From the IMG/VR virus record IMGVR_UViG_2778261316_000004: DNA of 35,056 nucleotides. One strand, given 5' to 3'. This document shows, piece by piece, positions 1-35,056 of this stretch (within the stretch, counting starts at the first letter, position 1; each line of letters starts with the position of its first letter). The DNA is from a virus (lineage: Duplodnaviria; Heunggongvirae; Uroviricota; Caudoviricetes). The notes beneath the pieces are model-generated. The model did no database searches and had not been told where the DNA came from. It worked only from the letters and a program-made list of their open reading frames with translations. The translations under genes and the position numbers were made by a program.

Positions 1-9008: not shown

Positions 9009-9090
9009 CGCGCGCTTGCTCTTGAAATGAGAAAGTTAATTGGTTAACTTTTTAAGCAGGGTCAACGCACTGTTGAGCAAAGGAGTGAGT

Positions 9091-9738
9091 ATGATTAGTA
9101 CAGGACATATTGTCGCTGTTGGCGCGGTTGATGCAGGCGAAGTAAAATTACTGGGTACCGGTTTTGTCATCTCTAATGACAAGATAATTACATCTCGGCA
9201 TGTAATTCGTGGTTTTGCTTTTAATATAATAATTTCTCCTTCGGAGATTAATGATTTTAATCTTTATCAAGATACTACAATCAACAGAATTCAGTATTAT
9301 TCTGTTGAGGTAATTGATGAGGATCCAATCAGAGATCTTTGTGTTTTGAAATTTAAGGCAGGATCGTTTTCTGGGCCCAATCTTATCCTCTCAAGCTTAG
9401 ATAAAATATCTATTGGTGAGGAAGTTGGTGTTTTGGGTTACCCTCATTGTAATGAGGGTAGAAAAGTACTTACATTCCAAACAGCAAGAGTCGGTGCTAA
9501 GGTTTTACTTTCGAGTAATAATGTAAAGTCTAAACATGCAGTTATAAATTTGCAATCAAGACCAGGTCAATCAGGTTCAGTTCTTTTTAATTTAAAAAAT
9601 AATGAGGTTGTCGGGGTGTTAGTTGGTGCTTATACAAATAATGCAGCGGGCTCTGTATTTATTGGAGGAATTAATCCTGCAGCTTTGCATCAAACTACTT
9701 ATGCGATTTCAGCTGAATATATTAAGGATATGTTATGA
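9091..9738 (+). CDS. Trypsin-fold (chymotrypsin-like, PA clan) serine protease, 215 aa
   Basis: ORF track 9040..9738; ATG at 9091 after AGGAG. Predicted triad in His-Asp-Ser order: H37 (TSRHV), D82 (RDLCVLKF), S161 (GQSGS). AT-rich relative to flanks. Confidence 0.8.
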   Translation: MISTGHIVAVGAVDAGEVKLLGTGFVISNDKIITSRHVIRGFAFNIIISPSEINDFNLYQDTTINRIQYYSVEVIDEDPIRDLCVLKFKAGSFSGPNLILSSLDKISIGEEVGVLGYPHCNEGRKVLTFQTARVGAKVLLSSNNVKSKHAVINLQSRPGQSGSVLFNLKNNEVVGVLVGAYTNNAAGSVFIGGINPAALHQTTYAISAEYIKDML

Positions 9739-10181
9739 TCTCTATACCAAATGAAGATGCTGAAGCTTGGCTATCTACCTTAAAAAAATATCAATCATCA
9801 ACTATTAAATCCTTTCTCGAGCAAGGTACGGAAGAGCAAGCTCTTGAATCATGGTTAACAGCTTCAGGCCCAAGTTTAACATCTCCATTTGGAGGGGATG
9901 CTTCCAGCATGCCGGGTAAAAAGGCATTTGTTGATCAGTTTAAGCAAGAGTTTAGAGCTTTTGTTTGTGGAAGCGATAAATATGTCAAAGAGAGGAATGG
10001 ATTGGGTGAGCTTGGCGGGGATATTAAAACCTATCTTGTCAGTGTTATTTCAAGTTCAATTGCTACCTCTTTAGGTACTACTACAGTATTTATTGCTCCC
10101 GCTGTTGTAATCATGCTTATTACGATCTCAAAAATGGGTCTTAATGCGTGGTGTTCATTAGAAACCGTAAAAGACTCTTAA
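9735..10181 (+). CDS. Small partner protein (148 aa) with C-terminal hydrophobic, likely membrane-spanning, segment
   Basis: ATG at 9735 overlaps the protease stop (ATGA); hydrophobic stretch YLVSVISSSIATSLGTTTVFIAPAVVIMLITI. Confidence 0.7.
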   Translation: MISIPNEDAEAWLSTLKKYQSSTIKSFLEQGTEEQALESWLTASGPSLTSPFGGDASSMPGKKAFVDQFKQEFRAFVCGSDKYVKERNGLGELGGDIKTYLVSVISSSIATSLGTTTVFIAPAVVIMLITISKMGLNAWCSLETVKDS

Positions 10182-10186
10182 AAAAA

Positions 10187-10212
10187 CCGCCCATAAGGGC
10201 GGTATATTTTTT
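10187..10212. terminator. Bidirectional intrinsic terminator (CCGCCC-ATAA-GGGCGG, A run before, T run after) between the cargo operon and Q
   Basis: Read directly at 10187..10202 followed by TATATTTTTT; A6 on the other side. Confidence 0.6.
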
Positions 10213-11236
10213 ATAAATTATAAAGTTCAAATTGAATAACCTCCTCTCCTAACCATTTGTTTACTTCCTTCATTCTTTCCTGTAGTGGGATTAGCTCGTT
10301 ACGCACAAATACCTTGCTGGCTTTTTCTATGTCACCGAATCCTCCTGTGTTCTGAGGAATGATGCCCATTAATTGTGGCGGAACACGATGAACTGCCAGC
10401 ATGTCATCACGAGATACGTTTTTTATATTCAGGAACTCATCCTTTGCCGCTACTTCTGACAGAGGGATGATCTGGATGCCATCCTTTTTGCCGTTAGGTG
10501 AGTACATAAACAGGTTGCGGAAGTTGCCCGGGCCCTTGGCGCTTTTCATGGCATGGCGGATGTTGTTCACGTCTTCCTGGTTCTGTGCGGCGTCGGTCAT
10601 GTACATGATGAACCCTGCATGGCTGCCGTTGATGTAATACTTGCGGCGGAACAGTGTGGCGGACTCGTTCAGTAGGGCGGAAGGGATGGCTGACAAGTAC
10701 TCCGGCAGGCCGTAAATCTCCTGGCTTAAGTCCGGCTCCATCAGGTGAAAAATGCTGCCTTTGGTGAACTCGTAGGGCTGAGTGCTCATACCGTATTGCA
10801 CAAACCAGTAGGTATCAAGATCCAGGCCACGGCGGGTATATTTCGCCAGCGATGGCTCCAGCGACAGAGTGCCCCCGAGGCGGTTAGTGCGCTTTTCCAG
10901 ATAGGCATTACCGAATACCAGATAGTCCTGCACAAAGCGGCTGAATGCCTGCTGGCTCAATAGCGGATGCGGAATAAACGTGCTTGTCAGGATGTTGCGC
11001 TTAACGGCAATCGGTGAGCTGTGATGTACGGCTGCACGGTGGGTACGCGCCAGCCCGTCAAAACTCACCGGCGGTTCAAACCAACGCTCCATCTGTACGC
11101 ATTCCACATAGTCCAGCAGTTCACGGCGGTCCAGAACAGGAACGGGATCACCAAAGCTGAATGCTTCGGCTGAAGTTTGGCTTTTATGCTTGAGCTGATT
11201 CGTCGCCGCAGCGCGGTTTTTCTTACTCTTTCCCAT
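10211..11236 (-). CDS. Q: Portal (capsid portal) protein, P2 gpQ type
   Basis: ORF track 10211..11239 (TTG start); ATG at 11234..11236 overlapping the P stop; 341 aa. Confidence 0.9.
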   Translation of the reverse strand: MGKSKKNRAAATNQLKHKSQTSAEAFSFGDPVPVLDRRELLDYVECVQMERWFEPPVSFDGLARTHRAAVHHSSPIAVKRNILTSTFIPHPLLSQQAFSRFVQDYLVFGNAYLEKRTNRLGGTLSLEPSLAKYTRRGLDLDTYWFVQYGMSTQPYEFTKGSIFHLMEPDLSQEIYGLPEYLSAIPSALLNESATLFRRKYYINGSHAGFIMYMTDAAQNQEDVNNIRHAMKSAKGPGNFRNLFMYSPNGKKDGIQIIPLSEVAAKDEFLNIKNVSRDDMLAVHRVPPQLMGIIPQNTGGFGDIEKASKVFVRNELIPLQERMKEVNKWLGEEVIQFELYNL

Positions 11237-13002
11237 CAAAAAATCTCCACAATATTGCTGGTATTGGCGGACTCGCCCTGCAGCGGTTCGTTAAACAGTG
11301 CGTGCATTGTTGCCCAGGCCAGATCGGCGTGGCTGGCTTCTTCGCTGCGGCTGGCTTCATAGGTCGGGCGGTTGCCACTGGCGGTGGTGGCGCGACGGAT
11401 TGCCATAAAGGACTGCGCTATGTCGGTGTGTCCGGCGTCAAACTCCAGACGGCGGTGGCTGATAATGTCGTAGGCCTTGAGTACCAGGGCGTTTTTAACG
11501 TTGGGGTTGTAGACAAACTCCCGGACGGCAGGAAAAAACGCTTTCACGTTCTCGTAAACCCCGTGACCAACGCCGGTTGAGTCGATACCGATATAGGTCA
11601 CGTTGTACTGTTCGGTCAGTTTTTTGATGGCGTCAGCCTGGGCGCGGAAGTCCATCCCGCGCCACTGGTGACGCTCAAGAATGCGGAACTTACCACCCGG
11701 CACGGCTGGCGGTGCCACCACCACGCATCCGGCGCTGTCGCCGTTTTGCGTGCCTTTTGCCGGGTCATAACCGATCCACACTTCGCGCCAGCCAAACGGG
11801 CGCAGCGCCAGTGCATGAAAGTCGGTCCAGACTTCCCAACTGTCCACCATGCACGCCTGCAGCTCGCTGAGCGGAAACACGGACGCGAGATCGTCCACAA
11901 ACTCGCACATCAGCAGGTTCTGGTATTCGTCCGGGCTGTACTCCATGCGTAGCTGGTCGAGGTCGAACAGGTTACAGCCGCCGCGCACCGCATCTTCCAC
12001 GGTGACTATCTGGCGGTATTGCCCGTCTGCGCACAGCAGGCCGGGGGCCAGATTGCTGTGGGACAGGTCGATGTCCACCTTATCGGCTTTGTTGCGCCCA
12101 CGGTTGAACAGCGCACCGGACCAGAACGGATAAGCACTGTGTGTCAGACTGGATGGCGTGGAAAAATAGGTCTGTCGCCATTTTTTGTGAATAGCCATAC
12201 CGGAAGCCACTTTGCGCAGCTCCTGGAATTTCGGTATCCAGAAATATTCATCCAGATACAGGTTGCCGTGGTAACTCTGGGCCGTGCGGGCATTGGTGCC
12301 GAGGAAGTAAAGCGTGGCCCCGTTGGGAAGCACCATCGGATCGCCTTTCAGTTCCACATCCACTTCTTTGGCGAAGTCGATGATGTACTGCTTAAAGACG
12401 TGGGCCTGTGCCTTGCTGGCGGAAAGGAAAATCTGGTTACGTCCGGTAAGCAGGGCGTCAATCAGGGCTTCACGGGCAAAGTAAAAGGTCGCGCCGATCT
12501 GGCGTGACTTCAGCAGGTTGCGGATGCGGTTGGTTTTTCCGGCTTCCCACCAGTGGCGCTGGTAGTTGAACATGGAGGAATGGAAGATTTCTTCCAGCTT
12601 CTCAATCTGTTCATCGGTGAAGACATTCTTTTCCGGCTGACGGCGCGGGCCTTTGTTGCGGTTGGCGACGTTAGGGTTTAAGTCGGCTTCGTTGCCGCCA
12701 TTGTTAAACTTGCCGATCCGCGCGTGGCGCTCAGACTGGCGCGCCAGCAGGTCAATCTCTTTGAAATCTTTCCCTTCTTTGTGCTCCTTCATGATGAGCT
12801 GGCAGTAGCGTGCGGCGGTGGTGAGCTGCATCTGATCCAGCGGCCCATATTCACTCCACTTGTCGCGTTTTTTCCAGCTGTGAACGGTTGCAACTTTCTC
12901 GCCCAGCATTTCAGCAATGCGGGCTACGCGGTATCCCTGAAAGTACAGCAGCATGGCCTGCCGACGGGGATCGAGATCTGCGGGTGTCAGTGTGGTGTTC
13001 AT
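11236..13002 (-). CDS. P: Terminase large (ATPase) subunit, P2 gpP type
   Basis: 588 aa ORF; conserved Q-P leftward pair opposite the O-N-M-L operon. Confidence 0.9.
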   Translation of the reverse strand: MNTTLTPADLDPRRQAMLLYFQGYRVARIAEMLGEKVATVHSWKKRDKWSEYGPLDQMQLTTAARYCQLIMKEHKEGKDFKEIDLLARQSERHARIGKFNNGGNEADLNPNVANRNKGPRRQPEKNVFTDEQIEKLEEIFHSSMFNYQRHWWEAGKTNRIRNLLKSRQIGATFYFAREALIDALLTGRNQIFLSASKAQAHVFKQYIIDFAKEVDVELKGDPMVLPNGATLYFLGTNARTAQSYHGNLYLDEYFWIPKFQELRKVASGMAIHKKWRQTYFSTPSSLTHSAYPFWSGALFNRGRNKADKVDIDLSHSNLAPGLLCADGQYRQIVTVEDAVRGGCNLFDLDQLRMEYSPDEYQNLLMCEFVDDLASVFPLSELQACMVDSWEVWTDFHALALRPFGWREVWIGYDPAKGTQNGDSAGCVVVAPPAVPGGKFRILERHQWRGMDFRAQADAIKKLTEQYNVTYIGIDSTGVGHGVYENVKAFFPAVREFVYNPNVKNALVLKAYDIISHRRLEFDAGHTDIAQSFMAIRRATTASGNRPTYEASRSEEASHADLAWATMHALFNEPLQGESANTSNIVEIF

Positions 13003-13048
13003 GACACAAACCTACAGCCTTGAATGAAGGCTTTCCCCGCCTGCGGTT

Positions 13049-13066
13049 TGTGTGGTTGTCGGTACA
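13049..13066. promoter_or_regulatory. Candidate Ogr-dependent late-promoter dyad TGT-N12-ACA in the P/O divergent region
   Basis: TGTGTGGTTGTCGGTACA read at 13049..13066; about 87 bp before the O start and 55 bp before the P start. Confidence 0.45.
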
Positions 13067-13144
13067 AATACCGCGCATTGTTTCACTGCCCCCATCACCG
13101 CAACCATAAGGCTCCAGTAAGTTTTTTTTAACGGAGCACGGCTC

Positions 13145-13978
13145 ATGACAGTGAAAGCAAAGCGTTTTCGCATCGGGGTGGAAGGTGCCACTACCGACGG
13201 ACGCGAAATCCAGCGTGAATGGCTGGAACAGATGGCAGCCAGCTACAACCCGGCGGTGTATACCGCGCTGATTAACCTTGAGCACATCAAGTCTTATCTG
13301 CCGGACAGCACCTTTAACCGTTACGGCAAGGTGACGGCGCTGTTTGCCGAAGAAATCACGGAAGGTCCGCTGGCAGGCAAGATGGCGCTGTATGCCGACG
13401 TTGAGCCAACGGAATCCCTGGTGGAGCTGGTGAAAAAAGGCCAGAAATTATTCACCTCTATGGAAGTCAGCCCGAAGTTCGCTGATACGGGCAAAGCCTA
13501 TCTGGTCGGCCTGGCTGCCACTGATGACCCTGCCAGTCTGGGCACTGAAATGCTGACATTCAGCGCCAGTGCAGCCTATAACCCGCTGGCAAACCGCAAG
13601 CAGAATCCCGCCAATCTCTTTACCGCCGCAGAGGAAACGGTGATCGAACTGGAAGAAATCCAGGATGACAAACCGTCCCTGTTTGCCCGTGTCACGGCGC
13701 TGTTTACCAAAAAAGAGCAGTCCGATGACGCCCGGTTCTCTGATGTGCATAAGGCCGTGGAGCTGGTCGCCACTGAGCAGCAGAACCTGAGCGCACGCAC
13801 CGAAAAATCCCTGTCTGAGCAGGAAGAGCGCCTGTCTGAACTGGAGACTGCTCTGCAGGAGCAGCAAACCGCCTTTAACGAACTGGTGAATAAGCTGAGT
13901 CATGAAGACAGCCGCCAGGACTACCGCCAGCGTGCAACAGGCGGTAACGCCCCCGCTGACACTCTGACCAATTGCTGA
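13145..13978 (+). CDS. O: Capsid scaffolding protein, P2 gpO type
   Basis: 277 aa ORF; position and size. Confidence 0.85.
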   Translation: MTVKAKRFRIGVEGATTDGREIQREWLEQMAASYNPAVYTALINLEHIKSYLPDSTFNRYGKVTALFAEEITEGPLAGKMALYADVEPTESLVELVKKGQKLFTSMEVSPKFADTGKAYLVGLAATDDPASLGTEMLTFSASAAYNPLANRKQNPANLFTAAEETVIELEEIQDDKPSLFARVTALFTKKEQSDDARFSDVHKAVELVATEQQNLSARTEKSLSEQEERLSELETALQEQQTAFNELVNKLSHEDSRQDYRQRATGGNAPADTLTNC

Positions 13979-13994
13979 TGGAGCACAAAACCTG

Positions 13995-15053
13995 ATGAAG
14001 AAGAATACCCGCTTTGCTTTTAACGCTTACCTGCAGCAGCTGGCGCGTCTGAACGGTGTGGCAGTTGAAGAACTGTCCAGCAAGTTCACCGTGGAGCCGT
14101 CTGTACAGCAGACGCTGGAAGACCAGATCCAGCAGTCCGCCTCTTTCCTGACGCTGATTAACGTCACGCCAGTGACTGAGCAGTCCGGTCAGCTGCTGGG
14201 GTTGGGTGTTGGTAGCACCATTGCCGGAACCACTGACACCACCGCGAAAGAGCGTGAACCTGTCGATCCTACGCTGATGGTCGATGCGGAATACAAATGC
14301 GAGCAGACCAACTTTGACACGGTACTGACCTACGCGAAGCTGGACCTGTGGGCGAAGTTTCAGGATTTCCAGGTGCGTATCCGTGACGCCATCGTGAAAC
14401 GTCAGGCACTGGACCGCATCATGATCGGCTTTAACGGCGTGAAGCGTGCGAAAACCTCCAACCGTAGCGAAAACCCGCTGCTGCAGGATGTGAACAAAGG
14501 CTGGTTACAGAAAATCCGTGAGGATGCACCGGATCACGTCATGGGCAGCACCACCACGGGCGGTGAAACCACACCGGGTGCGGTGAAAGTCGGTAAAGGT
14601 GGCGAATATGCCAACCTGGACGCCGTGGTGATGGATGCCGTCAATGAGCTTATCGACGTTGTCTACCAGGACGATGACGATCTGGTGGTGATTTGCGGGC
14701 GTGAACTGCTGTCTGACAAGTATTTCCCGCTGGTCAACAAAGAGCAGGAAAACAGTGAAAAACTGGCTGCCGATATGATCATCAGTCAGAAACGCATGGG
14801 TGGCCTGCAGGCGGTGCGTGCGCCGTTCTTCCCGCCGAATGCGCTGCTGATCACCCGTCTGGATAACCTGTCCATCTACTGGCAGGAAGATACCCGCCGC
14901 CGTTCAGTTATCGACAACCCGAAACGTGACCGGATTGAAAATTTTGAATCCGTTAACGAAGCCTATGTGGTTGAAGACTATCGCTGCGCTGCACTGGTGG
15001 AAAACATCCAGATTGGTGACTTCAGCGCCGCTGCAGCAGAAACCGGAGCGTAA
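13995..15053 (+). CDS. N: Major capsid protein, P2 gpN type
   Basis: 352 aa ORF; position and size. Confidence 0.9.
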   Translation: MKKNTRFAFNAYLQQLARLNGVAVEELSSKFTVEPSVQQTLEDQIQQSASFLTLINVTPVTEQSGQLLGLGVGSTIAGTTDTTAKEREPVDPTLMVDAEYKCEQTNFDTVLTYAKLDLWAKFQDFQVRIRDAIVKRQALDRIMIGFNGVKRAKTSNRSENPLLQDVNKGWLQKIREDAPDHVMGSTTTGGETTPGAVKVGKGGEYANLDAVVMDAVNELIDVVYQDDDDLVVICGRELLSDKYFPLVNKEQENSEKLAADMIISQKRMGGLQAVRAPFFPPNALLITRLDNLSIYWQEDTRRRSVIDNPKRDRIENFESVNEAYVVEDYRCAALVENIQIGDFSAAAAETGA

Positions 15054-15056
15054 TTC

Positions 15057-15707
15057 ATGAGCCTGAGTCCCGCACGGCAGCATCGCCTGCGCGTTCAGGC
15101 TGAACAGGCCGCTCGCGAGGGTGGCAGTGTTCGCCACGCGTCGGGCTATGACCTGATGCTGCTGCAACTGGCGGAAGACCGCCGCCGTCTCAAGGGCGTT
15201 CAGTCCACGGTGAAAAAAGCGGAAATAAAGGTAGAGCTGCTGCCGAAATATGCAGCCTGGGCGGAGGGCGTCCTGGCTGCCGGAGGCGCTCAACAGGATG
15301 ACGTGCTGATGTACGTGATGCTGTGGCGCATTGATGCCGGAGATTATGCCGGGGCGCTGGAGATTGGGCGTCATGCCCTGCGTCATGGCTGGGTGATGCC
15401 GCTGGGTAACCGCAACGTGCAGACCGTGCTGGCAGAGGAAATGGCAGATGCAGCGCAGAGCGCAATGCTTGCCGCCACCGGCTTTGATGCCGATCTGTTG
15501 CTGCAGACGCTGGAGCTGACAGACGGTCTGGATATGCCGGACCAGTCACGGGCGCGTCTGCATAAAGCGATTGGCGCTGTCCTGAGTGAAAGCAATCCGG
15601 CTTCCGCCCTTAATCATCTCAACCATGCGTTACAGCTCGATCCCCGCTGTGGCGTGAAAAAAGATAAACAGCAGCTGGAGCGCAGACTGCGCAATGACAG
15701 CCGCTGA
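15057..15707 (+). CDS. M: Terminase small/endonuclease subunit, P2 gpM type
   Basis: 216 aa ORF; position in the O-N-M-L order. Confidence 0.85.
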   Translation: MSLSPARQHRLRVQAEQAAREGGSVRHASGYDLMLLQLAEDRRRLKGVQSTVKKAEIKVELLPKYAAWAEGVLAAGGAQQDDVLMYVMLWRIDAGDYAGALEIGRHALRHGWVMPLGNRNVQTVLAEEMADAAQSAMLAATGFDADLLLQTLELTDGLDMPDQSRARLHKAIGAVLSESNPASALNHLNHALQLDPRCGVKKDKQQLERRLRNDSR

Positions 15708-15802
15708 CAGAACGTGCCCCCGCGCACGGGCGGCACGGGGTGGCGAAAGGCACTGCCACATCAAAACCCCGTCCACCGCCCTCTATTTCAGGAGAAAGCA
15801 GC

Positions 15803-16267
15803 ATGAAGTTTGTTGCGCCAGAACAGGCACCGGAACAGGCGGAAATCATCAGAAACACGCCGTTCTGGCCTGATGTGGACCTGTCGGAGTTTCGCAGTGT
15901 CATGCGCACTGACGGCACGGTGACGCAGCCGCGTTTAAAGCAGGTTGCGCTGTCGGCAATTTCGGAGGTCAACGCAGAGCTGTATGAGTTTCGCAGACGC
16001 CAGCAGATGCTGGGATATTCCTCGCTGGCAGAGGTTCCGGCGGAGCAGCTGGACGGCAAAAGTGAGCGCATTCAGCACTATTTCAACGCGGTTTACTGCT
16101 GGGCACGCGCCATGCTCAACGAACGATACCAGGACTATGACGCCACGGCATCCGGTGTGAAGCGGGGCGAGGAACTGGCGGAAGCAAGCGGTGATTTGTG
16201 GCGTGACGCCCGCTGGGCCATCAGCCGGGTGCAGGATGCGCCGCACTGCACAGTGGAGCTTATCTGA
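15803..16267 (+). CDS. L: Head completion/stabilisation protein, P2 gpL type
   Basis: ORF track 15740..16267; ATG at 15803 after AGGAGA (MKFVAPEQ...), 154 aa. Confidence 0.8.
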   Translation: MKFVAPEQAPEQAEIIRNTPFWPDVDLSEFRSVMRTDGTVTQPRLKQVALSAISEVNAELYEFRRRQQMLGYSSLAEVPAEQLDGKSERIQHYFNAVYCWARAMLNERYQDYDATASGVKRGEELAEASGDLWRDARWAISRVQDAPHCTVELI

Positions 16268-16470
16268 TGAAAGTGCGTGCGCATCAGTATGACACGGTGG
16301 ACGCGCTTTGCTGGCGTCATTACGGGCGCACGCAGGGTGTCACGGAGCAGGTACTGAAGGCAAATCCGGGGCTTGCCGAATACGGCCCCTTTTTACCTCA
16401 CGGGCTGCAGGTGGAGCTGCCGGACATTCCGACCACCACCACCGTGCAGACCGTCCAGCTATGGGACTGA
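16267..16470 (+). CDS. X: Tail protein X (P2 gpX type), 67 aa
   Basis: ATG overlaps the L stop; size and position match gpX. Confidence 0.8.
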   Translation: MKVRAHQYDTVDALCWRHYGRTQGVTEQVLKANPGLAEYGPFLPHGLQVELPDIPTTTTVQTVQLWD

Positions 16471-16473
16471 ATT

Positions 16474-16689
16474 ATGACGCTTGAGCGAATCAGCGCCTTT
16501 ATCACGTATTGCATCGCCGTCGTGCTGGCCTGGCTGGGCGATTTGTCCATCAAGGATGCCTCAACGCTGGGCGGCCTGATGATTGGTGTGCTGATGCTGG
16601 CTATCAACTGGTACTACAAACACAAAGCCTACCAGCTTCTGCGCGACGGGCAGATCTCGCGGGAGGACTATGAATCCATCAATCGTTAA
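16474..16689 (+). CDS. Holin (small membrane protein, gpY position)
   Basis: 71 aa with two hydrophobic segments and charged C-terminus; immediately before the endolysin. Confidence 0.7.
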   Translation: MTLERISAFITYCIAVVLAWLGDLSIKDASTLGGLMIGVLMLAINWYYKHKAYQLLRDGQISREDYESINR

Positions 16690-17182
16690 ACGCTGCCTTG
16701 TCGGGGCCGTGCTGGCTATTGCTGCCACGCTGCCGGGTTTTCAGCAGGTTCACACCTCCGTGGAAGGGCTGAAACTGATTGCCGATTACGAAGGCTGTCG
16801 TCTGCAGCCGTATCAGTGCAGCGCGGGTGTCTGGACCGACGGCATTGGTAATACGTCGGGCGTCATTCCCGGCAAAACCATTACGGAACGACAGGCAGCA
16901 GAAGGGCTTATCTCCAACGTGCTGCGTGTGGAGCGGGCGCTGGAAAGATGTGTGAAGCAACAGCCGCCACAAAAGGTGTATGACGCGGTGGTGTCGTTTG
17001 CCTTCAACGTGGGGACAGGCAATGCCTGCAGCTCCACGCTGGTGAAATTGCTCAATCAGCGGCGCTGGGCGGATGCGTGCCGACAGTTGCCGCGCTGGGT
17101 TTATGTGAAAGGTGTGTTTAATCAGGGGCTGGATAACCGCCGTGCGCGGGAGATGGCCTGGTGTTTACAGGGAGCAAACTGA
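16670..17182 (+). CDS. Endolysin, lysozyme-like muramidase with N-terminal hydrophobic (possible signal-anchor-release) segment
   Basis: T4-lysozyme-like catalytic region (VEGLKL...DYEG...VWTDGIGNT); N-terminal RCLVGAVLAIAATLPGF. Confidence 0.8.
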   Translation: MNPSIVKRCLVGAVLAIAATLPGFQQVHTSVEGLKLIADYEGCRLQPYQCSAGVWTDGIGNTSGVIPGKTITERQAAEGLISNVLRVERALERCVKQQPPQKVYDAVVSFAFNVGTGNACSSTLVKLLNQRRWADACRQLPRWVYVKGVFNQGLDNRRAREMAWCLQGAN

Positions 17183-17183
17183 G

Positions 17184-17561
17184 ATGAAAAAGAAAGTAAT
17201 TAGCGGGCTGTTTCTGATGTTATGGATGGGGCTGTTAATCGAAGCAATGGTGTATCCGCAGGGGATTTTTCCGGTACTGGTAGCGTCCGGTGTCTGGGTA
17301 GCCTGTCTGCTGACATGGGCGGTAATTCCGGTAGCACTGGCTGCGTTAATTAAGAATGGCCCGCTCTGGCAGGAGTTGAGGGCATCTTTGCTGAAGACAA
17401 TTACCCGAAAAGAAAACGTATTTATCAGCTGGGTGATGCGATTGCTGATTGTCGTCAGTCTCGCCTGGACGGGGTGGGCTATTACCCTGGTCTTTTATCT
17501 GCTGACCGTTATTGCCTTCTGGATGACCCGTAATCAGATTGCGCAACAGGTATCAGCATGA
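17184..17561 (+). CDS. LysA-like lysis-regulating membrane protein
   Basis: ORF track 17112..17561; ATG at 17184 (MKKKVISGLF...); multiple hydrophobic helices. Confidence 0.6.
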   Translation: MKKKVISGLFLMLWMGLLIEAMVYPQGIFPVLVASGVWVACLLTWAVIPVALAALIKNGPLWQELRASLLKTITRKENVFISWVMRLLIVVSLAWTGWAITLVFYLLTVIAFWMTRNQIAQQVSA

Positions 17562-17986
17562 ACCGGTTGCTGCTGGTTGTGCTGGCGTTATTACTGGCGG
17601 CGCTGGGCTGGCAGACGTGGCGGCTGGCTGATGCCAGCCAGACCATCAGCACGCAGGCAGACGAGCTGCAGAGCAAAAGCCAGGCACTGGCAAAGAGCAA
17701 CAGCCAGCTTATCAGCCTGTCCATTCTGACTGAAACCAATAACCGGGAGCAGGCGCGGCTCTATGCCGAAGCAGAACAGACCAGCGCGCTGCTGAGACAA
17801 CGACAACACCGGATCGGGGAACTGAAACGTGAGAACGAGGATTTACGCCGCTGGGCTGATACTCCTTTGCCTGCTGACATTATACGGCTGCGGGAACGTC
17901 CGGCACTCACCGGAGGTACGGCTTACCGTCAGTGGTTGTCCGCGAGTGACGCCGTGTCGGCTGGATCAGGCAACACCGCGCACTAA
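17558..17986 (+). CDS. LysB-like (Rz-type) inner-membrane spanin
   Basis: N-terminal TM segment then coiled-coil-like region; ATGA overlap with LysA. Confidence 0.65.
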   Translation: MNRLLLVVLALLLAALGWQTWRLADASQTISTQADELQSKSQALAKSNSQLISLSILTETNNREQARLYAEAEQTSALLRQRQHRIGELKRENEDLRRWADTPLPADIIRLRERPALTGGTAYRQWLSASDAVSAGSGNTAH

Positions 17987-18119
17987 CGGTGATCTGAACG
18001 CGTTGCTGGATGAAACGGAGGCCGCCTGGGCGGTCTGTGCAGACAAAGTGGACATGATTATTGCGTGTCAGGAGCGAAACAGTGAACAAACCACAATCCC
18101 TGCGCCACGCCCTCAATAA
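17829..18119 (+). CDS. LysC-like (Rz1-type) outer-membrane lipoprotein spanin, embedded in another frame within lysB and the R start
   Basis: GTG at 17829; signal peptide ending in lipobox-like LYGC; 96 aa. Confidence 0.5.
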   Translation: MRTRIYAAGLILLCLLTLYGCGNVRHSPEVRLTVSGCPRVTPCRLDQATPRTNGDLNALLDETEAAWAVCADKVDMIIACQERNSEQTTIPAPRPQ

Positions 18120-18513
18120 AGCAGTGCCTTATGTCCGCAATAACCCGGACAAACTGCATCTGTTTGTGGATAACGGTTCGCTGGTTGCCACGGGGGCCAG
18201 CTCCATGTCGTGGGAGTACCGTTACACCCTGAACGCGGTGATTGAAGATTTCAGCGGCGACCAGAATCTGCTGATGGCCCCGGTTTTGCTGTGGCTGCGG
18301 GATAACCAGCCTGATGCCATCAATAACCCGACGTTACGGGAAAAGCTATTCACCTTTGAGGTGGATATTCTGCGCAACGATGTCTGTGATATCAGCCTGA
18401 ACCTGCAGCTGACGGAGCGTGTGCTGGTCAGCACTGACGGCAGTGTGTCGAGCGTTGAAGCGGTAGCGGAACCCGATGAACCTGAAGAAATGTGGACGGT
18501 GAAACGTGGCTGA
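18082..18513 (+). CDS. R: Tail completion protein R (P2 gpR type)
   Basis: ORF track 18061..18513; GTG at 18082 after AGGAG (product begins MNKPQSLRHAL). Confidence 0.7.
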   Translation: MNKPQSLRHALNKAVPYVRNNPDKLHLFVDNGSLVATGASSMSWEYRYTLNAVIEDFSGDQNLLMAPVLLWLRDNQPDAINNPTLREKLFTFEVDILRNDVCDISLNLQLTERVLVSTDGSVSSVEAVAEPDEPEEMWTVKRG

Positions 18514-18952
18514 ACTGCAGAAGGTGGACGACTGGCTGAGTGCTTTACTGGCGAATCTGGAACCAGCCGCAAGAAGCCGAATGATGCGCCAGCTGGCGCA
18601 GGAACTGCGCCGGACACAGCAGCAGAATATCAGGATGCAGCGCAATCCAGATGGTAGCAGTTATGAACCGCGCAGGGTAACAGCACGCAGCAAGAAGGGG
18701 CGCATCAAACGTCAGATGTTTGCAAAGCTGCGCACCACAAAATACCTGAAAACTGCCGCCAGCGCCGACTCTGCCAGCGTACAGTTTGAAGGCAAGGTGC
18801 AGCGTATTGCCCGTGTTCACCATTACGGTCTGCGTGATCGCGTCAGTCGCAAAGGACCGGAGGTCCGTTACGCAGAGCGCCGCCTGCTGGGTGTAAATGA
18901 TGATGTTGAGGCAATGACCCGCGACATGATTCTGCAATGGCTGGCGGGGTGA
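18506..18952 (+). CDS. S: Tail completion protein S (P2 gpS type)
   Basis: 148 aa ORF with GTG start overlapping the R end; position. Confidence 0.7.
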   Translation: MAELQKVDDWLSALLANLEPAARSRMMRQLAQELRRTQQQNIRMQRNPDGSSYEPRRVTARSKKGRIKRQMFAKLRTTKYLKTAASADSASVQFEGKVQRIARVHHYGLRDRVSRKGPEVRYAERRLLGVNDDVEAMTRDMILQWLAG

Positions 18953-18956
18953 TCTT

Positions 18957-18974
18957 TGTATCAGCACTGATACA
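18957..18974. promoter_or_regulatory. Candidate late-promoter dyad TGT-N12-ACA upstream of V
   Basis: TGTATCAGCACTGATACA read at 18957..18974, nearly a perfect palindrome. Confidence 0.4.
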
Positions 18975-19020
18975 AGTTGCAGCACTGCCGCCTTTCTTCC
19001 CCTGATGGCAACCTTTCCCT

Positions 19021-19599
19021 ATGAACGCACAATTAACCGAAATCATGCGCCTTATCACCAATCTGATCCGCACAGGTGTAGTCACCGAAGTGGACCGGGA
19101 AAACTGGCTTTGTCGGGTGAAAACAGGCGAGCTTGAAACTAACTGGATCAGTTGGCTGACGCTGCGTGCCGGAAATGCCCGGACATGGTGGCGACCATCG
19201 GAAGGTGAGCAGGTGGTGCTGCTGAGTTTGGGCGGCAATCTGGAGACTGCCTTTGCGCTGCCCGCTGTCTATTCGAATCAGTTCGCACCGCCGTCAACGT
19301 CGGCGGAAGCCTGCGTGACAGAACATCCTGATGGTGGCTGGTTTGAATACGAACCCGCCACCGGGCGCTGGTATGTCAGGGGCATCAAATCCATGGTCAT
19401 TGAGGCTGCCGACAACATCACCCTGAAAACCAGTGAGTTTGTGCTGCAGGCTGACCGCACGCGTATTAACAGCGAAGTGGTGATCAATGGTGGCGTTACC
19501 CAGGGCGGCGGTGCGATGAGTTCTAACGGGATCGTGGTTGATGCGCATCAGCATACTGGCGTCCTGAAAGGCGGCGATACAACCGGAGGCCCGGTATGA
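19021..19599 (+). CDS. V: Baseplate assembly/spike protein V (P2 gpV type)
   Basis: 192 aa ORF; position. Confidence 0.85.
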   Translation: MNAQLTEIMRLITNLIRTGVVTEVDRENWLCRVKTGELETNWISWLTLRAGNARTWWRPSEGEQVVLLSLGGNLETAFALPAVYSNQFAPPSTSAEACVTEHPDGGWFEYEPATGRWYVRGIKSMVIEAADNITLKTSEFVLQADRTRINSEVVINGGVTQGGGAMSSNGIVVDAHQHTGVLKGGDTTGGPV

Positions 19600-19955
19600 C
19601 GCTTTATAGCGGGATGAACAATACCAGCGGTAAAGCCATTACTGATATTGACCATCTGCGCCAGTCGGTGCGGGACATTCTGCTGACGCCACAGGGTAGC
19701 CGCATTGCCCGTCGTGAATATGGTTCCCTGCTGTCGGCACTGATAGACCAGCCACAAAATCCGGCATTACGCCTGCAGGTCATGTCGGCAGTGTATGTGG
19801 CGCTGAGTCGCTGGGAGCCACGGCTGACGCTGGATTCCATCACCATCAACAGCAACTTTGACGGTTCTATGGTGGTGGAGCTGACCGGGCGGCGGAATAA
19901 CGGTGTGCCTGTGTCCCTTTCCGTATCAACAGGAGCAGAGAATGGCAGTGATTGA
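19596..19955 (+). CDS. W: Baseplate wedge protein W (gp25-like)
   Basis: 119 aa ORF; ATGA overlap with V. Confidence 0.85.
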   Translation: MTLYSGMNNTSGKAITDIDHLRQSVRDILLTPQGSRIARREYGSLLSALIDQPQNPALRLQVMSAVYVALSRWEPRLTLDSITINSNFDGSMVVELTGRRNNGVPVSLSVSTGAENGSD

Positions 19956-20850
19956 CCTTTCGCAGTTGCCTGCACCGCAGATTGTGGATGTGCCGGACTT
20001 TGAGACGCTGCTTGCCGAACGCAAGGCAGAATTTGTGGCGCTTCATCCGAAAGATGAGCAGGAAGCAGTGATCCGCACGCTGGAACTGGAATCTGAACCC
20101 GTCACCAAATTGTTGCAGGAGAACGCTTACCGTGAGTTGCTTCTGCGCCAGCGCATTAATGAAGCCGCGCAGGCGGTAATGGTGGCTTACGCGATGGGCG
20201 GCGATCTTGACCAGATCGCTGCCAACTACAACGTGAAACGCCTGACGGTGACGCCTGCTGATAATGACGCTGTGCCGCCCGTTGCAGCAGTGATGGAAAG
20301 CGATGAAGCGTTACGCCTGCGTGTGCCTGCAGCCTTTGAGGGGCTTTCAGTTGCGGGACCAACTGCCGCTTATGAATTTCATGCCCGAAGCGCCGACGGT
20401 CGGGTGGCGGATGCCAGTGCAACCAGTCCGGCACCTGCAGAGGTGGTGCTGACAGTCCTTAGCCGCGAAGGCGACGGAACAGCAGAAAAAGACCTGCTGG
20501 ATGTGGTGGAGAAAGCACTGAACAGTGAGAATGTCCGCCCGGTGGCTGACCGTCTGACGGTTCGCAGCGCGGAAATCATCCCGTACCGCGTGGAAGCCAC
20601 TATTTTTCTCTATCCGGGACCGGAAGCAGAGCCGGTAATGGCAGCGGCAAAAGCCAGCCTGCAGAGGTACATTGCCAGTCAGACGCGGCTTGGTCGGGAT
20701 ATTCGCCGTAGCGCCATTTTTGCCGCGCTGCATGTTGAGGGTGTTCAGCGTGTGGAACTGGCTTCCCCGCAGGCGGACGTGGTCCTGAACAAAACGCAGG
20801 CGGCATCATGTACGCAGTGGAGCGTGACCAACGGGGGAACGGATGAATAG
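19942..20850 (+). CDS. J: Baseplate assembly protein J
   Basis: ORF track 19903..20850; ATG at 19942 gives 302 aa. Confidence 0.85.
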   Translation: MAVIDLSQLPAPQIVDVPDFETLLAERKAEFVALHPKDEQEAVIRTLELESEPVTKLLQENAYRELLLRQRINEAAQAVMVAYAMGGDLDQIAANYNVKRLTVTPADNDAVPPVAAVMESDEALRLRVPAAFEGLSVAGPTAAYEFHARSADGRVADASATSPAPAEVVLTVLSREGDGTAEKDLLDVVEKALNSENVRPVADRLTVRSAEIIPYRVEATIFLYPGPEAEPVMAAAKASLQRYIASQTRLGRDIRRSAIFAALHVEGVQRVELASPQADVVLNKTQAASCTQWSVTNGGTDE

Positions 20851-21448
20851 TCTGCTGCCACCGGGTTCAACGCCACTGGAGCGCCGACTGGCGCAAACCT
20901 GCAGCGGGATTTCTGATCTGCAGGTGTCACTGCGTGACTTGTGGAATCCGGCAACCTGTCCGGTCAGTTTCCTGCCTTATCTCGCCTGGGCGTTCTCTGT
21001 GGATCGCTGGGACGAGGGCTGGACAGAAAGCGTCAAACGCCAGGTAGTGAAGGATGCTTTTTATATTCATCAGCACAAAGGAACCACCAGTGCCGTACGG
21101 CGGGTGGTGGAGCCGTTCGGCTTCCTGATCCGCATTATTGAGTGGTGGCAGACCGGAGAAACACCGGGCACGTTTCGCCTGGACATTGGTGTGCAGGACC
21201 AGGGCATCACTGAAGATACCTATCTGGAACTTGAGCGACTGATAAGCGATGCCAAACCATGTAGCCGTCACATGATCGGCATGTCCATCAATCTGCAGAC
21301 CAGCGGCCCGCATTGGGTGGGAGCCGCCAGTTATCTTGGCGAAGAAATCACGATCTATCCGTATATCAACGAAACAATTATTTCCGGCGGCACCGCGCAT
21401 GAAGGCGGGGCGGTCCATGTTATTGACACAATGAGAGTGAATCCATGA
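20843..21448 (+). CDS. I: Baseplate/tail protein I
   Basis: 201 aa ORF; position between J and H. Confidence 0.8.
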   Translation: MNSLLPPGSTPLERRLAQTCSGISDLQVSLRDLWNPATCPVSFLPYLAWAFSVDRWDEGWTESVKRQVVKDAFYIHQHKGTTSAVRRVVEPFGFLIRIIEWWQTGETPGTFRLDIGVQDQGITEDTYLELERLISDAKPCSRHMIGMSINLQTSGPHWVGAASYLGEEITIYPYINETIISGGTAHEGGAVHVIDTMRVNP

Positions 21449-22788
21449 GCACAAAATTTTATACCCTGCTGACGGATATTGGCGCGGCGAAACTTGCCAG
21501 CGCCGCCGCGCTCGGTGTGCCGCTAAAAATTACCCATATGGCGGTGGGCGATGGCGGCGGAACATTGCCGACGCCGGACGCAAAGCAGACGGCACTGGTA
21601 AATGAGAAACGCCGGGCTGCGCTGAATATGCTCTATATCGACCCGCAGAACAGCAGCCATATTATTGCTGAACAGGTGATCCCTGAAAATGAGGGTGGTT
21701 GGTGGATACGTGAAGTGGGTCTGTTTGATGAGTCCGGGGCATTGATTGCCGTAGGCAACTGCCCGGAAAGCTATAAGCCGCAACTGGCTGAAGGCAGCGG
21801 GCGCACCCAGACCGTGCGCATGGTGTTGATTACCAGCAGCACGGACAATATCACCCTGAAAATCGACCCTGCCGTCGTGCTGGCAACCCGCAAGTATGTG
21901 GATGACAAGGTACTGGAGCTGAAGGTGTTCGTGGATGATAAGATGGCAAAACATCTTGCCGCACCGGACCCGCATTCACAGTATGCACCCAAAGAAAGCC
22001 CGACATTGACCGGAACACCCAAAGCGCCAACGCCAGCGGAGGGGAATAACACCACGCAGATTGCGACCACCGCGTTTGTTCAGGCGGCACTGATGGCCCT
22101 TATTAATGGTGCGCCAGCCACACTGGATACGCTGAAAGAAATTGCCGCTGCCATTAATAATGACCCGAAATTCAGTACCACCATTAACAATGCGCTGGCA
22201 CTGAAAGCGCCGCTGTCAAGTCCGGCACTCACCGGAACGCCAACAGCCCCCACTGCCGCACAGTCGGTTAACAATACACAGATTGCCACTACGGCTTTTG
22301 TGAAATCGGCGATTGCGGCAATGGTGGGTTCTGCACCTGCGGCACTGGATACACTGAACGAACTGGCGGCGGCGCTGGGGAATGACCCGAACTTTGCCAC
22401 GACAATGCTTAATGCACTGGCAGGTAAACAACCGCTGGACAATACGCTGACTAATTTGAGTGGAAAGGATGTAGCTGGTCTTCTCGCATACCTTGGTTTA
22501 GGAGCAGGCTCAGCGTTACCCGTTGGTATACCTGTTCCGTGGCCTTCAGCCACACCGCCAACAGGCTGGTTGAAATGCAATGGTGCGCCTTTTTCTGCCG
22601 AAGAGTATCCGGAACTGGCAAAAGTTTATCCGACAAATGAATTGCCAGATTTACGTGGTGAGTTTATTCGTGGGTGGGATGATGGACGAGGTGTGGACAA
22701 TGAGCGAGCATTATTAAGCAGGCAAGAGGCTACAAACTTTTCTCAGTATGCCGGAAATCTAGGCAATGGTGCGGGGGCACACAATTAA
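21445..22788 (+). CDS. H: Tail fibre protein H (constant N-terminal part plus currently expressed variable C-terminus)
   Basis: 447 aa ORF; internal tandem repeats; hix-like crossover site inside the gene at about 22485..22510. Confidence 0.85.
   Translation: MSTKFYTLLTDIGAAKLASAAALGVPLKITHMAVGDGGGTLPTPDAKQTALVNEKRRAALNMLYIDPQNSSHIIAEQVIPENEGGWWIREVGLFDESGALIAVGNCPESYKPQLAEGSGRTQTVRMVLITSSTDNITLKIDPAVVLATRKYVDDKVLELKVFVDDKMAKHLAAPDPHSQYAPKESPTLTGTPKAPTPAEGNNTTQIATTAFVQAALMALINGAPATLDTLKEIAAAINNDPKFSTTINNALALKAPLSSPALTGTPTAPTAAQSVNNTQIATTAFVKSAIAAMVGSAPAALDTLNELAAALGNDPNFATTMLNALAGKQPLDNTLTNLSGKDVAGLLAYLGLGAGSALPVGIPVPWPSATPPTGWLKCNGAPFSAEEYPELAKVYPTNELPDLRGEFIRGWDDGRGVDNERALLSRQEATNFSQYAGNLGNGAGAHN
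22003..22434 (+). repeat. Two tandem copies of a roughly 70 aa repeat within the H tail-fibre shaft
   Basis: Repeats TLTGTPKAPT...NNTTQIATTAFV...DTLKEIAAAINNDPKF and ALTGTPTAPT...NNTQIATTAFV...DTLNELAAALGNDPNF seen in the translation. Confidence 0.6.
22485..22510. promoter_or_regulatory. Left inversion crossover site (hix/gix-like) inside H
   Basis: Reverse complement reads CTCCTAAACCAAGGTATG, containing the AAACCAAGGT core as I recall it from hix; imperfect inverted repeat of the right site. Confidence 0.5.
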
Positions 22789-22926
22789 TTTTCATGATGG
22801 CATCGTCGGAAATCAGTCAGGATTTTCACGATTTAATCTCACCAGTGACGCTGTGGGTAATGGTGTGAATTTTGTTGCTGTCAGACCGCGAAATATTGCA
22901 TTTAACTATATCGTGAGGGCTGCATA

Positions 22927-23529
22927 ATGGATAACGCCGTATTAAATAGCGAGCTTATTGCCACGAAGGCGGGGAATATTACTGTTTATAACTATGATGG
23001 TGAGACGCGGGAATATATTTCTGCATCAACTGAATATCTTGCAGTGGGTGTCGGTATTCCAGCATATTCCTGTTTAGACGCTCCTGGTACATCTAAGGCT
23101 GGTTATACAATTTGCCGTTCTGTGGATTTAAAATCATGGGAATATGTGCCAGACCATCGCGGTGAAATCGTCTATAGCACCGAAACGGGAGATGCCAAAG
23201 AAATCACAGCACTAGGCGACTATCCCGAAAATACAACCACTATCGCTCCGTTAACGCCACATGATAAATGGGATGGTGAGAAATGGGTGACGGATACCGA
23301 GGCACAGCATAGCGCCGCACTAGACGCGGCAGAAGCACAGCGCCAGTCACTGATTAATGCAGCAATGGCTTCCATTAGTCTGATTCAGCTGAAATTACAG
23401 GCCGGACGGAAGTTGACGCAGGCAGAAACAACCCGACTTAACGCCGTGCTGGATTACATTGACGCGGTGACGGCAACAGATACCAGCACCGCGCCGGATG
23501 TCATCTGGCCTGAACTGCCGGAGGAGTAG
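22927..23529 (+). CDS. G: Tail fibre assembly chaperone (gpG type)
   Basis: 200 aa ORF after H; C-terminus resembles that of the minus-strand paralogue (LDYIDA...TSTAPD). Confidence 0.8.
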   Translation: MDNAVLNSELIATKAGNITVYNYDGETREYISASTEYLAVGVGIPAYSCLDAPGTSKAGYTICRSVDLKSWEYVPDHRGEIVYSTETGDAKEITALGDYPENTTTIAPLTPHDKWDGEKWVTDTEAQHSAALDAAEAQRQSLINAAMASISLIQLKLQAGRKLTQAETTRLNAVLDYIDAVTATDTSTAPDVIWPELPEE

Positions 23530-23944
23530 GCCATTCAATATCTGGTGCACTGGAAGTATCGACCAGCTCCAGTGCGTCCAGATAATCCAGCCACAAATTA
23601 TATTGCACCAGTTCCTCACCTTTCAGACGACCAATTGATGCTTTACCTGGCCATTGTTTACTGTTGATGTATTCGTTGGCCTGGTTAATCAATTGCTGCT
23701 TTTTAGTTTCGGCTGATGCAATTTGTTCTTCACGTGTTGGTGGAGGAATATCTGCCCATGCAGGCAGTCCATCCTCTCCGACACATCTGTATTTTCCTTC
23801 TGGTGGTGTATCATAGAAATATTCCCTGAAAATTACTTCGTCTATATCAACACCTTTTTCTTCAGGCCATTCACCTTTTTCAACATAAAGAGACTGAAGT
23901 TCGTAAGGATATGCCAGGTTGTTTACGTACAGATATTTCATCAT
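23501..23944 (-). CDS. Alternative tail fibre assembly chaperone (G'), expressed after inversion
   Basis: 147 aa minus-strand ORF, convergent and overlapping G; shared C-terminal motif LDYLDALELVDTSSAPD. Confidence 0.75.
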   Translation of the reverse strand: MMKYLYVNNLAYPYELQSLYVEKGEWPEEKGVDIDEVIFREYFYDTPPEGKYRCVGEDGLPAWADIPPPTREEQIASAETKKQQLINQANEYINSKQWPGKASIGRLKGEELVQYNLWLDYLDALELVDTSSAPDIEWPTPPAVQAR

Positions 23945-24318
23945 TACCAGCCCTTAGCGAAAAACACACCACCTTCAAGACCATAATTGCAGTGAGCTAT
24001 GAAGCCGGTAGTGCTCCAGTTGGTCGCCCCCCACATATTCCCGCCCCCGAAACCACCATCGAACACAATTATAATGTCCGGTGTCTGTGTAAATGGAATT
24101 GGGAATGAAACATTGGCGGATACAGGCTCGTTTTCACCAGGAAAACGAATTCCTCCCCACTGTTCAATTGAACCATCTGGCATTTTTCGCCAGCCTGAAC
24201 CTGATGCATATGATGACATATCAGGTATCTGATTTTCCCCTGTTCCCACATTCCGTTTTGCCGCTTCTCCCAAACCAACGTTTAAGAAAATACAGAGGTA
24301 ACAGCTAACTGGCATCAT
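23944..24318 (-). CDS. Alternative variable C-terminal segment of tail fibre H (Hv'); has no independent function until fused to H by inversion
   Basis: Minus-strand ORF runs through the right crossover site; codons LGLGE at the site are in the same frame relative to the TTGGTTT core as LGLGA in H, so inversion gives an in-frame fusion. Confidence 0.6.
   Translation of the reverse strand: MMPVSCYLCIFLNVGLGEAAKRNVGTGENQIPDMSSYASGSGWRKMPDGSIEQWGGIRFPGENEPVSANVSFPIPFTQTPDIIIVFDGGFGGGNMWGATNWSTTGFIAHCNYGLEGGVFFAKGW
24265..24290. promoter_or_regulatory. Right inversion crossover site (hix/gix-like) beside the invertase gene
   Basis: CTCCCAAACCAACGTTTAAG read at 24267..24286; inverted relative to the site in H. 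Confidence 0.5.
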
Positions 24319-24345
24319 CTCCGGTTTTTATTCAGGGGGATGATC

Positions 24346-24912
24346 ATGCTTATTGGCTATGTACGCGTGTCAACAAATGACCAGAACACCGATTTGCAAC
24401 GTAATGCACTGAATTGCGCGGGATGTGAGCGGATTTTTGAGGACAAAATCAGTGGCACTAAGTCCGACAGACCGGGGCTGAAAAAACTACTCAGGACACT
24501 ATCGGCAGGAGACACGCTGGTTGTCTGGAAGCTGGACAGGTTGGGGCGCAGTATGCGGCATCTTGTTACGCTGATAGAAGAGTTGCGCCAGCGTGGTGTG
24601 AATTTCAGAAGCCTGACTGACAGTATTGATACCAGCACCCCAATGGGCCGTTTCTTTTTTCATGTCATGGGTGCCCTGGCTGAAATGGAACGCGAACTGA
24701 TAGTTGAACGTACCAGGGCAGGGCTGGCTGCAGCTCGTGCCAAAGGTAGAGTAGGTGGACGCCGTCCTAAGTTGACCACCGAACAGTGGGCACAGATTGG
24801 ACGTTTACTCGAGGCCGGAGAATCAAGACAGCGTATTGCACTGATTTTTGACGTGGGCGTTTCTACCATTTATAGAAAATTTCCGGCAAATAAGATCAAT
24901 GAATCCCCCTGA
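24346..24912 (+). CDS. Serine site-specific DNA invertase (Gin/Hin/Cin/Pin family)
   Basis: ORF track 24340..24912; ATG at 24346; N-terminus MLIGYVRVSTNDQNTDLQRNAL with catalytic Ser; C-terminal HTH; close to Mu Gin from memory. Confidence 0.85.
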   Translation: MLIGYVRVSTNDQNTDLQRNALNCAGCERIFEDKISGTKSDRPGLKKLLRTLSAGDTLVVWKLDRLGRSMRHLVTLIEELRQRGVNFRSLTDSIDTSTPMGRFFFHVMGALAEMERELIVERTRAGLAAARAKGRVGGRRPKLTTEQWAQIGRLLEAGESRQRIALIFDVGVSTIYRKFPANKINESP

Positions 24913-24960
24913 ATCAGCATTATGTTGATTATCCCTGCAAGCAGACAAATACCGTTATTT

Positions 24961-24978
24961 TGTGTGAATAACGACACA
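24961..24978. promoter_or_regulatory. Candidate late-promoter dyad TGT-N12-ACA upstream of FI
   Basis: TGTGTGAATAACGACACA read at 24961..24978, about 86 bp before the FI start. Confidence 0.45.
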
Positions 24979-25054
24979 ACTGCGCTTAGCTGTTTGTCAG
25001 GCACAATCACTTCAACATAGGGCGAAGCCTAATCCAATCAGGAGGTTCGCCACT

Positions 25055-26227
25055 ATGGCTCAGGATTACCACCACGGGGTGCGCGTTGTTGAAGTCAACG
25101 AAGGCACCCGATCTATTACCACGGTGAGCACCGCCATCGTGGGTATGGTCTGCACGGGCGATGATGCCGATGCAAAAATGTTTCCTCTTAATAAACCCGT
25201 GCTGATCACTGATGTGCTGACTGCCAGCGGTAAAGCGGGTGAGTCAGGTACTCTGGCCCGTTCGCTGGATGCCATCGCTGACCAGGCAAAACCCGTGACC
25301 ATTGTTGTGCGTGTGCCGCAGGGTGAAACGGAAGACGAAACCACGACCAATATTATCGGCGCAGTGACTGCTGAAGGTAAAAAAACAGGTATGAAAGCCC
25401 TGTTATCTGCCCAGTCACAGCTCGGCGTTAAACCGCGCATTCTCGGCGTGCCAGGCCACGACACCAAGGCGGTAGCTACTGAGTTGCTGAGCGTGGCGCA
25501 AAGCCTGCGTGGATTTGCTTACCTGTCAGCGTATGGCTGCAAGACAGTGCAGGAGGCGATCACTTACCGCGAAAACTTCAGCCAGCGCGAAGGGATGCTG
25601 ATCTGGCCTGACTTTACTGGCTGGGACACGGTGCTGAATGCCGAAGCAACGGCATATGCCACCGCCCGTGCGCTTGGTCTGCGCGCCAAAATTGACGAGC
25701 AGACCGGATGGCACAAAAGCCTGTCCAACGTGGGCGTGAACGGTGTCACCGGAATTTCTGCAGATGTGTTCTGGGATCTGCAGGACCCGGCAACCGATGC
25801 AGGTCTGCTGAACCAGAACGACGTCACCACGCTTGTGCGTAAAGACGGTTTCCGCTTCTGGGGTTCCCGCTGCCTGAGTGATGACCCGCTCTTTGCCTTC
25901 GAAAACTACACCCGCACGGCGCAGGTGCTGATGGACACGATGGCAGAAGCACACATGTGGGCGGTGGATAAACCGCTTAACCCGTCGCTGGCCCGCGACA
26001 TTATCGAAGGTATCCGCGCCAAAATGCGCAGCCTGGTCAGTCAGGGCTATCTCATTGGTGGTGATTGCTGGCTGGATGAGTCGGTGAACGACAAAGACAC
26101 GCTGAAAGCCGGAAAACTCACCATCGACTACGACTACACGCCAGTGCCGCCACTTGAAAACCTGATGCTGCGTCAGCGCATCACCGATCAGTACCTGGTG
26201 AATTTCGCCAGCCAGGTCAGCGCGTAA
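25055..26227 (+). CDS. FI: Contractile tail sheath protein (gpFI)
   Basis: 390 aa ORF with AGGAGG RBS. Confidence 0.9.
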
Positions 26228-26236
26228 GGGGACAAC

Positions 26237-26752
26237 ATGGCTTTACCACGCAAATTAAAACACCTGAACCTGTTTAACGACGGGAACAACTGGCAGGGGA
26301 TCGTTGAGTCGCTGACGCTGCCGAAATTTACCCGCAAATATGAGAAGTATCGCGGCGGCGGAATGCCGGGTGCGGTGGATGTGGATCTGGGGCTTGATGA
26401 CAGTGCGCTGGACACAGAATTTTCCATTGGTGGTACTGAATTGCTGCTGTTTAAACAGATGGGTAAAGCCACGGTGGATGGCATCCAGCTGCGCTTTACC
26501 GGCTCTATTCAGCGTGACGATACCGGGGCAGTGCAGGCCGTGGAGCTTGTCGTGCGTGGACGTCACAAAGAAGTGGATTCCGGCGAGTGGAAGACGGGCG
26601 AAAGCAACACCACCAAAGTGACCAGTACCAACAGCTACGCGAAGCTGACCATCAATGGTGAGGTGCTCTATGAAGTGGACCTTATCAACATGGTGGAAAT
26701 TGTGGACGGTGTGGACCTGATGGAAGCGCACCGCAACGCCCTCGGCCTCTGA
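26237..26752 (+). CDS. FII: Tail tube protein (gpFII)
   Basis: 171 aa ORF directly after the sheath gene. Confidence 0.9.
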   Translation: MALPRKLKHLNLFNDGNNWQGIVESLTLPKFTRKYEKYRGGGMPGAVDVDLGLDDSALDTEFSIGGTELLLFKQMGKATVDGIQLRFTGSIQRDDTGAVQAVELVVRGRHKEVDSGEWKTGESNTTKVTSTNSYAKLTINGEVLYEVDLINMVEIVDGVDLMEAHRNALGL

Positions 26753-26806
26753 TCTATCTGAACGGCGCGGGATACCGCGCCAGAACCCAATTTACAGGAC
26801 AACAAA

Positions 26807-27109
26807 ATGAGCGATAAGCAGACTGAAAAGACCATTCAACTGGATACCCCCATCATGCGCGGTAAAACAGAAATTACCGAAATTGTGCTGCGTAAACCGC
26901 AGTCCGGTGCGCTGCGCGGTACACGCCTGCAGGCCATTATGGATATGGATGTTAACGCGATGATGACCGTGATCCCCCGCATTTCCAGTCCGGCACTGAC
27001 TGCACAGGAAATTGCAGAGATGGACCCGGCAGATCTCACTGCCATGTCGGTTGAGGTTGTCACTTTTTTGTTGAAGAAGTCGGTGCTTGCCGGTTTACCG
27101 ACAGCCTGA
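26807..27109 (+). CDS. E: Tail assembly chaperone E
   Basis: 100 aa ORF before the tape measure; contains slippery TTTTTTG near its 3' end. Confidence 0.8.
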   Translation: MSDKQTEKTIQLDTPIMRGKTEITEIVLRKPQSGALRGTRLQAIMDMDVNAMMTVIPRISSPALTAQEIAEMDPADLTAMSVEVVTFLLKKSVLAGLPTA

Positions 27110-27243
27110 CGGTTGACGATCTGGTGGCAGATATCGCCACCATTTTTCACTGGCCGCCATCCGTTACTGACGTTATGCCGCTGACCGAAGTGCTGGAATG
27201 GCGGTATAAAGCGATTCAGAGAAGCGGGGCCAACGATGAGTGA
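26807..27243 (+). CDS. E+E' frameshift product (predicted -1 frameshift at TTTTTTG 27064..27070, extension to stop at 27241..27243)
   Basis: T6G slippery heptamer read at 27064..27070; the -1 frame stays open to 27243, overlapping the T start (27236). Confidence 0.6.
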
Positions 27244-30200
27244 TAACAACCTGCGTCTGCAGGTCATTCTTAATGCGGTTGACAAGCTCACCCGCCCATT
27301 TCGATCTGCGCAGGCCAGTTCAAGAGAACTGGCTGCTGCTGTCAAAAAATCCCGCGATGCAATAAAGCAGCTTGATCAGGCCGGGAGCAGTCTGGACAGC
27401 TTCCGAAAGCTGCAGGCAGAAAATCAGAAATTAGGCGACAGGCTGAACTATGCCCGCCAGCGTGCAAATTTGCTCAGTCAGGAACTGGGAGCGATGGGGC
27501 CGCCTTCGCAACGTCAGGTTGTTGCTCTGGGCCGTCAACGGCTGGCTGTTCAGCGCCTGGAAGAACGCCAGAAAAAGCTGCAGCAGCAGACGGCGCTTGT
27601 GCGTGCTGAACTGTACCGGGCGGGAATTTCTGCGAAAGACGATGCGGGAGCAACTGCCCGTTTAGCCCGTGAAACATCACGTTATAACCAGGAACTTTCG
27701 AAACAGGAGGCGCGGCTGAAGCGACTGGGGGAAGCTCAGCGCAGGATGAATGCAGCGCGTGCCAGTTATGCCCGTTCGCTGGAGGTGCGTGATCGTATTG
27801 CAGGTGCCGGAGCCACCACCACGGCTGCAGGGCTGGCAATGGGTGCGCCAGTGATGGCGGCAGTAAAAAGCTATACCAGCATGGAAGATGCCATGAAAGG
27901 TGTGGCAAAGCAGGTCAATGGTCTGCGTGACGATAATGGCAACCGCACTGCACGTTTTTATGAAATGCAGGATGCCATCAAGGCTGCCAGCGAACAGTTG
28001 CCGATGGAAAACGGTGCGGTGGACTTCGCTGCACTGGTTGAAGGTGGTGCGCGCATGAACGTCGCAAACCCTGACGACAGCTGGGAAGATCAGAAACGTG
28101 ACCTGCTGGCCTTCGCCAGTACGGCAGCAAAGGCGGCAACAGCCTTTGAGCTGCCAGCGGATGAACTGTCAGAAAGTCTGGGGAAAATCGCCCAGCTCTA
28201 CAAAATCCCCACCCGCAATATTGAACAGCTCGGTGATGCGCTGAACTATCTGGATGATAACGCCATGTCGAAAGGGGCAGATATCATTGATGTGATGCAA
28301 CGTCTGGGCGGTGTGGCTGACCGTCTGGATTATCGTAAAGCGGCGGCGCTGGGTTCCACCTTCCTGACACTGGGCGCTGCGCCAGAGGTTGCAGCCAGTG
28401 CAGCAAACGCGATGGTGCGTGAATTGTCCATTGCCACCATGCAAAGCAAGAGTTTCTTTGAAGGGATGAATCTGCTGAAACTCAATCCTGAAGTGATTGA
28501 AAAGCAGATGACGAAGGATGCGATGGGAACCATCCAGCGCGTGCTGGAGAAGGTAAACGCGCTGCCGCAGGACAAGCGCCTGTCTGCCATGACTATGTTG
28601 TTTGGTAAAGAGTTTGGCGATGACGCGGCGAAACTGGCAAACAACCTGCCGGAACTGCAGCGTCAGTTAAAACTGACAGCGGGCAATGATGCGCTCGGCT
28701 CCATGCAGAAAGAATCCGACATTAACAAGGATTCACTTTCTGCGCAGTGGTTGCTGGTCAAAACCGGAGCGCAGAACACCTTCAGCAGCCTGGGCGAAAC
28801 GCTGCGCCAGCCGCTGATGGATATTCTGTACACGGTGAAAAGCGTCACGGGGGCGTTGCGTCGCTGGGTGGAAGCTAACCCGGAACTGACAGGCACACTG
28901 ATGAAAGCATCGGCTGTTGTGGCTGCGGTGACCGTCGGCCTCGGCACCTTAGCGGTGGCGCTGGCTGCAGTGCTGGGGCCGCTGGCAGTGATCCGTCTGG
29001 GATTCTCTGTGTTGGGTATCAAAACGTTATCTTCCGTTACGGCAGCAGTAACTCGAACCAGCAGCGCGTTGTCCTGGCTGGCTGGCGCACCACTGGCACT
29101 GCTGCGACGCGGGCTTGCTTCATCGGGCAACGCCGCAGGTTTACTTACTGCGCCGTTGTCGTCTTTGCGCCGCACGGCATCACTGACGGGAAATGTCCTG
29201 AAAACTGTAGCAGGTGCGCCGGTTGCACTTTTGCGGTCTGGATTATCCGGTTTACGTGCTGTTGCTGTGATGTTTATGAATCCTCTGGCGGTACTGCGCG
29301 GTGGACTGGTCGCCGCAGGCACGGTGCTGCGAGTACTGGCATCTGGTCCACTGGCGATGCTGCGCGTTGCCCTGTATGCCGTATCTGGTCTGTTAGGTGC
29401 TCTGCTCAGTCCGATAGGTCTTGTGGTTACTGCACTGGCGGGCGTGGCGCTGGTTGTCTGGAAATACTGGCAACCCATCACCGCATTTCTTGGTGGCGTG
29501 GTGGAAGGATTCAAAGCGGCGGCAGGTCCCGTCAGTGCAGCATTCGAACCGCTTAAGCCCGTGTTCCAGTGGATTGGCGACAAAGTACAGGCGCTGTGGG
29601 GCTGGTTTACTGATCTGCTGACGCCCGTTAAGTCGACCTCTGCCGAACTGCAGAGTGCAGCGGCAATGGGGCGGCGATTCGGGGAGGCACTGGCGGAAGG
29701 GCTGAATATGGTCATGCATCCGCTGGACTCCCTGAAATCCGGCGTTTCCTGGTTGCTGGAGAAGCTCGGCATTGTCAGTAAAGAGGCCGCAAAGGCAAAA
29801 CTGCCGGAAAGCGTGACGCGTCAGCAACCTGCGACGGTGAATGCAGACGGTAAAGTGATGATGTCATCGGGTGGTTTTCCATCATGGGGATATGGCTTTG
29901 CGGGGATGTATGACAGCGGCGGGTATATCCCGCGCGGGCAGTTTGGCATCGTCGGTGAAAACGGGCCGGAAATTGTTAACGGCCCGGCAAATGTGACCAG
30001 CCGGAGAAATACAGCTGCACTGGCTGCCGTTGTTGCCGGAATGATGGGCGTTGCTGCCGCGCCAGCAGAGCTTCCACCGTTGCACCCTTTGGCACTTCCC
30101 GCGAAAGGTGGAGAAGCAATTGTGAGTCGCGCAGCCACTGTGCCGCCCGTTCAACGGATTGAGGCACCGACGCAGATCATCATTCAGACGCAGCCAGGAC

Positions 30201-30313
30201 AAAGTGCGCAGGATATTGCGCGGGAGGTGGCACGCCAGCTTGATGAACGTGAACGCAGGCTGAAGGCAAAAGCCAGGAGTAACTACAGCGATCAGGGGGG
30301 ATACGACGCATGA
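27236..30313 (+). CDS. T: Tail tape measure protein (gpT)
   Basis: 1025 aa ORF; coiled-coil N-terminal half and Ala/Gly/Leu-rich repeats. Confidence 0.9.
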   Translation: MSDNNLRLQVILNAVDKLTRPFRSAQASSRELAAAVKKSRDAIKQLDQAGSSLDSFRKLQAENQKLGDRLNYARQRANLLSQELGAMGPPSQRQVVALGRQRLAVQRLEERQKKLQQQTALVRAELYRAGISAKDDAGATARLARETSRYNQELSKQEARLKRLGEAQRRMNAARASYARSLEVRDRIAGAGATTTAAGLAMGAPVMAAVKSYTSMEDAMKGVAKQVNGLRDDNGNRTARFYEMQDAIKAASEQLPMENGAVDFAALVEGGARMNVANPDDSWEDQKRDLLAFASTAAKAATAFELPADELSESLGKIAQLYKIPTRNIEQLGDALNYLDDNAMSKGADIIDVMQRLGGVADRLDYRKAAALGSTFLTLGAAPEVAASAANAMVRELSIATMQSKSFFEGMNLLKLNPEVIEKQMTKDAMGTIQRVLEKVNALPQDKRLSAMTMLFGKEFGDDAAKLANNLPELQRQLKLTAGNDALGSMQKESDINKDSLSAQWLLVKTGAQNTFSSLGETLRQPLMDILYTVKSVTGALRRWVEANPELTGTLMKASAVVAAVTVGLGTLAVALAAVLGPLAVIRLGFSVLGIKTLSSVTAAVTRTSSALSWLAGAPLALLRRGLASSGNAAGLLTAPLSSLRRTASLTGNVLKTVAGAPVALLRSGLSGLRAVAVMFMNPLAVLRGGLVAAGTVLRVLASGPLAMLRVALYAVSGLLGALLSPIGLVVTALAGVALVVWKYWQPITAFLGGVVEGFKAAAGPVSAAFEPLKPVFQWIGDKVQALWGWFTDLLTPVKSTSAELQSAAAMGRRFGEALAEGLNMVMHPLDSLKSGVSWLLEKLGIVSKEAAKAKLPESVTRQQPATVNADGKVMMSSGGFPSWGYGFAGMYDSGGYIPRGQFGIVGENGPEIVNGPANVTSRRNTAALAAVVAGMMGVAAAPAELPPLHPLALPAKGGEAIVSRAATVPPVQRIEAPTQIIIQTQPGQSAQDIAREVARQLDERERRLKAKARSNYSDQGGYDA

Positions 30314-30795
30314 TGATGGTGCTGGGATTGTACGTGTTTATGCTGCGCACCGTTCCGTATCAGGAACTGCAGTATCAACGCAGCTGGCGACATGCGGCAA
30401 ACAGTCGGGTAAACCGACGTCCGTCCACGCAGTTTCTGGGACCGGAAAACGACATGCTGACGCTTTCCGGTGTTCTTATGCCGGAGATAACAGGCGGCAG
30501 GCTGTCGTTGCTGGCACTGGAGCAGATGGCAGAACAGGGGAAAGCATGGCCCCTGATTGAAGGCAGCGGCACGATTTACGGCATGTATGTGATTGAGGGA
30601 CTGAATCAGACTAAAACGGAGTTTTTCCGCGACGGTATGCCGCGCCGGATTGAGTTCACCCTGTCGCTCAAACGAGTGGATGAATCCCTGTCCGATATGT
30701 TCGGTGATCTCAGTGCGCAACTGAATAATCTGCAGGACACGGCAACGTCTGCCTTAAGCGATATCAGTAAAACGGTGGGAGGGCTGCTGTCGTGA
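30310..30795 (+). CDS. U: Tail protein U
   Basis: 161 aa ORF, ATGA overlap with T. Confidence 0.85.
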   Translation: MMMVLGLYVFMLRTVPYQELQYQRSWRHAANSRVNRRPSTQFLGPENDMLTLSGVLMPEITGGRLSLLALEQMAEQGKAWPLIEGSGTIYGMYVIEGLNQTKTEFFRDGMPRRIEFTLSLKRVDESLSDMFGDLSAQLNNLQDTATSALSDISKTVGGLLS

Positions 30796-31892
30796 ATTTC
30801 AGCTCTGAACTGCTTAACAAAGGCAACAAAACTCCCGCATTCAGCATCAGTATTGAGGGCAGGGATATCACCACTGTGCTGGATAACCGCCTGATGAGTT
30901 TGACGCTGACGGATAACCGGGGCTTTGAAGCGGACCAGCTTGATCTGGAGCTGGACGACGCTGACGGAAAAATCGTGCTGCCGCGCCGTGGTGCGGTCAT
31001 TACGCTGGCGCTGGGCTGGAAGGGGCAGCCGCTTTTCCCTAAAGGGGCATTCACAGTGGACGAGATTGAACACACTGGCGCACCGGACCGCCTGACTATC
31101 CGGGCGCGAAGTGCTGATTTTCGGGAAACGCTGAATACCCGCCGTGAAAAATCGTGGCATAAGACCACCGTCGGGGAAGTGGTGAAGGAAATAGCCGCGC
31201 GGCACAAGCTGAAGATGGCACTGGGTAAAGACCTGTCAGATAAACCCGTGGAGCATATAGACCAGACTAATGAGAGTGACGGCAGTTTTCTGATGCGGCT
31301 GGCGCGACAGTACGGTGCCATCGCGTCGGTGAAAAATGGCAATCTGTTATTCATCCGGCAGGGGCAGGGCAAAAGCGCCACTGGTAAACCTCTGCCAGTG
31401 ATCACTATCACACGCAAGGACGGCGACCGTCACCGATTTACCCTGGCAGATCGCGGAGCCTACACGGGCGTAATTGCCAGCTGGTTGCATACCCGCGAAC
31501 CTGCGAAGAAAGAAAGCACCACGGTGAAGCGTAAGCGCAGAACTAAGAAGCAGAAGAAAGAGCCAGAAGCGAAGCAGGGCGATTACCTGGTGGGTACGGA
31601 TGAAAACGTGCTGGTACTTAATCGCACTTATGCCAACCGGAGCAACGCCGAACGAGCGGCGAAAATGCAGTGGGAACGCCTGCAACGCGGCGTTGCGTCA
31701 TTTTCGCTACAACTGGCAGAAGGGCGGGCAGATCTCTACACGGAAATGCCAGTGAAAGTCAGTGGCTTTAAACAGCCGATAGATGATGCGGAATGGACCA
31801 TTACGACTCTGACGCATACCGTCAGTCCGGATAACGGTTTTACGACCAGTCTGGAGCTTGAAGTGAGGATTGATGATTTCGAAATGGAATGA
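30792..31892 (+). CDS. D: Tail/late gene D protein (P2 gpD type)
   Basis: 366 aa ORF with GTG start overlapping the U stop; last gene before ogr. Confidence 0.85.
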   Translation: MNFSSELLNKGNKTPAFSISIEGRDITTVLDNRLMSLTLTDNRGFEADQLDLELDDADGKIVLPRRGAVITLALGWKGQPLFPKGAFTVDEIEHTGAPDRLTIRARSADFRETLNTRREKSWHKTTVGEVVKEIAARHKLKMALGKDLSDKPVEHIDQTNESDGSFLMRLARQYGAIASVKNGNLLFIRQGQGKSATGKPLPVITITRKDGDRHRFTLADRGAYTGVIASWLHTREPAKKESTTVKRKRRTKKQKKEPEAKQGDYLVGTDENVLVLNRTYANRSNAERAAKMQWERLQRGVASFSLQLAEGRADLYTEMPVKVSGFKQPIDDAEWTITTLTHTVSPDNGFTTSLELEVRIDDFEME

Positions 31893-31982
31893 TTCTTCGC
31901 AATAGAGAACTTTTAAGTTTGCAAAATGGAATAATGCGATATCATTATTGTGAATTTAGCAAAAATGGGGAGAACTCGAAAA

Positions 31983-32201
31983 ATGATGATTTGCCCACTG
32001 TGTGGAAGTACCGCCCATACTCGCAGCAGTTTTCAGGTATCTTCATTGACCAAAGAGCGTTACAACCAGTGCCAGAACATTAACTGCAGCCATACTTTTG
32101 TTACCCATGAAACTTTTGTTCGTTCGATTGCTACGCCAAAAGAGTCAAATCCGGTTCAGCCGCATCCAATGAAATCAGGACAGGTGGCGCTCTCTCTTTG
32201 A
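31983..32201 (+). CDS. ogr: Ogr-family zinc-finger late transcription activator (72 aa)
   Basis: ORF track 31950..32201; ATG at 31983; product MMICPLCGSTAHTRSS...QCQNINCSHTF with CxxC...CxxxxC. Confidence 0.8.
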   Translation: MMICPLCGSTAHTRSSFQVSSLTKERYNQCQNINCSHTFVTHETFVRSIATPKESNPVQPHPMKSGQVALSL

Positions 32202-32287
32202 CGCTGCCGCCATTTTGTCGCCATCGTTAAAAAACAGTGCTTCTAACATCATGATTTTAAACAGCATAAATTTCAGGCAACAAAAAA

Positions 32288-32324
32288 CCCATCAACCTTG
32301 AACCGAAATGGCGGGGTTGATGGG
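32288..32324 (-). terminator. Intrinsic terminator-like hairpin with T6 tail on the minus strand, downstream of ybjL
   Basis: CCCATCAACC ... GGTTGATGGG on the plus strand preceded by A6, so on the minus strand a hairpin followed by TTTTTT; long loop. Confidence 0.4.
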
Positions 32325-32436
32325 CTCCACAAAATGGGGACATCAAAGAAAAGCAGTGGCACTAATTAAGACTGATGCCCTGCGGAAAAGTTCTGCGGTT
32401 GTGCAAAAAAATTTCATTTTCAGGGCAACTTCAGTT

Positions 32437-34122
32437 TTATCCTAATCCTGGCCATACCATGACGATGATTGTCCCTGCCAGCGTCAGCAGGACGTTGGCG
32501 ATTGCATAGGTGCCCGCATAGCCCAGCGCCGGGATGTTACTGCGAGCTGTATCACTGATGATCTCCATTGCCGGCGCGCAGGTACGTGCGCCCATCATTG
32601 CGCCGAACAACAGCGCGCGGTTCATTCGCAATACATAAGCACCGAACAAGAAACAGATAACCACGGGCACCAGACTGACAATCAATCCGGCAATCAACAT
32701 CTGACCGCCAATCGCGCCCAGGCCGTTATTAATACCGCTACCGGCGCTCAGACCAACGCCTGCCATAAACACCATCAAGCCGAACTCTTTCACCATGCTT
32801 AATGCACCCTGCGGAATGTAACCGAAGGTCGGGTGGTTAGCACGCATAAAGCCCAGCATAATTCCGGCGAATAACAACCCGGCAGCGTTCCCCATGCCGA
32901 AACTGAATGTGCTGAACTGGAAGGTGATCATCCCGATCATCAGCCCAATAACAAAGAAGGCGCAGAATGCCAGCAGGTCAGTGACCTGGCTGTGAATCGA
33001 GATAAAGCCGATGCGATCGGCGATGGTTTTTACGCGGCGGGCATCGCCGCTGACTTGTAAAACGTCACCTTTGTTAAGCACGACGTTGTCATCTATCGGC
33101 ATCTCAATCTGGCTACGAATGACGCGGTTAAGGAAGCAACCGTGATCGGTCAACTTCAGTTGTGCGAGACGTTTACCTACAGCGTTATGGTTTTTAACGA
33201 CCACTTCTTCAGTGACGATACGCATGTCGAGAAGGTCACGATCGAAAACTTCTTTACCGTTACGGAAGCTGGGATCGAGTCGGGCATGGGCGTCGGGATA
33301 GCCTACCAACGCTATTTCATCGCCCATTTGTAGCACGGCATCACCGTCTGGATTTGCCAGAATCCCGTTACGTCGAATACGTTCAATGTAGCAGCCGGTT
33401 TGTCGATAAATACCCAGTTCACGCAGATTTTTGCCGTCGGTCCAGGCCACCAGTTCCGGGCCGACGCGATAGGCGCGGATCACCGGTAAATAAACCTTAC
33501 GGTTGGCATCAGTGTCCAGGCCACGTTCGCGGGCGATTTGCTGGGCGCTGGTCTGTAAGTCCTGATGCTGCAATTTCGGCAAGTAACGCGCACCAACAAT
33601 CAAACTCACCAGACCGATTAAATAGGTTAAGGCATACCCGAGGCTCAGATTATCCAGTGCCAGTGAGAGCTGCCTGCTTTCCATGCCGGAATGACGCAGT
33701 GTATCGCCAGCACCGACCAGAACCGGTGTCGACGTCATAGAGCCTGCTAACATACCGGCCGTCAGGCCAATATCCCAGCCAAACAGCTTACCTAACCCTA
33801 AGGCGATCACCAGCGCACTGCCAACCATCACCAGTGCTAACATTAGGTAATTTTTCCCATCGCGAAAAAAAATGGAAAAAAAGTTCGGTCCGGCTTCGAC
33901 CCCGACGCAGAAAATAAACAGCATAAAGCCAAGATTAAGCGCATCGGTGTTAATGCTGAAATGTTGTTGGCCTAATAACAGCGATACGACTAAAACGCCA
34001 ATGGAATTACCCAGTTGGATCGAACCAAGTCGTAACTTTCCGAGACATAGCCCAAGCGCGAGGACCACAAATAATAACAGAATGTAATTCCCATTTAACA
34101 ATTCGGCGACGTTTATATTCAC
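32437..34122 (-). CDS. ybjL: Putative transporter YbjL (AAE-family membrane protein)
   Basis: 561 aa ORF beginning [25 protein letters not shown]; recognised from memory as enterobacterial YbjL. Confidence 0.85.
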
Positions 34123-34391
34123 GGAGGCTAACTTCTTGTTTACTAGTAAGCTGTTGAAAGAAATGGTAATTTACGATAATGTTTTTTACCAGAATTCAGG
34201 GCGCAGATTCATTCAGCGCACCTAAACGATAGTAAAGTAACAATATATTTTACTAGTGTAATCACATTAGGTATCAACGGCTATATGAATTGCGTTGGCC
34301 TATATTAGCATGGAATGCGAAGCGGCTTTATCTTACTGAACGCCACACTGGCGAAAAATGTGTTCGATAGACGCAGTGTCAGGAGGAACGA

Positions 34392-34769
34392 GTGAAACAT
34401 AAACAACGTTGGGCGGGGGCAATCTGCTGTTTTGTCCTCTTCATTGTGGTGTGCCTTTTTCTGGCGACGCACATGAAAGGCGCTTTTCGGGCTGCCGGGC
34501 ATCCTGAAATCGGCTTGCTATTTTTCATTCTTCCTGGAGCAGTCGCCAGCTTCTTTTCACAGCGTAGAGAAGTCCTGAAACCTATGTTTGGCGCAATGCT
34601 GGCGGCACCCTGTTCGATGCTCATTATGCGGCTGTTTTTTTCACCGACGCGCTCATTCTGGCAAGAGCTGGCATGGTTATTAAGTGCGGTGTTCTGGTGT
34701 GCGCTGGGGGCACTGTGTTTCTTATTTATCAGTAGTTTGTTTAAACCACAGCACAGAAAAAATCAGTAA
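34392..34769 (+). CDS. ybjM: Inner membrane protein YbjM (125 aa)
   Basis: GTG start after AGGAGG; hydrophobic 125 aa protein in the conserved position between ybjL and grxA. Confidence 0.8.
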   Translation: MKHKQRWAGAICCFVLFIVVCLFLATHMKGAFRAAGHPEIGLLFFILPGAVASFFSQRREVLKPMFGAMLAAPCSMLIMRLFFSPTRSFWQELAWLLSAVFWCALGALCFLFISSLFKPQHRKNQ

Positions 34770-34798
34770 AGCCCTCAACGCGAGGGCTTGTCAGACGA

Positions 34799-35056
34799 TC
34801 AGGCGTCCAGATTTTCTTTCACCCATGCAGCAAAATCGGTATAGCCGCCGATATGTTGCTGATCGACAAAAATCTGCGGCACGGTTTCTACGGGTTTACC
34901 TGCCTTTTGTTGTAGATCTTCTTTAGTGATCCCTTCCGCACGAATATCTACATAGTGATACTGAAAATCATCGTGTTCATTGCTCAATTTCTCAGCCAGA
35001 TCTTTTGCACGCACACAGTAAGGGCAACCCGGACGACCAAAAATAACGGTTTGCAT
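34799..35056 (-). CDS. grxA: Glutaredoxin 1
   Basis: 85 aa, CPYC active site (MQTVIFGRPGCPYCVRAKDL...); start codon is the last three bases of the window. Confidence 0.9.
   Translation of the reverse strand: MQTVIFGRPGCPYCVRAKDLAEKLSNEHDDFQYHYVDIRAEGITKEDLQQKAGKPVETVPQIFVDQQHIGGYTDFAAWVKENLDA

What the first reader, a model, noticed from the sequence alone, without database searches (positions are those of the whole stretch)
9040..10212. AT-rich two-gene cargo operon (trypsin-fold serine protease plus small C-terminally hydrophobic partner) in the A-to-Q hotspot: candidate undescribed anti-phage defence / abortive-infection module
Seen in sequence: a 215 aa protein (9091..9738) with a chymotrypsin-fold triad in His-Asp-Ser order (H37 in TSRHV, D82 in RDLCVLKF, S161 in GQSGS) is translationally coupled (ATGA overlap at 9735) to a 148 aa protein ending in a long hydrophobic segment; the pair has its own RBS and an intrinsic terminator (10187..10212), and is far more AT-rich than the flanking phage genes. 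Established knowledge: in P2-like phages the interval between replication gene A and portal gene Q is the variable cargo locus (P2 carries tin and old there), and such loci are enriched in defence systems. Inference: a protease paired with a membrane-targeted partner fits an abortive-infection or exclusion module, not a morphogenetic function. I cannot assign it to a named system from memory.
Basis: partly seen in the sequence, partly recalled or inferred. Interest (0 to 1): 0.85.

Follow-up and report, generated by a model that had tools for sequence, protein, structure and literature searches.

The report
Catalogued protease plus membrane-partner defence candidate
An E. coli prophage carries a real two-gene cassette, a small serine protease and a helical membrane-type partner, that looks like an anti-phage suicide switch; it is already listed, untested, in the PADLOC defence database as candidate system PDC-M35.

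Summary
A 215-aa chymotrypsin-fold protease (9091..9738; H37/D82/S161 invariant in 50 homologues) is translationally coupled to a 148-aa all-helical protein (9735..10181) with a hydrophobic hairpin. The pair has its own RBS and terminator and 37% GC. It sits between cos and portal gene Q of a complete 186/P2-like prophage next to E. coli ybjL.

The "undescribed" part is wrong. Both proteins match PADLOC models PDC-M35A and PDC-M35B over their full length (E 4e-91, 6e-57). PDC-M35 is a "phage defence candidate" from Payne et al. 2024 and is explicitly untested. A 74%-identical E. coli pair is listed in the P2-hotspot table of Rousset et al. 2022 but was not cloned.

The defence reading is supported by context only. 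The pair is strictly linked in 35 of 35 loci across Proteobacteria, Bacteroidota and Clostridia. It occurs in P2-like and Mu-like prophages, prophage remnants, plasmids and islands. It is found inside a type I R-M operon beside CBASS, and beside Septu-like, PD-T4-5-like and PDC-S14 genes.

The partner has no Pfam, PDB or BFVD relative. My best guess is a sensor-less protease-gated membrane effector, cleaved at a conserved P-F-G-G linker. This mechanism is inferred, not shown. Interest is moderate.

The parts
8990..9009 (+). cos-like packaging site (GGCGTGGCGGGGATACGAGC). It marks the left border of the cargo slot and is not part of the operon itself.
   Evidence: It lies inside the only block (window ~8865..9015) that is conserved in other P2-like phages. 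It aligns with the P4/P2 cos sequences GGGCGAGGCGGGGAAAGCAC quoted in Rousset Table S2. It is identical in L001, L012 and L014, after which the cargo diverges. Coordinates.
9022..9050 (+). Candidate sigma-70 promoter of the cassette: TTGAAA, 17 nt, TAACTT (inferred).
   Evidence: The same position and spacing is kept in the 74%-diverged cargo alleles: L001 has TTGATA-17-TATTGT and L014 has TTGATA-17-TATCTT. The -10 hexamer is too weak to pass the consensus scan. No experimental support.
9080..9085 (+). Ribosome-binding site AAGGAG, 5 nt upstream of ATG 9091.
   Evidence: Read from the sequence.
9091..9738 (+). PDC-M35A: standalone cytoplasmic S1 (HtrA-like, chymotrypsin-fold) serine protease of 215 aa with triad H37/D82/S161. 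It has no signal peptide, PDZ domain or sensor domain.
   Evidence: PADLOC PDC-M35A E 3.8e-91 over residues 4-215 of a 216-position model. Pfam Trypsin_2. Triad invariant in 50 homologues. AF2 plus Foldseek.
9735..10181 (+). PDC-M35B: 148-aa all-alpha partner. It has an N-terminal three-helix subdomain (residues 9-43) and a flexible linker (44-64) carrying the conserved G-P-x-x-T-x-P-F-G-[GAST] motif. Two amphipathic helices (60-90) follow, then a hydrophobic helical hairpin (97-134) flanked by K98 and K133, then a conserved N-A-W-C.
   Evidence: PADLOC PDC-M35B E 6.3e-57. AF2 pLDDT 85.8, pTM 0.81, with the low-confidence loop at 44-59. Column statistics on 80 homologues. Hydropathy. No Pfam, PDB or BFVD relative.
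10186..10212 (.). Bidirectional intrinsic terminator between the partner gene (+) and portal gene Q (-).
   Evidence: A 7-bp stem (6 G-C pairs), a 4-nt loop and T-runs on both strands.

Best explanation
The cassette is a member of the catalogued but untested candidate defence family PDC-M35. It is carried as a lysogen-expressed moron in the cos-to-Q slot of a 186/P2-like prophage.

Proposed mechanism (inferred). The system would be a minimal, sensor-less version of the protease-effector modules now known to dominate bacterial abortive-infection immunity. The 215-aa HtrA-like cytoplasmic protease is kept inactive or kept away from its substrate in healthy cells. When a competing phage infects, the protease cuts its co-translated partner in the flexible linker just after the conserved P-F-G-[G/A/S/T] motif (residue ~54). 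That cut would remove the acidic N-terminal three-helix subdomain. The C-terminal part would then insert or oligomerise through its small-residue-rich hydrophobic hairpin (residues 97-134), permeabilise the inner membrane, and stop the cell before the phage completes its cycle.

Shown: identity of the family, fold, intact triad, strict gene linkage, mobility, and defence-type neighbourhoods.
Inferred: that it defends at all, that the partner is the substrate and effector, the cleavage site, and the trigger.
For: Identity:
- Full-length matches to PADLOC PDC-M35A and PDC-M35B. The family is defined in Payne et al. 2024.

Obligate pair:
- The partner lies directly downstream on the same strand in 35 of 35 sources. 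These include 14 IMG/VR contigs with protease identity down to 38%, and 3 loci found starting from the partner.
- Pairwise identities of the two proteins correlate (r = 0.88 over 22 distinct pairs).

Defence context:
- P2 A-Q hotspot in E. coli, Salmonella and Marinomonas.
- Opposite-strand moron in an Aeromonas Mu-like prophage.
- Inside a C. perfringens type I R-M operon beside a CBASS cyclase plus 2TM effector.
- Beside Septu-like PtuA1/PDC-M01 on C. perfringens plasmids.
- Beside PD-T4-5-like and PDC-S14 genes in Salegentibacter.
- Retained in degraded prophages.

Mechanistic analogy:
- The protease's best hits among defence models are the trypsin domains of DRT (RT-Protease_XI), LmuA, HamA and Avs1b. 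In these four systems a trypsin-like protease activates a linked pro-effector by site-specific cleavage after small residues (Tuck et al., PMC12799240; Huang et al.).
- Small non-enzymatic partners of defence proteases (Pepco, EACC1) are latent pore-formers released by one cut (Evans et al., PMC12642450).

Partner anatomy fits this model:
- It has a conserved motif (F52 in 73/80, G53 in 77/80, a small residue at position 54 in 76/80). The motif sits at the edge of an indel-rich loop with pLDDT 56-62.
- The hairpin is flanked by conserved basic residues K98 and K133.
- One homologue has a ~70-aa insertion in this linker, which shows the two halves are separable.
Against: - No experiment exists for this family. 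The 145 PDCs are explicitly untested.
- Base rates for such candidates are only about 35-50%. Four of eight randomly chosen PADLOC candidates protected. 'More than a third' of cloned hotspot systems protected.
- There is no sensor domain in either protein, so the trigger is unexplained.
- All characterised protease-effector modules have the protease fused to a sensor.
- The similarity to defence-type trypsin domains (60 bits) is no stronger than to the generic Pfam Trypsin_2 model (62.6 bits). It does not prove a specific relationship.
- AF2 predicts the partner as one compact helical bundle (pTM 0.81). This cannot tell a soluble latent form from a constitutive membrane hairpin.
- No protease-partner complex model could be computed.
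- The invariant polar residues E72, Y83, C78 and C140 are not explained by a simple pore model.
- The partner evolves faster than the protease (38% against 49% mean identity). This would also fit the partner being the specificity or sensing component.
- The pair is absent from all 50,697 deposited phage genomes.
Confidence: 0.45

Rival explanations
1. The protease is the effector or toxin. On infection it degrades host or phage proteins, as Lit cleaves EF-Tu or the IetS subtilase acts as toxin. The small partner is its membrane anchor, inhibitor (antitoxin) or phage sensor, not its substrate.
For: The protease is the more conserved component (49% against 38% mean identity), as expected for an effector paired with a faster-evolving sensor or regulator. 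There is precedent for a serine protease as the toxic component of a defence/TA pair (IetAS, cited in PMC13069673). The partner's invariant E72, Y83, C78 and C140 suggest a specific binding or regulatory surface.
Against: The closest defence-associated trypsin domains act by activating a linked pro-effector, not by bulk proteolysis. A conserved motif at the edge of a disordered, indel-rich linker is more typical of a cleavage site than of an inhibitor interface. The hydrophobic hairpin is the most obvious killing device in the pair.
Confidence: 0.2
2. Non-abortive superinfection exclusion at the membrane. The partner sits constitutively in the inner membrane as an N-in/C-in hairpin and recruits the protease there. 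The protease then destroys incoming phage ejection, pilot or tape-measure proteins and blocks DNA entry without killing the cell.
For: The pair is prophage-borne in P2-like and Mu-like phages. The hairpin with conserved flanking lysines is compatible with constitutive membrane insertion. Many prophage morons are Sie proteins (established knowledge).
Against: The pair is equally at home in non-phage defence islands, plasmids and inside R-M operons. This is typical of general intracellular defence systems. Both proteins are cytoplasmic-facing with no periplasmic domain. There is no direct evidence.
Confidence: 0.1
3. Addiction or stabilisation (toxin-antitoxin) module with no role in phage defence. 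The partner is a membrane toxin that the protease continuously degrades, so losing the element kills the cell.
For: It is a two-gene, translationally coupled, mobile cassette on prophages and plasmids. It is retained in prophage remnants. IetAS was first described as a plasmid-stability TA system.
Against: For post-segregational killing the antitoxin must be the less stable partner, and nothing suggests that for a compact protease. In one lineage the protease gene is frameshifted while the partner ORF stays intact (L032/L033). That would be lethal if the partner were an unchecked toxin. TA and defence roles are not mutually exclusive.
Confidence: 0.1
4. Cargo unrelated to conflict with phages. 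One example would be processing of the partner into a secreted or membrane-active peptide for bacterial competition or virulence. The F-G-G motif loosely recalls double-glycine leaders.
For: P2 hotspots also carry non-defence cargo such as partition systems and cytolethal distending toxin. On C. perfringens plasmids the pair lies 1.5 kb from the cpb2 toxin gene.
Against: No exporter, immunity gene or signal peptide accompanies the pair in any of 35 loci. Double-glycine leaders are cut by C39 cysteine peptidase domains of ABC exporters, not by S1 proteases (established knowledge). Neighbourhoods are enriched in defence genes.
Confidence: 0.06
5. A morphogenetic or maturation protease of the phage, such as a prohead protease with a scaffold or membrane helper.
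For: It is a serine protease next to the portal and terminase genes.
Against: It is present in only 13 of 1,267 complete E. coli genomes that carry the flanking P2-type cos block. It is absent from all 50,697 deposited phage genomes. It is found in non-phage contexts. The window has the normal P2 head genes (O-type scaffold, N, M, L) downstream of P. Its composition is foreign.
Confidence: 0.01

Closest known systems
PDC-M35 (PADLOC-DB v2 'phage defence candidate', Payne et al. 2024, bioRxiv 10.1101/2024.01.29.577857)
   Same: Both genes match the A and B models over their full length (E 3.8e-91 and 6.3e-57), in the same order and on the same strand. A relative in C. perfringens is embedded in a type I R-M operon, the kind of context from which PDCs were derived.
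   Different: Nothing differs: this is a member. The family itself has no experimental validation, no mechanism and no name beyond the catalogue number.
Protease-effector modules with small latent pore-formers: EACC1 and Pepco/Trypco (Evans et al. 2025, PMC12642450)
   Same: Both have a conserved pairing of a protease with a small non-enzymatic protein. The partner has two parts joined by a linker, as in EACC1, where an N-terminal autoinhibitory piece is removed and the C-terminal piece attacks membranes.
   Different: Here the protease stands alone at 215 aa. It is not fused to an Avs, STAND, FGE or other sensor. The partner is all-alpha with a hydrophobic hairpin, whereas Pepco forms a beta-barrel and EACC1 oligomerises through beta-strands. 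No Pfam family (Trypco or EACC1 included, if the copy searched holds them) is hit by any of 80 family members. EACC1 pairs with cysteine proteases.
Trypsin-MBL nuclease pairs of Hachiman (HamMAB), AVAST type 1, Lamassu and DRT (Tuck et al. Science 2025/26, PMC12799240; Huang et al. bioRxiv 10.1101/2025.09.03.673762)
   Same: The protease domain is of the same Trypsin_2 type. The PADLOC models for RT-Protease_XI, LmuA, HamA1 and Avs1b are the next-best hits after PDC-M35A. Those proteases cut flexible loops after small residues (K-S-S), which parallels the small residue conserved at partner position 54.
   Different: There is no MBL nuclease and no helicase, STAND or RT sensor. The putative effector is a membrane protein, not a DNase. 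The gene order is protease first, whereas the MBL gene is typically upstream of its protease.
Bacterial gasdermin systems
   Same: The logic is the same: a linked protease removes an inhibitory part of a pore-former.
HtrA/DegS/DegQ/MarP family (S1C peptidases)
   Same: These are the best structural matches for the protease (Foldseek E ~1e-9, TM 0.60-0.66). The catalytic triad order is the same.
   Different: The protease has no signal peptide, transmembrane anchor or PDZ domain. All NCBIfam family scores are far below cut-off (MarP 36.8 against 250; DegP 20.8 against 416). It is cytoplasmic and carried on mobile elements.
Other cargo of the P2 A-Q hotspot (old, tin, PARIS, DprA-PRTase, and the 'Peptidase + TM' construct pFR104 of Rousset et al. 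2022)
   Same: It occupies the same cos-adjacent hotspot. The E. coli homologue pair appears in Rousset's Table S5A.
   Different: It has no sequence relation to old or tin. pFR104 is an ImmA/IrrE-type HEXXH metallopeptidase plus a 1-TM protein, which is a different system, and it was not among the three that protected. This pair lies on the Q side of cos, whereas the REL606 and TA255 systems cloned by Rousset lie on the A side.

Membership tests
PDC-M35 (PADLOC candidate system) | Gene A matches the PDC-M35A HMM. | tested here: met
   E 3.8e-91, 302.7 bits, residues 4-215 on model positions 5-216 of 216.
PDC-M35 (PADLOC candidate system) | Gene B matches a PDC-M35B HMM and lies adjacent on the same strand. 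| tested here: met
   E 6.3e-57, residues 3-144 on model positions 6-144 of 148. There is a 4-nt ATGA overlap. Adjacency holds in 35 of 35 loci.
PDC-M35 (PADLOC candidate system) | Relatives occur embedded in BREX, DISARM or type I R-M operons (the criterion by which PDCs were nominated). | tested here: met
   In C. perfringens L003/L004 the order is HsdM, HsdS, integrase fragment, the pair, CBASS cyclase plus 2TM effector, HsdR.
Anti-phage defence system (functional class) | Confers measurable protection against phage when expressed. | not testable with these tools
   No report was found in the searchable literature. The PDCs are stated to be untested.
Protease-effector defence modules (MBL, alpha/beta-hydrolase, Pepco, EACC1, gasdermin and others) | Conserved genetic linkage of a catalytically intact protease with a putative effector. 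| tested here: met
   Triad invariant in 50 homologues. Linkage in 35 of 35 loci. Co-variation of divergence r = 0.88.
Protease-effector defence modules (MBL, alpha/beta-hydrolase, Pepco, EACC1, gasdermin and others) | Protease fused to, or accompanied by, a sensor (Avs/STAND, HamAB, LmuA, RT, CARF and others). | tested here: not met
   The 215 aa are all protease domain (Pfam stretch 22-176, AF2 single domain). Homologues are a constant ~215 aa. No conserved third gene appears in any locus.
Protease-effector defence modules (MBL, alpha/beta-hydrolase, Pepco, EACC1, gasdermin and others) | Effector belongs to one of the described effector families. | tested here: not met
Protease-effector defence modules (MBL, alpha/beta-hydrolase, Pepco, EACC1, gasdermin and others) | Site-specific cleavage of the effector by its protease releases toxicity. 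| not testable with these tools
   There is only indirect support: the conserved P-F-G-[GAST] motif at the edge of a low-pLDDT, indel-rich linker.
P2-like phage A-Q (cos-adjacent) hotspot cargo | Variable gene set between replication gene A and portal gene Q, next to cos. | tested here: met
   Gene A is at 5083..7497, cos at 8990..9009 and Q at 10211..11239. The flanks are conserved and the cargo is variable among relatives. The hotspot is defined in PMC9122126.
HtrA/DegP (S1C) quality-control proteases | Periplasmic or exported protease with C-terminal PDZ domain(s). | tested here: not met
   No PDZ domain or signal sequence. TIGR02037 scores 20.8 bits against a cut-off of 416. Only the protease fold is shared.
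Rousset 2022 'Peptidase + TM' construct (pFR104) | Same proteins as the cloned and tested construct. | tested here: not met
   The pFR104 proteins are an HEXXH (ImmA/IrrE-like) peptidase and an unrelated 1-TM protein.

The most novel reading that the evidence does not exclude
PDC-M35 could be the smallest self-contained protease-gated immune system. A 215-aa HtrA-like protease would itself sense infection, for example by allosteric activation by a phage protein or peptide, as DegS is activated by OMP peptides. It would then release a new, all-alpha class of membrane-killing effector with no relative in Pfam, PDB or BFVD. That effector family has at least 784 clusters at 50% identity, spread over several phyla and over phages, plasmids and islands.
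Probability: 0.3. Interest if true: 0.65.

Novelty: already known. Interest (0 to 1): 0.35.

Why it matters
As a discovery it adds little. The family is already in PADLOC as PDC-M35, and a homologue is in the published P2-hotspot catalogue.

It matters as a well-characterised lead. This analysis shows the two genes are an obligate pair across at least three phyla and every type of mobile element. It shows the partner belongs to a large family with no annotated relative. It also shows the pair lacks the sensor domain that all characterised protease-effector modules have.

If the pair does protect, it would show how a bare protease can sense infection. It would also add an alpha-helical effector class to the protease-gated death effectors described in 2025.

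The small size (1.1 kb), the apparent own promoter and the E. coli origin make it an easy experiment.

Tried and rejected
1. Equating the pair with Rousset's cloned 'Peptidase + TM' system (pFR104). Rejected: pFR104 is an HEXXH metallopeptidase plus a different 1-TM protein.
2. Partner as Pepco/Trypco or EACC1. Rejected: no Pfam hit in 80 relatives, and the fold is all-alpha.
4. Informative domain fusions among partner relatives. None were found. The longer entries are mis-called N-termini or a linker insertion.
5. Solo partners, or partners paired with another protease type. In three partner-first look-ups the same protease was upstream each time. It was frameshifted once and cut by the contig end once.
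6. A known RNA element in 7400..10400. Nothing came near Rfam thresholds.
7. A strong consensus promoter. None passed the scan. A weaker, positionally conserved candidate was found by comparing alleles.
8. A published test of PDC-M35, of WP_001350593 or WP_000560513, or of any trypsin-plus-small-membrane-protein system. None was found.
9. Morphogenetic protease. Rejected on distribution.
10. Double-glycine bacteriocin leader. Considered because of the F-G-G motif. Rejected because no exporter or immunity gene is present and the protease class is wrong.
11. The genome contigs and metagenome-contig scans were not spent. Linkage and breadth were already clear from 35 loci.
Full report
**1. What is in the sequence**

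The window is a complete 186/P2-like prophage. On the left are the integrase (1..1209, minus strand), a 186-type CI repressor (1449..2105, minus strand), cII/CP76, a Dam-type methylase and replication gene A (5083..7497). On the right are portal Q (10211..11239, minus strand), terminase P (11236..13002, minus strand) and the head, lysis and tail genes.

The right flank is 100% identical to the E. coli ybjL-ybjM-grxA region, so the host is E. coli.

Between A and Q lie, in order:
- a small phrog_698 ORF;
- a DinI-like gene;
- a 111-aa acidic ORF on the minus strand (8275..8610);
- a 150-bp block conserved in other P2-like phages (about 8865..9015), which contains the cos site GGCGTGGCGGGGATACGAGC at 8990..9009;
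- the two genes of the finding.

**2. Check of the observation**

All stated features are present.

- The protease gene, 9091..9738, encodes 215 aa. It matches Pfam Trypsin_2 (E 9e-17) and Trypsin (E 2e-8).
- In an alignment of 50 homologues, H37, D82, S161 and the R-P-G-Q-S-G stretch around S161 are invariant.
- AlphaFold2 gives a confident chymotrypsin-fold model (pLDDT 87, pTM 0.83). Its best PDB neighbours are HtrA-type enzymes: MamO, MucD, DegQ, DegS, DegP and MarP, at E ~1e-9 and TM 0.60-0.66.
- ATG 9091 is the start, preceded by AAGGAG at 9080..9085. The upstream TTG at 9040 is not. The N-terminal Met and the ~215-aa length are conserved in homologues.
- The stop overlaps the partner's start in ATGA.
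- The partner gene, 9735..10181, encodes 148 aa. It is acidic (pI 5.0) and has a hydrophobic region at about residues 100-135.
- A 7-bp G+C-rich hairpin with T-runs on both strands (10186..10212) ends both this operon and the convergent Q gene.
- GC is 0.368 for the pair, against 0.51-0.57 for A, Q and P.

**3. What it is**

Both proteins match, over their full length, the PADLOC-DB v2 models PDC-M35A (E 3.8e-91) and PDC-M35B (E 6.3e-57).

PDCs are the 145 'phage defence candidates' that Payne et al. (bioRxiv 10.1101/2024.01.29.577857) derived from genes embedded inside BREX, DISARM and type I R-M operons. They are described as untested. Their Table S8 lists the cassette FAM_02427>>FAM_02508 as 'Assign as candidate PDC-M35'.

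Independently, Table S5A of Rousset et al. 2022 (PMC9122126) lists the E. coli proteins WP_001350593 (Trypsin_2) and WP_000560513 among arrangements of the P2 A-Q hotspot. These are the 74%-identical pair I found at the same position in 13 complete E. coli genomes.

Rousset et al. did not clone this pair. Their 'Peptidase + TM' construct pFR104 is an HEXXH metallopeptidase with an unrelated 1-TM protein, and it was not among the three P2 systems that protected.

I found no paper that tests PDC-M35 or these proteins. So the cassette is catalogued but uncharacterised.

**4. The pair as a unit**

The protease family is large and strikingly uniform. It has 365 clusters, a length of ~215 aa, and ~50% identity between Enterobacterales, Vibrio, Aeromonas, Marinomonas, Bacteroidota and Clostridium.

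A profile of the partner finds 784 clusters (at 50% identity) with E<=1e-3 and 290 with E<=1e-10. Nearly all are 137-170 aa and match end to end.

In every source I could inspect, the partner lies directly downstream of the protease on the same strand, usually overlapping it. That is 35 of 35 sources:
- the window;
- 17 loci fetched through proteases;
- 14 IMG/VR contigs, with protease identity down to 38%;
- 3 loci fetched through distant partners.

In one lineage the protease is split by a frameshift (L032/L033). Across 22 distinct pairs the pairwise identities of the two proteins correlate (r = 0.88). The partner diverges faster, at 38% mean identity against 49%. No third gene is conserved.

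**5. Where it lives**

| Context | Organism / locus |
|---|---|
| P2/186-like prophages, between A and Q | E. coli, Salmonella, Marinomonas |
| Prophage remnants that lost their structural genes but kept the pair | L010; Pantoea L029/L030, same protein on 24 contigs |
| Opposite-strand moron among the tail genes of a Mu-like prophage | Aeromonas |
| Small integrase island at argS | L027/L028 |
| ~48-kb cpb2 plasmids, immediately after a Septu-like PtuA1/PDC-M01 ATPase + HNH pair (E 4e-160) | C. perfringens |
| Inside a chromosomal type I R-M operon, next to a CBASS cyclase (E 5e-139) and its 2TM effector | C. perfringens |
| Next to PD-T4-5-like and PDC-S14 genes | Salegentibacter |

The pair is absent from all 50,697 deposited phage genomes. 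In complete E. coli genomes it is rare: 13 of the 1,267 genomes that carry the conserved cos block.

The cargo segment of the window (8864..11031) is 99.2% identical to a Salmonella prophage. The rest of that phage is 88-95% identical and the chromosome flank 83%, which suggests recent exchange of the cassette.

This is the distribution of a mobile accessory system of the defence type. It excludes a morphogenetic role.

**6. Anatomy of the partner**

AlphaFold2, run with 80 homologues, gives a confident all-alpha model (pLDDT 85.8, pTM 0.81). The helices are at 9-13, 18-30, 33-43, 60-77, 81-90, 97-113, 117-134 and 136-145. The one low-confidence stretch is 44-59.

Column statistics show the following.
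- That stretch begins with a conserved motif: G45, P46, T49, P51, F52 (73/80), G53 (77/80) and a small residue (G/A/S/T, 76/80) at position 54.
- It then becomes variable and indel-rich at positions 55-64.
- One homologue has ~70 extra residues there.
- The hydrophobic hairpin is rich in small residues (S103, S106, A110, G114; A117, A121). It has an invariant-like G114 at the turn and P122 in the second helix.
- The hairpin is bracketed by conserved basic residues K98 and K133. This fits an N-in/C-in membrane hairpin.
- E72 and Y83 are invariant. C78 and C140 are conserved at >=96%.

**7. How it most likely works**

After PDC-M35A, the protease's best PADLOC hits are the trypsin domains of RT-Protease_XI (E 4e-17), LmuA (E 6e-11), HamA1 (E 5e-6) and Avs1b. 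In exactly these four system types, a trypsin-like protease was shown in 2025 to activate a linked MBL pro-nuclease by site-specific cuts after small residues in inhibitory loops (PMC12799240; 10.1101/2025.09.03.673762).

Evans et al. (PMC12642450) generalised this. Small non-enzymatic partners of defence proteases (Pepco, EACC1) are latent pore-formers released by a single cut.

By analogy, I propose that the PDC-M35 protease cuts its partner after the P-F-G-[G/A/S/T] motif. This would remove the N-terminal three-helix subdomain and free the hairpin-bearing C-terminal part to damage the membrane, aborting infection.

Only the components and their linkage are shown. Defence itself, the substrate relationship, the cleavage site and the trigger are all inferred.

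The main weakness is the absence of any sensor. All characterised modules have the protease fused to one. Here the protease would have to sense infection itself, or the partner would.

My confidence at each level:

| Claim | Confidence |
|---|---|
| Member of PDC-M35 | ~0.97 |
| Defence function of some kind | ~0.65 |
| The specific protease-gated membrane-effector mechanism | ~0.35-0.45 |

The defence figure starts from a base rate for untested candidates of about 35-50%, raised by the contexts in section 5.

**8. Rivals**

- The protease is the toxin or effector, and the partner is its regulator, anchor or sensor. The faster evolution of the partner, its invariant polar residues and the IetAS precedent favour this.
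- Non-abortive exclusion at the membrane.
- A pure addiction module. The lineage with a frameshifted protease and an intact partner argues against it.
- Non-conflict cargo.
- A morphogenetic protease, refuted by distribution.

**9. Verdict**

The claim of novelty fails, because the pair is the already catalogued candidate PDC-M35 and part of the published P2-hotspot inventory.

What remains interesting is that nobody appears to have tested it. It would also be an unusually minimal, sensor-less protease-effector pair with a partner family of unknown fold class. Interest is moderate (0.35).

Noticed in passing
window 8090..8863 (ORF 8275..8610, minus strand): There is a second, independently variable cargo slot on the A side of cos. 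Here it holds a 111-aa very acidic protein (pI 4.05; 26 D+E against 7 K+R) of PHROG family phrog_17127, with no Pfam or PADLOC hit. Relatives carry a different 141-aa ORF (L001), a 203-aa ORF (L012) or nothing (L011) at this spot. Its size and charge recall DNA-mimic anti-restriction proteins, but this was not tested.
   Followed up: partly
window 8865..9015: This is the only part of the region conserved at ~90% in other P2-like phages of Klebsiella, Salmonella, Yersinia and Erwinia. It contains a terminator-like hairpin (8922..8939) and the cos site (8990..9009). The protease cassette therefore sits on the Q side of cos, that is, at the extreme left end of packaged linear DNA.
   Followed up: partly
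window 21445..24912: The tail-fibre region looks like an invertible host-range cassette. It holds tail fibre gene H (21445..22788) and a tail-fibre assembly gene on the plus strand (22927..23529). A second assembly gene and an alternative fibre C-terminus follow on the minus strand (23501..24318). A Hin/Cin-type serine invertase is at 24340..24912. The crossover sites were not found by a simple inverted-repeat search.
   Followed up: partly
L010 9774..11942; L029/L030 8001..9088: The pair is retained in decayed prophages. In Salmonella L010 the cassette is followed directly by ogr and chromosomal genes, with all structural genes gone. In Pantoea it is flanked only by portal and tail-S fragments, and the identical protein is on 24 contigs. 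This suggests the host keeps the cassette after the phage dies.
   Followed up: no
L032 4263..4998 and L033 3015..3750: In one distant lineage the protease gene upstream of an intact partner gene is split into two frames (HMM positions 17-95 and 99-215). The split is identical in a MAG and in a JGI metagenome contig. It could be a pseudogene, a shared assembly error or programmed frameshifting.
   Followed up: no
window 8864..11031 against L010, L011 and L012: The cassette plus the start of Q is 98-99% identical between this E. coli prophage and Salmonella prophages. The early region is 88-96% identical and the Salmonella chromosomal flank 83%. This is evidence of recent inter-genus exchange of the cos-Q segment.
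   Followed up: no
window 7650..8082: The DinI-like ORF as listed (7777..8082, 101 aa) overlaps the phrog_698 ORF (7650..7838). Relatives annotate DinI as 77 aa, so the true start is probably an internal ATG near 7849.
   Followed up: no
partner protein residues 72, 78, 83, 140 (window ~9948..10154): E72 and Y83 are invariant in 80 diverse homologues, and C78 and C140 are conserved in 77-78 of 80. A simple pore-forming model does not explain two conserved cysteines and an invariant Glu/Tyr pair. They may mark an interaction surface, a redox switch or an unrecognised active site.
   Followed up: no

Follow-up and report, generated by a model that had tools for sequence, protein, structure and literature searches.

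A tail-fibre segment between Gin-type crossover sites, found in both orientations in a P2-like prophage of Escherichia coli

Downstream of the constant part of the tail-fibre gene H in an Escherichia coli prophage lie a second fibre tip, encoded on the opposite strand, and a gene for a serine invertase, which raises the question of whether the DNA in between inverts and what an inversion would change in the fibre. The window, i.e., the whole stretch of DNA that we analysed (35,056 bp), carries this prophage integrated next to ybjL. Its late genes follow the P2-type order V-W-J-I-H-(G)-FI-FII-E-T-U-D, together with the portal/terminase genes Q-P, an integrase gene and ogr. Pfam matches include Tail_P2_I, the P2 H N-terminal domain and the sheath; the map of open reading frames shows integrase, CI repressor and ogr, adjoining ybjL, and the best phage matches of the region belong to Peduoviridae. 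The prophage is apparently complete and P2-like. We read the region, with a probability of about 0.93, as a site-specific inversion switch of the Pin/Gin/Cin type that belongs to the tail module of this complete prophage. The type of system is a textbook one (Mu G, P1 C, e14 P), and the same kind of switch is already known by experiment from P2-like E. coli prophages, inversion having been demonstrated in those of EPEC by sequencing and PCR (PMC4272514). The locus comprises the following elements.

21445..22494, plus strand: constant N-terminal part of H (Sc, 350 codons; Pfam Phage_tail_fib, 1-150, E = 1e-64)
22481-22506, inside H: left 26-bp crossover site, TTCTCGCATACC TT GGTTTAGGAGCA
22495..22927, plus strand: variable tip Sv, StfE-like, now fused to H (collar domain, E = 6e-14)
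22927..23529, plus strand: assembly chaperone for Sv (U/G), TfaE-like (Caudo_TAP, E = 5e-32; phrog_105)
23501..23944, minus strand: assembly chaperone for Sv′ (U′/G′; Caudo_TAP, E = 6e-33)
23944..24279, minus strand: alternative tip Sv′ (gp53-like C-terminal domain, Gp53-like_C, E = 5e-7)
24265-24290: right 26-bp crossover site, TTCTCCCAAACC AA CGTTTAAGAAAA
24346..24912, plus strand: serine DNA invertase of the Pin/Cin/Gin/Hin group, 188 aa (Resolvase PF00239, E = 2e-53, and HTH_7 PF02796)
24364..24435, 5′ end of the invertase gene: enhancer-like sequence (similarity to the P1 cin enhancer)

The initial annotation had listed a Gin/Hin-type invertase gene, convergent fibre-assembly genes G and G′, an alternative H tip on the minus strand and two imperfect inverted repeats; all of these are present, with coordinates that agree to within a few bases (the left site had been put at 22485..22510). 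The two crossover sites (22481-24290) have 1,784 bp between them, filled by two convergent pairs, each consisting of a tip and its own assembly chaperone, and the invertase gene adjoins. The chaperone genes U and U′, whose products are 88% identical to TfaE and 60% identical to TfaP of e14, respectively, converge such that their 3′ ends overlap by 29 nt. Searches of NCBIfam returned no equivalog for the invertase, the chaperones or the tip, just sub-threshold matches to other serine recombinases, and a scan of 22400-25100 for promoters and terminators found sites no more numerous than in shuffled controls.

The central dinucleotides of the two sites, TT on the left and AA on the right, define an inverted orientation, and the longest inverted repeat in 22000-25000 has its arms at 22478-22507 and 24264-24293. 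At a tolerance of up to 3 mismatches, the consensus TTCTCNNAAACCNNGGTTTNNGAGAA matches exactly twice in the 35,056 bp, at these very sites, while none of 100 shuffled sequences contained any match. In keeping with the proposal that the sites are of the hix/gix/cix type, they can be aligned to cix, gix and pix and show the conserved AAACC-NN-GGTTT core and matching central dinucleotides; the right site agrees at 25 of 26 positions with the pix site adjoining pinE of e14. Between themselves, left and right sites match at 19 of 26 positions and share a perfect stretch of 7 nt. Since the window contains no site beyond these two, a multiple-inversion system or shufflon such as p15B Min or R64 is ruled out; the enzyme, moreover, is a serine invertase and not an Rci-type tyrosine recombinase.

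The invertase (an additional in-frame ATG lies at 24340) aligns end to end with the structures of Mu Gin (3UJ3/4M6F, E = 1e-92) and is 86.7% identical to PinE, 77.8% to Cin and 75.1% to Gin. The catalytic Ser in MLIGYVRVSTNDQ (YVRVSTNDQ) is conserved, and at the position where Val replaces Met in the Fis-independent Gin variant that was crystallised, the enzyme keeps the wild-type Met. The sequence at 24364..24435 aligns without gaps with the annotated cin enhancer of P1 (NC_005856 31678-31749) at 78% identity, and two 15-mers of the form G-N13-C lie at positions 22 and 71 of the invertase gene, the same as in gin; it is probably a Fis-dependent recombinational enhancer, which we annotate as putative. 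From what is known of the family, the adjacent invertase would be the catalyst, and its action would depend on Fis and on the enhancer that lies within the 5′ end of its own gene. Pin-family invertases complement each other, so that the catalyst could be another invertase in the same cell. The segment would then be inverted in trans by a Pin-family enzyme of the host (from e14, Qin, Rac or another prophage), with the adjacent gene dispensable or inactive, as is conceivable given that PinQ of Qin inverts the e14 P segment (PMC12529663) and that the right site is so close to the site in e14. We consider this unlikely, however: the adjacent gene is of full length and encodes every hallmark motif, its exact product is present on at least 1000 contigs, and the gene occupies the canonical position, with the enhancer-like sequence some 90-160 bp from the right crossover site.

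The left site lies within the coding sequence of H, where codon 350 (CTT) holds the crossover TT, and relatives of either orientation are all collinear with the window up to 22507. Sv, the tip presently fused to H, carries a +1 insertion, a run of five Gs (G5, at 22773-22777) where P1-like homologues have four, as do 99.86%-identical prophages, in which H is intact at 493 aa. The additional G creates a stop codon at 22786-22788, by which H is truncated to 447 aa, and the last 53 codons of the tip lie in another frame (22766-22927); with the frameshift repaired, the tip is 54% identical to StfE of e14. This lesion had escaped the initial annotation. We rejected sequencing error as its sole explanation, given that several independent samples and assemblers yielded the same 447-aa product, on 9 contigs in all, and that G5 is found in both orientations. 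The contigs of the source lineage were found by look-ups of exact proteins, including chaperone U; exact-pattern scans for the region of the G-run in genome_contigs and viral_contigs gave no matches.

Sv′ is silent in the present orientation and is fused in frame to Sc upon inversion. The reading frame is the same at both sites, as had been claimed, but the supposedly common L-G-L-G is not: the alternative segment reads N-V-G-L-G, so that just G-L-G is shared. Flipping the segment in silico at the central TT/AA yields the predicted H fusion with a different tip, an intact protein of 460 aa with an open frame throughout, which reads A-Y-L-G-L-G-E across the joint. In public data, this very protein, identical residue for residue, exists as WP_248790106.1 on five contigs.

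Whether the segment does invert can be read from publicly available assemblies whose DNA is identical to that of the window, and here, too, the inverted state, the absence of which would have counted against the initial proposal, was found. An E. coli contig (L020; GCA_013063145.1) is 100.000% identical to the flipped window over 10,603 bp with no mismatch, and a second one (L023) is 100% identical to it over 6,101 bp, while five others (L015, L017, L018, L019 and L022) match the window as given at 100% identity. The recombinant junction 60-mers are present exactly in L020, and the exchange took place within the 7-nt core that both sites share, TTGGTTT (22493-22499). E. coli prophages at 92-98% identity likewise divide into two classes by orientation, and their breakpoints lie at 22490-22507 and 24264-24281. 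As flipped and unflipped copies are otherwise identical, inversion at these sites is real and recent. Short-read assemblers can misjoin at inverted repeats, and RecA-mediated recombination between repeats might produce a similar picture; either origin of the apparent inversion is extremely improbable, as the stretch shared by these sites (7 nt, in a 19/26 match) is too short for assembler k-mers (k141 contigs) or for RecA, and complete, closed genomes, too, have their breakpoints precisely at the invertase core.

A pseudogene tip could also mark the decay of the system, in which case both orientations would stem from old events and the segment would no longer be inverting. We think that highly improbable, considering that not one substitution separates flipped from unflipped copies over 10.6 kb. 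Moreover, the G5 mutation occurs in both orientations, so that at least one inversion took place after it arose, and contigs made of the invertible segment alone (L027, 22493-24278; L028, 22514-24270) suggest mixed orientations in the sequenced cultures.

On the reading that we prefer, a site-specific switch, the serine invertase (24346-24912) would pair the two 26-bp sites and cut both at the central TT and AA. The 1,784-bp segment would be rotated and the constant 350-codon part of H left unmoved, so that the orientation would choose which of the two tips is joined to H, with the gene for the matching chaperone directly downstream of each. In the state as given, Sc would be followed by the collar-domain, StfE-like tip and the TfaE-like chaperone, the extra G ending H at 447 aa; in the flipped state, Sc would continue into the gp53-like tip, followed by its own chaperone, to give the complete H of 460 aa. 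By analogy with the family, the two tips would differ in adsorption specificity and the switch would be one of host range. Since the one-base insertion truncates H in the present orientation, only the flipped state encodes a full-length fibre in this lineage; the switch would toggle between a truncated and a complete fibre rather than between two working tips, and "switching between two host ranges" may not necessarily apply here. It is improbable, if worth stating, that the G-run (G5 here, G4 in 99.9%-identical relatives) adds a further on/off control, a mutational one, to the inversion. If it did, one orientation would give fibre-defective particles, or the truncated H would have another role, e.g., as a decoy or as an adsorption blocker like StfE2 of e14, and the invertase would act as an ON/OFF switch for infectivity and not as a choice between two hosts.

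Amongst the known systems, the P segment of e14 with PinE, in E. coli K-12, resembles the locus in its invertase, in the site on the invertase side and in the TfaE-like chaperone, as well as in its layout (constant fibre part, tip, chaperone, convergent chaperone and tip, invertase) and size, reported as 1,797 bp (PMC12529663). The half of the segment with Sv and U is 87-88% identical in DNA to StfE/TfaE. Unlike e14, a cryptic and defective remnant of lambdoid/Mu-like type, the host element here is a complete P2-like prophage by all appearances; the second pair of tip and chaperone differs as well, with a chaperone 60% identical to TfaP and a tip that is gp53-like and not StfP-like, and the central part of the StfE-like tip is replaced, being closest to cassettes of P1-like phage-plasmids. 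In e14, StfE2, made by inversion of the P segment, blocks the adsorption of T2 (PMC12529663), and with the homology of the Sv/U half to StfE/TfaE in mind, one might suppose that the main role of the switch is outside the virion, a chimeric fibre made in the lysogen blocking the adsorption of other phages. Such a role is very unlikely for this locus, as the StfE-like tip is the frameshifted one. Furthermore, the prophage appears to be complete and P2-like, and H belongs to its late operon, which in such prophages is silent in lysogens.

The locus also resembles those of Mu (G/Gin) and P1 (C/Cin), with which it shares the enzyme family (75-78% identity), the 26-bp AAACC-NN-GGTTT sites, the enhancer-like sequence in the 5′ end of the invertase gene and the logic of Sc with Sv/U against Sv′/U′. 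At 1.8 kb, however, the segment is smaller than those of Mu (3 kb) and P1 (4.2 kb), its tips and chaperones are distantly related to theirs or not at all, and P1 has its invertase on the opposite side with respect to S. A third group of related systems consists of the loci of P2-like prophages and phages (EPEC E2348/69; 500465-1, Cartapus and KP12), which lie between H and FI, have the same invertase and have flanks 92-99% identical in DNA to those in the window; Salmonella Fels-2 presumably has a comparable invertible tail-fibre locus. What sets the present locus apart from the other P2-like ones is the particular combination of tips and the G5 frameshift of this lineage, while one EPEC locus has three sites, in a shufflon-like arrangement, instead of two.

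Beyond correct annotation, the significance of these findings is slight. Genes that are annotated separately in a widespread E. coli prophage as "phage tail protein", "gp53-like domain protein" and "recombinase family protein" form one invertible fibre switch, and it is a frameshift that gives this lineage its 447-aa H. The switch is probably what causes contig breaks at codons 345-350 of H in many draft assemblies. For the prediction of phage-host pairs and the engineering of P2-like particles, the locus identifies swappable pairs of tip and chaperone, with a joint at a defined stretch of 7 nt.

The window is an essentially complete Escherichia coli P2-like prophage. Its left end carries an integrase gene; it also has a CI-type repressor gene, replication gene A, portal and terminase genes and a P2-type tail module. 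At the right end, ogr adjoins the host genes ybjL, ybjM and grxA, and these three match E. coli chromosomes at 99.8% identity. Between replication gene A and the portal gene, a hotspot of low GC content (37%) holds a cargo of two genes (9040-10181), encoding a trypsin-like protease and a 148-aa partner; by PADLOC they correspond to the candidate defence system PDC-M35 (A: E = 5e-91; B: E = 6e-57); upstream of this pair, in the same interval, lies a DinI-like gene (7777-8082; phrog_189, E = 2e-30). The region between H and FI is a classical tail-fibre inversion switch, the features of which are listed below.

Features of the switch region (genes from the ORF map and Pfam)
21445-22788, plus strand: tail-fibre gene H, with a P2 tail-fibre N-terminal domain and a collar domain
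22481-22506: left 26-bp site, TTCTCGCATACC-TT-GGTTTAGGAGCA
22927-23529, plus strand: chaperone (Caudo_TAP)
23501-23944, minus strand: second chaperone (Caudo_TAP)
23944-24318, minus strand: gp53-like fibre tip ORF
24265-24290: right 26-bp site, TTCTCCCAAACC-AA-CGTTTAAGAAAA
24340/24346 (start) to 24912, plus strand: serine recombinase (resolvase/HTH_7)
From 25055: sheath gene

At their 3′ ends the convergent chaperone genes share 29 nt (23501-23529); phage 500465-1 and E. coli relatives are annotated with the same overlap. In relatives, a 124-aa “gp53-like domain protein” is annotated whose ATG lies outside the invertible segment (24279-24318 in the window, minus strand) and whose ORF crosses the right site; rather than an independent gene, it is probably an artefact of annotation stemming from the silent tip.

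The serine invertase gene that the initial annotation placed at 24346..24912 encodes a resolvase/HTH_7 protein by Pfam, with the Gin, Pin and Cin invertases as relatives (86.7% identity with e14 PinE, 77.8% with Cin and 75.1% with Gin). The Mu Gin crystal structures 3UJ3 and 4M6F align with it end to end (E about 1e-92); it retains the active-site Ser, within MLIGYVRVSTNDQ, and the wild-type Met is present where the Fis-independent Gin crystal variant has Val. Nucleotides 19-90 of the gene (24364-24435) are 78% identical, ungapped, to the annotated enhancer inside P1 cin, and they include two G-N13-C 15-mers positioned as in gin; judged by its sequence, this stretch is probably a Fis-dependent enhancer. 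A perfect 12-nt inverted repeat, ATTCAGGGGGAT / ATCCCCCTGAAT, flanks the invertase ORF (24330-24341 and 24903-24914), one arm lying over the Shine-Dalgarno region and the other over the last codons. Most P2-like relatives that were checked keep the repeat (L001, L002, L003, L008, L010 and L011), and e14, P1 and Mu lack it; mRNA pairing and a cassette boundary are possible roles.

The longest inverted repeat within 22000-25000 has its arms at 22478-22507 and 24264-24293. Both 26-bp sites are imperfect palindromes, in inverted orientation, with TT and AA at their respective centres. They share the AAACC-NN-GGTTT core with the annotated P1 cixL and cixR, the Mu G-segment boundaries and the e14 sites, and the right site is identical at 25 of 26 positions to the e14 site beside pinE. 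Scanning the 35 kb with the family-derived consensus TTCTCNNAAACCNNGGTTTNNGAGAA (up to three mismatches) returned 22481-22506 and 24265-24290 only, and shuffled control sequences gave no match. The inverted repeats with a hix-like core proposed at H and at 24265-24290 are thereby borne out.

Exchange at the central dinucleotide, performed in silico, makes H read through A-Y-L-G-L-G-E into the gp53-like tip, yielding a 460-aa protein; its ORF ends in a stop codon overlapping the second chaperone gene's start. The in-frame fusion of H to another tip, as had been predicted, exists in public collections as exactly this protein (WP_248790106.1; five contigs), while the 447-aa H of the window as given is WP_249819231.1 (nine contigs, several samples). 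E. coli prophages 92-98% identical to the window fall into two orientation classes: in one, C 236-04A and phage 500465-1, the window as given is matched collinearly; in the other, MS10860, EC100 and Ecol_542, it is the flipped sequence that is matched collinearly, through both junctions. Against the window as given, alignments of this second class are interrupted at 22490-22507 and 24264-24281. Among the contigs fetched for encoding the window's own chaperone, the flipped window is 100.000% identical to L020 (GCA_013063145.1) over 10,603 bp and 100% identical to L023 over 6,101 bp, and the window as given occurs at 100% identity in L015, L017, L018, L019 and L022. Since the two states occur on DNA that is otherwise unchanged, the inversion is recent. 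The exchange point lies within the 7 nt common to both sites (TTGGTTT, 22493-22499), central dinucleotide included. The initial observation is confirmed by these data, and its interpretation supported.

Contigs L027 (22493-24278) and L028 (22514-24270) contain nothing but the invertible segment, and hundreds of “partial” H proteins of 345-349 aa from draft genomes stop just before the site, which lies at codon 350. Assemblers make such breaks when reads hold both orientations. These ends are only suggestive of mixed orientations, because cassette repeats elsewhere in a genome could act alike; they suggest that the switch regularly breaks short-read assemblies.

Overlooked in the initial annotation, H is broken in the given orientation. 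Aligned to homologous P1-like phage-plasmid cassettes, the G-run at 22773-22777 has five Gs in the window versus four in the cassettes; because of the extra G, H stops at 22788 after 447 aa, and the conserved C-terminal end (...RPRNIAFNYIVRAA) falls in another frame. Every contig that matches the window exactly carries the G5 allele, whichever the orientation, and the allele occurs in several independent samples, whereas prophages 99.86% identical (L021, L024 and L026) have G4 and an intact H of 493 aa; this marks the frameshift as a genuine mutation of the lineage rather than a one-off error. In this lineage, a full-length fibre is encoded solely by the flipped state.

The segment has 46-50% G+C versus 55-59% in the surrounding late genes, and other prophages carry the same cassettes behind different constant parts, the homology stopping at the sites. 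The half now joined to H is related to e14 StfE/TfaE (87-88% DNA identity); the other half differs from e14 StfP/TfaP. For the middle of the tip now joined to H (about 22692-22885), the nearest match, at 91%, is a tip cassette from P1-like phage-plasmids of about 96 kb, where it lies in inversion regions with multiple cassettes (L005, 2830-3267; L006, 3001-3426); this indicates that P2-like and P1-like elements have exchanged cassettes.

Mu G/Gin, P1 C/Cin and e14 P/Pin are switches of the same kind, and the records of phages 500465-1, Cartapus and KP12 carry annotation of the same arrangement. For the P2-like prophages of EPEC E2348/69, sequencing and PCR have demonstrated inversion (PMC4272514), and invertases with flipped adjacent genes have been noted as common at this P2 hotspot (bioRxiv 10.1101/2024.10.15.618418). 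Inversion of the homologous e14 segment is reported to give rise to a chimeric fibre protein that prevents T2 from adsorbing (PMC12529663); by analogy, a chimeric fibre might block adsorption here too, but we consider this role improbable because H sits in the late operon of a complete prophage. The tail-fibre switch described here belongs to a known class of system; both of its own states are already in public data, and the frameshifted tip is its sole unexpected detail.
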